Assembly: GCA_035528175.1 (NCBI GenBank)
Contig: DATKZC010000007.1
Location: 1 to 54,515, forward strand
Origin: Minisyncoccota bacterium
Lineage (GTDB): Bacteria > Patescibacteriota > Minisyncoccia > RBG-13-40-8-A
Direction: 5' to 3'
DNA length: 54,515 bases
Shown: positions 1-54,515 of the stretch, one piece after another
Numbering within the stretch: the stretch's first letter is position 1
Layout: every line of letters starts with the position of its first letter
The notes under the pieces: generated by a model
The model's input: only the letters and a program-made list of their open reading frames with translations
What the model was told of the DNA's origin: nothing
Databases searched by the model: none
Program-made: the position numbers and the translations under genes

Positions 1-143
1 TAAAAAGGCAGTTTGTTCAATTGCAATTCTGTGATTCGTTTCTTCTTCTGTGAATTCTTCCTTCTTCTCGTAATCTTAGCTGTTTTTATTGGATTGTAGT
101 ATAGTTTCTTTTCTTCGATTACTTTCTGAATATGCCAAGAATA

Positions 144-181
144 AATAAAAAAGAGGAGTTATTGCTGTCAACAACTCCTCT
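144..181 (-). terminator. Rho-independent terminator downstream of the lipoprotein gene
   Basis: 9-bp stem AGAGGAGTT (152-160) / AACTCCTCT (173-181) with a 12-nt loop. On the minus strand it is followed by a T-run (plus-strand A-run 144-151). It lies 10 nt past the stop at 191-193. Confidence 0.7.
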
Positions 182-190
182 TGCTGCCTG

Positions 191-736
191 CTAATTATCT
201 GTGATTGTTCCATTTTTCAGGAGACGAAAAAGAACCATCATTGAGTTCGGGCCATGATTTGTTATATTGCGCCGGGTGCTCGGAACCACATTGAGCAGCT
301 CTTTTTCAAATCCTGTTTCCATAACCCGAACAAAGAACCTGGCCCCGACAATGGTCATATCCATGTGGTTTAAATCTCCATCCCATCTTGCCCAATCCAT
401 ACCAGTCATGGCAAAAAGAGGACCATCTTCATTATCCGGAACACTTTGCGGTTCGCTCCAAGACCAATGATAGTCATCTATCCTCTCCCAAGGCAGAAAC
501 ATAAAAACAATTGACGAATTCCCCCAATCAGTAGCAGCGAAAAAGTCAGCAGCAACCAACCTGTCTAACATGTCTGGATATAAAATGCTGCCAGGCGGAC
601 GGGTATACTTTAATTGAAGAGTCCACCATTTTTTCTTTTTAGCCGGGGGTTCGGGATTGTCCGGGTTTTTATAGCAAGCAGTTGTAAAGAACGCAAAGAA
701 CAGAAACAAACCAATCAAGCAAAACTTCTTTTTCAT
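191..736 (-). CDS. Putative secreted lipoprotein (Trp-rich, no family recognised)
   Basis: 181-aa ORF. The N-terminal hydrophobic signal ends in a lipobox-like FTTAC. AAGGAGG lies upstream of the ATG. A 120-nt sample is about 47% GC, above its neighbours. Confidence 0.6.
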   Translation of the reverse strand: MKKKFCLIGLFLFFAFFTTACYKNPDNPEPPAKKKKWWTLQLKYTRPPGSILYPDMLDRLVAADFFAATDWGNSSIVFMFLPWERIDDYHWSWSEPQSVPDNEDGPLFAMTGMDWARWDGDLNHMDMTIVGARFFVRVMETGFEKELLNVVPSTRRNITNHGPNSMMVLFRLLKNGTITDN

Positions 737-806
737 CTTATCCTCCTTATACCTATATTCTACTCCGAAGAAATGCTTTTGTCAACCCCTTAGTGAATTT
801 TGGACT

Positions 807-826
807 GCTTCGACTCTAGTCGAAGC
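807..826. repeat. GC-rich perfect hairpin GCTTCGAC-tcta-GTCGAAGC
   Basis: 8-bp stem and 4-nt loop in a non-coding spacer. It shares the 10-mer GTCGAAGCAA with the hairpin at 5312-5333. Confidence 0.6.
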
Positions 827-853
827 AATTTAATAAAATTAGTCTAAAATCTA

Positions 854-973
854 CTAATTTGTTGATCGAACATGGCCTTGATTGTGCTCGTTTAATCGGT
901 TTTTTAAATCAATCGTGTAACCTGTATACAAATTGCCTTTATCAATACTTCTTAAAACATAAACATAAAACAT
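854..973 (-). pseudogene. GIY-YIG nuclease N-terminal fragment (39 codons, then stop)
   Basis: Translates as MFYVYVLRSIDKGNLYTGYTIDLKNRLNEHNQGHVRSTN*. This matches the GIY..YTG..R..EHN core of small GIY-YIG (URI) proteins, but the C-terminal half is absent. TATAAT (980-985) lies 6 nt from the ATG. Confidence 0.6.
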
Positions 974-1240
974 AATTAAATTATAGAACACAATTAGTCG
1001 AAAATCTATCAGATTTTACGAAATCAGGAAAAAAGATTATAAATTCTCAACATAAAAAAATTCTTTGGCTTTGCGGGTATTTAATTTGTCTATTTCTTTT
1101 ATTTTTTGCCCTGCCTTCTTTTTGTCTTGGATTTTCAGTGCACCAAATCTGGTTTTTTTGGTCTTTTTCAGCCATTGAAATAATTGATTTAATAAGAAGT
1201 TTGTTTAGCATGATTTTTATTTATTGTTTTAATTCCATAA

Positions 1241-1864
1241 TCATTTCTTCACCAATGTCCTAATAATACTATGCTCATGTTTGCCTTGAGGCAGATGATT
1301 ATCCTTAATAGAAAATTCGCTTAATTCTAATATTTCATTTTGAGAAAATAATTCTGATATTTCTCCTTTTGTAAAAAAATGATTAAAACTCTGCGTCTTT
1401 TTACTATAAAAAGTATTTTCCTCTCCTGTTTTTTCTGCTATTTCTAAAAATTTATTATACGATGGATCATTTATAGAAAAGACCTGCATATAAAGTAATC
1501 CATTTTCTCTTAATGATTTTATTGTATTATCTATTATTGTTTTTATATCCCTTAACTTGAAAAAGTTTAAAACATTCAAAGCCAAAATTAAATCGTATTT
1601 ATTCTCAGGAAAATCAAAATCGAAAATGCTTTTATTGATGGCACTAATATTCGGATAATTCTGCTTTATCACAGAAATGACCTCGCTATCCTTGTCCACA
1701 CAAGTAACGCTAAAACCCTTTTCAGCTAAAAATATGCTATTCCCGCCAGCCCCGCAACCCAAATCTAAAATATTGCCATTCGCAGGCAATATTCCAGCTA
1801 ATTCTTCAACCTTCTTATTCGGTTTTGTTCCAAATTTAAACATAAGAATGGAGGTAGGGTTCAC
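1241..1864 (-). CDS. Class I SAM-dependent methyltransferase (TehB-like)
   Basis: 207 aa. SAM-binding motif I ILDLGCGAGGNSIFLAEKG followed by the acidic CVDKD. Very AT-rich (a sample is about 23% GC). GTG start with GGAGG upstream. Confidence 0.8.
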   Translation of the reverse strand: MNPTSILMFKFGTKPNKKVEELAGILPANGNILDLGCGAGGNSIFLAEKGFSVTCVDKDSEVISVIKQNYPNISAINKSIFDFDFPENKYDLILALNVLNFFKLRDIKTIIDNTIKSLRENGLLYMQVFSINDPSYNKFLEIAEKTGEENTFYSKKTQSFNHFFTKGEISELFSQNEILELSEFSIKDNHLPQGKHEHSIIRTLVKK

Positions 1865-1882
1865 CTACCTCCATTGTACCAT

Positions 1883-2929
1883 CTAATCAATCGTTTTCCA
1901 ACACTGAGGATCCGGGTCAAAAAACGAACCCGAGTAACCATAGGCAACCGCGCCACAACCCCTGCAGTAATTCAACAATTCGCATTTTTTACACTTCACA
2001 AAATTCTCAACTTGTCTATAATGATTTAGTTTGGGAGATTTTATGAAAATGTCTATCAGCCTTTCTTCTGGAACTCTACCTATGAAACTTGGGAAACGCC
2101 TACAGGCATAAACGGTGCCATCCGACAAGATAGAAAAGTTAGCTATCCCTAAGCCACAACCACCGTAAATCACTTTTTCACCAGAATCAATATCCGGAGA
2201 AAAAATCTTTTGCTCATACAAAAAGAGTTTCCAAAGATGATCTTTTAGGGGAAAAGTTGTTTTATATCCTTTGTTGGTTAACTCCCTGTACAAATTGTAT
2301 GTTTTTCGCAAAAAATTTTTGTATTCCAGAGGAGAAAATGAATTTCTCTTGTAATCGTCTATTGACATCAATTCTGGTCTAACTAGTCGCGCAAAACTAA
2401 AAGCATCAACTTCGTAATCCACCAACAATTTAACAACCGCAGGAAAATCATTCACATTTAATCTGCTCAGGGTAAACATTACGTGAACTTTTATGCCTGC
2501 ATTTTTCAGAACTTTGATAGAAGCCAATGATTTATCAAAGCTTCCCTTCATGCGAATGACATCATGCTTTTCCCTTAATCCGTCTATGCTTATTTGATAT
2601 CTTCCTACGCCTTCTTCTCTTAATTTCCTTGCGCTCTCTGCATTAAGGTGAAAAGGATTACCCATGACATCTATATTCACTTTGTTAAAATGGCTTCTTC
2701 TCGCTTCTCTGTTCACAGCGTCCAAAATCAAGAAGAAATCTCCTCTCAAGAGTGGATCTCCTCCGGTAAAAGCAATACTTGGGACAGCATCCAATTCCAC
2801 GCAGCAATCCATAAGATTCTTAATAACACTCACAACACTACTAAAGTCCAAGTCCTTTTTCTTTTTGTAAGGTTCTTTGGAATTGAATATATAAAAGTCA
2901 CTTGTCAAGGATTTGGGTAATGTATACAC
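1883..2929 (-). CDS. Radical SAM/SPASM-domain protein lacking the canonical CX3CX2C cluster (pseudo-enzyme or decaying gene)
   Basis: 348 aa. It has an FTGGDPLL SAM-binding motif, a TIM-barrel-like middle and a C-terminal SPASM-type Cys pattern (G-x4-C, CKKCELLNYCRGC, PQC). No CX3CX2C occurs anywhere; the expected position reads K-SLT-S-DF-Y. GTG start directly after an in-frame TAG. Confidence 0.7.
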   Translation of the reverse strand: MYTLPKSLTSDFYIFNSKEPYKKKKDLDFSSVVSVIKNLMDCCVELDAVPSIAFTGGDPLLRGDFFLILDAVNREARRSHFNKVNIDVMGNPFHLNAESARKLREEGVGRYQISIDGLREKHDVIRMKGSFDKSLASIKVLKNAGIKVHVMFTLSRLNVNDFPAVVKLLVDYEVDAFSFARLVRPELMSIDDYKRNSFSPLEYKNFLRKTYNLYRELTNKGYKTTFPLKDHLWKLFLYEQKIFSPDIDSGEKVIYGGCGLGIANFSILSDGTVYACRRFPSFIGRVPEERLIDIFIKSPKLNHYRQVENFVKCKKCELLNYCRGCGAVAYGYSGSFFDPDPQCWKTID

Positions 2930-3180
2930 ACATATTGCACTTTTCTGCTAATCTGGGAGCATATGAAAACTATGCCCAAATCAACTAAAGAAGAAAAGTT
3001 TAGATGGATTAAACCAATATTAGATATGGAATACAATAACTTAGAACACTGCGGATTAAATGGATTAACTCCTAACGAAATGCTACAATTATTAACTACT
3101 AACGAACCGACAAATGTCCATGGTTAAAACATAAAGGTAATGCATACACAGATATATACAATTTTTCTCGATCGTGAGGA
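2916..3180. repeat. Imperfect direct repeat of about 45 nt (2916-2960 and 3136-3180) flanking a roughly 220-bp insert at the 5' end of the radical SAM gene
   Basis: GGTAATGTATACACACATAT... versus GGTAATGCATACACAGATAT..., about 75% identical over about 45 nt. Cys-rich remnants (CNMC, C-x3-C) appear in other frames. Confidence 0.55.
2963..3127 (+). mobile_element. Transposase remnant: 54-codon ORF resembling fused N- and C-terminal ends of an rve/DDE transposase
   Basis: MKTMPKSTKEEKFRWIKPILDMEYNNLEHCGLNGLTPNEMLQ... The YNN.EH.GLNGLTPNE segment resembles the conserved C-terminal tail (YN..RPH..L.g.tP.e) of integrase-core transposases. No catalytic core is present. GGGAG lies 5 nt upstream. Confidence 0.45.
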
Positions 3181-3226
3181 ATTGTATATATTGTTTTTTA
3201 ACTCATATCGTAATTGAAAATTAATG

Positions 3227-3248
3227 CGACCCCGCGCTGGCGGGGTCG
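3227..3248. repeat. GC hairpin CGACCCCGC-gctg-GCGGGGTCG downstream of rpsI (weak terminator or repeat element)
   Basis: 9-bp perfect stem 34 nt past the rpsI stop, with only a short T-tract after it on the minus strand. It shares GCGGGGTC with the hairpin at 18646-18663. Confidence 0.5.
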
Positions 3249-3281
3249 ACATGTATTCTTGAAATAAATAATCCAAGTAGT

Positions 3282-3818
3282 TTACCTCTTTGACCACTGC
3301 GGGGCTTTACGGGCTTTTTTAAGTCCGAATTTTCTACGTTCTTTCTCTCTTGGATCTCTTTTCAAAAATCCTAATTTTTTGAGCCGTTTTCTAAAATTAA
3401 TATCAAATAAAATCAATGCTCTTGAAATCCCGTGCCTGACAGCTTCTGCCTGGCCAGAAATACCTCCGCCTTTAACTTTTACCGTACCTCCAAATTTGTT
3501 TGTCGATTTCAACTTAGTAAATGGCGATTCAACTGTTTGTTGTAAAATAGTAGTCGGAAAATATTCTTTATAATTTTTGCCATTAATCGAAAAATTACCA
3601 TTTTCCATTGACTCTACTGAATCAACAGTATACAGCCTCACCCTAGCAACTGCTCTTTTTCTTCTACCAACTGCTTCAAAATACTGAGCTTTCTTTGATT
3701 TCTTGATTGTTTCCCCGCCAACACTTTTAGAGTTAGGCGGACCTGCCTGTTTGTCAGTCGTAGATTGACTTATGGCGGGTTTTTTAGTTTTTTTAGTTTT
3801 CTTTAATTTCTCCGGCAT
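3282..3818 (-). CDS. rpsI: 30S ribosomal protein S9 with a roughly 45-aa Lys-rich N-terminal extension
   Basis: C-terminal 130 aa are typical S9 (GRRK.AVARV, GGG.SGQAEA.RHGISRAL, ends KAPQWSKR). It overlaps the end of rplM by 26 nt. Confidence 0.93.
   Translation of the reverse strand: MPEKLKKTKKTKKPAISQSTTDKQAGPPNSKSVGGETIKKSKKAQYFEAVGRRKRAVARVRLYTVDSVESMENGNFSINGKNYKEYFPTTILQQTVESPFTKLKSTNKFGGTVKVKGGGISGQAEAVRHGISRALILFDINFRKRLKKLGFLKRDPREKERRKFGLKKARKAPQWSKR
3735..3749 (-). repeat. GC-rich core CAGGCAGGTCCGCC (encodes QAGPP) inside the rpsI N-terminal extension
   Basis: The same CAGGCRGGYCCGCC core, with the same QAGPP reading, occurs in the rpsF C-terminal insert (49425-49439). Confidence 0.5.
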
Positions 3819-4158
3819 ATAATTTTAAATTCTTTATAGTTTTACTTCTTAATGTGTTTTTTGGAAGCATATCATAAATTGCCCTTTTTAACGGCACGCT
3901 CGGGTCTTTTTTTAATAAATTCTTTAATATAATTGTGCTTATCCCGCCTGGATAACCGGAATAATGATGGTATTTTTTGTTTTCCATCTTGTTTCCCGTA
4001 TAAACTATTTTTGCAGTATTGAAAACTATCACTTTATTGTCGCTGACTTTATAGGCTGCAAAATTTGTATCATTTTTCCCACGTAAAAAAACAGCAACTT
4101 CGCTTGCCAATCTCCCAAGCACCTTTCCCGAAGCATCAATTGTATATATCTTTGCCAT
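3793..4158 (-). CDS. rplM: 50S ribosomal protein L13
   Basis: 121 aa. The N-terminus IDASGKVLGRLAS.VA..LRGK and the YSGYPGG motif are typical of L13. It sits directly upstream of rpsI, as in most bacteria. Confidence 0.93.
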   Translation of the reverse strand: MAKIYTIDASGKVLGRLASEVAVFLRGKNDTNFAAYKVSDNKVIVFNTAKIVYTGNKMENKKYHHYSGYPGGISTIILKNLLKKDPSVPLKRAIYDMLPKNTLRSKTIKNLKLYAGEIKEN

Positions 4159-4160
4159 AA

Positions 4161-4514
4161 TTATTTTTTAACTAATTCAATCAAGACCATTTTAGCGGCA
4201 TCCGCTTTTCTGGAAGCAGTTTTTATAATTCTGATGTATCCACCTGCTTGATTGATGTATCGCGGACCAATTTCCTTCATTAATTTATCGACTATTCTTA
4301 CTGGAAAAGTTTTTAATAAAATTCTCCTGTCAGCAATAGTATTTTTTCTGGCTCTGGTTATTGCTTTTTCCAAAAACGGCCTCATTTTTTTTGCCTTGCC
4401 CTCGGTGGTAAATATTTTTTCTTTTAAAACCAACGCAGATGCCAAAGAGCGCAGAATTGCTTTGCGCTGATGAAACGAACTTCCCAGTTTTTGTTTCTTT
4501 TTTCTGTGCCGCAT
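4161..4514 (-). CDS. rplQ: 50S ribosomal protein L17
   Basis: 117 aa. MRHRKK..KLG....HRKA.LR.L is typical of L17. It follows rpoA with a TAATG stop/start overlap. Confidence 0.93.
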   Translation of the reverse strand: MRHRKKKQKLGSSFHQRKAILRSLASALVLKEKIFTTEGKAKKMRPFLEKAITRARKNTIADRRILLKTFPVRIVDKLMKEIGPRYINQAGGYIRIIKTASRKADAAKMVLIELVKK

Positions 4515-5302
4515 TATCTTTTCTTAGATTTTTTAACCTTTTTAGCATTCTCAGTCCGGGGTTGACCAGTCTTGGGCTTGTTCTTCTTTTTTTCTTCTAT
4601 TTCTTCAATTTTGGGGCTGGCGAAAACTCCAAAATGTTCAAGTAGAATATCAGCAGCTTTGACAAACGCCTGTTCTGGGTTTATGCTGCCGTCTGTTTCA
4701 ATATCAATTTTAACTTTATTAAAATCGGTTCTTTCTCCGACACGCATATTTTCCACTTCATAATTGACTTTCTTGATTGGAGTAAAAATTGCATCCATGG
4801 CAATCGAACCGATTTCCAGTTTTTCTTCCTTTCTTTGTTCAACAGGCATATAACCGAGTCCTGTTCCAATTTCGATTTCCATTTCTAATTTGGCTTTAGG
4901 ACTGGTAAGAGTAGCGATATGGATATCTTTATTGATAATTTCCACATCAGAAGTCAACTTAATATCTTTTGCCTTGACTTCTTTTTGACCGCTTATTTTT
5001 AATTCAACTTTTATAGGAAAAATTTCTTTTGCAAGCACCTTAAATCTGACTTGCTTTAAATTTAAAATAATCTGAATTGCGTCCTCCAAAACATTTGGTA
5101 TAGTTGAAAATTCGTGGCTCGTTCCTTTTATTTTAACCGAAACAATGGCAGCTCCTTCAAGAGACGATAAAAGCACCCTACGAAAAGCATTACCAATAGT
5201 TATACCATAACCAGGGTAGCAATTATCTATTTCAAAAATCGCGTGATTATCGCCCTTTTTAATTATTTTGGCCTTTAAAGGTAAGGGAATTTTGTATTCC
5301 AT
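4514..5302 (-). CDS. rpoA: RNA polymerase alpha subunit: N-terminal domain only, plus a Lys-rich tail
   Basis: 262 aa. Alpha-NTD motifs are present (GYG.T.GNA.RR.LLSS..G.A). The protein ends ...LLEHFGVFASPKIEEIEEKKKNKPK...KKSKKR with no helix-hairpin-helix alpha-CTD. Confidence 0.9.
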   Translation of the reverse strand: MEYKIPLPLKAKIIKKGDNHAIFEIDNCYPGYGITIGNAFRRVLLSSLEGAAIVSVKIKGTSHEFSTIPNVLEDAIQIILNLKQVRFKVLAKEIFPIKVELKISGQKEVKAKDIKLTSDVEIINKDIHIATLTSPKAKLEMEIEIGTGLGYMPVEQRKEEKLEIGSIAMDAIFTPIKKVNYEVENMRVGERTDFNKVKIDIETDGSINPEQAFVKAADILLEHFGVFASPKIEEIEEKKKNKPKTGQPRTENAKKVKKSKKR

Positions 5303-5311
5303 GTATTTTAA

Positions 5312-5330
5312 CTCCGACGCAAAGTCGAAG
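5312..5330 (-). other. Intercistronic GC hairpin between rpsD and rpoA
   Basis: CTCCGAC-gcaaa-GTCGAAG, a stem with one mismatch, in the 39-nt rpsD-rpoA spacer. It shares GTCGAAGCAA with 819-828. Confidence 0.45.
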
Positions 5331-5341
5331 CAAGTTAATTT

Positions 5342-5974
5342 TTATCTACTATAAAATTCGACAATCATTGCCAAATCAGCAGGAATTTCAATCTCTAATC
5401 TTTCCGGTACATTTAAAACAACTGCCTTGAATTCATTGTTTTCCTTAACTTCCGAAGAAAGCCATAACGGCGTTTTATATTTCTTCAGTTTTACTTGAAG
5501 TTCTTTAAATAATACTTTTTTCGAACTTGATTTATTTATTTCAATTATATCGCCTTTTCTAATATTAATTGAAGGGATGTTAACCTTTCTCCCGTTTAAT
5601 AAAATATGGCCATGACTTACAATCTGGCGCGCCTTGGTTCTAGAGCCGGCAATACCCAATCTAAAGACAATATTATCCAGTCTCATTTCCAGTTTATTTA
5701 CCATAGTGTCGGTTACCACACCCTTTGACCTTAATGCTTCTGCAAAATATCTTCTTAATTGTTTTTCATTAATTCCGTAAATTCTTTTGACTTTCTGCTT
5801 TTCAGCCAGTTGAGAGCCGTATTCAGAAAGCACTGATCTTCGTTTTTTCGCTTTCATGCCTGGGGGATAAGGTTTCTTAATCATGGCACATTTGGCTGTA
5901 AAACAACGTTCCTCTTTTAAAAAGAGTTTTTGTCCTGCCCTCCTGCATTTTTTACAAGCTGATTCTCTTATCAT
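5342..5974 (-). CDS. rpsD: 30S ribosomal protein S4
   Basis: CKKCRR.G.KLFLKG.RC...KCA zinc-ribbon-like N-terminus and an S4 RNA-binding domain. I prefer the ATG at 5974 (MIRES...), which avoids a 35-nt overlap with rpsK. The ORF track extends to 6013. Confidence 0.9.
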   Translation of the reverse strand: MIRESACKKCRRAGQKLFLKEERCFTAKCAMIKKPYPPGMKAKKRRSVLSEYGSQLAEKQKVKRIYGINEKQLRRYFAEALRSKGVVTDTMVNKLEMRLDNIVFRLGIAGSRTKARQIVSHGHILLNGRKVNIPSINIRKGDIIEINKSSSKKVLFKELQVKLKKYKTPLWLSSEVKENNEFKAVVLNVPERLEIEIPADLAMIVEFYSR

Positions 5975-5978
5975 ATGT

Positions 5979-6440
5979 TTAGACGCGACGCGGCTTTCTT
6001 GGCCTGCATCCATTGTGCGGAATCGGAGTAATGTCCTTTAATGAGACAATATCAAGCCCATTAGCAGCTATTGCACGAATGGCGCCTTCGCGTCCGGAAC
6101 CAACTCCCTTCACAAAAATATTAACTTCTTTTACTTCGCTTTTATTAACTTTATTCATTAAAGATTCAACCACTTTTGAGGCTGCGAATGGAGTTGCTTT
6201 CTTAGGACCTTTAAAGCCAACGGCTCCAGCGCTTTCAGAAGCAACAACTTCGCCGTTTAAATCTGTTATAGTAATAATAGTATTATTGTATGTTGCCTGA
6301 ATATAAATATTGGCCTGCTCTAATCTGCGGGTTTTTGCTTCTTTTTTGCCCTTCATTTTCGCATCAGTAATTTCCTTTTCTTTCAAGGCTTCTTCTGTTG
6401 TTTCTTTAAAAACTTTTTTCTTTCCCATATTTTTTAACAA
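5979..6440 (-). CDS. rpsK: 30S ribosomal protein S11 with a Lys-rich N-terminal extension
   Basis: Core I.ATYNNTIITITD..G......SAG..GFKG.KK.TPFAA and the C-terminal PHNGCRP.K.RRV are typical of S11. The track start is TTG at 6440; an ATG at 6428 is also possible. Confidence 0.92.
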   Translation of the reverse strand: MLKNMGKKKVFKETTEEALKEKEITDAKMKGKKEAKTRRLEQANIYIQATYNNTIITITDLNGEVVASESAGAVGFKGPKKATPFAASKVVESLMNKVNKSEVKEVNIFVKGVGSGREGAIRAIAANGLDIVSLKDITPIPHNGCRPRKPRRV

Positions 6441-6452
6441 GTTTGACTTGTT

Positions 6453-6845
6453 TTATGTTTTTTCAGCTGATTTTTTTCGTCCACTACCCATTGTTTTTCT
6501 AATATTGCCCCTGACTGTGCGGTTATTGGTTTTTGTATTCTGACCCCTGACCGGTAACTTTTTAATATGGCGGATTCCACGATAGCAGCCGATTTCTTTC
6601 AATCTTTTAATATTCATCATTTTATCCCTTCTCAAATCTCCTTCGATTTTATATTTTCCGCCCTCAATTGTTGTTCTTAATTTGGCAACTTGGTTTTCGG
6701 TCAGATTTTTTGTCCTGATATTAAAATCAATTTCAGCTTGTTCTAAAATTTTCCTGCTCAAAAATGGACCTATTCCGTAAACATAGGTCAAAGCGATTTC
6801 TATTCTTTTGTTGTCTGGGATATTAATCCCGGCTATCCTAATCAT
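6453..6845 (-). CDS. rpsM: 30S ribosomal protein S13
   Basis: MIRIAGINIP..KRIEIALTYVYGIG is a typical S13 N-terminus, and the position is conserved. Confidence 0.93.
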   Translation of the reverse strand: MIRIAGINIPDNKRIEIALTYVYGIGPFLSRKILEQAEIDFNIRTKNLTENQVAKLRTTIEGGKYKIEGDLRRDKMMNIKRLKEIGCYRGIRHIKKLPVRGQNTKTNNRTVRGNIRKTMGSGRKKSAEKT

Positions 6846-6854
6846 ACTTAAAAA

Positions 6855-6968
6855 TTATCCCTGTCTTTGTTTGTGTTTAGGGTTGCTACAGATAACATAA
6901 ATTCGACTTTTACGTCGAACTATTTTGCATTTATTGCAAATCCTTTTTACCGAAGTTCGAACTTTCAT
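6855..6968 (-). CDS. rpmJ: 50S ribosomal protein L36 (below the ORF-track size cutoff)
   Basis: Manual translation gives [37 protein letters not shown] (37 aa), the canonical L36 zinc-ribbon sequence. It lies between infA and rpsM as expected. Confidence 0.9.
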
Positions 6969-6975
6969 AATATTT

Positions 6976-7191
6976 TTATTTCTCGCGATAAACTATCCTT
7001 CCTCTTTTATTATCATAGGGACTCATTTCTACGGTGACTCTATCCCCGGCCAATATCTTGATATGATTCATTCTCATTTTACCGGAAACATGAGCCAGAA
7101 TTTCTGTCCCTTCGTCCAATTTAACCTTAAAATTTGCGTTGGGTAGACCCTCAACGATTATTCCCTCCTTTTTTATTGCCTGATTTTTCAT
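6976..7191 (-). CDS. infA: Translation initiation factor IF-1
   Basis: 71 aa. The S1-like OB fold G.V.E.LPNA.F.V.L..G.E.LAH.SGKMR...I.IL.GD.V.VE.SPYD...GRI.YR is canonical IF-1. Confidence 0.93.
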
Positions 7192-7247
7192 TTACTTAAA
7201 GTATACTAAGCGTATATGAAATATATTTATTAGTCAATGCTTCTTAT

Positions 7248-8870
7248 TCAATTTACCTTGGTAATTACTTTTATTTTATCTTTGTTTGCGGGGACTTTCT
7301 TTACCCAGAATGGCCAGAATATGACTTTTGCTGTTTCAATCTCCGGAAGCGAAGAAAGGTATTTTCTTACATCCTCTTCGGATTTACCGGCTAAATCATT
7401 TTTGATTTTTTGCTCGTCAATACTCGTAATTGATTCAGCTTCAACTTTACAGGAAAGATCGACTTTGCCCTGGGCTAAATTAAGTTTTGAAACACTGTAA
7501 TCAACTTTAATTGTGGAAAATAATAAAGTTCTATTATTGGGAATCTCGTCGCTGACGGTTTTTTCTATTAAATACAAAGCATCTTCTTCTTTGAATGCCA
7601 ATCCGGAAACTTTTATCCTTACCGTAACAATAAATTTTTCTCCAGGCTGGTTTGCTTTTAAATTCGAAGAGGATTCTATGATCTCTGTGGCCTGGCCGTT
7701 ATCAAGTATTTTCAGGCCTGCTGAAATTTTTGCCTGGAAATCTTTCAGAGCTGCTTCTTTTAATCCCAGAATTACAATATTGGCTGCTCCCTTTATATCG
7801 TCTGCTGTGGCAACTTTCATTTTTCCTTTTGCACCTCCGGTCATCGGTTCAGTTGATTTGCCGTAAAAAGCAGTATATTTAGGACCTCCTTCAAATCCTG
7901 GAATAGTGAAATCAGATGGCCCGATATTATATGCTTCTCCTGCCTCGTCTGCCTCTACATCCACTTCTTTGTTGCTGGCAATGATTTTGCCTTCATCTAT
8001 TGTTGCTCCAGGAATCGTTACTGTACTGATTAATCTGAAAATCTTGCCGTCTTTTGAACGAAATCTGGTTGTTTTTACCAGTGTCTGCGGGCTTGAACTA
8101 AATTGGTTATAGACGGTTATTTTCCCTCTTGCCTTTTCTAAAACATCCCTTTCTCCCGTACTCGGGAATTCCCTGCTCTCCATTTTTTCCGTCTCAAAAT
8201 ATTGGGCCGGAATTATTGCCTCTTCGGCTTTTATCGAATCAACACTTTTATCGGCTGTAATTTCGTCTTCAAACTGCACTTTTTCTCTTTTGGGATTAAT
8301 AACGACCTGGGCACGCGGAAAAATAAAGAAAACAACCCAAGCCAATGCCAATAAACAAAGGACGACCAATAATATTTTAAGTGTAGTTGGGGTAAAAAAC
8401 TTAAATTTAAAACGCCTTATTTTCTTTGGCTTCTCCGGCCTTTCCGGTAGTGGTTCAGAAAAAATTGATTCTGTTCTTGATTCGGGTTCTAACTCTGGTT
8501 CTGGTTGAATTTCCTCTATTGCTTCTTCTTCTTCTATTTTTTCTTCTTTTCTTTGAATCATTATATCAGACATTATTCTTAAATCAACTATTCTTCCTGC
8601 CCTTTCCGGCCTTCTTGTTAATTCTTGTTTTTCTGTTAATTTTATACCCACTTGCTTTGCAAGTTTCTTGATAAATTCGTCGGAAGTTGCTATATAGATA
8701 TTTTTGCCCAAAAATCCTGATTCTTCTTTTAAAATTCTTAAATTAATAATACTGCGCAGAGCAGTTGTCCCCAAAGGAATAACTAAAACAATATTAGTGT
8801 CTTGGCCTAATTTTATTTTATCTATTATTGAAAAAAATTCATCATTTTTTCCTAAAAGAAGATTTTGCAT
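7248..8870 (-). CDS. Hypothetical single-pass membrane protein
   Basis: 540 aa. It has a roughly 90-aa N-terminal cytoplasmic domain, an E/P-rich linker, the TM helix LKILLVVLCLLALAWVVFFIF and a roughly 350-aa extracytoplasmic beta-rich domain. Only 2 nt separate it from the FtsA-like gene. I recognise no family with confidence. Confidence 0.6.
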   Translation of the reverse strand: MQNLLLGKNDEFFSIIDKIKLGQDTNIVLVIPLGTTALRSIINLRILKEESGFLGKNIYIATSDEFIKKLAKQVGIKLTEKQELTRRPERAGRIVDLRIMSDIMIQRKEEKIEEEEAIEEIQPEPELEPESRTESIFSEPLPERPEKPKKIRRFKFKFFTPTTLKILLVVLCLLALAWVVFFIFPRAQVVINPKREKVQFEDEITADKSVDSIKAEEAIIPAQYFETEKMESREFPSTGERDVLEKARGKITVYNQFSSSPQTLVKTTRFRSKDGKIFRLISTVTIPGATIDEGKIIASNKEVDVEADEAGEAYNIGPSDFTIPGFEGGPKYTAFYGKSTEPMTGGAKGKMKVATADDIKGAANIVILGLKEAALKDFQAKISAGLKILDNGQATEIIESSSNLKANQPGEKFIVTVRIKVSGLAFKEEDALYLIEKTVSDEIPNNRTLLFSTIKVDYSVSKLNLAQGKVDLSCKVEAESITSIDEQKIKNDLAGKSEEDVRKYLSSLPEIETAKVIFWPFWVKKVPANKDKIKVITKVN

Positions 8871-8872
8871 AT

Positions 8873-9964
8873 TTACTGATTTTGAATTAATTTTATCACT
8901 CTTTTAAAAATGGGCAAAAATATATTTTCTCCGCCCGGCCAATCCTCATAAACTCTTTTTAGTGCCAAGCGGGAATCATCTTCCAATTTTAAAATCTTAA
9001 ATTCCTTTTCTTTTTTTAAACTGCTTTCTATAAGAGGAAATTTAGATCCCTCGCCACAGAGAAAAATCTTAGAAGGCAAGAATTTATATTTCTTGTAAAA
9101 ATCCTCCAAAACGAACTTCACCCCTTTCTGCCACGAAGAAATATTCGGTGCAAACAATTTATCCAGCTTTCTTTTAACTTCCTGACTTACTTCTTTATTG
9201 CTGTATTTATTCTTCACGGTTTCTGCTTCTGATGGCTTCATTCCCAAAAAATCAGCTAAAACCCGGGTAAGCGCTTGTCCACCTAAGTGAAAACTTCTTG
9301 TTTCTATTACTCCTCCACCATTTTCTATTAAAGTAATTTCGGTGGTTTTCCCTCCGATATCAATAATCAACGCATTTCCTTTTTGTGATTTTTCTAAATC
9401 AAGATAGGAAAACAAGGCATAAGAAATCGGGACAAAACCAACTGATTTTAATTTTAGTGTTCCAATTAATTTTTCTAAACCATCTAAGTTTTTGGAAGCA
9501 ATATATGTATTATAAACACTCAAACAAATTTGCTGGCCATGCGCTCCAATCGGGTCAATAATTGAACGACCGTCAATTTTAATATCAATTACAAATGCAT
9601 CTATTAACCTGGCGTCCGTATCTTTGAACTCTGTTTCCAGAACAAATTCCTTTCTTATAATATCCAACGCTTTCCATTCGATTTTCTGGATTAAATATTT
9701 TAATTCCGCCATATCAAATTTCTGATTTGGATTTTCTCGTTTATAGCAGAGTGTAATTGTTTTACCTTTTAAAATATCGTTTCCGATCCCCCAAAAAACT
9801 CCTTCTGGTTTAATGCCTGATTTTTTCTTTAAAATTTTAATTACTTTCTGGCAAGCTAAAAAAATGTCTTCAGAATTAGATTTTTCAACCGATGTTCTGG
9901 TCTCAGAAATCAATCCTTTTACAAATTGCGTTCCAATATCTAAAACAATAATGTTTTTCATCAA
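8873..9964 (-). CDS. Actin-like ATPase of the FtsA/PilM family (divergent)
   Basis: 363 aa. Phosphate-1 motif VLDIGTQFVKG, phosphate-2/adenosine motifs IIDIGGKTTEI and FLCGEGSKF, and an overall FtsA-like layout. Confidence 0.7.
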   Translation of the reverse strand: MMKNIIVLDIGTQFVKGLISETRTSVEKSNSEDIFLACQKVIKILKKKSGIKPEGVFWGIGNDILKGKTITLCYKRENPNQKFDMAELKYLIQKIEWKALDIIRKEFVLETEFKDTDARLIDAFVIDIKIDGRSIIDPIGAHGQQICLSVYNTYIASKNLDGLEKLIGTLKLKSVGFVPISYALFSYLDLEKSQKGNALIIDIGGKTTEITLIENGGGVIETRSFHLGGQALTRVLADFLGMKPSEAETVKNKYSNKEVSQEVKRKLDKLFAPNISSWQKGVKFVLEDFYKKYKFLPSKIFLCGEGSKFPLIESSLKKEKEFKILKLEDDSRLALKRVYEDWPGGENIFLPIFKRVIKLIQNQ

Positions 9965-9987
9965 TTATTATTATAACAGAAAATATT

Positions 9988-11727
9988 TTATTTTAAAACA
10001 GCCTTGACACGACGCACGCCGGCTGATGATGATTCTTCTTTTAAGATTTTAAAATGTCCGAGCTGGCTGGTTCTTTGCACGTGCGGGCCAGAGCATATTT
10101 CCAAACTGAAAGTTTGCCCCGAGGAATTCGAGGGGGCACTTCCAATTGAATAAACTTTCACTTTGTCTCCATATTTACTTTCAAAAACTCCCATTGCGCC
10201 CATTTTTCTTGCCTCGTCCAAAGGAACCTCACAACAATCAATAGGCAGATTCTTTTTGATTTGTTCATTAACTATATCTTCAATTTCTTTCAATTGTTCT
10301 TTGCTCACTTTTTCCGAGTGGGAAAAATCTAATCTTAATCTTTCCGCAGTAATGTTTGAACCTTTTTGGAAAACATGTTCGCCCAAAACTTTGCGTAATG
10401 CAGCCAAAAGTAAATGCGCAGCAGTATGAAGTTTTGTCACCTGTTCTGAATTATCCGCCAATCCTGATTTAAACTTCCCAGCAGTAGCTGTTCGGGATAA
10501 TTGTTGATGTTTGGCAAATTCCTTTTGAAATCCTTTTGTAATTTCCTCCTCATCGTATTTTATCCCCTTGTTTTTTAATTCTTCTAAATATAGTTCAAAA
10601 GGAATTCCATTGGTTGAAAAAAAATTAAAAGCTGTTCGCCCCGTAATATTCTTTTCTAGTTCTTCTAGTCCCCTTTTAAGTGTTTTAGCAAAAACATTTT
10701 CTTCTTGTATTAGTTGTTTAATAATAAAATCTTTGTTATTTTCCAGTTCTGGCCATTCGTTTTTCATTAAATCAATTACTAATTTTCCAATTTCGTAAAT
10801 AAATAATTTTCTAATTCCAATTTTTTGACCATGTCCAATTGCTCGCCTAATTAATCTTCTTGCCGTGTATCCTTGCTCAATATTTGACGGCACAACTCCA
10901 TCCGCAATAATAAAAACTGATGCACGAATATGGTCAGCAATAATTCTCTCAGATTTTTTATCATAATCAGTTGCCATTTTTTTGATTGCTTCAATAATTG
11001 ATTTTAATGGCTCAATTTCATAAACACTTTTTGTATTATTCCTGCCTGCCGGCAGGCAGGTTAAAATCGCCACAGTTCTTTCAACTCCCATACCCGTATC
11101 AACATTCTTTTGCTTTAATGGTTCATACTTGCCATCCGCGGTTTTATTATATTCCATAAAAACATCATTCCAGATTTCCACGCCATCATAAAACATTTCA
11201 GTGCACGGACCACAAGGACCTGTCTTTCCGGCTGGTCCCCAAAAATTATCTTCTTTATCTAAAAATTTGATTTTTTTAATTCCCAATGATTTCCAGATTT
11301 CAGCGGATTCCAAATCCCGCGGGATTTGTTCCGAGCCTGTCGAGGAACCAGCGAAAACTGAAACTGAAATTCTTTTTTTATCCAATCCTAATTCTTTAGT
11401 CAAAAACTCTAAACTCATCTCTATTGCTTCTTTTTTCCAATAACTTCCAAAACTCCAATTTCCCAGCATTTCAAAAAAAGTTAAGTGCCAGTCATCGCCA
11501 ACTTCATCAATATCGCTGGTTCTAATACATTTTTGCACATTAACTAATTTATCCCCTGCCGGATGCTTTTCGCCCAATAAATACGGCACTAATGGATGCA
11601 TTCCTGCGGTGGTAAATAAAACCGTAGGATCATTTTCCGGAATTAAAGAAGCAGAAGGAATAATTTTATGTCCCCTGCTCTGAAAAAATTTCAAATATTT
11701 TTCTTTTAAATCTTTTGTTGTAATCAT
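9988..11727 (-). CDS. alaS: Alanine--tRNA ligase, short form lacking the C-terminal C-Ala/DHHA1 domain
   Basis: It has the class II catalytic core (FTTAGM, GNWSFGDYWK-like), the editing-domain HTAAHLL...CSGPHV Zn motifs, and ends about 40 aa later. I prefer the ATG at 11727 (the track's TTG is at 11730). Confidence 0.92.
   Translation of the reverse strand: MITTKDLKEKYLKFFQSRGHKIIPSASLIPENDPTVLFTTAGMHPLVPYLLGEKHPAGDKLVNVQKCIRTSDIDEVGDDWHLTFFEMLGNWSFGSYWKKEAIEMSLEFLTKELGLDKKRISVSVFAGSSTGSEQIPRDLESAEIWKSLGIKKIKFLDKEDNFWGPAGKTGPCGPCTEMFYDGVEIWNDVFMEYNKTADGKYEPLKQKNVDTGMGVERTVAILTCLPAGRNNTKSVYEIEPLKSIIEAIKKMATDYDKKSERIIADHIRASVFIIADGVVPSNIEQGYTARRLIRRAIGHGQKIGIRKLFIYEIGKLVIDLMKNEWPELENNKDFIIKQLIQEENVFAKTLKRGLEELEKNITGRTAFNFFSTNGIPFELYLEELKNKGIKYDEEEITKGFQKEFAKHQQLSRTATAGKFKSGLADNSEQVTKLHTAAHLLLAALRKVLGEHVFQKGSNITAERLRLDFSHSEKVSKEQLKEIEDIVNEQIKKNLPIDCCEVPLDEARKMGAMGVFESKYGDKVKVYSIGSAPSNSSGQTFSLEICSGPHVQRTSQLGHFKILKEESSSAGVRRVKAVLK
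10111..10137 (-). repeat. GC-rich element copy (PSxSSGQ family) in-frame in alaS, encoding APSNSSGQT
   Basis: The coding strand GCCCCCTCGAATTCCTCGGGGCAAAC aligns with copies in dnaK, the CsaA-like gene, cysS and the spacer at 38603. Confidence 0.6.
11041..11060. repeat. 20-nt perfect palindrome CCTGCCTGCCGGCAGGCAGG in-frame in alaS (CLPAGR)
   Basis: Self-complementary, 80% GC, and identical to 12687-12706 in mnmA. Confidence 0.8.
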
Positions 11728-11734
11728 CAATTTA

Positions 11735-11763
11735 ATTATAAGCTACAAATAAATCCATAGCAA
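11735..11763 (-). promoter_or_regulatory. Putative sigma70-type promoter of alaS (leaderless)
   Basis: Minus strand reads TTGCTA-17 nt-TATAAT, then 7 nt to the ATG at 11727. No SD is present. Confidence 0.5.
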
Positions 11764-11766
11764 CTA

Positions 11767-11795
11767 TTGACAATAATATGAATATGTATTAGGAT
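11767..11795 (+). promoter_or_regulatory. Putative promoter of the orphan gene at 11814
   Basis: TTGACA-17 nt-TAGGAT, followed by an AAGGAGG SD 5 nt before the ATG. It lies back-to-back with the alaS promoter. Confidence 0.45.
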
Positions 11796-11813
11796 TAGCA
11801 ATAAGGAGGATTC

Positions 11814-12155
11814 ATGAACATTATTAAATATCTGCAGATGCTGACGGAAACGGGACTTCTAGATTGGGTTTCGTTAGAGAAGGGCAAAAAATTCGAACTT
11901 CTATTCGAGCAATTCATCATCACCATCTTTGAAACGAACAAAGAAACGAAGGCCTGTTGGATTCTAGAAATCCACGACACAAAAGGAGGATTAAAAGAAC
12001 TTATTGGGTTCCACGACAAAAACAACGGGTATTGGGATGTTTGTCCTTTATATCACACCATCAAAACAAACTTGAATAAACCCCGTCCTCAATCTCTCTC
12101 CGATCTTCAAGAAAGAGTACTTGAAACCCTCTCAAAAGAACTTTTCTGCTGCTAA
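11814..12155 (+). CDS. Hypothetical protein (orphan, opposite orientation to both neighbours)
   Basis: 113 aa with a strong SD, its own promoter-like and terminator-like signals, and no recognisable motif. Confidence 0.55.
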   Translation: MNIIKYLQMLTETGLLDWVSLEKGKKFELLFEQFIITIFETNKETKACWILEIHDTKGGLKELIGFHDKNNGYWDVCPLYHTIKTNLNKPRPQSLSDLQERVLETLSKELFCC

Positions 12156-12169
12156 AATTGTAGCCAAAC

Positions 12170-12206
12170 AGGCCCCGCGCATAACAGCCGGGGCCTAATT
12201 TTTATT
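12170..12206 (+). terminator. Rho-independent terminator (probably bidirectional, shared with mnmA)
   Basis: Stem AGGCCCCG (12170-12177) / CGGGGCCT (12189-12196) followed by AATTTTTATTT. It lies between convergent stops at 12155 and 12220. Confidence 0.7.
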
Positions 12207-12219
12207 TATTTTTGTTTTA

Positions 12220-13245
12220 TTAAAGAATCACTCCTCCACCCATGAGTTCACCGTCTAAGTAAAACACCGCACTTTGACCAGAGGTAATTGCGCGCTGCGG
12301 TTTTTTAAAAACAATTTTACTGCCTTTAATTATTGCATCCGCCATTTTTGCCATGGAACGAATTTTAACTTTACATTTTCCTGTATATGGTTTTCCACTA
12401 ATCCAATTCATATTTTTCACAGCCATTCCTTTTTGCAATAAATCTTTTTTTGATTTGGATACAATTAAAGTATTTTTTTTATAGTCCTTTTTCACTACAT
12501 AATACGGCCCCCCGCTTAATCCTATGTTTTTTCTCTGTCCGATTGTATAAAAAATTAAGCCCTTATGCTCACCAATTTTTTTATTATCCATCGTAATAAT
12601 CGGGTCTGCCACGCAACTGCTGGGACGGGGTAAATCAAAACAAATATCCTGACTTTCTTTTTTATTGAATACTGGTAATTTGAATCCCTGCCTGCCGGCA
12701 GGCAGGTTTTTTGCCAATCCCCTAACTTGTTCTTTGGTATAATCGCCAAGCGGAAATAAAATCTTTGTTAATTGTTTTTGTTTTAAGGTCCAAAGAAAAT
12801 AACTTTGGTCTTTTTTTATGTCTTTAGCAATAAATAATTTTCCGTCTTTAATTCTGGCGTAATGGCCGGTTGCGATAAAATCAGCTTTTAATTGCACCAT
12901 TTTTTCTAATAAAAACCTGAATTTAATATATTTATTGCATTCTACGCACGGATTTGGCGTATTGCCTGATTCATATTCTTTAAGGGTATAATCAATCACC
13001 TGTTTTTTGAATTCTTTGCGCACATCTAAAACTTTAAAATCAATTTTTAGTTTTTTGGCGACAATCTTCGCATCCTGCGGATTACTATTCTTATGCATTA
13101 ACATAAAAATACCGACGACATTATATCCTCCGCCCAAGGCAGACAAGTCGTTTTTTAACATGGCAGCAGCAACAGAACTATCTACTCCGCCACTCATTGC
13201 AATAATTACCCTGCCTCGCCGGCAGGCGGCCCTTTTATTATCCAT
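12220..13245 (-). CDS. mnmA: tRNA-specific 2-thiouridylase
   Basis: 341 aa. It has the PP-loop IAMSGGVDSS, the catalytic CNK.IKF region and DQSYFL. Confidence 0.92.
   Translation of the reverse strand: MDNKRAACRRGRVIIAMSGGVDSSVAAAMLKNDLSALGGGYNVVGIFMLMHKNSNPQDAKIVAKKLKIDFKVLDVRKEFKKQVIDYTLKEYESGNTPNPCVECNKYIKFRFLLEKMVQLKADFIATGHYARIKDGKLFIAKDIKKDQSYFLWTLKQKQLTKILFPLGDYTKEQVRGLAKNLPAGRQGFKLPVFNKKESQDICFDLPRPSSCVADPIITMDNKKIGEHKGLIFYTIGQRKNIGLSGGPYYVVKKDYKKNTLIVSKSKKDLLQKGMAVKNMNWISGKPYTGKCKVKIRSMAKMADAIIKGSKIVFKKPQRAITSGQSAVFYLDGELMGGGVIL
12687..12706. repeat. 20-nt perfect palindrome CCTGCCTGCCGGCAGGCAGG in-frame in mnmA (LPAGRQ)
   Basis: 20/20 identical to the alaS copy but read in a different frame. 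Confidence 0.8.
13210..13230. repeat. Degenerate copy of the palindrome (CCTGCCTCGCCGGCAGGCGGC) at the mnmA 5' end, encoding AACRRGR
   Basis: It differs from the 20-mer by one inserted C and one lost A. It lies just upstream of the PP-loop codons. Confidence 0.6.
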
Positions 13246-13702
13246 TTCTTTTAAATATCCCGATAAAAATCAATGGCACCAAAAACCACAAAGCCCGGGC
13301 GAGCGATGTATTAAATATTTTTAAAGTCAAATCGCTGAATTGGGAAATTAAATCTTCTGGAAAAAAAGAAAATACCATAGTCAATACAATTCCAACTAAA
13401 AATAATCCGTAAAAAAATATCTGGAAAATTGAGCGTGTTCCTCTTTTTGATTTTAAAACTGACTTTGAAAAAATAATATAAACAATCCCGATTAAAACTA
13501 AAAACAAAACAATCATTACCACAAAATTCTCCTCTTTGCCAAAAAAATCAGGGAACATTTTTTTCACGGGAATCACACTCAATAGAGCGGATGAGATATA
13601 GCTTCCCAGCAGCATCAAAAAAATCCTATTCTTGCCGAGTATTAAACCCAACAAGAATCCTATTCCAGCTAAAAATAAAACAATGATTAAATCCCAAGTC
13701 AT
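13238..13702 (-). CDS. Integral membrane protein, CvpA-like (tentative)
   Basis: 154 aa with 4 predicted TM helices. The N-terminus M.WDLIIVLFL..G...G resembles the CvpA family. It overlaps the dnaJ stop by 4 nt and the mnmA start by 8 nt. Confidence 0.45.
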   Translation of the reverse strand: MTWDLIIVLFLAGIGFLLGLILGKNRIFLMLLGSYISSALLSVIPVKKMFPDFFGKEENFVVMIVLFLVLIGIVYIIFSKSVLKSKRGTRSIFQIFFYGLFLVGIVLTMVFSFFPEDLISQFSDLTLKIFNTSLARALWFLVPLIFIGIFKRNG

Positions 13703-14826
13703 AATCCCTCCTCTTTTAATTTCTCAATTAATTCTTTTTCTTTTTTAGATAATTTTTGCGGGATTTTGATTTTGATACGCACATACTGGTCGCCTCGGCC
13801 ATAAGAATTCAATCTTGGCATACCTTTTCCTGATAATTTAAACATTTTCCCGCCTTCTGTGCCTGCAGGAATTTTTAATTTTAAATCCCCTTCTAATGTT
13901 GAAATATCAATCTTATCTCCTAATACTGCCTGCGAAAATTTTATTTCTGCATCACAATAAATATCGTCTCTTTTCCTGATGAAAATCTTATGCGGCTTTA
14001 AACGTATGCGCACGTATAAATCTCCTGATATTCCGCCTTTTTTCGCTACCTCGCCTTTTCCTGGAAATTTTATTGTCTGTCCATTATCAACTCCTACCGG
14101 TAAATCAACTTTAATTGTTTCAATTTCACTTACCCTTCCTGTGCCCTTACATTCTTTACATTCTTTTTCATGCAGTTCGCCTTCGCCAGAACACTTCGGA
14201 CAAGTTATAACCTGCGAAAATGTTCCGAAAAAAGTTCTTTTTGTCTGTTGAACTTGGCCATTGCCCCCGCATTCAGGACATTTTTTCTTTCCACTTCCAG
14301 GCTCTCCGCCTGTTCCTTTGCAGTGTTTACAAATAATATATTTTTTTAAATTAATTTCTTTTTCAATGCCTGTAAATGCCTCTTCTAAAGTAATTTCCAT
14401 ATCAACCACAATATCTTTGCCGTGTTCCTTTCTCGTTCTTCTGCCTCCTCCACCTCCATTAAAAAATTGGCTGAAAATATCAGAAAAACTTCCGCCTCCA
14501 AAAATATCTCCTAAATCCCAGCCCGAGGATGGTCCGCCTTGGGCGGAAAATTCTCCTCCTTCTTGATAATTCCTGAAAATATCCTCCCAACTCATACCCG
14601 CACCTCCAAAACCAGCTTGATCAAAGCTTGACCCGAACTGGTCGTATTGCTGACGCTTTTCATCATTGGATAAAACTGAATATGCTTCATTAACTTCTTT
14701 AAACTTCTTTTCATCCCCACCTTTATCCGGATGATGTTGATGAGCAAGCTTTCTGAAAGCTTGCTTTATCTCTTCTTTATTCGCATCTTTATTTACTCCA
14801 AGTGTCTTGTAATAATCTTTACTCAT
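13699..14826 (-). CDS. dnaJ: Molecular chaperone DnaJ
   Basis: J domain with HPD (KLAHQHHPDKGG), a G/F-rich region and four CxxCxGxG zinc-finger repeats. Confidence 0.95.
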   Translation of the reverse strand: MSKDYYKTLGVNKDANKEEIKQAFRKLAHQHHPDKGGDEKKFKEVNEAYSVLSNDEKRQQYDQFGSSFDQAGFGGAGMSWEDIFRNYQEGGEFSAQGGPSSGWDLGDIFGGGSFSDIFSQFFNGGGGGRRTRKEHGKDIVVDMEITLEEAFTGIEKEINLKKYIICKHCKGTGGEPGSGKKKCPECGGNGQVQQTKRTFFGTFSQVITCPKCSGEGELHEKECKECKGTGRVSEIETIKVDLPVGVDNGQTIKFPGKGEVAKKGGISGDLYVRIRLKPHKIFIRKRDDIYCDAEIKFSQAVLGDKIDISTLEGDLKLKIPAGTEGGKMFKLSGKGMPRLNSYGRGDQYVRIKIKIPQKLSKKEKELIEKLKEEGL

Positions 14827-15599
14827 AAACTAACTGATTCTACTTCTTTTTGAATTTTTTTCGATTTAACGAATTTAAGTTTTATCAAAATTTTAATTGC
14901 CAACCAACTTAACATTATTACAATCGGCACATAAAACAAGCTCACTAATTTTAAACTTAAAAATAATCCAACTGCCAGACCCAATGGAATCAAATATCTA
15001 AACGGCTCAACAAGATTATTTAATTGTTTGTCAATCAAATTATATACTGTATTTTTGCTTGCATTTATAATGCCAACACTAATCTTATCTTCTAATGGTT
15101 TTAGAACGGAATCAATAATCTCATCTGATACTGATATCCTCGCATCTCTTTTACTAATAAGTCCCGGGGAAAAATAATAAACAACCGAAATAAGTAAAAT
15201 TAGCGTAGTAATAAATATCGGCAATCCCCTTTTCCAAATGCGCCAATAATCTAGATTTGCCTGAATCTCTTCTTCTTTTTTAATCTTTCGTGTTGCCGCC
15301 ATAAATGCTAAAAAAAGCAAAATCAAAACTATAAGGTAATAAAACGGCTCATTGTGAAAGAAAATAAAAAACAAGACAAGGGTTAGTCCTATTGAACTAA
15401 ATAAGATTGCCTTGTTTTTAATCAGAAGCATTGCCAGACATAAAGCAATGCCGAATAAAATAAATAAAATCCCTCCCAGTATCCAGCAACCCGCTGTTAA
15501 TCCGCCGACATAAAAAACATATCGGAGAAAGTACCACGCAAACAGCCCCAATAATACCACAGCTACGCCGAGTATTATTTCTTTATATATTTTTTTCAT
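14823..15599 (-). CDS. Polytopic membrane protein of unknown function inserted between dnaK and dnaJ
   Basis: The ATG at 15599 (MKKIYKEIILG...) lies 1 nt after the dnaK stop, giving 258 aa and about 7 TM helices. The track's longer ORF (to 15740) overlaps the dnaK 3' end and is unlikely. Its stop overlaps the dnaJ ATG. Confidence 0.65.
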   Translation of the reverse strand: MKKIYKEIILGVAVVLLGLFAWYFLRYVFYVGGLTAGCWILGGILFILFGIALCLAMLLIKNKAILFSSIGLTLVLFFIFFHNEPFYYLIVLILLFLAFMAATRKIKKEEEIQANLDYWRIWKRGLPIFITTLILLISVVYYFSPGLISKRDARISVSDEIIDSVLKPLEDKISVGIINASKNTVYNLIDKQLNNLVEPFRYLIPLGLAVGLFLSLKLVSLFYVPIVIMLSWLAIKILIKLKFVKSKKIQKEVESVSL

Positions 15600-15600
15600 A

Positions 15601-17520
15601 TTATTTCTTTTCTGTTTCCCCTTCGGGTATATCCGGATTCTTATCATCTTTTTTCTGCGCGTCTTGCTGGGCTTTATAGAGTTCTGTCCCAACTTTCTGA
15701 ATTGCTTGAGATAATTCATCAGATGCTTTCTTGATTTCACTCACGTAGGAATCTTTTCCGCCCGAGGCGGACTCGCCTTGGGCGAGTATTTTTTTCAGCG
15801 CCTCAATTTTTTCTTCAATTTCTTTTTTGTTCTCTTCTTTTATTTTAGCACCAAATTCTTTTATTGTCCTTTCGGTTGTAAAAACCAAAGTATCGGCGGT
15901 ATTTTTAACATCAACAATTTCTTTTTTCTTCTTGTCTTCTTCGGCGTGGATTTCCGCATCTTTTTTCATTTTTTCAATATCTTCTTTTGACAAACCCGAA
16001 GATGCTTCAATCCTGATTGATTGGATTTTATTTGTGGCTTTATCTTTTGCCGTAACGCTTAAAATCCCATTCGCATCAAGGTCAAAAGTAACCTCAATTT
16101 GGGGAATGCCTTTTGGAGCCGGTGGAATGCCATCCAAAATAAATCTGCCCAATGTTTTATTGTCAGCAGCCATTGGTCTTTCTCCCTGTAGAACATTAAT
16201 TTCAACTGATGGCTGATTATTCGCAGCAGTAGAAAATACTTGCGTTTTAGCAGCAGGAATAGTTGTATTTTTTTCAACCAGTTTCGTCATCACTCCGCCA
16301 AGAGTTTCAATTCCTAATGATAAAGGAGTGATATCCAGAAGCAAAACATCTTTCACATCGCCCTGGAAAATTCCTGCCTGTACAGCAGCGCCCGCTGCAA
16401 CCACTTCGTCAGGATTAATATCTTTATGCGGCTCCTTTCCGAATAATTCCTTTACTTTTTGCTGTATTAACGGCATCCTGGTCTGGCCTCCTACTAAAAC
16501 TACTTCATCAATATCGGACATTTTAAATCCTGAATCATCAACAACTTGTTTAGTGATTTTTGTCGCTTTATCAATATACTCTCCAACTAAATCTTCAAGT
16601 TTTGCGCGGCTAAATTTAATATTTAAGTGTCTTGGCCCATCTGCTCCGCTGGTAATAAAGGGAATATTTACTTCTGTTTCCATTGCCGATGATAATTCGT
16701 GTTTTGCTTTTTCTGCTGAATCTTTTAGTCGTTGCAAAGCCAGCTGGTCTTTTGATAAATCAACTCCTTCCTGTTTTTTAAATTCATCAACCAGCCAATG
16801 CATAATAATCTGGTCAAAATCATCGCCTCCTAAATGCGTATCTCCGCCTGTTGCTTTCACTTCAACTGTATCTTTGGAAACTTCAAGCACTGAAACATCA
16901 AATGTTCCTCCGCCGAAATCAAATACCACAATCTGCTCATCCTTTTTCTTATTTAAGCCATAAGCCAAAGCAGCTGCAGTCGGTTCATTGATAATTCTTT
17001 TCACTTTTAAGCCGGCGATTTCTCCTGCATCTTTGGTTGCTTTTCTCTGCGAATCGTTAAAATAAGCAGGAACAGTGATTACTGCTTCTTCTATTTTTTC
17101 TCCTAAACGGTCTTCGGCATCTTGTTTAAGTTTCTGTAAAATCATTGCGGAAATTTCAGCTGGGCCATACCATTTAGCTTGCCCTGAGCTTGTCGAAGGG
17201 TCACCCAGCTTGATTTCCACCGCTCCTTCTTTTGATTCTCTGATTTCATAAGGTAAAAGTTTTTTATCGCGCTGAACTTCGGCATCAGAATATCTCCTGC
17301 CGATTAATCGCTTTACCGAATAAATTGTGTTTTTGGAATTAGTTACTGCCTGTCTTTTTGCTAAGAGACCAACAAGCCGTTCATTGGCTTTTGAAACAGC
17401 AACAACAGAAGGAGTTGTTCTGTTTCCTTCTTTATTTTCAATTATTCTCGGCTCGCCTGCTTCAACAATCGCCATTGCCGAATTAGTCGTGCCTAAATCA
17501 ATACCTAATATCTTTGACAT
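15601..17520 (-). CDS. dnaK: Molecular chaperone DnaK (Hsp70)
   Basis: 639 aa with canonical [18 protein letters not shown] and [10 protein letters not shown] motifs. Confidence 0.97.
15754..15783 (-). repeat. GC-rich double hairpin in-frame in the dnaK C-terminal lid region, encoding [10 protein letters not shown]
   Basis: Coding strand reads CTCGCCCAAGGCGAG + TCCGCCTCGGGCGGA, two adjacent short hairpins. Its composition resembles the CGCCAAGG..CGGCG family. Confidence 0.5.
17176..17202 (-). repeat. GC-rich element copy (PSxSSGQ family) in-frame in the dnaK N-terminal domain, encoding DPSTSSGQA
   Basis: The coding strand GACCCTTCGACAAGCTCAGGGCAAGC aligns with the alaS, CsaA-like and cysS copies. 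Confidence 0.6.
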
Positions 17521-17544
17521 ATGCTTTTTATTTTTTACTTTTTA

Positions 17545-18096
17545 TTATTTACTTATTTTAACTTTACTTGCTCTTATAACCTTTCCATTTAATTTATACC
17601 CTTTTTGAATCTCTTTGGCGATAATGTTGGTTTCAGTCCCTCGACCAAGCTCGGGACTAATTTCCACTTCGCCTACGGCTTCGTGGAAATTAGGATCAAA
17701 TTTTTCTCCAACAGCATCAATTTCTTCAACTCCGCTGGATTTTAGAATATTTTTAAATTGATTGTAAATCTGTTTAATTTCTTCTTGCCCGAGACCCTCT
17801 GCGTCTTTATGATTATTTTCAAAATGCTTCATTGCCAATTCAAAACTATCCAAAACCGGCAAGATTTCATAAATCAAGCCCTCATTAGCAAACTTAAAAA
17901 TCTCGGAAATTTTCGCTTCCTGTTCTTTTTTATAATTTATCAAATCAGCTTTTGCTCTCTGCCACCCAGCCAAATATTCCGCGCGTTCCTGCTCGGTTTT
18001 TTTCAACTGCTCTTTAATCTTTTTAACCTTATCTTCTACTTTTTCAGAGCCGTCTTCGCTTACATATTCAATTTTTTCCGTCTTTTCTTTACTCAT
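17545..18096 (-). CDS. grpE: Nucleotide exchange factor GrpE
   Basis: 183 aa with a coiled-coil N-terminus. It carries R..AD..N.RKR-like (RAKADLINYKK) and LPVLD.FE.A motifs and sits between hrcA and dnaK. Confidence 0.93.
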   Translation of the reverse strand: MSKEKTEKIEYVSEDGSEKVEDKVKKIKEQLKKTEQERAEYLAGWQRAKADLINYKKEQEAKISEIFKFANEGLIYEILPVLDSFELAMKHFENNHKDAEGLGQEEIKQIYNQFKNILKSSGVEEIDAVGEKFDPNFHEAVGEVEISPELGRGTETNIIAKEIQKGYKLNGKVIRASKVKISK

Positions 18097-18107
18097 AATA
18101 TATTCAT

Positions 18108-18133
18108 CCGCCTACGCCAAGGCTTCGGCGAGA
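18108..18133. repeat. GC-rich hairpin element (CGCCAAGGCTTCGGCG core) filling the hrcA-grpE spacer
   Basis: CCGCCTACGCCAAGGCTTCGGCGAGA, with a 6-bp stem CGCCAA/TTCGGCG-type hairpin at 18115-18130. It aligns with the in-gene copies in recR and trpS. Confidence 0.65.
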
Positions 18134-18583
18134 CTAGGAGAAATCCTCCAACATTTCTTTTAACTTATTTATTAATTCTATATTATAATCGTATCTCATT
18201 CTCGTCGGACTGATTAAACCGATGATTTCGCGCTTTTTATGCAATGTTTTATGCTCTGTGATAATCAAGGAATAACTGTGAGTTCTAATCATCTCAACTC
18301 CAACTTGTCCGCATAAATGATTGAACTGCTTTTCAAATATATCCTTAGACGGCTGACCAATAAAAAACCGATACGCTTTTTCTGTAGGAATTCTTCCCGC
18401 AGACGTGTGCGGCTGAATTAAATAACCCGAGCTTTCCATTTCCGTCATTTCATTTCTTAAGGTAGCAGAACTTAACCCGAGATCGCGGGCTAATGCTTTT
18501 GAACTTACTGGCTTGGGATTATCAACATATTCCTTAACAATAAGCTCCAAAATTTTCTGCTGCCTTTCCGTCATTTTATCCAT
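18134..18583 (-). CDS. hrcA: Heat-inducible repressor HrcA, miniaturised (149 aa versus about 340 aa typical)
   Basis: It has an N-terminal winged helix (RQ..IL..IV..Y.....PVSS..LA.......SSATLRNEM..ME..GYL..PHTSAGRIPT.KAYR) and the conserved C-terminal IG.I.PTRM.Y motif. The central roughly 190 aa are absent. Confidence 0.85.
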   Translation of the reverse strand: MDKMTERQQKILELIVKEYVDNPKPVSSKALARDLGLSSATLRNEMTEMESSGYLIQPHTSAGRIPTEKAYRFFIGQPSKDIFEKQFNHLCGQVGVEMIRTHSYSLIITEHKTLHKKREIIGLISPTRMRYDYNIELINKLKEMLEDFS

Positions 18584-18590
18584 TATATCA

Positions 18591-18619
18591 ATAATAGTAA
18601 ATTAGCACTCCCTTGTCAA
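18591..18619 (-). promoter_or_regulatory. hrcA operon promoter (leaderless)
   Basis: Minus strand reads TTGACA (18614-18619)-17 nt-TATTAT (18591-18596), then 7 nt to the ATG at 18583. The -35 box lies inside the CIRCE spacer. Confidence 0.65.
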
Positions 18620-18628
18620 GAGTGCTAA
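18602..18628. promoter_or_regulatory. CIRCE operator (HrcA binding site), perfect consensus
   Basis: TTAGCACTC-ccttgtcaa-GAGTGCTAA matches TTAGCACTC-N9-GAGTGCTAA exactly. Confidence 0.9.
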
Positions 18629-18677
18629 TCAAAAACTCGTGCCTGCCCCGCAACTGCGGGGTCAAGAGAGTGCTAAT
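18615..18677. repeat. GC hairpin insert flanked by a direct duplication of the CIRCE right arm
   Basis: GTCAAGAGTGCTAAT (18615-18629) and GTCAAGAGAGTGCTAAT (18661-18677) flank a 31-nt segment. That segment contains the hairpin CCCCGC-aact-GCGGGG (18646-18661). Confidence 0.6.
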
Positions 18678-18678
18678 T

Positions 18679-18721
18679 AAAAAAGAGCCCGGGATGCGCT
18701 TGGTGCGCACACGCGGGCTCT
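18679..18721 (-). terminator. Rho-independent terminator of the SPFH gene
   Basis: Stem AGAGCCCG (18684-18691) / CGGGCTCT (18714-18721). The minus-strand hairpin is followed by TTTTTT, 13 nt past the stop at 18734. Confidence 0.7.
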
Positions 18722-18733
18722 ATTGTTTTACTC

Positions 18734-19711
18734 TTACTTTCCTCCCTTTAGGTCTTTTAAAAGCTCGGCAATCGCCGGGATTCCAACTGTTTTGGGATCA
18801 ATAAAGAATTTTCCTTCTCCTTTGGCCCACTCGGCTGACGTAAGAACCAATCCCATTATTTTGGCTCCATCATCTCCCAGCGCCTTTACCTTCAGCTCGA
18901 ACTCTTTTGCCTTGCCTTCTGCTTCTGCGGTCAATTTGTATTTTTCCGCATCTGCCGCAGCTTGCACTCTGTACTTCTGGGCATCGGCTTCGACCTTAAT
19001 GGATTCGGCATTCATTTTGGTCTCAGCGAGTTTTTCTCTCGCTTTGAGAACATCTTTCGGGACCCGAATATTGTCAAACCGAATCTGGGTGATATCCATG
19101 CCCCAAGACAAAACATCTTTATCTAGGGACGTTTCGATTGTGTCGGCTAGCTCCATCCTTTTTGTCAACAGTTCGTCAATCGTCATTGGACCGACTGACG
19201 TGGTAATGCTACCCTTGGCTTTGCCCGTTACCATTCCGACCGGATCCTTCACTGCTGTGAGAAATCTTCCAGCGTCCGTAGTTTTAAAATACAAACGGAT
19301 GTCCATAAAGATATTGCCCTCTTTTGAGTTGACTGACTGTTCGGGAAGATCTACTTCTCTTTCCCACATTTCAACAAAAATCACTTTCTCAAACGGGTAA
19401 GCCATAAAGCCCAGGCCGGGCTTTAAAATTCTCATTAGCTTTCCGAAGCGAAACACAGGGGCGTTTTCCCACTGTTTGACGAATTTCAATGCATGAGAAG
19501 CATACCAAGCCAGAAAAGAACCCATGAACAGAAAAAACGGCCAGGAGCTCTCAATGCCCCGTAGCGGCGTGAAGACCAAAAGAAGAGCGTAACCAAGTAC
19601 TGGTAGAAGCGCAAAAAGCGCTACTTTTCTCAAAAGCTCAATTCTCTTTTTTAATCTTGCCACTTCTTCAATGCTCAGTTTTTTACTTTCATCCATTTCT
19701 TCTTTTTCCAT
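18734..19711 (-). CDS. SPFH/Band 7 (stomatin/prohibitin-like) membrane protein
   Basis: 325 aa with two N-terminal TM helices, then an SPFH core and an Ala/Glu/Lys-rich coiled-coil tail. A sample is about 47% GC. AAGGAGG SD. Confidence 0.8.
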   Translation of the reverse strand: MEKEEMDESKKLSIEEVARLKKRIELLRKVALFALLPVLGYALLLVFTPLRGIESSWPFFLFMGSFLAWYASHALKFVKQWENAPVFRFGKLMRILKPGLGFMAYPFEKVIFVEMWEREVDLPEQSVNSKEGNIFMDIRLYFKTTDAGRFLTAVKDPVGMVTGKAKGSITTSVGPMTIDELLTKRMELADTIETSLDKDVLSWGMDITQIRFDNIRVPKDVLKAREKLAETKMNAESIKVEADAQKYRVQAAADAEKYKLTAEAEGKAKEFELKVKALGDDGAKIMGLVLTSAEWAKGEGKFFIDPKTVGIPAIAELLKDLKGGK

Positions 19712-19774
19712 TTTTCCTCCTTGGAAAATTTTTGGATTTAAGGAACAATTTATATTAACTTTAATCTACTATAG

Positions 19775-19803
19775 ATTATACACATATTAAATAGTTTTGT
19801 CAA
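19775..19803 (-). promoter_or_regulatory. Consensus sigma70 promoter of the SPFH gene
   Basis: Minus strand reads TTGACA-17 nt-TATAAT (perfect hexamers), with a roughly 60-nt leader carrying an SD. Confidence 0.65.
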
Positions 19804-19806
19804 TAG

Positions 19807-19836
19807 TTGTATTGTTTTAATTTATTTTGCTATAAT
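19807..19836 (+). promoter_or_regulatory. Putative extended -10 promoter of corA
   Basis: TTGTAT-18 nt-TGcTATAAT, with the leader carrying AAAGGAGG before the ATG at 19865. Confidence 0.5.
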
Positions 19837-19864
19837 TAAACTATATAATAATTAAAGGAGGATT

Positions 19865-20779
19865 ATGCAAAAAATTCAAATCAAAAATTTAACCTGGATT
19901 GATATCAATGACCCAAATCAAAGCGATATTGATTATTTAAAATCGCTTAATTTTTATCCCGCTGTCCTAAATGAACTTAAATATCCCACGCTCCGGCCAA
20001 AAGTTGAACAATATGACGATTATCTTTATATGGTTTTGCACTTCCCTATTTATCATCCACGAGAAAAAACCAGCAAATCAGTAGAGATTGATTTTTTAAT
20101 TACAAAATACGCTCTGGTTACTGTACGCTATGGGAAAAACCAGCCGCTCCAGGAATTTTGGAATAAATGCAAAAATAACGAAACCGAACCGCATTTTCAG
20201 AATACGAGCGCCTCCCTGCTTTATTATATGCTGCAAGAATTAAATAATTTTTCTTTGCGCCAAATCGACCATATTACTAAAAAAATAGATGTACTTGAAA
20301 AAAAGGTTTTTGGTACGAGAGATCCAAAAGAAGAAGAAAAACTAGTGGAAGAAATTTCTATTATTCGTCGCGATATATTGGATTTCCGCCGAACCATTAA
20401 ACCACAAGATACAATCTTGGATTCTTTGAAAGTCAGGGGTTCGGAATTTTTTGGCCATTTAACCATACCTTATTTTTCCGATATTATCGGCGATCATATG
20501 CGCGTATGGGAATTATTGGAAAACCACAAAGAAACAATTGAATCTTTGCAACAAGCAAATGATTCTTTATTGTCTCATAAAACGAACCGTATTATGAAAT
20601 TAATCACGCTTTTTGCGGTAATCGTCTTCCCATTGACTCTACTTGCTTCTCTTTTCGGAATGAATTCTCAACATACGCCAATTATCGGCACTAATAATGA
20701 TTTTTGGATGATTATCGGATTAATGATGATAGCAACGATATTTATGGTTATTATATTCAAGAGAAAAAAATGGTTATAA
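19865..20779 (+). CDS. corA: Magnesium/cobalt transporter CorA
   Basis: 304 aa. Two C-terminal TM helices carry the signature GMN motif (LFGMNSQH). Confidence 0.92.
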
Positions 20780-22164
20780 GATTATTCAACACTTTAACCA
20801 GAAAAAAGGAAATTTTTAAGCCGATTAAAAAGGGCCGTATAAGAATCTATACTTGTGGTCCGACTGTTTATTCATACCAGCATATCGGCAATTTAAGGTC
20901 TTACATCTTCTCCGATATTCTGAAAAGGGTTTTCTTTTACAATAAATATAAAGTCAAACAAGTGATGAACATAACCGATGTCGGACATCTAACCTCTGAT
21001 GCTGACGAGGGCGAAGACAAAATAGAAAAAGCTGCCAAGTGCGAAAATAAAAAAGCAGAAGATATTGCAAATTATTATTGGAATATATTCAGAAGGGATT
21101 TTAAAAAACTTAATATTCTTGAGCCGGATATTTGGTGCAAAGCAACCAAACACATCAAGGAGCAAATTGAACTTATAAAAAAGCTTGAGAAAAAAGGATA
21201 CACTTATCGCACCTCTGATGGAATTTATTTTAACACTGCAAAATTCAAGAATTACGGCGAAATTGCCCAATTAAAAAGACAAAAATTACAAGCTGGAAAG
21301 AGAATTGATTTAGGTGAAAAGAAGAACATTACTGACTTCGCTTTATGGAAGTTCTCGCCTTCGACCCTTCGACCCGGCTCAGGGCCTAAACGGCAGCAGG
21401 AATGGGATTCGCCTTGGGGAATTGGATTTCCTGGATGGCATATTGAATGCTCGGCAATGTCGATGAAGTACCTGGGAGAGCATTTTGATATTCACACTGG
21501 CGGAATCGACCACATTCCCGTACATCATACTAATGAAATTGCTCAATCCGAGGCCGTAACCGGAAAAAAATTCGTGAATTTTTGGATGCATGGGGAATTT
21601 CTAAACTTTAAAGGCAAAAAGGTTTCAAAAAGCACAGGCGGACTCTACACAATTTCGGATTTAGAGGAAAAGGGATTTAATCCCCTTGCTTTCCGCTATC
21701 TGACTTTTATCACCCATTACCGCGACCCGTTGAATTTTTCTTTAGAATCCTTGCAAAGCGCGCAAGATGCTTATTTGAGATTGAAAAACTTAGTTCAAGA
21801 GAATAAAGATAAAAGAATTAAAAAAGAATATTTGAAAGAATTTCACAAAGCCATTAATGATGACTTAAATATGCCCAAAGCGCTTAGTATCATCTGGAAG
21901 ATATTAAGAGATAAGAAACCCGCCCGCAACGCCAGCAAGTTGTCTTGTGTGGTGGGCGAGATGGACGAAGTTCTAGGCTTAGATTTACTAAAAAAAGAAG
22001 AATTCGAAATCCCGGAACAAATCAAAAAACTTCTTCTTGAACGCGAACAAGCAAGAAAAAATAAAAATTGGAAAGAATCAGACCAACTCCGCGATAAAAT
22101 AAAATCCCTTGGATATTTAATTGAAGACATGTTGAGTGGACAAAAAATAAAGAAAATAATATAA
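20770..22164 (+). CDS. cysS: Cysteine--tRNA ligase
   Basis: HIGH-type motif (YQHIGNLRS), the WHIECSAM zinc site and KMSKS-type KVSKS. I prefer the ATG at 20770 ([14 protein letters not shown]...), which overlaps the corA stop by 10 nt. The track starts at 20704. Confidence 0.93.
21358..21390 (+). repeat. Extended GC-rich element in-frame in cysS, encoding [11 protein letters not shown]
   Basis: CCTTCGACCCTTCGACCCGGCTCAGGGCCTAAA has the same CCTTCGA...CTCAGGGC ends as the PSxSSGQ family, with a longer centre. Confidence 0.55.
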
Positions 22165-22194
22165 TTAAAAAATAATAATTAATAATAATATATT

Positions 22195-22310
22195 ATCCGA
22201 ATGATACGAACATTTATCCGAATCAACGAATTATTTGTAGATTCGCATATCAATTTGCCTGCCCGACATCGCCTTTGGCTTAGTCAAGAGGCGGGCGGGT
22301 AGATTCGAAT
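22195..22310. repeat. Composite repeat: an AT-rich TCGNAT word array interrupted by a GC-rich inverted-repeat element
   Basis: Words ATCCGAAT, GATACGAA, CAACGAAT and TTTGTAGATTCG are shared with 41246-41705 and 49542-49626. The GC segment at 22246-22298 is flanked by the direct repeat GTAGATTCG (22237-22245 and 22299-22307). Confidence 0.6.
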
Positions 22311-22327
22311 AATAAATTTAAAAAAAT

Positions 22328-23659
22328 ATGAAAAACAAAAAAGAATTTCTTAGTGTATTAATAAGCGTTTTGATCTGCGTTTTTGTCTTTGCCGTAATTG
22401 TTTATGCGACGACAACGATAGGGAATAATGTGACAGTAGGCGGTACCTTAACTTCTACAGGATTAGAGTTTACTCTAGTAGATCCTCCTACTGCTTCCAC
22501 TGCGTCGTTAGTTTCAACAAGTTCAGGCAATATAAATAACGGAACGCATTCTTATAGTGTGACGTTTGTAACTGCGACAGGCGAAACTTCTCTGGGGGCA
22601 GGATCCAATCAAATTACAGTAGACGATTCTCATAAACAAGTAGAACTTTCAAATATTCCTATTGGGTCAAGTAGTGTTACTCAGCGAAAACTTTACAGAA
22701 ACTATTATTTTCTTGCGACTTTGGATAATAATACGGATACCACTTATACAGATAATATAAGCAATGCTAGTCTCGGGACAGATAGTGCCTACCTTCGAGT
22801 AAACACAACAGGAGGAAAAATTACAGTAGACGGAAGTTCAGCAGGCATATTGACTGCAGGTAGCACAATTGCTTTAGGCGGAGGAGCGCTTAATGCTCTT
22901 ACAACTGGTTATGCCAATATAGCAATTGGATTAAATACATTGATCCAAAATACGACTGGTTATGATAATCTGGCATTTGGCACACACGCTCTTTCTAAAA
23001 ATGTTTCTGGCCGTAGCAATATTGCTATGGGGGCGGCGGCTCTTTATGTTCTTGGAATGGGATCTCCTGGAAACTTCAATGTCGCTGTTGGAGAAAATGC
23101 GTTGTCCTGGTATTTTGGCGGAAGCAACAATGTTGCTGTTGGTTATGGCGCTCTGATGGGAAATTATAACACAAGCAGCGGAAACGTGGGAATTGGTTAT
23201 AATGCCGGATATTACGAAACTGGTTCCAATAAATTATTTATAGATAATGCAACTCGAGCTTCTGAAGCAGATGCGCGATTAAAAGCATTAATCTATGGTA
23301 TATTTGCCGCAGCCACAGCCAATCAATATTTGACAATAAATGGACAATTACAAGTATCCGGAACTGGAACAAGTTATGTAATGGGTAATTTTGGTATCGG
23401 AGACACAGTTCCTGCTTATACTCTTTCTGTTGACGGCACTGCTTCTGTTTCAGATACTATGTATGTAAAAGATGTTTACTTTAGTGGGGTGGTTTCTGCT
23501 TCGGATACTGGTGGTATATTAATTGGAGAGGGAATAACAATAAAAGCTGGTTTGGCTTCTCCGAGTGGAGCTTGTGGAACAGCGGGAAATTTATACACAG
23601 AAAAAACAACAGGAACATTAAGTGTTTGTGGTGTAGATGGTATCTGGAATCCAAAATAA
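22328..23659 (+). CDS. Secreted surface fibre protein with YadA-head/tail-fibre-like repeats
   Basis: 443 aa. The signal/anchor is LISVLICVFVFAVIVYA. Periodic N.A[IVF]G..AL...T.G repeats are present (NIAIGLNTL, NLAFGTHAL, NIAMGAAAL, NVAVGENAL, NVAVGYGAL, NVGIGYNAG). The C-terminal region resembles those of phage tail-fibre proteins. Confidence 0.6.
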   Translation: MKNKKEFLSVLISVLICVFVFAVIVYATTTIGNNVTVGGTLTSTGLEFTLVDPPTASTASLVSTSSGNINNGTHSYSVTFVTATGETSLGAGSNQITVDDSHKQVELSNIPIGSSSVTQRKLYRNYYFLATLDNNTDTTYTDNISNASLGTDSAYLRVNTTGGKITVDGSSAGILTAGSTIALGGGALNALTTGYANIAIGLNTLIQNTTGYDNLAFGTHALSKNVSGRSNIAMGAAALYVLGMGSPGNFNVAVGENALSWYFGGSNNVAVGYGALMGNYNTSSGNVGIGYNAGYYETGSNKLFIDNATRASEADARLKALIYGIFAAATANQYLTINGQLQVSGTGTSYVMGNFGIGDTVPAYTLSVDGTASVSDTMYVKDVYFSGVVSASDTGGILIGEGITIKAGLASPSGACGTAGNLYTEKTTGTLSVCGVDGIWNPK

Positions 23660-23693
23660 ATTTAACCCCCAGATTACTAACATATTCCCAACA

Positions 23694-23718
23694 AAAGCCC
23701 GTTTGACTGCGGGCTTTT
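23694..23718 (+). terminator. Rho-independent terminator of the fibre gene
   Basis: Stem AAAGCCCG (23694-23701) / CGGGCTTT (23710-23717) followed by a T-run. Confidence 0.7.
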
Positions 23719-23731
23719 CGGTTGATAAGAT
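23703..23731 (+). promoter_or_regulatory. Putative dnaB promoter embedded in the preceding terminator (leaderless)
   Basis: TTGACT (in the terminator loop)-17 nt-TAAGAT, then 6 nt to the ATG at 23738. No SD is present. Confidence 0.5.
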
Positions 23732-23737
23732 TAATTT

Positions 23738-25099
23738 ATGGCAAAAGACAAAGAATTTGATAAATTACCCCCGCAAAGCATTGAAGCCGAACAATCAGTA
23801 CTTGGCTCTTTGCTCTTAAGTAAAAAAGCTATTATTAAAATAGCCGATTTTATAAAACCAGAAGATTTTTATCGCGATAGCCACAGATTCATTTATGAAA
23901 CAATGCTTGAACTTTTTGAAAAAAATGAGCCGATTGATGTTTTGACTGTTTCCACTAAACTTGAGGCAAGAAACTTATTAGAAAAAATAGGCGGTTCAAG
24001 CTATCTAACAACTCTGGTAAATTTCGTCCCTACTGCCTCAAATATTGTCCATTACGCAAAAATCGTCCAAAGGAAAAAAACGCTCCGCGATTTAATTGAA
24101 GCTGCCTACAACATTACCCAATTGAGTTATAACGAACAAGAAGAAATAGAAGGAATTTTGGATCAGGCAGAAAAAAGCGTTTTTTCCGTTTCTCAACGTT
24201 CATTAAGACAATTTTTCACACCGATTAAATCAAGCCTTGAAGAGGCGTTTAACCGAATTGATTCTTTGCACAAACACGAAGGCGGAGCTCTTCGCGGAGT
24301 TCCAACCGGATTTATTGATCTTGATAACAAATTAGCTGGTTTGCAAAAATCTGATTATATCTTGTTAGCAGCTAGGCCGAGTTTAGGAAAAACGACTCTG
24401 GCGCTTGATATTGTAAGAAACGTTGCCGTAAAAGGGAAAAAAACAGTTGGCATCTTCAGTTTGGAAATGGCTTCCTCGCAATTGGTTGACCGCATGCTAT
24501 GCGCTCAGGCCAATATAGATTTATGGAAATTAAGAACCGGCAGATTATCAGATAAAGGCGAAGACAATGATTTTACAAAAATCCAAGAGGCAATGGGCGA
24601 ACTTTCCGAAAGTCCAATTTATATTGACGATTCACCATCAGCAACAGTTATGGAAATCAGAACAAAAGCAAGAAGACTGCAATCAGAACACGAATTAGAT
24701 TTAATAGTTATTGACTACATTCAATTAATTAATCCTTTAGGCAGCTACAACAATCCCGTACAACAAATGACAGAAATTTCACGCTCGTTAAAGGCACTTG
24801 CCAGAGAATTAGAAGTTCCGGTTTTAGCGGTTTCTCAATTATCAAGAGCATCAGAGCAAAGAGAGGATAAACGACCACATTTATCGGATTTACGCGATTC
24901 CGGATCACTTGAACAAGACGCCGATGTAGTTTTACTTATATATAGAGAGGATCTTGCTCATAAAAATTCTGAGAATAAAAATATCGCTGAAATTATTATA
25001 GCAAAACATAGAAATGGTCCAGTTGGAGAAATAAAATTATTTTTCAATCAGGATAAAGTCAGTTTTGAAAATCTTGCAAAACAAGAATATGAAGAATAA
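23738..25099 (+). CDS. dnaB: Replicative DNA helicase DnaB
   Basis: 453 aa. N-terminal PPQSIEAEQSVLGS, Walker A ARPSLGKTT, Walker B IVIDYIQL and the SQLSR motif. No intein. Confidence 0.95.
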   Translation: MAKDKEFDKLPPQSIEAEQSVLGSLLLSKKAIIKIADFIKPEDFYRDSHRFIYETMLELFEKNEPIDVLTVSTKLEARNLLEKIGGSSYLTTLVNFVPTASNIVHYAKIVQRKKTLRDLIEAAYNITQLSYNEQEEIEGILDQAEKSVFSVSQRSLRQFFTPIKSSLEEAFNRIDSLHKHEGGALRGVPTGFIDLDNKLAGLQKSDYILLAARPSLGKTTLALDIVRNVAVKGKKTVGIFSLEMASSQLVDRMLCAQANIDLWKLRTGRLSDKGEDNDFTKIQEAMGELSESPIYIDDSPSATVMEIRTKARRLQSEHELDLIVIDYIQLINPLGSYNNPVQQMTEISRSLKALARELEVPVLAVSQLSRASEQREDKRPHLSDLRDSGSLEQDADVVLLIYREDLAHKNSENKNIAEIIIAKHRNGPVGEIKLFFNQDKVSFENLAKQEYEE

Positions 25100-25106
25100 A
25101 TAATAT

Positions 25107-25730
25107 ATGCTGCCACGACCAATTCAAAATTTAATTGATGAATTTGCCAAACTGCCGTCTGTTGGCCCAAGACAGGCCGCCAGATTTGTTTTCCATCTAC
25201 TTGACCAACCCAAAGAAGAAATAGAAAAATTCGCCAAGAAATTATTCATCCTGAAAAAAGTAAAACAATGCGCTTTCTGTAATCGCTTTACAGAACTTCC
25301 GACTCTCTGCGAAATCTGCAAAAATACCCATCGTGACAGAACCACAGTTTGTATTGTGGAAAAAGATACCGATATAGAATCAATCGAAAAGACAAAAAGA
25401 TATAATGGCATTTATTATGTAATCGGCGCAGAAGATGAAAAACTGCAATTAGGGCGATTAAAAAATTTGATTGAAAGGATAAAAAAAGCCCGCCTTCGCC
25501 AAGGATTCGGCGAGGCAAGCAATAAAGACCTGAAAGAAATAATCATTGCAACCGACGCCACAACCGAAGGCGAAACCATTGCCTTATACTCAACGCGACA
25601 TTTGGAGGAATTAAAAAAAAGTTATCCTCAATTAAGGATAACTCGTCTTGGCCGCGGATTATCTACTGGCTCGGAACTGGAATACATGGACGAGGATACT
25701 TTAGCAAATGCCCTGCTTGGCAGAAAGTGA
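25107..25730 (+). CDS. recR: Recombination protein RecR
   Basis: 207 aa. HhH N-terminus (LP.VGP..A.R), a C4 zinc finger (CAFCNR...CEIC) and a Toprim domain (IIATDATTEGE). Confidence 0.93.
   Translation: MLPRPIQNLIDEFAKLPSVGPRQAARFVFHLLDQPKEEIEKFAKKLFILKKVKQCAFCNRFTELPTLCEICKNTHRDRTTVCIVEKDTDIESIEKTKRYNGIYYVIGAEDEKLQLGRLKNLIERIKKARLRQGFGEASNKDLKEIIIATDATTEGETIALYSTRHLEELKKSYPQLRITRLGRGLSTGSELEYMDEDTLANALLGRK
25488..25520 (+). repeat. GC-rich hairpin element in-frame in recR, encoding ARLRQGFGEAS
   Basis: GCCCGCCTTCGCCAAGGATTCGGCGAGGCAAGC aligns base-for-base with the trpS and hrcA-grpE spacer copies. Confidence 0.7.
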
Positions 25731-25759
25731 TTGACAACGCTTTTTATATAAAATAAAAT
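25731..25759 (+). promoter_or_regulatory. Putative promoter of the coiled-coil gene (leaderless)
   Basis: TTGACA-17 nt-TAAAAT, then 8 nt to the ATG at 25768. It starts directly after the recR stop. Confidence 0.5.
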
Positions 25760-25767
25760 CAAAGTAT

Positions 25768-26070
25768 ATGACTAGAAAACAAAACACAAATTCAACAAAT
25801 ATAGAAAAATTACTGAATCAACAAACAGTGACCATTCTTGATGCTGTTGATAAAAAAATTAATTTTCTTGATAAAAAAATAAATGGAATTGATAATAAAT
25901 TAGAAAAATTTGAAGAAAGGGTAAATATCAAAATCGACAAATTAACAACTCTTATTGATAAGTTTGTAAATCTATACACGAAACAAGAACAAGAATTTAA
26001 GATAATGAAATATGAGTTGAATCAAATTAAAAAAGTTATAAAAGAAAAATTAGGCATAGAAATCAGTTAA
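25768..26070 (+). CDS. Hypothetical coiled-coil protein
   Basis: 100 aa with K/E/I/L-rich heptad-like repeats and no catalytic motif. Its stop lies 1 nt from the convergent rplU stop. Confidence 0.55.
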   Translation: MTRKQNTNSTNIEKLLNQQTVTILDAVDKKINFLDKKINGIDNKLEKFEERVNIKIDKLTTLIDKFVNLYTKQEQEFKIMKYELNQIKKVIKEKLGIEIS

Positions 26071-26071
26071 A

Positions 26072-26389
26072 TTAAGCGGCGAGGATTTCGTTAATCTGGA
26101 CTTCGGTGAAAAACTGGCGATGGCCAGCTTTTTTTTGATATCTTTTCTTGGCTTTATATTTAAAAACAATAACCTTCTTTCCCCTGTCCTGTTTTGAAAT
26201 CGTAGCAGTAACTTTAGCGCCCTTGATAAACGGCTTACCGATTTCAATAATCTTTTTGTCTTCAAAAAGCAAAACTTCGGCGAATTCAACTTTATCACCT
26301 TCTTCGCCTTCAAGTTTTTCAACTTTAATTGTTTGCTTTGGTGAAACAATATATTGCTTCCCACCTGTTTTTATAATCGCTAATTCCAT
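26072..26389 (-). CDS. rplU: 50S ribosomal protein L21
   Basis: 105 aa. The sequence A.I..GGKQY.V.......VEKL, then KV.A......RG.K...FK.K.KK.Y..K.GHRQ..T.V.I is typical L21. No rpmA follows. Confidence 0.9.
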   Translation of the reverse strand: MELAIIKTGGKQYIVSPKQTIKVEKLEGEEGDKVEFAEVLLFEDKKIIEIGKPFIKGAKVTATISKQDRGKKVIVFKYKAKKRYQKKAGHRQFFTEVQINEILAA

Positions 26390-26403
26390 AAATTTTTACC
26401 AAA

Positions 26404-27432
26404 TTAATTTTCTGTATCTATCGGACCTTCGATTTCCAAAGGCTCTATCTTGCCTTCAACATCAATAAGCTTTGCCACGTCCTTATCAATCTTTCCGAAT
26501 TCCTTATACGCTTTATTATAGGCAGAAACCGTGGTCCCAAGATGTGTTCCTATCTTAGCAAGAAAATCATCATAGTTCAAGAGGTGGCGCCTTAAAACCT
26601 CAACTTTCTTCAAAATATCTTTGGCCGACTCCTCGATTTGCAAAGCGCGCAAACCTTGTAAAACCGTCTGTAAATATGCGTAAAAAGAAGTCGGTGAAAC
26701 AATAATCACATGTTTCTCTTTAAAAGCATACTCTATCAGGTCGTAAGTGCTGATTTTTACTGCCCCAACCTGGTTTATTAAAAGATCATAATAAATTCCT
26801 TCTGACGGAATAAACATAAAAGCGAAATCCATTGTGCCTTCTGACGGACGAATATATTTGGCGGTTTCCTCAATGCGATTTTTTAAGTCTTGTTTAAATA
26901 TTTTTTCCAAATCCCCTCGCCTGCTCTCGTCTTTTTCTTCTAAAATGCGATTATAGTTTTCTAAAGAAAACTTTGAATCAATGGGAATAATTTTTTCTTT
27001 AACAAATACAACTGCATCAACCTTTTCTCCATTTTTGAATTTATATTGCAATTGATATTGATTTGGCGCAAAAATATTTTGTAAAAGCGTTTCCAAAAAA
27101 TATTCACCCAAACTTCCTCTTTGTTTGGGATTCGCCAGAACATCGGTTAATTTCCCTAATTGATTTTTTACATCAATTACATGCTTATTATCAGCATGTA
27201 TTTTTTCCAATTGCGTAGTAATATCTCTGATGCGCGTAGTGGCGTCGCGAGATATTCTTCCACTTTCTTCTAATTGTTTTTGCATTGTTGCCAAGCTTTT
27301 TTCTCGCGATTCGGTCATTTCTTTCCTAATTTCTTTTAATTCATCAGCCAACCCTTTTTCTTTTTTGCCAAAAATCAGGTATAGAACAATACCCAATAAA
27401 ACAAAAATAATTATGTATAAAAAATAAGTCAT
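26404..27432 (-). CDS. rmuC: DNA recombination protein RmuC
   Basis: 342 aa with an N-terminal TM helix, a coiled coil, then the RmuC nuclease-like core (KQRG.LGE..LE..L, DA.V......IPIDSKF, FMFIPSEG). Confidence 0.85.
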   Translation of the reverse strand: MTYFLYIIIFVLLGIVLYLIFGKKEKGLADELKEIRKEMTESREKSLATMQKQLEESGRISRDATTRIRDITTQLEKIHADNKHVIDVKNQLGKLTDVLANPKQRGSLGEYFLETLLQNIFAPNQYQLQYKFKNGEKVDAVVFVKEKIIPIDSKFSLENYNRILEEKDESRRGDLEKIFKQDLKNRIEETAKYIRPSEGTMDFAFMFIPSEGIYYDLLINQVGAVKISTYDLIEYAFKEKHVIIVSPTSFYAYLQTVLQGLRALQIEESAKDILKKVEVLRRHLLNYDDFLAKIGTHLGTTVSAYNKAYKEFGKIDKDVAKLIDVEGKIEPLEIEGPIDTEN

Positions 27433-27445
27433 TGATATAACTTTA

Positions 27446-28399
27446 CTATCTAAAAATAAATTCTGCGATTAAAAAAAGAATATATAATCCGACTAAAATC
27501 CAACCCTCTTTGATTGAAATCTTCCTACCACTGGACAAAAAGACATTAGCAAGAATAATTCCCAAAAGCATAAAACCTGCGCCAATGAGAATTACATTTA
27601 GATTTTCCAAGCGTATTGGGCTGATTATCGCAGTTATTCCAAGAATAAATGTTGAATTAATTACAACGCTACCGATTAAATTCCCCAAACTCATGCCTTC
27701 ATGCTTGGTAATCGCTGCCTTAATTCCAAAAACTAATTCCGGCAAAGAAGTTCCAATTGCCACAAGAATTATAGAAATCAATGCAAGCGGAATGTAAAGC
27801 TCCTGGGCAATAAGCTTTGCACTTTCTACTACCCCCCAAGCAGATAAAACCAGAATTGCGACTGATAAGATAAAATAAAAAATTGTTCTCAATAATTTAT
27901 ACTGGGTGGTTGTGATTTTAAGGACATGATTAACCCTATGCTTAAACGCATCTTTTTGTTTTAAAATATACCAAATATACCAGCCAAAAATAATCAATAA
28001 AAGAAATCCTTCTCCGCTGGAAATTTCCTTATCAAAAAGCATTACTAACGGAACCAAGGCAATGAAAAATATAATCCATGTATCCTTTTTCGCAATTCTG
28101 CTTTCTACTCTTAAACCCTTGGAGACTATAGCAACCAAGCCCAAAATAAAAGTCAGATTAATAAAATTAGAGCCAATAACATTTCCCAAAGAAACAATGG
28201 AATTGCCTTTAATACCGGACATTATTCCTACAATTAACTCTGGCAGAGTTGTGGCAAAGGTCATAAGGATAAACGCCAGAACAAATTCAGTCAATCTAAA
28301 ATAATGCGACAATTGTGCTAATAGTTTAACCAATTCAGAACCGCTTCTGACCAAGGTATAACAGAGCAGAACAAAAATCAATAGATATAAAATAATCAT
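27446..28399 (-). CDS. Ca2+/Na+ antiporter family (CaCA, YrbG-like) membrane protein
   Basis: 317 aa with about 10 TM helices and two alpha-repeat motifs: GTTLPEL-type (ATTLPELIVG, GTSLPELVFG) and GN.IGSN/GNLIGS. Confidence 0.85.
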   Translation of the reverse strand: MIILYLLIFVLLCYTLVRSGSELVKLLAQLSHYFRLTEFVLAFILMTFATTLPELIVGIMSGIKGNSIVSLGNVIGSNFINLTFILGLVAIVSKGLRVESRIAKKDTWIIFFIALVPLVMLFDKEISSGEGFLLLIIFGWYIWYILKQKDAFKHRVNHVLKITTTQYKLLRTIFYFILSVAILVLSAWGVVESAKLIAQELYIPLALISIILVAIGTSLPELVFGIKAAITKHEGMSLGNLIGSVVINSTFILGITAIISPIRLENLNVILIGAGFMLLGIILANVFLSSGRKISIKEGWILVGLYILFLIAEFIFR

Positions 28400-28482
28400 C
28401 TTTTAATTTTAACACAAAAAAATCTTTTATTAAACCAAAAAGTGGTCACCAAAAAAGCAACCGCTTTTATATAATCAATCAA

Positions 28483-29688
28483 TTATTTCCATTGTCCGTT
28501 TTTTATGTTTGGATTCTGCAATGAATCCTTTTTTTTGTTTTTCTTTGTAAAAAATAAAATTATCCAATAAATCAGGAGCGCGATAACGGCAATAATAACT
28601 ATTGTTTTTATGCTTTTGCCAAAGGTTGAGAAGTTAAAAATACTTGCCAATAATGACGGCTTTTCAATACTGACAACTTCTAATGTTTGTTCTTCGGCAA
28701 CGGGTTTTTCTTCAATATTGGTTTCTTCTTCGGTTATATTTTCTGTTTCAGTGATTGCGTCAGTTTCTGCAATTTGTGCCGGTATTTCCGTAAAAGCTCC
28801 CGCAACCTCACCCATCGCCTCAATTATTGGTTTAACTCCGGTGGTTATAAACGTAAACTCCTGTCCAATTGCTAATGATCCATGAGAAACTGCTCGATAA
28901 TAATAAATTGTTCCGGAAGTTAATCCAGTGATAGTCACTGAGTGATAAACAACTTTTGTGGCGATATCGTATTCTGGGGTTGTGTGTGCATAACCATAAA
29001 GGGGTGGGATTCCAGTATTATCGCTTAGATTTAATGTATGTGCTTCGTCTCCTGTTCCATAAATCACCTGACTGGTTGCGGCATAACTTGTTGTCCACGT
29101 TATAGTGACACTTGTTTCGCTTGGAATTACACTTGCTTCATTGTAGATGCTTAGGGCCGGTATTCCGGGACTTCCTCCACCACCTGAACCACCACTTGTT
29201 CCACCGCCACCGCCTTGACCTTCTTGCCCCTGAAATCCAATCACGATGTCAAATCCAAGCGTTTTTGCTTGCCAATTATCATTTGCATTGGCGTTAAAAG
29301 TTATAGAAAAATCATATCGAGTGTTGCCATTATTAGCTAAATCAGAAAGATATGTTTCGCCTTGATTAAAAAATTCTTTCAGAGTTTTATTAAAAATTTC
29401 TGTTTCCCCTTCTTTTATAATCAAATTTAATTGTTCAGCAAAATTATTGGAATCAGTTTTGTTTATTGCTTCAACAATAACTTTTTGCGTAGAGCCACTT
29501 GTGTTTCCAATTTTTACCCATTGAGTTGTAGTGTTCCCTGGCGCAAAGTTTGCTTTATTAAATAATGGTGAATTTTCAAATTCAACACTAAGTCCTGCCG
29601 CGCTTGCAACACTGGTTAGGGTTCCCATCCCCAAAATAATTCCCGAAATTATTAAAATGATTTTTAGTTTATTCATATTTTTATTCAC
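28483..29688 (-). CDS. Membrane-anchored fibre-operon protein: TasA-like beta-sandwich + Gly linker + FN3-like domain + C-terminal TM anchor
   Basis: 401 aa with a Sec signal (..TSVASA-AG). The N-domain has a TasA/camelysin-like pattern (PG.....V.IGN.G, F.I.F.A). It continues with a GGGG linker and an FN3-like segment (VTITWTT...YHSVTITGLTSGTIYYYR). The C-terminus is a hydrophobic helix followed by KKNKKK. Confidence 0.6.
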   Translation of the reverse strand: MNKNMNKLKIILIISGIILGMGTLTSVASAAGLSVEFENSPLFNKANFAPGNTTTQWVKIGNTSGSTQKVIVEAINKTDSNNFAEQLNLIIKEGETEIFNKTLKEFFNQGETYLSDLANNGNTRYDFSITFNANANDNWQAKTLGFDIVIGFQGQEGQGGGGGTSGGSGGGGSPGIPALSIYNEASVIPSETSVTITWTTSYAATSQVIYGTGDEAHTLNLSDNTGIPPLYGYAHTTPEYDIATKVVYHSVTITGLTSGTIYYYRAVSHGSLAIGQEFTFITTGVKPIIEAMGEVAGAFTEIPAQIAETDAITETENITEEETNIEEKPVAEEQTLEVVSIEKPSLLASIFNFSTFGKSIKTIVIIAVIALLIYWIILFFTKKNKKKDSLQNPNIKNGQWK

Positions 29689-31831
29689 TTAAAATCGATT
29701 CTTCAATCATTGGTTCTTCGGTTACCAGTTCTTCAACCTTCGGTTCTTCAACCACGGATTCAATTATTGGTTCTGGTTCAGTTATTAACTCTTGAATTGG
29801 CATTTCTTCTGTAATTAGTGTTTCTTCAATTATCGGCACTTCTTCAATCGTCGGTGTTTGTTCTATTGCCGGTTCTTCGGTTGTTATTTGTTCTTCTGTG
29901 GCCAGGATTTCTTCTGTGTTTTCTTCAACAATCTCAATAATCGGTTCTGTTGGCAGTTCGATGTCCTCTAAAATTTCTTCTGGAGTTTCTTCAATTATTT
30001 GCTCGGGTAAGATTTCTTCAACTGTTGATTCTTCAATATTTTCCTGAACAATATTTTCTGCTATTTTACTTACGATTTCATTAATTTCTTCAATAATTGT
30101 TGGTTCAGTGATTTCTATAGACTCTAAAACAATAAATTCATCCAAACCAGTATTGTCAATATTTTCAAATTCTACTTCAAGATCTTCTTGATTATCTATT
30201 TCTATTTGTTCTTCTAATATGTTTGGCTTACCCGGCGTTGGAATTGGGTCAACCCAGATTGAACTGCCATCAGGTATTCTGGCATAAGATTTGTTCTCTG
30301 GAATCTGTCCATAATGGCTTACAACTTCTGAAAAATCTAAAGCCTTATCATAAATTTTAATCTCATCTATTAAACCCTTCCAATAAAATCCATTACCATA
30401 ACTGCCGAGATAAAAATTATTCGAATTGTAAGTAATGTTTACAGTTGTTGCTGTCCCAGATCCGATTTCTGCGCCATCTACATAAAGCCGCACCTTTGAA
30501 CCGTCATAGGTTCCTACAACATGATGCCAGTTGTTGTCCCATATTCCTGCGCCAACAGCAGGAGAGAGAACAAACCCGCCACTATGACCAATATAAAACC
30601 TCAATCCACCACTTGAACCAGTATAGAACGCGTATGATGCGAATGAACCGCTGTAATGTTTATCAATAATATATTTATATGCGCCCGGTGTTTCAGAATT
30701 TTTAACCCAGGCCTCAAGCGTAATCTGTGATGGATTTAGACTACTTGCATCAGCAACCGTTACATTGTCATTGCCATCAAAACTCAAACCATCACTAATT
30801 TTGCCACTTATAAATGTTGCCCCATCATTGATTCCATCGTTGTTGTTTCCGCTTTGGTCTAATAAATCATTATTCAATGGCAAATATAGTACCATATCAT
30901 TTGTTGAGCCTGGTGTATTATTAATATTATATTCGGGCAATGCATAAGTATAAGAATCAACTAAAACATCATTTGAATTATAAAGATCTACTGTATCGCC
31001 AGTATTATTCAAAATATCATCATTCATAAACACAACCAACCAACCATTAGCGCCGATAGTTGTAGAGCTATCCAAAGTATTTGTTGACTGTATAATAATT
31101 TGATTATCTGTCGCATTTTTGATATACCAACCGGCTAAATCTAATGGATTTGATGTTTGATTGTAAATTTCAACCCATTCACCCAAAATACCATTTTGCG
31201 TATCATCGCCGATTGGATTTGGTAAAAATTCATTTAAAACAACTGGCGGGCTCCAATAATTAGCCGAAATAGTGCTTTGTATTTCCTCTGTATCATAAAA
31301 TCCTTGCCCTTCCGATAACCCCTCTTGCCAACCGTTAAAAACAAATTTAAAATTACAAATTTCTCCCTGTAAATCACCTGAAGCGCCTGATGGCAAAGAT
31401 ACGATAAAATTCCAACTCGGCGTACTAGAGAAAGTGAACGGTCCCAGGTCAGTGAAATTCTCTAATAACCCAATATATGTGCCCGCTGTTAATTCTAAAT
31501 CATTACAAAGATCACCAGAAACTTTTTCATAATTAATTTTGTATTGAAACCCCAAAGTGCCATTATTTTGAATGGTTAAATTTTTCGTTGATGAATCGCC
31601 CGGATTTAATCCACTTGGCGAAAAATCACTGCCCGTCAAACTAAAATCTAAAGTCCCAACTGAAAAAGTATTGGTATTAGAATCTTCAATGTCGCTAAAA
31701 TAAGCAGTCGTTCCTCCCAATATAGAAATACCATAAAAAGCAAGACAAATAACTCCGACAAAAATTCCTATTTTGCCTAAGCCTTTTATTGTCTTTCGGA
31801 ATATTCTTTTTTTATAATTTATCCACTTCAT
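29681..31831 (-). CDS. Large secreted fibre-operon protein: SipW-type signal + TasA-like N-domain + lamin-tail domain + LamG domain + acidic repeat tail
   Basis: 716 aa. The signal ends in GGTTAYFSDIED. The LTD signature is LNEFLPNP.GDD...EWVEIYN..S.P.DLAGW. The LamG-like segment is LSFDG.DNV.V....L....T.EAWVK...WHHV.GTYDG...LYVDG. The last roughly 180 aa are degenerate E/I/P/T repeats. Confidence 0.7.
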   Translation of the reverse strand: MKWINYKKRIFRKTIKGLGKIGIFVGVICLAFYGISILGGTTAYFSDIEDSNTNTFSVGTLDFSLTGSDFSPSGLNPGDSSTKNLTIQNNGTLGFQYKINYEKVSGDLCNDLELTAGTYIGLLENFTDLGPFTFSSTPSWNFIVSLPSGASGDLQGEICNFKFVFNGWQEGLSEGQGFYDTEEIQSTISANYWSPPVVLNEFLPNPIGDDTQNGILGEWVEIYNQTSNPLDLAGWYIKNATDNQIIIQSTNTLDSSTTIGANGWLVVFMNDDILNNTGDTVDLYNSNDVLVDSYTYALPEYNINNTPGSTNDMVLYLPLNNDLLDQSGNNNDGINDGATFISGKISDGLSFDGNDNVTVADASSLNPSQITLEAWVKNSETPGAYKYIIDKHYSGSFASYAFYTGSSGGLRFYIGHSGGFVLSPAVGAGIWDNNWHHVVGTYDGSKVRLYVDGAEIGSGTATTVNITYNSNNFYLGSYGNGFYWKGLIDEIKIYDKALDFSEVVSHYGQIPENKSYARIPDGSSIWVDPIPTPGKPNILEEQIEIDNQEDLEVEFENIDNTGLDEFIVLESIEITEPTIIEEINEIVSKIAENIVQENIEESTVEEILPEQIIEETPEEILEDIELPTEPIIEIVEENTEEILATEEQITTEEPAIEQTPTIEEVPIIEETLITEEMPIQELITEPEPIIESVVEEPKVEELVTEEPMIEESILSE

Positions 31832-32423
31832 TTTCTTTTATTTCTTCTTCAACTTTTTTTATTTCTTGTTTTAATTCATTGATTTTTTCATCTTGATTTG
31901 CATCTTTTTCTCTTTTCTTCTTTTTTAATCTCATTATTTCTCTCCAAATTTTCCTGATTTCATCATTTATAATTACAACTGCAGGAATAACAATAATCAA
32001 CACAAATCCCACTGGCTTTCTCACAAAATCAATTACATATCCTAAATATGGAACTTTGATAATTGTTTTGCCAATTATGTCTGATTTCTTAATTTCGCGC
32101 GAATCTACAGAATTATTGGCATCGCCTTTTGTAATATAAACTGGCTCGCCTCCAACAACTTTTATTTCTGCAATTCTGTGTGTTGTTGGTGGTATAGTTT
32201 TGGTTGTTGAGCCAAAAGTGATAATATCTCCAATTTTGTAATCGTTTACCGGCTTAGTCAGAACAATACTTCCGGTTTTTATTGTCGGTTCCATAGAACC
32301 AGACAAAACCGTCATAAATTTTATATTTCCAGTAATCGGTAAAATCGAGATTATCAACAACCCTGCAATTAACAAAATTATAATCAACACAATCCAATAT
32401 AAAATTTTAAATGTTTTTTTCAT
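31812..32423 (-). CDS. sipW: Signal peptidase I, SipW/archaeal-ER type (S26B)
   Basis: 203 aa with an N-terminal TM helix. It carries the catalytic Ser motif SGSMEPT, a TTHRI His motif and GDAN. The C-terminal TM helix is followed by a K/E-rich coiled-coil tail. Confidence 0.8.
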   Translation of the reverse strand: MKKTFKILYWIVLIIILLIAGLLIISILPITGNIKFMTVLSGSMEPTIKTGSIVLTKPVNDYKIGDIITFGSTTKTIPPTTHRIAEIKVVGGEPVYITKGDANNSVDSREIKKSDIIGKTIIKVPYLGYVIDFVRKPVGFVLIIVIPAVVIINDEIRKIWREIMRLKKKKREKDANQDEKINELKQEIKKVEEEIKENEVDKL

Positions 32424-32439
32424 GATTAAGGTCTTTACA

Positions 32440-32479
32440 AGTTGCTTAAATTATCCCACAAGCATAAACTTAAGCAACT
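32440..32479 (-). other. Intercistronic stem-loop between the tasA-like gene and sipW
   Basis: Perfect 10-bp stem AGTTGCTTAA / TTAAGCAACT with a 20-nt loop in a 71-nt spacer. No T-run follows it on the minus strand. Confidence 0.55.
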
Positions 32480-32494
32480 AAAAAAACTTTAAAG

Positions 32495-33100
32495 TTAGTG
32501 AGGAACCTGATTAAGTTCAACAGTGAAACTCAAATCAGCAATATCTCCCTGAACATCATTACCGGTAGAAGTGGGCAATTCCCAATGAACGCGCAAAATA
32601 ACACTAGCCCCGCTAGCCAAAAAGTAATTTGTGTTATAGGCTGTTGCTAGGCTATTTAAGGCAACCCAATTACTAACAAGTACATCACCACTTCCATTAT
32701 AAATGCCATTAGCATTCTTATCAAAAAATATCATTACTTGCAGATTGTCTCCCAATTCACCTGGTTCTCCTTTGTCTCCAGTTTCAGATTCTGGATTATA
32801 CCCTTCAGTGTTTGTCGCAATGATATTCAACAAATTGATATAACCGTCTACAGAACCAACATTTCTAAGAGTCAATGGTTCACCTTCAAAGTGGCCAGGA
32901 GCCATATTTGAGAAACGGAACGTACCCGTCTCGCCTTCGGTTCCGTCCTCGCTCGAATCGGTTAGGTCAAGATCTAATGTTCCTGCTGTAAATGTATTTC
33001 CAGTTGAAGTTTCTGTATCGCTAAAATATGCAATGGTTCCACCGATTACAATAGCTCCCACTACCCCCACGATTGCTAAACTTAATATAATTTTTTTCAT
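32495..33100 (-). CDS. TasA/camelysin-family (peptidase M73-like) secreted protein with a SipW-cognate signal peptide; candidate major fibre subunit
   Basis: 201 aa. The signal region is MKKIILSLAIVGVVGAIVIGGTIAYFSDTETSTGNTFTAGTLDLDL. The AYFSD(T/K)E plus GTLDL pattern is the SipW-dependent signal class. Confidence 0.75.
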   Translation of the reverse strand: MKKIILSLAIVGVVGAIVIGGTIAYFSDTETSTGNTFTAGTLDLDLTDSSEDGTEGETGTFRFSNMAPGHFEGEPLTLRNVGSVDGYINLLNIIATNTEGYNPESETGDKGEPGELGDNLQVMIFFDKNANGIYNGSGDVLVSNWVALNSLATAYNTNYFLASGASVILRVHWELPTSTGNDVQGDIADLSFTVELNQVPH

Positions 33101-33114
33101 ATTTTTTATTTTTA

Positions 33115-33164
33115 CCCTGTTAAATTTCGCCTACGGCGAACCCGCTTCGCGGGATTTAACGGGG
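33115..33164 (-). repeat. Perfectly nested three-way GC-rich structure 14 nt upstream of the tasA-like start codon
   Basis: Outer 11-bp stem CCCTGTTAAAT/ATTTAACGGGG encloses the hairpins TTCGCC-tac-GGCGAA and CCCGC-ttc-GCGGG, with no unpaired junction bases. Confidence 0.6.
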
Positions 33165-33297
33165 TGAACTTAATTTATTATTTTATTGTTTTCCTCTTAT
33201 CCCGACCTTTGGAATTGTTTATAAGCGAAACAAAAAACCCTTTCTTTGACCCCTCAAAAGAGGGCTTTGGAAAAGGTCCCTAACTCGCTCTGATAAG

Positions 33298-33312
33298 TTA
33301 GACATTGTCTAA
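33298..33312. promoter_or_regulatory. 15-bp perfect palindrome TTAGACA-T-TGTCTAA in the fibre-operon leader (candidate operator)
   Basis: The 7-1-7 inverted repeat is too tight to be an RNA hairpin, and its geometry is typical of a dimeric DNA-binding site. Confidence 0.4.
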
Positions 33313-33393
33313 TTATCATTTATTTAAAAACTACCAAATCAAACTCCCTCCTAATGGATAAAGTCCTCCTTGGTAGCTTTGTCTTACAATCTT

Positions 33394-33421
33394 AGTTTAG
33401 CGCATTTAAAACCCTTGTCAA
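33394..33421 (-). promoter_or_regulatory. Putative promoter of the tasA-like operon
   Basis: Minus strand reads TTGACA-16 nt-TAAACT, directly after the upstream terminator. This implies a roughly 290-nt leader. Confidence 0.4.
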
Positions 33422-33424
33422 TAG

Positions 33425-33458
33425 ACAAAATAAAAATAAGGCGGGAACAAGCGTTCCC
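33425..33458 (-). terminator. Rho-independent terminator of the 97-aa gene
   Basis: Stem GGGAAC (33443-33448) / GTTCCC (33453-33458). On the minus strand it is followed by CCTTATTTTTATTTT. Confidence 0.65.
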
Positions 33459-33470
33459 ACCTTTCATTGA

Positions 33471-33764
33471 TCAAAATCTTTCCCAAGGATTCCTCTTCTT
33501 GCAAGATAGTAGTATGTCATAATAAATATGAACTAAAACTGCCTCAATTTGTGTTTGTTTTAATGTTTTTGACAAAGATACACCCTCCCTACATACCATA
33601 ACTTCTTTGCCGATTTTGAATTCGCTTTTTGTCCCATTAGACGTAAACTTAAGAACTAATTCTCCTTCTAAAATATTGGCAAATAAATTGAATTTCCTTA
33701 ATCCTCCTTCTTTGGAAATTACAATTCCTTTTTCCAATACTTCTAAACTCATAATCATTATCAT
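33471..33764 (-). CDS. Hypothetical protein
   Basis: 97 aa with a GGGAGG SD 8 nt upstream and its own promoter and terminator. No motif recognised. Confidence 0.5.
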   Translation of the reverse strand: MIMIMSLEVLEKGIVISKEGGLRKFNLFANILEGELVLKFTSNGTKSEFKIGKEVMVCREGVSLSKTLKQTQIEAVLVHIYYDILLSCKKRNPWERF

Positions 33765-33805
33765 TATTATGTGCCTCCCTTTTAAATGTTCAATTTGAGT
33801 TTTAT

Positions 33806-33834
33806 ATTATAGACAAAATAAAAAGAAAAGTAAA
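33806..33834 (-). promoter_or_regulatory. Putative promoter of the 97-aa gene
   Basis: Minus strand reads TTTACT-17 nt-TATAAT. It shares the upstream 16-mer TTTTTATTTTGTCTAT with the region before the tasA-operon promoter (33421-33436 versus 33811-33826). Confidence 0.5.
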
Positions 33835-33840
33835 GATTGA

Positions 33841-33912
33841 TAGCCCCAACCGGAGTTGAACCGGTGTTTTCAGAATGAGAATCTGATGTCCTAACCACTA
33901 GACGATGGGGCC
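33841..33912 (-). tRNA. tRNA-Glu (anticodon CTC)
   Basis: 72 nt: GGCCCCA-TC-GTCT-AGTGGTTA-GGAC-A-TCAGA-TTCTCAT-TCTGA-AAAC-ACCGG-TTCAACT-CCGGT-TGGGGCT-A. It forms a cloverleaf with a G1-U72 pair. No CCA is encoded. Confidence 0.9.
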
Positions 33913-33918
33913 TTAATA

Positions 33919-35163
33919 CTAAATTTTCACTATTTCTTCAATCACCTTCTCCATTTCCATTGACCGCGAACCCTTTACTAAAATTATATCATTTTCTTTC
34001 AATTCTTTTTGCACTGCCAATTTTGCTTGTTCAGAATTCGGAAACTGGAAAATTTTATTGCTGTCAAAGCCAACGCTTATTGCGCCCTCAGTAACAAACC
34101 CAGCGCGATTGCCAACAGTAAAAATCAAATCAGCAATTCCTGCTGCCTTTTTACCAATTTTTATATGCGCTTCCGACGAGTATCTGCCAATTTCCAACAT
34201 ATCTCCCAAAACAACTATTTTACGTTTCCCTTCAAAAATTCTCAAAGCATCTAAACCAGCTTCCATTGAAAGCAAAGCTGCATTATAAGAATCATCAACA
34301 ATTAGAGTATTTTTGATACCTCTTAATAGGCGCATTCTGCCTGGCATTGGTTCAATCTGTTTCAATGCTTCGGAAATTTCAACCAAGTTCACATTGAAAA
34401 TAATTCCAACTGCCGCAGCTGCCATGGCTGAGTATAAATGCTGGTAGCCCAGGACATTTATCAATTTTGCCGGAACGCTACTTCCTTTAAAATCTAATTT
34501 AAAATTCAACTCGCTGATATTTTTACCCTGGTTAATAATCTTTAATTCGTAGTTTGTTGCTTTAACATCAGCCTTTTTATCTAAACCATAAGTCATTGTT
34601 TTGACATTTATATTTCCTGGCATTCTTCTTACTCTTTCATCATCATAATTTAAAACTGCAATCCCTCCTTTATCCATCATTTTCAACAAAGTTCCTTTCT
34701 CTTCAGCAACTTTTTCCGGACTTTCAAAAAATTCAACATGCACTGGAATTTCACCGACTGCGGTTATTACGCCGACTTTATAATGCACAAAATCCAATAA
34801 ATATTTTATATCCCCTGGCTTATCAGCTCCCATTTCTAAAATCAAAAAATCGGGATAATTAACTCTGAAAATAATCATCCAGAACATCTTTATAAATTTC
34901 GGAATCCAGAGAAAAATTGACCTACCGGCAGTTTCCAGATTAAAAATTGTCAGAGGCACGCCAAACTCGTTATTATAATTCCTGTAATTGCGCCTTACTC
35001 TTTTTTCTCCAAAATGGCTTTTTAAAACAGAATAAATCGCCTCCTTTGTTGAGGTTTTTCCAACGCTGCCAGTAATAGCAATAACCACTGGCTTATATTT
35101 ATTAAGCGCAATTTTAGCCAATATTTTTAATATTTTCTGTAAAATTTTTCTCATATTATTCAC
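33919..35163 (-). CDS. murF: UDP-N-acetylmuramoyl-tripeptide--D-alanyl-D-alanine ligase
   Basis: 414 aa. It has the Mur ligase P-loop ITGSVGKTSTKE and the central and C-terminal Mur ligase domains. It sits at the end of the dcw cluster. Confidence 0.85.
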   Translation of the reverse strand: MNNMRKILQKILKILAKIALNKYKPVVIAITGSVGKTSTKEAIYSVLKSHFGEKRVRRNYRNYNNEFGVPLTIFNLETAGRSIFLWIPKFIKMFWMIIFRVNYPDFLILEMGADKPGDIKYLLDFVHYKVGVITAVGEIPVHVEFFESPEKVAEEKGTLLKMMDKGGIAVLNYDDERVRRMPGNINVKTMTYGLDKKADVKATNYELKIINQGKNISELNFKLDFKGSSVPAKLINVLGYQHLYSAMAAAAVGIIFNVNLVEISEALKQIEPMPGRMRLLRGIKNTLIVDDSYNAALLSMEAGLDALRIFEGKRKIVVLGDMLEIGRYSSEAHIKIGKKAAGIADLIFTVGNRAGFVTEGAISVGFDSNKIFQFPNSEQAKLAVQKELKENDIILVKGSRSMEMEKVIEEIVKI

Positions 35164-36835
35164 TCGGCGGAATTCCGTAATAATTCAAAATATATTTTGT
35201 TATTTCGCCAAACAATGGAGCTGCAGTACTCTCAGCGAAACGCGCGCCAATCGGCTTGTCCAATTTAACTATCATTGAAAATCTAGCTTCAAAAGCCGGA
35301 AAAAATCCAGCCACAGTATGAATTGTTTCCTCGGAATATCCTCCCTTTTCAGGAATCTGTGCTGTTCCGGTCTTGGCAGCAATTGAATATCCATCAACCC
35401 CAGCTCTCTCTGTGTGACCGTTTTCCACCACACTTACTAATATTGCAGTCAAGCGCGAAGTTGTTTCTGATGAAATTACTCTTCTTACTTCTTGCGGTTC
35501 AATTGTTTCTTCTTTGTCTTTTTTAATAATTTTATCAACCACATAGGGTTTCATTAATACTCCGTCATTGGCAATCGCGCCGAAAGCAACAACAATCTGA
35601 AGCGGAGTAATGGCAATCCCCTGGCCAAAAGAAGCAGTAGCAAATTCCAAGTCCCTGTTTGTTTTTAAGTTTGAAATATTTCCGTTGACTTCTCCATTTA
35701 AATCTATGCCCGTTTTGTTCGCAAAACCGAATTTCTCAACATATTCTTTAAAAGCTGATTTGCCTAATTTCTGTTGAGCAAACACTGCACCGGTATTTAA
35801 GGATTTTTCCAGAACCTGAGTCATGGTCTGAATCCCCTCCCCTTTCTGTAGGGCATTTTCTATAACATGCCCGCTGATTTCTACTTTTCCTTTATCATTA
35901 TAGGTAGTTTGGGGATTAACAACTCCCTTGTCAAGCGCCCCCGCCATGGTAATCGCCTTAAAAACAGACCCTGGCTCATATAAATCATGAATTGCGGAAT
36001 TGGCAAAAACGCTTATGTTTTCTACGCTACCGTATTCGTTCGGATTGAATTTCGGCCAGTTAGCCATTGCCTTAATTGCCCCAGTTTTAACATCCATCAC
36101 GATTATTGTACCGCCAGTTGAATGGAATTTATCAATATATTCTTTTAATTTTTGCTCCGCAAAGAATTGGATATTAGAATCAACGGTCAAAACCAAATCA
36201 GCGCCATCTTCTGCTTTTTTGATTATTTCTTTATTTACAGTAATTAATTGACCCTTGCTGTCTCTCTCGACTATTGCCACTCCTATTTTGCCGGAAAGAT
36301 ATTCATTATAGGACTCTTCAATTCCGTATTGACCTTCGCTCTCTTCTTCTTCATTCTGACGCACAAAACCGAGTAAATGACAGGCTAATTCATCTGAAGG
36401 AAAATATCTTTTTGGCTCGGTTTCAAAATATATCCCTTCTAAATTTAAATTTTTTATTTCTTTAATTGTATATTCGTCAACTTTACTTTTTAGCGGCTCG
36501 TATGGATCGTTATCCTTATATATTCTTTCTTTTATTTTTTCTGCATCAATTCCTAAAAGAGGAGATAACAATTCTGCGGTCTCCTCTTTCTCTAAAATAT
36601 CTTTAGGGACAGCGTATACTTTATAAAAATCTTTGTTTATCGCAACCAAATATTCATCCTGTAGAATAATTTCTCCCCTTTTAGGAAGAATTTTTTTAGT
36701 TGTCTGCTGCTGCTCGATTGCCCTAGATTCGTAAGAACTATGTTTTAAAATTTGAAGCGTAAATAGGCGAAAAGTTACAGCTGAAAAACAAAAAAAAATT
36801 ACAAAAATCAATATATAAAAACGCCAATTTTTCAT
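35156..36835 (-). CDS. ftsI: Class B penicillin-binding protein (FtsI/PBP2-type transpeptidase)
   Basis: 559 aa with an N-terminal TM helix, a PBP dimerisation domain, and SxxK (SVFK), SxN (SLN) and KTGTA motifs. Confidence 0.9.
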   Translation of the reverse strand: MKNWRFYILIFVIFFCFSAVTFRLFTLQILKHSSYESRAIEQQQTTKKILPKRGEIILQDEYLVAINKDFYKVYAVPKDILEKEETAELLSPLLGIDAEKIKERIYKDNDPYEPLKSKVDEYTIKEIKNLNLEGIYFETEPKRYFPSDELACHLLGFVRQNEEEESEGQYGIEESYNEYLSGKIGVAIVERDSKGQLITVNKEIIKKAEDGADLVLTVDSNIQFFAEQKLKEYIDKFHSTGGTIIVMDVKTGAIKAMANWPKFNPNEYGSVENISVFANSAIHDLYEPGSVFKAITMAGALDKGVVNPQTTYNDKGKVEISGHVIENALQKGEGIQTMTQVLEKSLNTGAVFAQQKLGKSAFKEYVEKFGFANKTGIDLNGEVNGNISNLKTNRDLEFATASFGQGIAITPLQIVVAFGAIANDGVLMKPYVVDKIIKKDKEETIEPQEVRRVISSETTSRLTAILVSVVENGHTERAGVDGYSIAAKTGTAQIPEKGGYSEETIHTVAGFFPAFEARFSMIVKLDKPIGARFAESTAAPLFGEITKYILNYYGIPPSE

Positions 36836-36842
36836 ACTTATT

Positions 36843-37202
36843 TTATTTCATTGCACTGACTTTAGGCAAGGATACATATTCAATCTTCTGTGCCTTGACC
36901 ATCTCCAAATCTTCGCTCATCGCCTCTAAAACATTAATTGATTTTAAATTAGAAACTTCAACTTGAAGACTTTTATTTATTGTATCCAATTCATTTGCCT
37001 GTTTTTGTAAGCTTCTTATTTTATATCCTTTTACAGCAATATTATTCGTTGCAAAAACATATAAAAAACCAGCAAGAAAAACAGTAAAAATCAAAACACT
37101 AGCCGTGCATTTTCTGGTTTTTCTAGTTTGAAAAGATTCTGTTTTGTAAACAGAGCACCGTGAATGGACAATATTTGAATGGACTAAATTTGCTACAGTC
37201 AT
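36843..37202 (-). CDS. ftsL: FtsL-like cell division protein (called by position and architecture)
   Basis: 119 aa with a single TM helix followed by a coiled coil. It lies between rsmH and ftsI. Confidence 0.6.
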   Translation of the reverse strand: MTVANLVHSNIVHSRCSVYKTESFQTRKTRKCTASVLIFTVFLAGFLYVFATNNIAVKGYKIRSLQKQANELDTINKSLQVEVSNLKSINVLEAMSEDLEMVKAQKIEYVSLPKVSAMK

Positions 37203-38071
37203 ATACTTATCGCTGCTCGCAGTTTTGCGCTGCGGCTACGAGGATTAACTTCATTTTCTGCCTTTCCGGCAGTAATTGGCTTTTTGGTTAAAATCCGCAA
37301 TATACCTTGCTTTTCTTTTTCTTTAAAGAACCTTTTGACAACTCCATCTTCTAACGAGTGAAAAGAAACCACTACGATTCTACCCTCCTTGTTTAAAATT
37401 TGAAGTGCTTGTTCTAATCCTTTTTTCAGATTTTCCAATTCATCATTAACCACAATTCTTAATGCCTGAAAGATTCTTGCTGCCACGCGGGTAATATTAC
37501 CTCTTCTTGTTTTGGAATATGGAATACTTCTTTTAATTATCTCAAATAATTGTAATGTTGTTTTGATTGGACTCAACCCTCTTTGTCGGACAATCTTCTG
37601 TACAATCTTTCTGGCAAATCGTTCTTCTCCGTATTTTTTAAAAATCTCCAATAAGCTTTCTTCCGGCCAGGTATTGATTATTTCCTGGGCAGTGACCACT
37701 TGTCCGCCGTTTAAAATCATTGTCAGGGGTTCGTCTTTTTTAAATGTAAATCCTTTCCCGCTTTCCTCTATCTGCCAACTTGACAAACCAAGGTCAAATA
37801 AGATTCCGTCTATTTTATTAAAATTATTTTCTTCGGCAATTCTTTTTAAATCTTTGAAATTCCCTCCCACCAATACAAATCCTTCTATGGCTTTGATTCT
37901 TTTCAGTGATTCGTAATCAATATCTATTCCTAAAACTTTTCCGTCGGGCTTTGTTTTTTCCAAGATTACCGAACTATGTCCAGCATCTCCAATTGTGCAA
38001 TCTATAAAATTCTGTCCTGGTTGAGGATTTAAATATTCAATTACTTCCTTTAAAAGGACTGATTTGTGCAT
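37199..38071 (-). CDS. rsmH: 16S rRNA (cytosine1402-N4)-methyltransferase
   Basis: 290 aa. HKSVLL.E....L, D.T.G.AGHS, DLG.SS.Q and the C-terminal NPRSRSAKLR are canonical RsmH/MraW motifs. Confidence 0.93.
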   Translation of the reverse strand: MHKSVLLKEVIEYLNPQPGQNFIDCTIGDAGHSSVILEKTKPDGKVLGIDIDYESLKRIKAIEGFVLVGGNFKDLKRIAEENNFNKIDGILFDLGLSSWQIEESGKGFTFKKDEPLTMILNGGQVVTAQEIINTWPEESLLEIFKKYGEERFARKIVQKIVRQRGLSPIKTTLQLFEIIKRSIPYSKTRRGNITRVAARIFQALRIVVNDELENLKKGLEQALQILNKEGRIVVVSFHSLEDGVVKRFFKEKEKQGILRILTKKPITAGKAENEVNPRSRSAKLRAAISI

Positions 38072-38077
38072 AGAATG

Positions 38078-38509
38078 TTAAACGCCCAGTTCGCCCAATC
38101 GTTCAGCAATATTATCAACTTCCTTTTCGCTTTGACTCTTAAACAGATTCCATCTGGCTTGATCCCAAATTTCCAAACGATTATAAATTCCGGCGATTAC
38201 CACATTCTTTTTTAATTGGGCGTATTTTTTTAAATAATCAGGGACAAGAACCCTACCTAAAGTATCTAAGTCAACTTCGCTTGCTCCTGCAAGCATTAAC
38301 CTACTAAAACCTCTGGGGTCTTTTTGACTAATCGGCAAATTACTTAATTTTTCTGCTAGTTTCTGCCATTCTTTTGACGGAAAAACAAAAAGACAGTTAT
38401 CCAGTCCCCTGGTAATAACTGCCTTAGCACCAAGCTCCTTCCTTAGTTTGGAAGGTATAGCTAATCTCTTTTTATCATCTATCGTGTGTACGTATTCGCC
38501 AATTAACAT
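38078..38509 (-). CDS. mraZ: Transcriptional regulator MraZ
   Basis: 143 aa. MLIGEY.H.ID.K.R..IP.K.R and duplicated SpoVT/AbrB-like halves. It is the first gene of the dcw cluster. Confidence 0.92.
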   Translation of the reverse strand: MLIGEYVHTIDDKKRLAIPSKLRKELGAKAVITRGLDNCLFVFPSKEWQKLAEKLSNLPISQKDPRGFSRLMLAGASEVDLDTLGRVLVPDYLKKYAQLKKNVVIAGIYNRLEIWDQARWNLFKSQSEKEVDNIAERLGELGV

Positions 38510-38571
38510 AACTTATCCCCCGTTTGTTTTAATTATTAACACTTTTATCCACAATCTAACACTCTATTTAA

Positions 38572-38600
38572 ATCTTATTCCACTTAATTACCATTGTCAA
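38572..38600 (-). promoter_or_regulatory. Putative dcw (mraZ) promoter
   Basis: Minus strand reads TTGACA-17 nt-TAAGAT, with a roughly 60-nt leader carrying a GGGGGA SD. Confidence 0.55.
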
Positions 38601-38602
38601 CC

Positions 38603-38632
38603 CCCCGACTACGCTCGGGGCAAGTCCCTTGC
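38603..38632. repeat. Intergenic GC-rich element copy (two hairpins) of the ...CTCGGGGCAAG family
   Basis: CCCCGA-ctacgc-TCGGGG followed by GCAAG-tcc-CTTGC. The string GACTACGCTCGGGGCAAG aligns with the alaS and dnaK in-gene copies and with GACTCCGCTCGGGATAA in ftsK. Confidence 0.6.
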
Positions 38633-38639
38633 GAAAACT

Positions 38640-38667
38640 AAAAATTAGCTTTAAAAAGCTAATTTTT
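38640..38667 (-). terminator. AT-rich hairpin terminator after the clp-like gene
   Basis: 12-13-bp perfect palindrome AAAAATTAGCTT(T)...AAGCTAATTTTT 34 nt past the stop at 38701. On the minus strand it is followed by AGTTTT. Confidence 0.5.
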
Positions 38668-38700
38668 AAGCATCCGCTAAAAAACTTATACACATTTTAT

Positions 38701-41238
38701 TCACATTGGCTCTTTTATCTCATTTGTATTTATTTCCACAAAGTCCCCACGTTTCAAATTCTGTTCAAGAATTATTTTCGCCACCCTGCTTTCAACTTCA
38801 TCCTGAATTACTCTTCTCATTGGTCTAGCTCCGAATTCAGGTTTATATCCCAATTTTACAATTTTTTCTACCAAATCCGAATTCACTATTAAACGCACTC
38901 CTGTTCCTTCCATTAATCGCTTAGACAAATCATTCATCATCAAAACTGCAATCTTAATTAAATCATCGTGAGACAATGGCTTAAATACCACCACCGCATC
39001 AAAACGATTTAAAAATTCTGCTCTGAAAATTTTCTCTTTCATTAGATAATCAACCAAATCTTCTTTAAAAGACGCCAAATTCCTTCCTTGCCTTACGCAC
39101 TGTCTAATTAATTCTGAGCCCGCATTCGAAGTACCGATAATAATTGATTCGGCAAAATTTACTCTCTTGCCAAAAGCATCAGTCAGCCAGCCCTCGTCTA
39201 AAACCTGAAGAAAAAGATTCAAAATATTGGGATGGGCTTTTTCAATTTCATCCAAAAGAATTAAGGAAAAGGGGTCATCATTCACCGCATTGGTCAAAAG
39301 CCCTGACTCGCCTTTTTCCTCTGACCCGATTAATCTGTTAATAGTAGAAATTTCCTGATATTCAGACATATCAAATCTAATCATTTTACTATCTGAACCA
39401 AAATACGCTTCAGCCAAAGCTTTTGAGGTTTCGGTCTTGCCAACTCCAGTCGGCCCAAGAAATAAGAAACTGCCAATTGGCCTTTTCTTGGATTTCATTC
39501 CAACCCTTGCCCTTCTCATTGCCTGGGAGATGACTTTCACTGCTTCTTCCTGGTCAATAATTCTTTCATGAATTCTTTCTTCAAGATGCAGAAGTTTTTT
39601 CTTTTCATCCTCTTGGATTGCGCCTATTGGTATTTCGACCCGCTCTGAAATAATTTTATTTACATACTCCGGCAAAACTGCCTTTTCTCTTTTTTGTTTT
39701 GTATAAACCAAAACCTCGGTTAAAATATCAACAGCTTTGGCAGGAAACGGCTTATCTGCCATATAACGGTCTGTCAGTTTGATAATGTCTCGCAAAATCC
39801 GATAACTTATAAAAATATCATATCTTTTTTCAAGTCCTGGCAGCATGTCCTCAAGAATAAAGATTGTCTGTTTTGGGGTCGGCTGGCTCATCTCTACTTT
39901 AACGAACAAATTTTTGACCGAGGTATTGTTTTTAATGTATTTATGCCAGCCATCAATAGTGGTTAATCCGATAATCTGAAAATTCGGCGAATTCAGATAC
40001 GGCAACAGGACTGAAGTAATATCAACAGCGCCCGGACCCTTTTCGTAGCCCAAATAATTGTGAATCTCGTCAATAATCAAAATAATGTTGCCGGCGCTTA
40101 TTGCTTCGGTAAATATTATTCTTAATCTTTCCAGAATGTCGCCAGAACTGTTTAGCCCTGCCAATACTGCCTGCATATCCAGTTCCAATACTCGCTTATC
40201 ATTTAAATTCTGAAAACTTCTTCCTTCAACAACTTTTTTGGCAAAGCCGTAAGCAATAGTTGAACGACCCGAACCTGGCTCGCCAATAAGCAAAACATTG
40301 TTTTCTCCGCTTCGGGAAAGAATTCTTTCAATGGCATAAATTTCTTTTTTATGACCGATGAGATTAATTGATAAATCTTCTTTTTTGATAATTTCAGTGA
40401 CTTCAACGCTATAATGATCCAAGTTGACGGTATAGCCGGCTGCCCAGCGTTTGCCCACTCCCCTTCTGCGCAATAAATTCTCCAAGAGCCAGAATTGTTT
40501 TCTTTTTAATATTTCGTGTTCAGTATAATCTTCCCAGATTGCCATGTGGTCAACATCCTCAAAAGTCATTTCTGAAGCAGATAAAATATTTCTGAAATTA
40601 TCATTTCCTTCGGCCGCAGCAACCAAGAAATCTCTTGCTTCAATGGTTCTATGGAAACTGGAAATAGCCAAGACAGCAGCATTTTTCAAAATTGACATGA
40701 ATTTCTGCTCGTCATCGCCTGGTTCAATTGTTTGCTTGATTTCTATTTTTAATTTTTCCCTGAATAAATCCTGGTCTAAGCCGAGATTATTAAAAATATA
40801 TTTGCCTTTAGCATCTCCCCAAAAATAATACACGACCGCAAAAGTATTCAGTCCTCTCTTTTTCTTTTGGCAGAATTTTAACGCCCGGACAATTGCCCTG
40901 GCCACACGGAAATCCAGATATTGCGCTAAATTAACATCTTTTACTTTTTCTACTGAAAGCCGATTAGCCAGAGACGATTTTATTAAAAAATTCTGGCGCA
41001 AAGCATCAACAAAGGCCAAGTAAATCGAAAAAATAACAAAAAAGCAGATAAGAATTATAAACAAGGCAAAACTTTGCTGCGAAGACAATTCCAAAAATCC
41101 CGACTTTAAAAACCCAGCAAGAAAAACCAAAGCAAGAAGAATAAAAATAATATTCAGAATTTTTATAATTTTTGGCGGGAAAACTCTTTCCAACTGGATT
41201 GCCCGATACATTAGATTTCTTTTTTCTAAATCAAACAT
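38701..41238 (-). CDS. Membrane-anchored ClpB/ClpA-family AAA+ ATPase (two AAA modules, no M-domain, no ClpP loop)
   Basis: 845 aa. Two N-terminal TM helices (aa about 24-44 and 57-77) are followed by a Clp-N-like region. D1 has GEPGSGRST (Lys to Arg in Walker A) and IIDEIH. D2 has GPTGVGKTE, LLDEIEKAH and FRAEFLNRFD. Confidence 0.85.
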   Translation of the reverse strand: MFDLEKRNLMYRAIQLERVFPPKIIKILNIIFILLALVFLAGFLKSGFLELSSQQSFALFIILICFFVIFSIYLAFVDALRQNFLIKSSLANRLSVEKVKDVNLAQYLDFRVARAIVRALKFCQKKKRGLNTFAVVYYFWGDAKGKYIFNNLGLDQDLFREKLKIEIKQTIEPGDDEQKFMSILKNAAVLAISSFHRTIEARDFLVAAAEGNDNFRNILSASEMTFEDVDHMAIWEDYTEHEILKRKQFWLLENLLRRRGVGKRWAAGYTVNLDHYSVEVTEIIKKEDLSINLIGHKKEIYAIERILSRSGENNVLLIGEPGSGRSTIAYGFAKKVVEGRSFQNLNDKRVLELDMQAVLAGLNSSGDILERLRIIFTEAISAGNIILIIDEIHNYLGYEKGPGAVDITSVLLPYLNSPNFQIIGLTTIDGWHKYIKNNTSVKNLFVKVEMSQPTPKQTIFILEDMLPGLEKRYDIFISYRILRDIIKLTDRYMADKPFPAKAVDILTEVLVYTKQKREKAVLPEYVNKIISERVEIPIGAIQEDEKKKLLHLEERIHERIIDQEEAVKVISQAMRRARVGMKSKKRPIGSFLFLGPTGVGKTETSKALAEAYFGSDSKMIRFDMSEYQEISTINRLIGSEEKGESGLLTNAVNDDPFSLILLDEIEKAHPNILNLFLQVLDEGWLTDAFGKRVNFAESIIIGTSNAGSELIRQCVRQGRNLASFKEDLVDYLMKEKIFRAEFLNRFDAVVVFKPLSHDDLIKIAVLMMNDLSKRLMEGTGVRLIVNSDLVEKIVKLGYKPEFGARPMRRVIQDEVESRVAKIILEQNLKRGDFVEINTNEIKEPM

Positions 41239-41245
41239 ATTTGTT

Positions 41246-41705
41246 CCGATACAAATCTACAAATGGTATACGAATGCTACAAATCTTAATTAAGAATTCT
41301 TTTTGGTTTTATATAAGAATCTCTAAAATTCACAATTAACCCTAATCGCAACTTAGCGGCTCCAAGATATCTTTTCATCTGATAATAATCTTCTCTTAAA
41401 ATAAACTTTTTCGCCTTTAAATCAATTATGATTTTATCATCTATTAAAAAATCTACTTTATTCCCCTTGATTTCATAATCGTCATTATGAATTGGCACCT
41501 CTTTTTCTCTCTCGTATTTTATATTGTCTTTTTTAAATTTAATCTCAAGTAAATCAGCATACTGTCTTTCTTTACAAAATCTGCCTAATTCGTTATGTAC
41601 ATCAAAGAATAGACCCGTTAATTTATAAGAAACATCTGGATAAATAATTTTCACATTTTTTCTCATTTGTAGATTCGTATAAAAATTCGTTGATTCGTAT
41701 CGGGG
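41246..41705. mobile_element. GxxExxY-nuclease cassette bounded by roughly 40-bp imperfect inverted repeats
   Basis: The left end CCGATACAAATCTACAAATGGTATACGAATGCTACAAATC (41246-41285) matches the reverse complement of the right end (41667-41705), CCCCGATACGAATCAACGAATTTTTATACGAATCTACAA. Identity is about 80%, and the ORF fills the interior exactly. Confidence 0.6.
41286..41666 (-). CDS. GxxExxY protein (PD-(D/E)XK nuclease superfamily)
   Basis: 126 aa. LTGLFFDVHNELGRFCKERQYADLL fits the G....E..Y helix, and D.(D/E)xK-like VDFLIDDKIIIDLKA and GLIVNF are typical of the family. Confidence 0.75.
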   Translation of the reverse strand: MRKNVKIIYPDVSYKLTGLFFDVHNELGRFCKERQYADLLEIKFKKDNIKYEREKEVPIHNDDYEIKGNKVDFLIDDKIIIDLKAKKFILREDYYQMKRYLGAAKLRLGLIVNFRDSYIKPKRILN

Positions 41706-41719
41706 CTACAGTGCTAAAT

Positions 41720-42097
41720 TTAAATTATAAGCACTGCAGCAAAAATTAAAAGCCCCAGTAGAACTAGAGGCATGACCAGCCAAAGCGCGAAAAATATCGC
41801 TCCGACAACAGTTACTAAAATTAAAAATACAATACCAACTAAAATTGTAATCAATCTCACCAAAAATCCCAAACCGCGGGAAATTAGATTAAAGGCTAGG
41901 TAATCAAGAAATTTTTTAATATCCAATCCTCTCGGTTTACGGGTAATGTCTCTTTTCCAAGGCGCGAATAATGTTTTTAAAAGTAAGGGAATGGAAAAAT
42001 AATTCAGAGCAAAAATAACAAAATTCCTCCAAGCATCTAAAACGTTCCCAGCCGCTTCGCCATAATACCATTTCCAAAACACCAACAAAATAGCCAT
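41720..42097 (-). CDS. Hypothetical small membrane protein
   Basis: 125 aa with about 3 TM helices and no motif recognised. Confidence 0.55.
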   Translation of the reverse strand: MAILLVFWKWYYGEAAGNVLDAWRNFVIFALNYFSIPLLLKTLFAPWKRDITRKPRGLDIKKFLDYLAFNLISRGLGFLVRLITILVGIVFLILVTVVGAIFFALWLVMPLVLLGLLIFAAVLII

Positions 42098-42136
42098 ATG
42101 CTTATATTATACAATATTTCAAAAGAAATAAAAAAT

Positions 42137-42208
42137 TGCGCATGCATGGAATTGAACCATGGACCCCTTCAATGTGAATGAAGTGCTCTACCGCTGAGCT
42201 ACATGCGC
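42137..42208 (-). tRNA. tRNA-Val (anticodon CAC)
   Basis: 72 nt: GCGCATG-TA-GCTC-AGCGGTA-GAGC-A-CTTCA-TTCACAT-TGAAG-GGGTC-CATGG-TTCAATT-CCATG-CATGCGC-A. No CCA is encoded. Confidence 0.9.
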
Positions 42209-42212
42209 GAAC

Positions 42213-43040
42213 TTACCACAAATTCAACTTGTTTATTAAAACGTCGCTGTTCTCGGAAATTAAATCGCGAACAAAACGGTCATACATGTCATAACGGTAA
42301 TTGAATTCTTTTGACGACATCAAGACGCATTTCAATTCCTTGCCCACCTCGGCTTCCAAATCTTTTAAGAATACTGAAAACTTTCTTTGGTTTATTTTGT
42401 CCCCCACAGCCAATAAATCTGCATCTGTACTATCGTCCCCTTTAAAAATTCCTGCCAGAACCAAAAGTTTTATATTTCCGGTTTTCCTGATATTTTCTAT
42501 TAATTCCCCCTTTGAAGAAATGGTTGATTTTAAAACCAAATCCTTCAGTTCATTAAGAAAATCAAAGTTGGGATTAAGATAAAAAACCCTTTTTCCTTGC
42601 GCAGTTTTTTTCCTAATTAAATCAATCTTTTCCAATTTTTTCATTTCCTGACGCAAAGCAAAAGGATTCGTTCTTAACATCTTTAAAATATCCCTTAACT
42701 GGAAATTATCACTAACATTCCTTAAAAAGAATTTCATCAGCTTTACCTTGGCCTGGGATTCGAATAATTGTTCCAAAATCCCTTTTCCAATATAAACTCT
42801 TGCTGTCTTTGCAGCCTTTCTGCGCTTTTTTATAGTTCTTTGTTTTTTTACTGTTCTTTTCCTTCGTTTCAAAACTTTCTTCGGCTTTCTGACCGCTCCT
42901 TTCTTTCTTTTCACCTGTTTTCTGATTTTTTTGCGCTTTTTGTGTCTTCCCGAAAAAAGCTTCGCATTTTGACGGGCTCTCCCACTTAGCCGCTTTGCGG
43001 CTTTGCGGCGGGTTTTCTTTCTTTTCTTCATATATCCCAT
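42213..43040 (-). CDS. Hypothetical basic protein, probably a winged-helix DNA-binding regulator
   Basis: I prefer the ATG at 43040 (MGYMKKRKK...), which has AAGAGG 5 nt upstream. The first 80 aa are Lys/Arg-rich. A wHTH-like segment (QLRDI..ML......LRQEM..LEKIDLI) follows. The track ORF extends to 43229 across a divergent promoter. Confidence 0.55.
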   Translation of the reverse strand: MGYMKKRKKTRRKAAKRLSGRARQNAKLFSGRHKKRKKIRKQVKRKKGAVRKPKKVLKRRKRTVKKQRTIKKRRKAAKTARVYIGKGILEQLFESQAKVKLMKFFLRNVSDNFQLRDILKMLRTNPFALRQEMKKLEKIDLIRKKTAQGKRVFYLNPNFDFLNELKDLVLKSTISSKGELIENIRKTGNIKLLVLAGIFKGDDSTDADLLAVGDKINQRKFSVFLKDLEAEVGKELKCVLMSSKEFNYRYDMYDRFVRDLISENSDVLINKLNLW

Positions 43041-43095
43041 AATACCTCTTTGCTTTAAATTTGTAAACCCTATAGATCGAGAATTCACTACAGAT

Positions 43096-43124
43096 TTGAT
43101 TTGAAGATTATATTTTGATATAAT
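43096..43124 (+). promoter_or_regulatory. Near-consensus promoter of the secG operon (leaderless)
   Basis: TTGATT-17 nt-TATAAT, then 6 nt to the ATG at 43131. Confidence 0.6.
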
Positions 43125-43130
43125 CAATTT

Positions 43131-43253
43131 ATGGATAAAACCATAGAAGAGACATTGGAAGAAAAAATCAAACGCAGAGAAAAAAGGAAAAAACCGAAAA
43201 TGAGGGTTTCGGGTAAAAGGGTATTCCAATTAAAAAAATTAATAAATAAATAA
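43131..43253 (+). CDS. Small basic ORF (40 aa), candidate leaderless first gene of the operon
   Basis: MDKTIEETLEEKIKRREKRKKPKMRVSGKRVFQLKKLINK*. It stops 1 nt before the next ATG and is below the ORF-track cutoff. No family recognised. Confidence 0.4.
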   Translation: MDKTIEETLEEKIKRREKRKKPKMRVSGKRVFQLKKLINK

Positions 43254-43254
43254 T

Positions 43255-43632
43255 ATGCGCTTTATTACCAAGCTTATTTTACAAATTCTGGCAAATGCTT
43301 TGGCAATATTCATTGCTGTCAGATATGTTCACGGTGCCAGCTTTGGCATAGGTTTTACAGGCGATTTGATGGATTATTTAATAGTCGGCCTGATTTTAGC
43401 TCTTGCGAATACCTTCGCCAGACCAATTTTAAAAATCGTCTCCGCTCCTCTGATTTTCATTACTATGGGATTATTCTTGATTGTGATAAATGCCATCATT
43501 CTTTTTGCAGTTGATTGGTTTGTTGAGGCATTGACGATTACCGGATTCATGGGATATTTCTGGGGCATAATCATAATTTCTATAGTTAATGCGGTTATCG
43601 TCGGCGGATTCAAAAAAAAAACAAAAAATTAA
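43255..43632 (+). CDS. DUF360/YvlD-type (phage holin 4-2 family) membrane protein
   Basis: 125 aa with 4 TM helices. The N-terminus MRFI.KL.LQ.LANALA....A resembles this family. Confidence 0.55.
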   Translation: MRFITKLILQILANALAIFIAVRYVHGASFGIGFTGDLMDYLIVGLILALANTFARPILKIVSAPLIFITMGLFLIVINAIILFAVDWFVEALTITGFMGYFWGIIIISIVNAVIVGGFKKKTKN

Positions 43633-43656
43633 GAGTTGAGTAAAAATAAATATAAT

Positions 43657-43878
43657 ATGGATAAAATATTAAATATAGTCCAAATAGTTATTGCTGTTTT
43701 GTTAAGTATTTTAATTCTGATTCAGCAGCGAGGCACTGGCCTTTCGTCCGCATTCGGCGGCGAAGGAGGCGTCTACTTCAAAAAAAGAGGCGCGGAGAAA
43801 GTGATTTTCATCGCCACGATTATCATGGCAATACTTTTTATATTGAGCGCAATCTTAAGAATGGTGATTGTAAAATGA
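43657..43878 (+). CDS. secG: Preprotein translocase subunit SecG
   Basis: It has two TM helices and the signature LIQ...G.GLS.AFGG. I prefer the ATG at 43657 (the track's TTG is at 43636). Confidence 0.8.
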   Translation: MDKILNIVQIVIAVLLSILILIQQRGTGLSSAFGGEGGVYFKKRGAEKVIFIATIIMAILFILSAILRMVIVK

Positions 43879-45572
43879 TTAAATTTCCAACTTTACACCA
43901 ATGGCAAAAACTTTCGGGTGTTCTTAATAAAAAAGAACGTTATTTTATAATTGGGTTCCTAATTCTGATAATTACTTCTCTTTTCGGCTGGGTAATAGTG
44001 CATAAAATCCAGACCACAACAATAGCCCCTAATTTTGGTGGTAGTTTTTCCGAAGGAATTGTCGGAAACCCGCAATACCTTAATCCCGTCCTAAGCCAAG
44101 CCAATGATTCTGACAGGGATGTTGCGGAACTAATTTTCTCGGGACTGACCCATTATAACAGCAAAGGAGAAATAGTCCCCGACCTTGCGGAAAAATACAA
44201 TATTGGCGACAATGGTAAAACCTATGAATTCTTTTTAAAAAAAGACCTTAAATGGCACGATGGCGAACCATTTACAGCAGATGATATTATTTTTACAATC
44301 AACCGCATCCAGAATCCTGACTTCCGCAGTCCATTAAGAGTAAACTGGATTGGAATTGAAACGGAAAAAATTGACGATTTCACAATTCGCTTCAAAATGA
44401 AAACCGCATATGCTTCTTTTTTGACGAATACTACCACTGGTATAATTGCTAAGCATATTTGGGAAAAAATCCAGCCAGTAAATTTCTCTTCGGCCTTGGA
44501 AAATCTTGAGCCAATCGGAACCGGACCATATAAACTAGACAAAATCGAAAAAGACAAAGAAGGATTTGTAACATACATTGGATTAGAAGCATTCGGTGAT
44601 TATAAATCCGGCAGGAGACCGTTTATAGAAAAAATAAATCTGTATTTTTATCCGGATGAAGAGAGCGCAATTAAAGCATATAATCGTGGAAAAATCGATA
44701 ATTTGAGTTTAATTTCGATTAAAAATAAATCTTTGTTAAAAGGCGAGAATAGATCGAACATAAGAAAGTTGAAACTCCCCAGATATTTTTCCGTTTTCTT
44801 CAATCAAAGCAAAAGCACCGTTCTTTCCGATAAAACCGTCCGCCTTGCCCTAAATTATGCCACTAATAAAAAGCAGATTATTGAAGATGTATTAGAAGGC
44901 GAAGGAGACCCGGTTGACTCACCTATCCCAAATGGGGTTTGGGGACATGCCGATGATTTAAAAATTTACGATTTCGCGCAAGAGCATGCGAATAATATTT
45001 TGGAAGCAGCCGGATGGAAAGACGAAGACAATGACGGAGTTCGGGAAAAAAATGGAGAAAAATTGGAAATTGAATTAGTAACCACGGAATTAAAAGAGCT
45101 CCAACAAGTGGCAAATATTCTACAGGAGCAGTGGTCAAAAATTGGAGCTAAAACTAATGTTAAAATCATAGATATCGGCGAAATCCAACAGAACTATATC
45201 AGGCCACGCGAATATCAGGCATTATTATTCGGCGAAGTTTTGGGACTAGACCCGGACCCATACAGCTTCTGGTACTCAACCCAGAAAAAAGACCCGGGAC
45301 TGAATCTGTCTTTGTATGATAATAAAAAAGTTGACGATTTATTGAAAGATGGCAGACAGATTCTGGAAAAAGATTTAAGATTAAAGAAATACAAAGATTT
45401 CCAGCAGTTGGTTATTGATGATGCGCCAGTTGTGTTTCTTTACAATTCGTATCAGATTTATCTGACTTCCAAAAAAATCAAGGGTTTTGAAAACGAAAAC
45501 ATTGTCCTGCCCTCAAAAAGATTTGCAGACATAGAAAAGTGGTACATAAAGACGCAAAGGGTAAAAAAATAG
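43875..45572 (+). CDS. ABC transporter substrate-binding protein, family 5 (peptide/nickel type), membrane-anchored and orphan
   Basis: 565 aa with an N-terminal TM anchor and an SBP_bac_5-like layout (L..NP........D.....IF.GL, KWHDG.PFTADD). No permease or ATPase gene is adjacent. Confidence 0.8.
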   Translation: MIKFPTLHQWQKLSGVLNKKERYFIIGFLILIITSLFGWVIVHKIQTTTIAPNFGGSFSEGIVGNPQYLNPVLSQANDSDRDVAELIFSGLTHYNSKGEIVPDLAEKYNIGDNGKTYEFFLKKDLKWHDGEPFTADDIIFTINRIQNPDFRSPLRVNWIGIETEKIDDFTIRFKMKTAYASFLTNTTTGIIAKHIWEKIQPVNFSSALENLEPIGTGPYKLDKIEKDKEGFVTYIGLEAFGDYKSGRRPFIEKINLYFYPDEESAIKAYNRGKIDNLSLISIKNKSLLKGENRSNIRKLKLPRYFSVFFNQSKSTVLSDKTVRLALNYATNKKQIIEDVLEGEGDPVDSPIPNGVWGHADDLKIYDFAQEHANNILEAAGWKDEDNDGVREKNGEKLEIELVTTELKELQQVANILQEQWSKIGAKTNVKIIDIGEIQQNYIRPREYQALLFGEVLGLDPDPYSFWYSTQKKDPGLNLSLYDNKKVDDLLKDGRQILEKDLRLKKYKDFQQLVIDDAPVVFLYNSYQIYLTSKKIKGFENENIVLPSKRFADIEKWYIKTQRVKK

Positions 45573-45574
45573 AA

Positions 45575-46282
45575 ATGAATCTCAATAAATTAGAACCAGA
45601 TATTAGATATTTAGAAGATATGCAAAGCGTACTCTACGATAGGAAATGGTTGAAAACAGCTCCGAACATGGAGCTGTATTATATGTATCGCGATTTTATT
45701 GAAACTGAAAATGATTTTATGAGAGTAATTAAACATGATTTGCGCTATGACATTACAATTTTAAAACCAGTCCGATTGGGCAAAGAATTCAATAAAACCA
45801 TGGGTCACGACCATCCCATTGTTCCCGGAACAGACATCACCTATCCCGAATTATATGAAGTATTGGAAGGCAAGGCAGTTTTCATCTTGCAAGATTCAGA
45901 AGAAAACAAAATAAAAGATATTATTGCAATTAAAGCTAAAAAAGGAGACAAAATTATTGTTCCACCGAATTGCGAGCATCTAATTATTAATATCGGAAAA
46001 AAAGATTTAAAAACATGTAATTGGATTTCTCGCTCTTTTTCCACACATATTTACAAACCATTTAAAATGAAGCATGGATTCGGTTATTATGCATTAAAAG
46101 GATTGTTCGGAATAAAATGGGTTAAGAATTTAAATTATGAATCAGTTCCCTCTTTAAAATTTGAGAAGCCGAATAAATTCTATAATTTCAAAATCTCTAA
46201 AGACCAACCGAGTTATAGGCTGGTTAATAATTTGGATAAGCTTGATTTTTTAAAATCTCCGCAGAGATATAAATGGAATTAG
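45575..46282 (+). CDS. Cupin-type (archaeal-type) glucose-6-phosphate isomerase
   Basis: The sequence GKEFNKTMGHDHP......ELYEVLEGKA, then PP...H...N.G matches the cupin PGI metal site (T.GH.H...E.Y). I prefer the ATG at 45575 (the track starts at 45539, inside the previous gene). Confidence 0.7.
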   Translation: MNLNKLEPDIRYLEDMQSVLYDRKWLKTAPNMELYYMYRDFIETENDFMRVIKHDLRYDITILKPVRLGKEFNKTMGHDHPIVPGTDITYPELYEVLEGKAVFILQDSEENKIKDIIAIKAKKGDKIIVPPNCEHLIINIGKKDLKTCNWISRSFSTHIYKPFKMKHGFGYYALKGLFGIKWVKNLNYESVPSLKFEKPNKFYNFKISKDQPSYRLVNNLDKLDFLKSPQRYKWN

Positions 46283-46365
46283 CCGATGTGGTGAAACCGG
46301 TAGACACGCAGCGTTCAGGGCGCTGTGAGCGTAAGCTCATGAGAGTTCGAATCTCTCCATCGGCA
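46282..46365 (+). tRNA. tRNA-Leu (anticodon CAG), long variable arm
   Basis: 84 nt: acceptor GCCGATG/CATCGGC, anticodon stem-loop CAGCG-TTCAGGG-CGCTG, variable arm TGAGCGTAAGCTCAT, T-arm GAGAG-TTCGAAT-CTCTC. Confidence 0.9.
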
Positions 46366-46419
46366 CTAAGCCCGCTCTCGACACTTTTATAAAATAATTG
46401 AATATTGTATAATTTATTT

Positions 46420-46761
46420 ATGATAAACTATGATGATTTTCAAAAATTAGATATACGCATTGGAACGATTTTGGAAGCAGAAAAAATTGAAAATGCTGAT
46501 AAATTATTAAAGTTAAAAGTAGACTTAGGTCCCTCGAGTACTTCAGGACAACCAGAACTGCGTGTTCTGGTTGCAGGAATCGCAGAATCTTACAAACCGC
46601 AATCCTTGATTAATAAACAGATTCCTATTTTAATTAATTTAGAACCACGCACTTTGCGCGGAGTTGAAAGCCAGGGAATGATTCTGGCATGCGTTGTTAA
46701 TAAAAAAGCTATCTTATTAAAACCAATTAAAAAGGTTCCAAATGGAACTAAAATAAAATAA
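46420..46761 (+). CDS. tRNA-binding domain protein (CsaA/EMAP-II-like)
   Basis: F.KLDIR.G.I..AE.I..ADKLL.L.VDLG, then GI...Y.P..L..K......NL.PR.LRGVES.GMIL are typical motifs. The ATG at 46420 has TATAAT (46408-46413) 6 nt upstream. Confidence 0.8.
   Translation: MINYDDFQKLDIRIGTILEAEKIENADKLLKLKVDLGPSSTSGQPELRVLVAGIAESYKPQSLINKQIPILINLEPRTLRGVESQGMILACVVNKKAILLKPIKKVPNGTKIK
46531..46551 (+). repeat. GC-rich element copy (PSxSSGQ family) in-frame, encoding PSSTSGQ
   Basis: GGTCCCTCGAGTACTTCAGGACAACC aligns with the dnaK and alaS copies. It interrupts the conserved VDLG-E..R.IV segment. Confidence 0.6.
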
Positions 46762-46766
46762 AATTT

Positions 46767-47774
46767 ATGCGAATATTCAGCGGAATACAACCAACTGGAG
46801 AATTACATATCGGAAATTATTTAGCGGTGATTAAACAATGGGTTAATTTACAAAAAAAAGCAAAATGCGTTTTTTCTGTTGTTGATTTGCATGCAATTAC
46901 CATTCTATATAATCCAAAGCAAATGCAGAAAAATATCCTTTCCGTGACAATGGACTATTTGGCAGCAGGAATAGATTTTAAGAAAAATATTATTTTTGTC
47001 CAATCGCATATCAAGGAACATTCCGAATTGGCATGGCTCTTGGAAACCATCACTCCAATGGGCGAGTTGCAGAGAATGACCCAATTTAAAGAAAAATCAG
47101 AACAAAATAAAACGAATATTAACGCAGGGCTTTTTTCTTATCCTGTGTTGATGGCAGCTGATATTTTATTATACAAGGCTGACACTGTGCCGGTTGGCGA
47201 AGACCAACAACAGCACGTGGAATTAAGCAGAACTTTGGCAAGAAAATTCAACAACAAATTTGGGAAAATCTTTCCCGAACCAAAAACGCAACTCCCTGAA
47301 TTCGGCGCAAGAATAATGTCGCTAGTTGACCCGTCGCAAAAAATGAGTAAATCAATTCCGCAGGGATGCGTTTTCCTTTCCGATAAGCCGGAAATAATCA
47401 GGCAGAAAATAAGAGCTGCGGTCACGGACTCCGACAAAGAAGTGAAATTCGACGAAAAAAACAAACCAGCAATTTCTAATCTGCTTACTATTTATCACCT
47501 TTTCTCTAATAAATCCATCTCTGATATTGAAAAGAGATATCAAAACAAAGGCCCCGCCTTCGCCGAGGCTTCGGCGGGCAAGTATGCGGAATTTAAAAAA
47601 GATTTAGCGGAAATAGTGGTTAATGGATTAAAAAAATTCCAAGAAAAAAGAAAACAGCTTGAAAAAAATCCCCAGCAGATTAAAAAAATTCTTGCTGACG
47701 GAGCAAGAAAAGCGCAAAAAATCGCAACCCAAACAATGAAAGAAATTAAGGTAAAAATGGGGTTAATTCCTTAA
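46767..47774 (+). CDS. trpS: Tryptophan--tRNA ligase
   Basis: 335 aa. GIQPTGELHIGNY (HIGH region), GEDQ.QH.EL.R and KMSKS are canonical. Confidence 0.95.
   Translation: MRIFSGIQPTGELHIGNYLAVIKQWVNLQKKAKCVFSVVDLHAITILYNPKQMQKNILSVTMDYLAAGIDFKKNIIFVQSHIKEHSELAWLLETITPMGELQRMTQFKEKSEQNKTNINAGLFSYPVLMAADILLYKADTVPVGEDQQQHVELSRTLARKFNNKFGKIFPEPKTQLPEFGARIMSLVDPSQKMSKSIPQGCVFLSDKPEIIRQKIRAAVTDSDKEVKFDEKNKPAISNLLTIYHLFSNKSISDIEKRYQNKGPAFAEASAGKYAEFKKDLAEIVVNGLKKFQEKRKQLEKNPQQIKKILADGARKAQKIATQTMKEIKVKMGLIP
47550..47582 (+). repeat. GC-rich hairpin element in-frame in trpS, encoding (G)PAFAEASAGK
   Basis: GGCCCCGCCTTCGCCGAGGCTTCGGCGGGCAAG contains the hairpin CGCCGA-ggct-TCGGCG. It is the same element as in recR but read in another frame. 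Confidence 0.7.
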
Positions 47775-49002
47775 TTTTTTCCTTTAATAGTTCCTTTGTA
47801 TCCGCTTCAATTGTCAAACGCATCACTTGTTCGGTATTTGAAGCGCGGAGATTAAACCACCAATTGTCATATTCCACAGTCAATCCGTCAAAATGAGAAA
47901 TCTTACCAGTTCGTCCGAAAGAGCGGATTTTTTTAAACAAACTTGCCTGCGTTGTATTTTTAATTTTGATTTTTATTTCTTCCTTGTAATATTTTTCGAA
48001 TTGATTTGTTAAATCCGCCAAAGACATTTTGGTCTGGGACATAATTTCCAAAATCTTCAGAAACACGACAAGCGGAGAGTCGACACAATATATATTTTTG
48101 AAATAATAATGGCCCGACGGCTCACAACCAAATACGGCTTCTTCTTTGGCCATTGATTCCTCTACATGGCTATGACCTACTTTTGAACAAATCGCTTCAT
48201 TCCCACTGCTTTCTGCTTCTTTTTTTATAATCTTGCTGCTCGCGGCAGTATAAATAATTTTTCCGCTATTGCCAAAATAATAACGGATTAAAATTGCGGC
48301 AATCAAATCAGGGTCAATTTCCCCCCTTTTTTTATCTATAAATAATAATCTGTCGCCGTCCCTGTCAAAAACAACTCCCAAATCAGCATCTTTAGGCAAG
48401 ATTTTTTTCTGGGTCAATTTTATCGGTAACTTAGAAGCCAATTTAGATACAACTTCTTTTGCTGTTCCATTGCTTGTATCAATATTAATTCTGAATTTAT
48501 TTATGCTCTCAGGATGACAAAAACTTAGTATATTATCAATATAATCATCAAGCATGTCTTTTTTGATAATTGAACCACTTTTCCCAGAATCCCCTGCTAA
48601 TTGCCCGGATTTCACAATTTTTTTTATTTTATCTAGGTCATTTTTATCTGCCGGCTCTGCGCCTTTTTTGACGATTTTAAAACCATTGTATTTTAAGGGA
48701 TTATGCGAAGCAGTAACCATTATCCCACCATCCGAATTTAATTTAACAACAGCATAATAAAACATCGGCGTGGTTGTTAAGCCAATGTCTATAATATCAA
48801 CACCTTTTGCGCTGATTCCTTCGCAAATTGCCTTAAATAATCCCCTTGACGAAGGACGATTATCCCGACCAATAACCAAATTTTTGATTTTTCCTGTTTT
48901 TACGAATGCTCTAACAATCTTATCTGCAATTTTCCCATTAACCTCGTCTGGATAAACTCCCCTGATATCATATGCCTTGAAAATTTTATCAATCCTGTTC
49001 AT
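47746..49002 (-). CDS. Phosphomannomutase/phosphoglucomutase
   Basis: IFKAYDIRG, the active-site TASHNP, DRDGDRL Mg-binding and GCEPSGH sugar-binding loops are present. I prefer the ATG at 49002 (TACAAT 8 nt upstream; the track starts at 49020). It overlaps the trpS 3' end by 29 nt. Confidence 0.88.
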   Translation of the reverse strand: MNRIDKIFKAYDIRGVYPDEVNGKIADKIVRAFVKTGKIKNLVIGRDNRPSSRGLFKAICEGISAKGVDIIDIGLTTTPMFYYAVVKLNSDGGIMVTASHNPLKYNGFKIVKKGAEPADKNDLDKIKKIVKSGQLAGDSGKSGSIIKKDMLDDYIDNILSFCHPESINKFRINIDTSNGTAKEVVSKLASKLPIKLTQKKILPKDADLGVVFDRDGDRLLFIDKKRGEIDPDLIAAILIRYYFGNSGKIIYTAASSKIIKKEAESSGNEAICSKVGHSHVEESMAKEEAVFGCEPSGHYYFKNIYCVDSPLVVFLKILEIMSQTKMSLADLTNQFEKYYKEEIKIKIKNTTQASLFKKIRSFGRTGKISHFDGLTVEYDNWWFNLRASNTEQVMRLTIEADTKELLKEKIKELTPFLP

Positions 49003-49024
49003 ATTGTTTAATTGTAGCATAGAT

Positions 49025-49052
49025 TTGACTTTTTTTATTTTTTTGATAAGAT
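49025..49052 (+). promoter_or_regulatory. Putative rpsF-ssb-rpsR promoter (leaderless)
   Basis: TTGACT-16 nt-TAAGAT, then 6 nt to the ATG at 49059. No SD is present. Confidence 0.55.
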
Positions 49053-49058
49053 ATATAC

Positions 49059-49541
49059 ATGGAGAGCGAAGTAAAACAATATGAATTAATTTGTATTTTA
49101 GAGCCTCATTTAGAAGAGGCTGATTTAGATAATTTCAAGCAATCATTTGAGAAGATTGTGAGCGACAACAATGGCCGGATTATCCATTTTATGGACTCAA
49201 AAAAATGCAACCTTATTTACCCTATTAACAAACAGAAACAAGGTATTTATCTCGTATCTCATATTTCACTGGAGCCGAAAAACATTGCCAATATTTCTAA
49301 TGAACTAAAAACAAATAAAAATGTTTTAAGGAGTTTAATCACTATTTTGGAAACCCCGTCAGAGCCAATAACCGAAAAGCCGAGAAAGATTATAAAAAAA
49401 TACGCCACCAACGCAAAACGCAGACAGGCGGGCCCGCCCGCTTCGCAGCGAGACGAGCCACGATCCGAAAGTTCGAGTAAAGATGATAAAATAAAACTAG
49501 AAGAAATCGATAAAAAATTAGACGAATTGGTAGGTCTATAA
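49059..49541 (+). CDS. rpsF: 30S ribosomal protein S6 with a roughly 60-aa C-terminal extension
   Basis: The first roughly 95 aa are S6-like (YE...IL.P.L.E......). It sits in the conserved rpsF-ssb-rpsR order. The tail is basic/acidic and carries a GC-rich insert. Confidence 0.85.
   Translation: MESEVKQYELICILEPHLEEADLDNFKQSFEKIVSDNNGRIIHFMDSKKCNLIYPINKQKQGIYLVSHISLEPKNIANISNELKTNKNVLRSLITILETPSEPITEKPRKIIKKYATNAKRRQAGPPASQRDEPRSESSSKDDKIKLEEIDKKLDELVGL
49419..49478 (+). repeat. 60-nt GC-rich insert in the rpsF tail, encoding RRQAGPPASQRDEPRSESSS
   Basis: It contains the 12-nt perfect palindrome GGCGGGCCCGCC (49427-49438) and the CGCT-tcgc-AGCG hairpin. The CAGGCGGGCCCGCC core matches rpsI 3735-3749. 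Confidence 0.6.
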
Positions 49542-49626
49542 CCCGATACCAATCAACGAATCACATCCGAATCTACAAATCTAAAAATATTCGTAGCATT
49601 CGTATCATATTTGTAAATTAGTATCG
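49542..49626. mobile_element. MITE-like ORF-less copy of the GxxExxY cassette ends
   Basis: The left half CCCGATACCAATCAACGAATCACATCCGAATCTACAAATC is about 80% identical to one cassette end. The right half ATTCGTAGCATTCGTATCATATTTGTAAATTAGTATCG matches the other end. The outer bases CGATAC/GTATCG are complementary. It fills the rpsF-ssb spacer. Confidence 0.6.
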
Positions 49627-49635
49627 AAAAAATAT

Positions 49636-50091
49636 ATGAATTTAAATAAAGCTTTTTTAATCGGCAATTTAACCAGGGATCCGGAATCAAGAACTCTTCC
49701 CAGCGGGCAAAGCGTATCAAGTTTCGGATTAGCAACAAATAGAATGTGGACTGATTCTGAAAGCAAAGAAAAAAAACAGCAAGTTGAATTCCATAATGTC
49801 GTGGCTTTCGGCAAATTAGCTGAAATCTGCAACCAATATCTTAAAAAGGGTTCATTGACTATGATTGAAGGCAGAATCCAGACCCGCAACTGGCAAGGAC
49901 AGAACGGTGAAACAAAATACAAAACCGAGATTATTGCTGAAAGGTTGCAGATGGGACCAAGAAAAGACAGCCAAGTAGGAGGAAGAGGAAAAGAAGGTTC
50001 AGAAACAGAGCCAACGGAACAACTTGATGAAATACAGGTCGAAGAAGAAAGTCCGGCTGATGAAATTAAAACTGAGGATATACCATTTTAA
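49636..50091 (+). CDS. ssb: Single-stranded DNA-binding protein
   Basis: MNLNKAFLIGNLTRDPE.R..PSG..V..F.LA.NR begins the OB fold. The protein ends in an acidic tail, ...EDIPF. Confidence 0.93.
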   Translation: MNLNKAFLIGNLTRDPESRTLPSGQSVSSFGLATNRMWTDSESKEKKQQVEFHNVVAFGKLAEICNQYLKKGSLTMIEGRIQTRNWQGQNGETKYKTEIIAERLQMGPRKDSQVGGRGKEGSETEPTEQLDEIQVEEESPADEIKTEDIPF

Positions 50092-50093
50092 TT

Positions 50094-50282
50094 ATGCACA
50101 GAAATTGTTATTTTTGCAAAAATAATATCGCAGAAATTGATTACAAAGACGCAGATATGCTGTCGAGGTATTTGGACCCTCTGAAAAAAATAAAGTCACC
50201 GCGATATACAGGGACATGCGCAACACACCAACGCAAACTCTCTAAAGCCATCAAACGCGCCAGAATAATAGGATTGATATAA
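50094..50282 (+). CDS. rpsR: 30S ribosomal protein S18
   Basis: 62 aa. C.FC......IDYKD...L.....P..KI...R.TG.CA.HQR.L..AIKRAR is canonical S18. Confidence 0.92.
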   Translation: MHRNCYFCKNNIAEIDYKDADMLSRYLDPLKKIKSPRYTGTCATHQRKLSKAIKRARIIGLI

Positions 50283-50305
50283 GATAAATTCTTACGGATT
50301 TTAAA

Positions 50306-50339
50306 AGAACGATAATCCGATTATCGTTCTTTTTGTTTT
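50306..50339 (+). terminator. Bidirectional rho-independent terminator between rpsR and recA
   Basis: 10-bp stem AGAACGATAA / TTATCGTTCT with a 5-nt loop, followed by TTTTGTTTT on plus. An A-run precedes it, giving a T-run on minus. Confidence 0.75.
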
Positions 50340-50370
50340 AACTTTAAAATTTTATCAACGTTCACTCATC

Positions 50371-51402
50371 TCACGATCGTAGCTTTTCCTCCGATGCCTT
50401 TTTGATATCAGAAAGGATTTGTTTGGCAATTGGCTTGTTTTGTTTCAAAAATTCTCTGGCTTTTTCCAATCCCACGCCGAGTTTTTCACTGCCAAAACTT
50501 AAGGTTGATGCTGTTTTTTTGACCACCCCGTACTTTAATCCCGTATTAATCAAATCCGCCTCATAGGAAATTCCTTCATTAAACATAATATCAAATTCAG
50601 CTGATTGGAATGGAGCTGCAACTTTATTTTTTACAACCTTTACTTTTACCCTATTACCGATTGATTCCTCTCCCCTCTTAATTTGGGCGATTCTTTTTAA
50701 TTCTACTCTTACCGAAGAATAAAACTTTAATGCCTTGCCACCAGGAGTTGTTTCCGGATTGCCGAACATCATTCCAATTTTCATCCTAATTTGATTTATA
50801 AAAATAACAATACAATTCGCTTTGGCGATTACAGAATTTAACTTTCTCATTGCCTGAGACATCAACCGCGCTTGCAAACCAATAAATTGGTCCCCTATCT
50901 CGCCTTCAATTTCCGCCTGGGGCGTTAAAGCAGCAACAGAATCAACAATTATCACATCAACGGTTCCGGACTTAACCAATGATTCCACAATCTGTAATGC
51001 CTGCTCCCCTGAATCCGGCTGGGATATAAGAAGGTCATCAATCTTTACCCCAATGCGCTTCGCATATTCCGGGTCCAATGCGTGCTCTGCGTCAATAAAA
51101 GCAGCCATACCGCCTTTTTTCTGCGCCTCAGCCACCATATGCAAAGCCAGAGTGGTTTTACCAGAGCTTTCAGCGCCAAAAACCTCAATGATTCTTCCTC
51201 TCGGCATTCCACCTACCCCAAGAGCAAGATCAAGTGACGGCGAGCCCGTAGAAATCACATCCACGTCAACTTTTCTCGCTTCACCAAGTTTCATAATCGA
51301 ACCTTCTCCGAATCTCTGCTTCAGGTCATTGACAGTTTCTTCCAAGATTTTTGATTTGTTATCAACTTCATTTTTCTTATTTGTTTTCATTTGTTTTTTC
51401 AT
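50371..51402 (-). CDS. recA: Recombinase RecA
   Basis: 343 aa. It has Walker [10 protein letters not shown], Walker [11 protein letters not shown] and the L1/L2 loop regions. It overlaps the upstream gene by 26 nt, and an alternative ATG at 51390 is possible. Confidence 0.96.
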
Positions 51403-51802
51403 AAATTATTCTTCTTATTACTGTATTAATTTTATTAAAACGATTTTTGGATTCTATTTTGATTGTATTCACGCCGTCAATAAGATTAATTTCTACTTTA
51501 AAATTTCCTTCGCGGTCCAGATATGTTTCTTGTCCATCAATCAATAAATATGCTGTTGAATCGGTTTTGCCGATAATCTCGAAAGTCTTCTGGGTTATTG
51601 ATATGTCGGCTGGCGGCTGGAATACTTCCAGCTTTGGCGCTTTGATTAAAAAACAAATTTCACGATAAAAATACCACGCCACAAAAATCAAGAAAATTGT
51701 AAAAACAATTAAAGCAATTCTTTTCGGCGTAATTATCCAAATTTTGCTTCCTTTAATCGGCTGCAAAGGGCTGTCTTTAATTTCAATCTTCATTTTCCTC
51801 AT
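51377..51802 (-). CDS. Hypothetical membrane-anchored protein with a beta-rich ectodomain
   Basis: 141 aa with one TM helix ([17 protein letters not shown]), then an Ig-like-looking segment (F.I.GKTD....L.I.G......EGNF...I.L..G.N.I). Confidence 0.55.
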
Positions 51803-51804
51803 AT

Positions 51805-54051
51805 TTAAAACTCATCTTCTTTGGGTTCAGATTCTTTCAGCTTTTCTTCATCTTCCTCAATTTCCTCTTCTATTTCTTCTTTTTCTTCCTCATTTATGTT
51901 TTCTTCAACAACTTCATCTAAATCGCTTAATGGTTCTCTCGACTCCGCTCGGGATAAATCTTCTTTTCCTATTAAAACATCTCTTGGCTTGGCTCCGTCT
52001 GCAGGACCGACAATCCCCTGCATTTCTAGCATGTCCAATAAACTTGCCGCGCGCGCATAACCGATTCTAAACATTCTTTGTAAATATGATGCTGAGGCCT
52101 TGCCAGTTTTAATTACCATATCTTTTGCCTCATCTAACAACGGGTCATCCAATGCTAATCCACTGCTACCCATTACTCCTTTTTCTTCCGGCGCTTTAGT
52201 GATTTCTTCCTCATACTCAACCTCACCAGCTTCCTTTTTTAGAAATTTAACCACGCGCTGGACTTCTTTTTCAGAAACATAAACACCCTGAATTCTGCGT
52301 GGCTTGCCCACATCACCTGCCATAAACAACATATCGCCATTGCCGAGCAATCTCTCGGCTCCAGACGTATCCAAAATAGTTCGAGAATCAACATTTGAAG
52401 CAACCTGGAAAGCAAGTCTACAAGTAATATTTGCTTTAATCAAACCAGTAATGACTTCAACAGACGGGCGCTGAGTAGATAAGACCAAATGAATGCCCAC
52501 AGCGCGCGACATTTGCGCTAAACGCACAATCGAACCTTCAACTTCTTTACCATAAGCAGCCATAATGTCAGCAAGTTCATCAACAATAATTACAATAAAC
52601 GGCAGAATATCAGCCGGAGATTTTTTCACAATTTTCTCATTATAAGAAGCCAAATCTCTTGCTCCTATACTGGATAAAAGCTTATACCTCTCCTCCATTT
52701 CTTTAATCGCCCATTTAAAAGCATTGATGGTCTTATTCGTATCAACAATAACCGGAGTTAATAAATGAGGGATACCATTATATAAAGGAAGCTCAACTCG
52801 TTTCGGGTCAATCATAATAAATTTTAATTCCCAAGGTGACTTTTGATAAAGCAAGCTGCTGATAATTGTATTGATGCAAACGCTTTTTCCGGTTCCTGTT
52901 GCTCCGGCAATCAACATATGCGGCATTTTAATAAGATTTGCCCAGACAGATTCACCCGCAACATCGCGACCTAAAGCAAGATTAAGATTGTGGCCATTTT
53001 TCTTATAATTGTATTCGTCCATCATATTCCTCAAACGGACTAAAGTTGCGCTCTTGTTCGGAATTTCAATGCCAACCAAGGAACGTCCGGGAATCGGCGC
53101 TTCAATCCTAATAGGATGAGCTGCCAAAGATAAAGAAATATCGCGGTGCAAAGTAGTAATTTTTGAAAGCTTTACCCCGCCCGCGGGTCTTAAGGTATAT
53201 TGAGTAACGGTTGGACCAACATTAACTTCTGCCATTTCCACTGGAATACCGAAATTATTCAATGTTTTTTCAATAATACTCTGATTAAGTTTTATATCCC
53301 CGCTCGCCGGGCATCCTCTATCCTCTTCCAGTAAATCCAAGGGCGGAAAAGTATAATCCTTGATATTTGTAGGAGTTGTGGCTAATAATTCTTCCCTATT
53401 TCCTTCTTCCGATTCTTTTACATCAAGCTTTTGCTTAGAAAATATATTTTTCACCAAACTGGCAACCTTCTTTTCTGACTGGTCAAAACCGATTCCTTTG
53501 ATTTCCTTAGAAAGTTTTTCTGCAATTACTTCTTCCTCTTCTTTCTCTTCTTTTGGGGCCCTTTTTAAAGGAATATTAAAAGCAATAAGCACGGAAATAA
53601 AAAGCCCGGCTGCAAAAACAACCAAACTCGCCCACTTACCAATAAGTTTTAAAAATGGCCAAGAAAAAATATATCCGAGCCAGCCGGCAATACGAGTATC
53701 ATTCGGAAAAAATATCTGAATAATCGCCAGAAAACAAAGAATAAAAAGAAGTATTCCTAATAAAGTTGAAAGATAAACATTTTTGTGAATCTCTTTTAAA
53801 ATTGCGATACCTGCAGAGACAAAAGCCAATGGCACCAACCACAGGCATTTACCAAAAATAAACCTTGAACCATCAAGCAGATACTTACCCAACACCCCAC
53901 TGGCTGACTGGAAACTTAAAACAAAAAGTACTGCTAGAGTGAAAAGCACAACCACGATTACACCGTGTTTGGTTTCGGGGCTGATATTCAAATAAACCTT
54001 CTTTTTTTCTCTATATTCTTTCTTGTATTTCTTGCGCTTTCTTTTCGACAT
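51805..54051 (-). CDS. ftsK: DNA translocase FtsK/SpoIIIE
   Basis: 748 aa with 4 N-terminal TM helices, a linker, a motor domain (Walker A GATGTGKS, Walker B VIIVDELAD) and a gamma wHTH (ASYLQRMFRIGYARAA.L.D.LE). The tail is acidic. Confidence 0.94.
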   Translation of the reverse strand: MSKRKRKKYKKEYREKKKVYLNISPETKHGVIVVVLFTLAVLFVLSFQSASGVLGKYLLDGSRFIFGKCLWLVPLAFVSAGIAILKEIHKNVYLSTLLGILLFILCFLAIIQIFFPNDTRIAGWLGYIFSWPFLKLIGKWASLVVFAAGLFISVLIAFNIPLKRAPKEEKEEEEVIAEKLSKEIKGIGFDQSEKKVASLVKNIFSKQKLDVKESEEGNREELLATTPTNIKDYTFPPLDLLEEDRGCPASGDIKLNQSIIEKTLNNFGIPVEMAEVNVGPTVTQYTLRPAGGVKLSKITTLHRDISLSLAAHPIRIEAPIPGRSLVGIEIPNKSATLVRLRNMMDEYNYKKNGHNLNLALGRDVAGESVWANLIKMPHMLIAGATGTGKSVCINTIISSLLYQKSPWELKFIMIDPKRVELPLYNGIPHLLTPVIVDTNKTINAFKWAIKEMEERYKLLSSIGARDLASYNEKIVKKSPADILPFIVIIVDELADIMAAYGKEVEGSIVRLAQMSRAVGIHLVLSTQRPSVEVITGLIKANITCRLAFQVASNVDSRTILDTSGAERLLGNGDMLFMAGDVGKPRRIQGVYVSEKEVQRVVKFLKKEAGEVEYEEEITKAPEEKGVMGSSGLALDDPLLDEAKDMVIKTGKASASYLQRMFRIGYARAASLLDMLEMQGIVGPADGAKPRDVLIGKEDLSRAESREPLSDLDEVVEENINEEEKEEIEEEIEEDEEKLKESEPKEDEF
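51931..51957 (+). repeat. GC-rich element copy inside ftsK in antisense orientation to the gene, read as LSRAESREP
   Basis: The plus strand GACTCCGCTCGGGATAA aligns with the intergenic GACTACGCTCGGGGCAAG at 38607-38624. Confidence 0.45.
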
Positions 54052-54059
54052 ATGTTTAT

Positions 54060-54068
54060 ATTATAGCA
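54060..54068 (-). promoter_or_regulatory. Extended -10 promoter of ftsK (leaderless)
   Basis: Minus strand reads TGcTATAAT, then 8 nt to the ATG at 54051. There is no SD and no good -35. Confidence 0.5.
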
Positions 54069-54080
54069 CAAATTTTTTGT

Positions 54081-54112
54081 AAACAAAAAAGCGGAGAGAC
54101 AATGCTCTCCGC
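54081..54112 (-). terminator. Rho-independent terminator of the 59-aa membrane protein gene
   Basis: Stem GCGGAGAG (54091-54098) / CTCTCCGC (54105-54112). On the minus strand it is followed by TTTTTTGTTT. Confidence 0.75.
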
Positions 54113-54120
54113 CCACGAAC

Positions 54121-54300
54121 CTATCTCCAATTAGGAGATCCTATTCTTATTACCCCAATTACAACAATTGCCAGGGAACAAGCGACATAAAAAGGCCAAA
54201 GATAAAACAAAACTATTAAAATAACAAAATCTCGTATGAGTCCCTTTTTGTTTCGCTTTAACGAAATTTTTAAATTATTCCACGAGTTTTTAAAGTTCAT
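54121..54300 (-). CDS. Small membrane protein (59 aa)
   Basis: I prefer the ATG at 54300 (MNFKNSWNN...), which has AAGGAGG 5 nt upstream. It has one or two TM helices. The track's TTG start at 54354 lies upstream of the predicted -10. Confidence 0.55.
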   Translation of the reverse strand: MNFKNSWNNLKISLKRNKKGLIRDFVILIVLFYLWPFYVACSLAIVVIGVIRIGSPNWR

Positions 54301-54334
54301 TCTTTCCTCCTTTAATTTTATAGAACTAATATTA

Positions 54335-54364
54335 ATAATAGCACAGGAACACAATAATTGTCAA
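54335..54364 (-). promoter_or_regulatory. Putative promoter of the 59-aa gene, abutting the IS30-type transposase stop
   Basis: Minus strand reads TTGACA-18 nt-TATTAT. The -35 lies inside a 20-mer that is also found at the SPFH promoter (19797-19815). Confidence 0.5.
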
Positions 54365-54381
54365 GTAGTTGTATTGTGAAT

Positions 54382-54515
54382 TCAATCTACAAGTGCAACA
54401 CTTGGTATATTAATACTAATATTAAACTTGTTTAATTCTTTTGAAAATACTTCTAAAGGAGTTAACCATCCAAACCGTTTTCTCGGTCGATCATTAAGTA
54501 GGTTTTCAACTTTCT
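54382..54515 (-). mobile_element. IS30-family transposase, C-terminal 43 codons (gene continues beyond the window)
   Basis: Translates as KVENLLNDRPRKRFGWLTPLEVFSKELNKFNISINIPSVALVD*. LN.RPRK.LG..TP.EVF is the conserved IS30 transposase C-terminal motif. Confidence 0.7.

Follow-up and report, generated by a model that had tools for sequence, protein, structure and literature searches.

A putative nuclease gene bounded by inverted word arrays in a Patescibacteria genome looks like a small mobile cassette

The window, by which we mean the whole 54,515-nt stretch of DNA analysed here, contains what looks like a previously undescribed kind of small mobile cassette, which falls among the small palindromic insertion elements. 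It consists of a single gene for a putative nuclease of the GxxExxY/PDDEXK_3 family, enclosed by two inverted arrays of short words and inserted between two protein-coding genes. Comparison with related genomes gives good support to the view that arm, gene and arm form a discrete unit that has been gained and lost, and we infer that the nuclease has a role in moving it. Our preferred reading is tentative, with slightly less than an even chance of being right: that this is an insertion cassette belonging to a family of palindromic elements of Patescibacteria, in which the putative nuclease acts on the word arrays and the gene homes into the palindromes. GxxExxY/PDDEXK_3 proteins form one of the most abundant families of small, uncharacterised proteins in bacteria (at least 8000 proteins at E <= 1e-15 in one search), and a survey of the PD-(D/E)XK superfamily lists the function of PDDEXK_3 as unknown (PMC3424549). 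In the full-text literature on GxxExxY/PDDEXK_3, on the proteins of rRNA intervening sequences (IVS) and on palindromes of the CPR we found no description of the architecture, of mobility or of the flanks.

The nuclease gene, the membrane-protein gene upstream and the ClpB-like gene downstream, the two neighbours that an earlier note on this DNA had already named, are all found on the minus strand (Table 1), with a tRNA-Val gene just upstream of the trio. The location of the membrane-protein gene immediately upstream of clp is conserved across Patescibacteria. Read in gene sense, arm A (41703 down to 41664) is CCGATACGAATCAACGAATTTTTATACGAATCTACAAATG and arm B' (41285 down to 41246) is the reverse complement of CCGATACAAATCTACAAATGGTATACGAATGCTACAAATC. 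The alignment of the two arms has two 1-nt indels and 33 identities in 40 positions, in agreement with the inverted identity of about 80% that had been proposed for the sequences bounding the ORF, and their local alignment score of 41 compares with 12.9 +/- 2.7 for the identical geometry placed at 3000 random positions of the window, two of which reached 41. Both arms contain the strings CCGATAC, ATACGAAT and ATCTACAA, located where the earlier note had put them. Arm A ends, as claimed, at the start codon, the ATG of the nuclease gene being formed by the last word of the arm plus a G. At the other end arm B' begins 0-1 nt past the stop codon (TAA, 41286-41288), a distance that had been given as 5 nt, and the clp ATG follows 7 nt beyond it. 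The arrangement shares with the rRNA intervening sequences a stem of terminal inverted repeats around one small ORF, the 40-nt arms abutting its start and stop codons. Each arm is built of two double-words of ~16 nt lying ~20 nt apart. The word arrays of the earlier note, which it had spelled TCGNAT, are real, with ATRCNAAT as the better spelling and a spacing of 8-11 nt between words.

Table 1. Positions of the cassette, its neighbours and the gene-less copies in the window
Feature	Position	Strand	Remarks
Arm A (5' arm, gene sense)	41664..41703	-	four ATRCNAAT words; outer terminus CCGATAC
GxxExxY / PDDEXK_3 gene	41286..41666	-	126 aa
Arm B' (3' arm)	41246..41285	-	inverted four-word array; outer terminus GTATCGG in gene sense
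Upstream host gene	41720..42097	-	membrane protein, 125 aa
Downstream host gene	38701..41238	-	ClpB-like AAA+, 845 aa
Stem-loop upstream of arm A	41704..41760	-	last codons of membrane gene + spacer; stop codon in loop
Gene-less copy between rpsF and ssb	49543..49626	+	arm A 49543-49581, 8-nt loop, arm B' 49590-49626
Second gene-less word-array hairpin	22195..22312	+	B' arm split by stem-loop

Two C's (41704-41705) that had been counted into the repeat are part of a different hairpin, formed together with the end of the upstream coding sequence. This stem-loop is stable (-21.6 kcal/mol, z -4.3) and shows compensatory changes in the related genome L004. Since only the window and L004 lineages have it, we do not count it among the defining parts of the element. 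An Rfam search of the window returned two tRNAs only and no rRNA, and promoter and terminator scans of the arms gave nothing beyond the shuffled expectation.

The 126-aa protein is the sole ORF of the cassette, in which no transposase of a recognised class was found. Profile searches assigned it to PF13366 PDDEXK_3 (E 2.4e-25, 89.6 bits against a cut-off of 22) and to TIGR04256 GxxExxY (E 6e-25, 87.9 bits against a cut-off of 35). An AlphaFold2 model (pLDDT 83.6) has the order alpha-alpha-beta-beta-beta-beta-alpha-beta, and the predicted model together with the alignment gives a PD-(D/E)XK core fold with its acidic and lysine catalytic residues. E33, D72, K84, Q96 and Y100 are invariant in 30 sequences, the last two within a motif Q96xxxY100, and we take these five residues to fit the E...D...(D/E)xK...QxxxY motif set of the RecB/Cas4 branch. 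The best Foldseek match was 4ic1 (Cas4 SSO0001; E 1e-4, TM 0.53-0.58), followed by lambda exonuclease and MGME1, with the Holliday-junction resolvase Hjc appearing only at rank 20. By sequence no relative of the nuclease was found in the PDB, and the PADLOC and PHROG libraries gave weak similarity to Cas4 alone. As for a HUH Y1 (IS200/IS605-like) transposase, Pfam, NCBIfam and the fold search all gave PD-(D/E)XK alone. The protein is predicted, largely from its modelled structure, to be a minimal Cas4/RecB-like PD-(D/E)XK nuclease.

In addition, the arms are found in the window without the gene. Clusters of CGAAT/ATTCG words occur at three sites only in its 54.5 kb, which disposes of the alternative, raised in the earlier note, that the repeats are ubiquitous intergenic words. 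The gene-less copy at rpsF/ssb begins 2 nt past the rpsF stop, and 9 nt separate its end from the ssb ATG. In sequence its A arm comes nearest to the A arm of the cassette and its B arm to the B arm, sharing with them the arm-specific second and fourth words. The copy folds into a long, imperfect hairpin, with z-scores against shuffled sequence of -2.6 on one strand and -4.1 on the other. The B' arm of the second copy is interrupted by a unique GC-rich stem-loop of 42 nt (22258-22299), and full-length arm alignment is regained once this insert is taken out. Terminal inverted repeats accompanied by gene-less copies in the same genome are what is found for transposons and their MITEs. The cassette arms are not private to the nuclease: they occur gene-less, and 23S_rRNA_IVP genes have arms of like architecture (see below).

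The sources of the related proteins and loci suggest that the window comes from a soil or groundwater Patescibacterium (CPR). The arrangement membrane gene|nuclease|clp with CCGATAC...GTATCGG arms was found in four related genomes, and the junction is filled by the full cassette in the window, L004, L007 and L132. The nuclease is 83% identical to that of the window in L004-L006 and 73% in L007 and L132. A homologue of 72% identity is located between ligA and gatC (L008/L030) and another of 69% in a polysaccharide-synthesis cluster, at a hexapeptide-transferase|wzz junction (L133), both within cassettes that have the same termini and arm-specific word order as the one in the window. Actually, the cassettes of L007 and L008 are mutually closest (protein dN 0.15; B arms 92% identical) despite their different loci, indicating that arms and gene travel together.

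The membrane-gene/clp pair is widely conserved, in 21 GTDB genomes. The earlier note had proposed looking for empty sites in sister strains, and in sister species the orthologous junction was indeed empty or occupied by a gene-less hairpin only. L010, L011 and L012 have just 1-3 nt from stop to start (TAA-T-ATG), and in L009 and L013 the gap is filled by a gene-less hairpin of 63-76 nt made of related words. The L009 and L013 hairpins use other words than the cassette and have no CCGATAC terminus; they are not simple gene-deleted derivatives of it. In a neighbour-joining tree of Clp the empty, hairpin-only and cassette states are interleaved: L012 (empty) and L013 (hairpin) are sisters of 91% identity with L004 (cassette) as their neighbour, and L007 (cassette) pairs with L011 (empty), a pattern that needs repeated gain or loss. 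Such presence and absence at a conserved site among relatives (filled junctions against the empty ones of L010, L011 and L012) is characteristic of homing endonuclease genes. Furthermore, in more distant genomes the same junction holds a GIY-YIG ORF (L015) or a 23S_rRNA_IVP ORF (L016). No consistent direct repeat that could be a target-site duplication was found in the window, L004, L007 and L008 or in the comparisons of L013 with L012 and of L114 with L118. A possible TA duplication was seen in L114, unsupported at the other sites, and no other mechanistic footprint was found. Within populations, no empty/filled polymorphism and no joints were seen in the assembled contigs of three soil metagenomes, where the depth was low.

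The proposal of the earlier note that this is a selfish or mobile unit has to be divided. Its mobile half stands, since the discrete arm-gene-arm unit recurs at the membrane gene|clp junction, at ligA|gatC and in the polysaccharide cluster, with empty or hairpin-only sister sites. Its selfish half fares less well: the arms occur also without the gene and with 23S_rRNA_IVP, and at the membrane gene|clp junction the cassette is old and vertically inherited and does not look like a decaying parasite, with dS above 1 between its carriers and both protein and arms under strong purifying selection (nuclease dN/dS of 0.07-0.14 among the window, L004, L007 and L008). Such persistence by vertical descent at a single locus can be explained equally well by a selfish gene and by one that is domesticated or benefits the host. 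A domesticated system could resemble that of the RAYTs and their REPINs, with a single-copy, vertically inherited host nuclease that disperses or controls the gene-less hairpins. The conservation of the locus across species with saturated synonymous sites at a dN/dS of about 0.1, the inverted copies of a dispersed repeat flanking the gene and the single gene copy in 54.5 kb would all agree with this. We nevertheless find it distinctly unlikely: the gene splits one hairpin and has no whole repeats on its sides, the same cassette is found at other loci in other genomes, with two adjacent cassettes in L072, L034 and L114, the pattern at the membrane gene|clp junction is patchy and the enzyme class is unrelated to the HUH transposases.

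Looking at the CPR more widely, we collected 80 further loci with nuclease homologues of 51-72% identity, which left 75 genes after removal of duplicates. In 31 of them (41%) the inverted-repeat flanks are at or above the 99th percentile of the positional null, and in 49 above the 95th. Among the other ORFs in the same loci, 11 of 444 (2.5%) reach the 99th-percentile score (Fisher p 2e-20). Inverted flanks, whose absence from other GxxExxY copies would have spoken against the earlier note, do occur on such copies. Clear inverted flanks are limited to about 41-65% of the GxxExxY relatives. The arms of these loci do not form a single sequence family. Each is an array of 3-5 words that follow the logo A-T-R-C-N-A-A-T at a spacing of 7-12 nt (mode 8), and the signature of the outermost word, (C/T)GAYRC-N-AAT, is conserved across sub-families. 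We found 236 word arrays in 637 kb, against 20 in block-shuffled sequence. When two arrays converge at gene distance they enclose a GxxExxY gene in 58 of 64 cases, and about 20 pairs abut, forming gene-less hairpins. The junctions occupied by cassettes are varied (hydrogenase subunits, recG, lspA|comM-like, ligA), and most cassettes are co-oriented with the operon (56 of 60 upstream and 50 of 60 downstream neighbours). The median gap to the neighbour is ~40 nt on each side, which means that the arms fill the spacer.

With these numbers the flanks can hardly be a product of chance. In a genome of 36% G+C and for a word as short as CNAAT, generic AT-rich intergenic words might look inverted, and we give this a vanishingly small probability. 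It is refuted by the score of 41 against its null, by the shuffled arrays, by the rarity of such flanks on other ORFs and by the conservation of the arms across saturated divergence.

The non-GxxExxY ORFs with inverted flanks include four 23S_rRNA_IVP genes, which code for four-helix-bundle proteins (three score at least 33 and the one in L016 scores 30), and 23S_rRNA_IVP (PF05635) genes were found in the word-array architecture in L066, L016 and L053. In this small sample their arms are made of CTAAT words with a pyrimidine before the C, while a purine precedes the C in 84% of the words of GxxExxY arms. L066 has a GxxExxY and a four-helix-bundle cassette on one contig, with different word variants. 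Since 23S_rRNA_IVP is a non-nuclease in a like architecture, the cargo need not be a mobility enzyme, and this is the strongest argument against a mechanism that involves the nuclease only. That each protein reads its own arms is in turn best supported by the hint of cargo-specific words, few as these are. None of the GIY-YIG genes in the CPR loci has word-array flanks, so the architecture is not common to all small intergenic nuclease genes. A tblastn search of a plasmid collection gave no match, and scanning viral contigs with the arm pattern gave seven chance matches, none of them with a partner arm or gene.

This other cargo gives some weight to a reading in which the genes are passengers. 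The hairpins would form a REP- or MITE-like family of their own, which some unlinked factor spreads or maintains, with small genes lodged in their loops as a safe harbour inside operons, and the nuclease would have its job elsewhere, for example in repair or defence. Hairpins without a gene are frequent (about one in every 20-50 kb of the sampled loci), L013 and L012 differ in the presence of a hairpin with no gene involved, and the protein has long been inherited vertically under strong purifying selection. We regard the passenger reading as unlikely, however, given that a single gene family occupies nearly all of the gene-sized array pairs, that the arms co-diverge with the gene across loci, that the two cargos of L066 use different words, a hint (from a small sample) of cargo-specific arms, and that GxxExxY genes outside the CPR carry arrays of their own, different words.

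The arms themselves have been strongly conserved. Among the window, L004, L007 and L008 they are 82-95% identical where the four-fold degenerate sites of Clp are 38-43% identical; being conserved beyond neutral sites, they must be functional. Compared with L004 and L007, the window has 90-95% identity in arm A and 82-92% in arm B. Identity from A to A and from B to B across genomes equals or exceeds that from A to B inside one element. The least conserved position is the N of CNAAT, with a between-arm identity of 57% against 76-92% elsewhere; it is paired in 56% of the word pairs. Transversions outnumber transitions among the arm mismatches. In 37 cassettes there was neither an excess of sense-strand G-U pairs (41 vs 50, p 0.40) nor a difference in folding energy between sense and antisense (p 0.41). 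A sense-strand RNA stem with G-U wobbles (in the window a G of arm A faces an A of arm B) was considered and discarded, the 37 cassettes showing no such bias. Because the arms keep their own sequences and have no G-U bias, recognition of the primary DNA sequence appears probable. The conservation, mainly of primary sequence, suggests recognition by a protein on DNA and not purely an RNA stem.

These data weigh directly on the possibility that the arms act at the RNA level, pairing in the polycistronic mRNA to form a stem that is cut by RNase III or that stabilises the transcript, insulating the inserted ORF, so that they would be kept for RNA processing and not for DNA mobility. The unit matches in size and architecture those rRNA intervening sequences that RNase III removes (PMC4990558). 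Cassettes mostly run in the direction of their operons, shuffled sequence folds less well than the solo hairpin, and some changes in both arms preserve the pairing (ATACGAAT/ATTCGTAT to ATACAAAT/ATTTGTAT). As an alternative explanation it is quite improbable: the absence of strand bias in G-U pairs and energy, the preponderance of transversions, the indifferent pairing of the N position and the conservation of the sequence of each arm beyond its complementarity all go against it, and the arrival of the unit at new sites would be left unexplained. A search for RNA runs covering the locus found none. An additional role at the RNA level would agree with any of the other models.

The arm-gene-arm architecture is not confined to the CPR, judging from a small sample. 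An approximate family consensus was used as the probe outside this group, and it retrieved genuine members of PF13366, from Cyanobacteria, Calditrichota, Desulfovibrionales and others. The nuo operon of L114 contains two inserted GxxExxY genes (nuoJ|x|nuoK|x|nuoL) with conserved cores flanked by inverted ACGCAGAG arrays with inverted-repeat scores of 48 and 39, and in the related genome L118 the nuoJ|nuoK junction is empty (TAA-C-ATG). Gene callers read the arms of these non-CPR cassettes as N- or C-terminal extensions (e.g. 153-aa ORFs), a translation of the arms that affects genome annotation.

If we put all this together under the homing cassette that we tentatively favour, each element is formed by two arrays of ATRCNAAT words in inverted orientation, whose outer terminus, (C/T)GAYRC, is distinct. 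The two arrays abut in the gene-less copies, and in the present copy the nuclease gene fills the loop exactly. On this reading the unit has entered housekeeping operons where stop and start codons lie close together, in the orientation of the operon; it is gained and lost over evolutionary time and able to last very long once inserted. The nuclease would probably recognise the word arrays as DNA and cut either at the ends of the element or at or near the symmetry centre of copies that are gene-less or empty. Host recombination would then repair the break with a gene-bearing copy as template, the homology being provided by the 40-nt arms. The gene would in this way home into and maintain its own palindromes, the gene-less hairpins acting as non-autonomous partners or targets, and continued activity of the homing type would keep both protein and arms under purifying selection. 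Mobility of the cassette offers a testable explanation for the scatter of the family through bacterial genomes, and the arms or the solo hairpin provide a defined candidate DNA substrate for a GxxExxY nuclease.

A broader reading, possible but on balance rather doubtful, is that palindromic word-array elements found throughout bacteria have dedicated proteins, namely the GxxExxY nucleases and, alongside them, the S23p/Avd-like four-helix-bundle proteins. Each protein would read the 8-nt words of its own lineage (ATRCNAAT in Patescibacteria, ACGCAGAG-type elsewhere) and drive the copying of its gene into gene-less hairpins and operon junctions, with the rRNA intervening sequences as a special case. 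If this reading is true, a minimal Cas4/RecB-like nuclease would be the basis of a new mechanism of mobility.

Several known systems resemble the cassette in part. By the fold matches (4ic1, lambda exonuclease, MGME1) and the motif set, the protein is akin to the Cas4/RecB/lambda-exonuclease branch, from which it differs in its length of only 126 aa and in having no Fe-S cluster cysteines and no CRISPR or recombination partner genes near the cassette. Free-standing homing endonuclease genes (T4 seg/mob; the PD-(D/E)XK enzyme I-Ssp6803I) are likewise small nuclease genes that sit tightly between conserved genes in some relatives and are missing in others; the gain and loss on the tree resembles the homing cycle, and the junction used by the cassette holds a GIY-YIG ORF in L015. 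Unlike the cassette, however, they have no bounding inverted repeats or gene-less palindromic counterparts. Transposon/MITE pairs share with it the terminal inverted repeats with a conserved outermost motif, the short gene-less derivatives in the same genome and the filled/empty polymorphism between relatives, but the cassette has no detected target-site duplication and no DDE, serine, tyrosine or HUH transposase, its entire arm is a multi-word array and it is inserted exactly at stop-to-start junctions.

The REP/REPIN-RAYT systems come close in other ways. The geometry is analogous to theirs: a gene that is vertically inherited under purifying selection appears between inverted copies of a short palindromic repeat which is also found gene-less in intergenic regions, here with three word-cluster sites in 54.5 kb, and whose sequence is lineage-specific. 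The RAYT enzyme is a HUH Y1 protein, whereas that of the cassette is a Cas4/RecB-like PD-(D/E)XK protein, and the words have no GTAG or CGTC tag. Moreover, the gene sits in the loop of one hairpin and not between two complete REPs, and cassettes occur at several loci, sometimes in tandem.

Finally, the rRNA intervening sequences (in 23S or 16S genes, with the S23p / 23S_rRNA_IVP ORF, of Leptospira and Coxiella) have an origin and mobility that have been open since about 1990 (PMC4990558). They are found within an rRNA helix, whereas the cassette is between protein-coding genes (membrane gene and clp) and has a PD-(D/E)XK nuclease as its cargo. In place of a near-perfect stem it has short-word arrays whose mismatches fall at a fixed position, and the statistics of the arms do not favour a role in RNA only. 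The likeness is otherwise considerable: a unit of about 430-460 nt with terminal inverted repeats (28 bp in Coxiella) around a single small ORF (PMC4990558) and a sporadic phylogenetic distribution. Furthermore, the IVS protein family PF05635 is itself found in the word-array architecture in CPR loci, and it is this shared architecture that links the cassette to the rRNA intervening sequences.

Small genes of different kinds recurrently land at the junction between the membrane-protein gene and clp, where the window carries the cassette of a GxxExxY nuclease gene between inverted arms: in a Niyogibacteria genome (L015 2555-2830) this junction holds an ORF for a small GIY-YIG nuclease and in another Parcubacteria genome (L016 3032-3430) an ORF for a four-helix-bundle protein of the 23S_rRNA_IVP family. 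The GIY-YIG ORF of L015 also gave a short tblastn match in the window at 857-976 on the minus strand (40 aa, 55% identity), which may mark a small gene of this nuclease type or only part of one. The neighbourhood of ssb may be a second recurrent site: in locus L101 (2666-3124) word arrays lie on either side of ssb, and in the window a gene-less hairpin, i.e. both arms with no gene between them, occupies the rpsF/ssb spacer (49543-49626).

The other gene-less hairpin of the window has its B' arm interrupted by a GC-rich stem-loop that has an RNA folding energy of -29.9 kcal/mol (z -3.4) and is inserted exactly within one of the 8-nt words (ATTTG^TAG); once this stem-loop is taken out the 40-nt arm alignment is regained. 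The stem-loop is unique: neither the window nor any of the fetched loci contains a second copy. A different stem-loop was found upstream of arm A in the window and in L004, which has the cassette at the same junction. Here the final codons of the membrane protein are paired with the spacer immediately before arm A, and the loop contains the stop codon. The stem sequences differ between the two genomes (CAGTGCT/AGCACTG in the window vs CAGTATTG/CAATACTG in L004) with complementarity kept. This structure is not present in L007, L008 or the empty-site genomes.

Stem-loops associated with the arms
Feature	Sequence	Coordinates	Strand	Location
GC-rich stem-loop, 42 nt	window	22258-22299		B' arm of gene-less hairpin 22195-22312
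Stem-loop upstream of arm A	window	41704-41760	minus	3' end of membrane-protein gene and spacer
Counterpart stem-loop	L004	2740-2775		

Outside CPR, the nuo operon of L114 has two GxxExxY genes inside (2189-2692 and 3001-3462), bounded by inverted ACGCAGAG word arrays, which gene callers translate as added residues at the N and C termini, giving 153-aa ORFs ('NRRDAETQ'); the nuoJ/nuoK junction is empty in a related genome (L118 1690-1700). In a Desulfovibrionales genome (L110 1290-6378) the GxxExxY gene adjoins a 23S_rRNA_IVP gene, a WYL-domain gene and cas3, and the word arrays on both its sides are direct, not inverted. Both cargo types are found in a single contig, L066, as a GxxExxY and a four-helix-bundle cassette (3001-3399 and 3976-4451) separated by ~600 nt. 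Their word variants differ, ATGCGAA in the former vs TTCTAAT/ACCTAAT in the latter, which hints that the arms are cargo-specific. The L072 contig carries two adjacent GxxExxY cassettes and, at 923-1109 (equivalent to L077 1848-1987), a 47-nt arm unit repeated three times in tandem and followed by an inverted array. In the polysaccharide cluster of L133 (1700-2300) the order is arm A, gene and then a complete hairpin (arm A plus arm B'), suggesting either recombination between arms or insertion beside a pre-existing hairpin.
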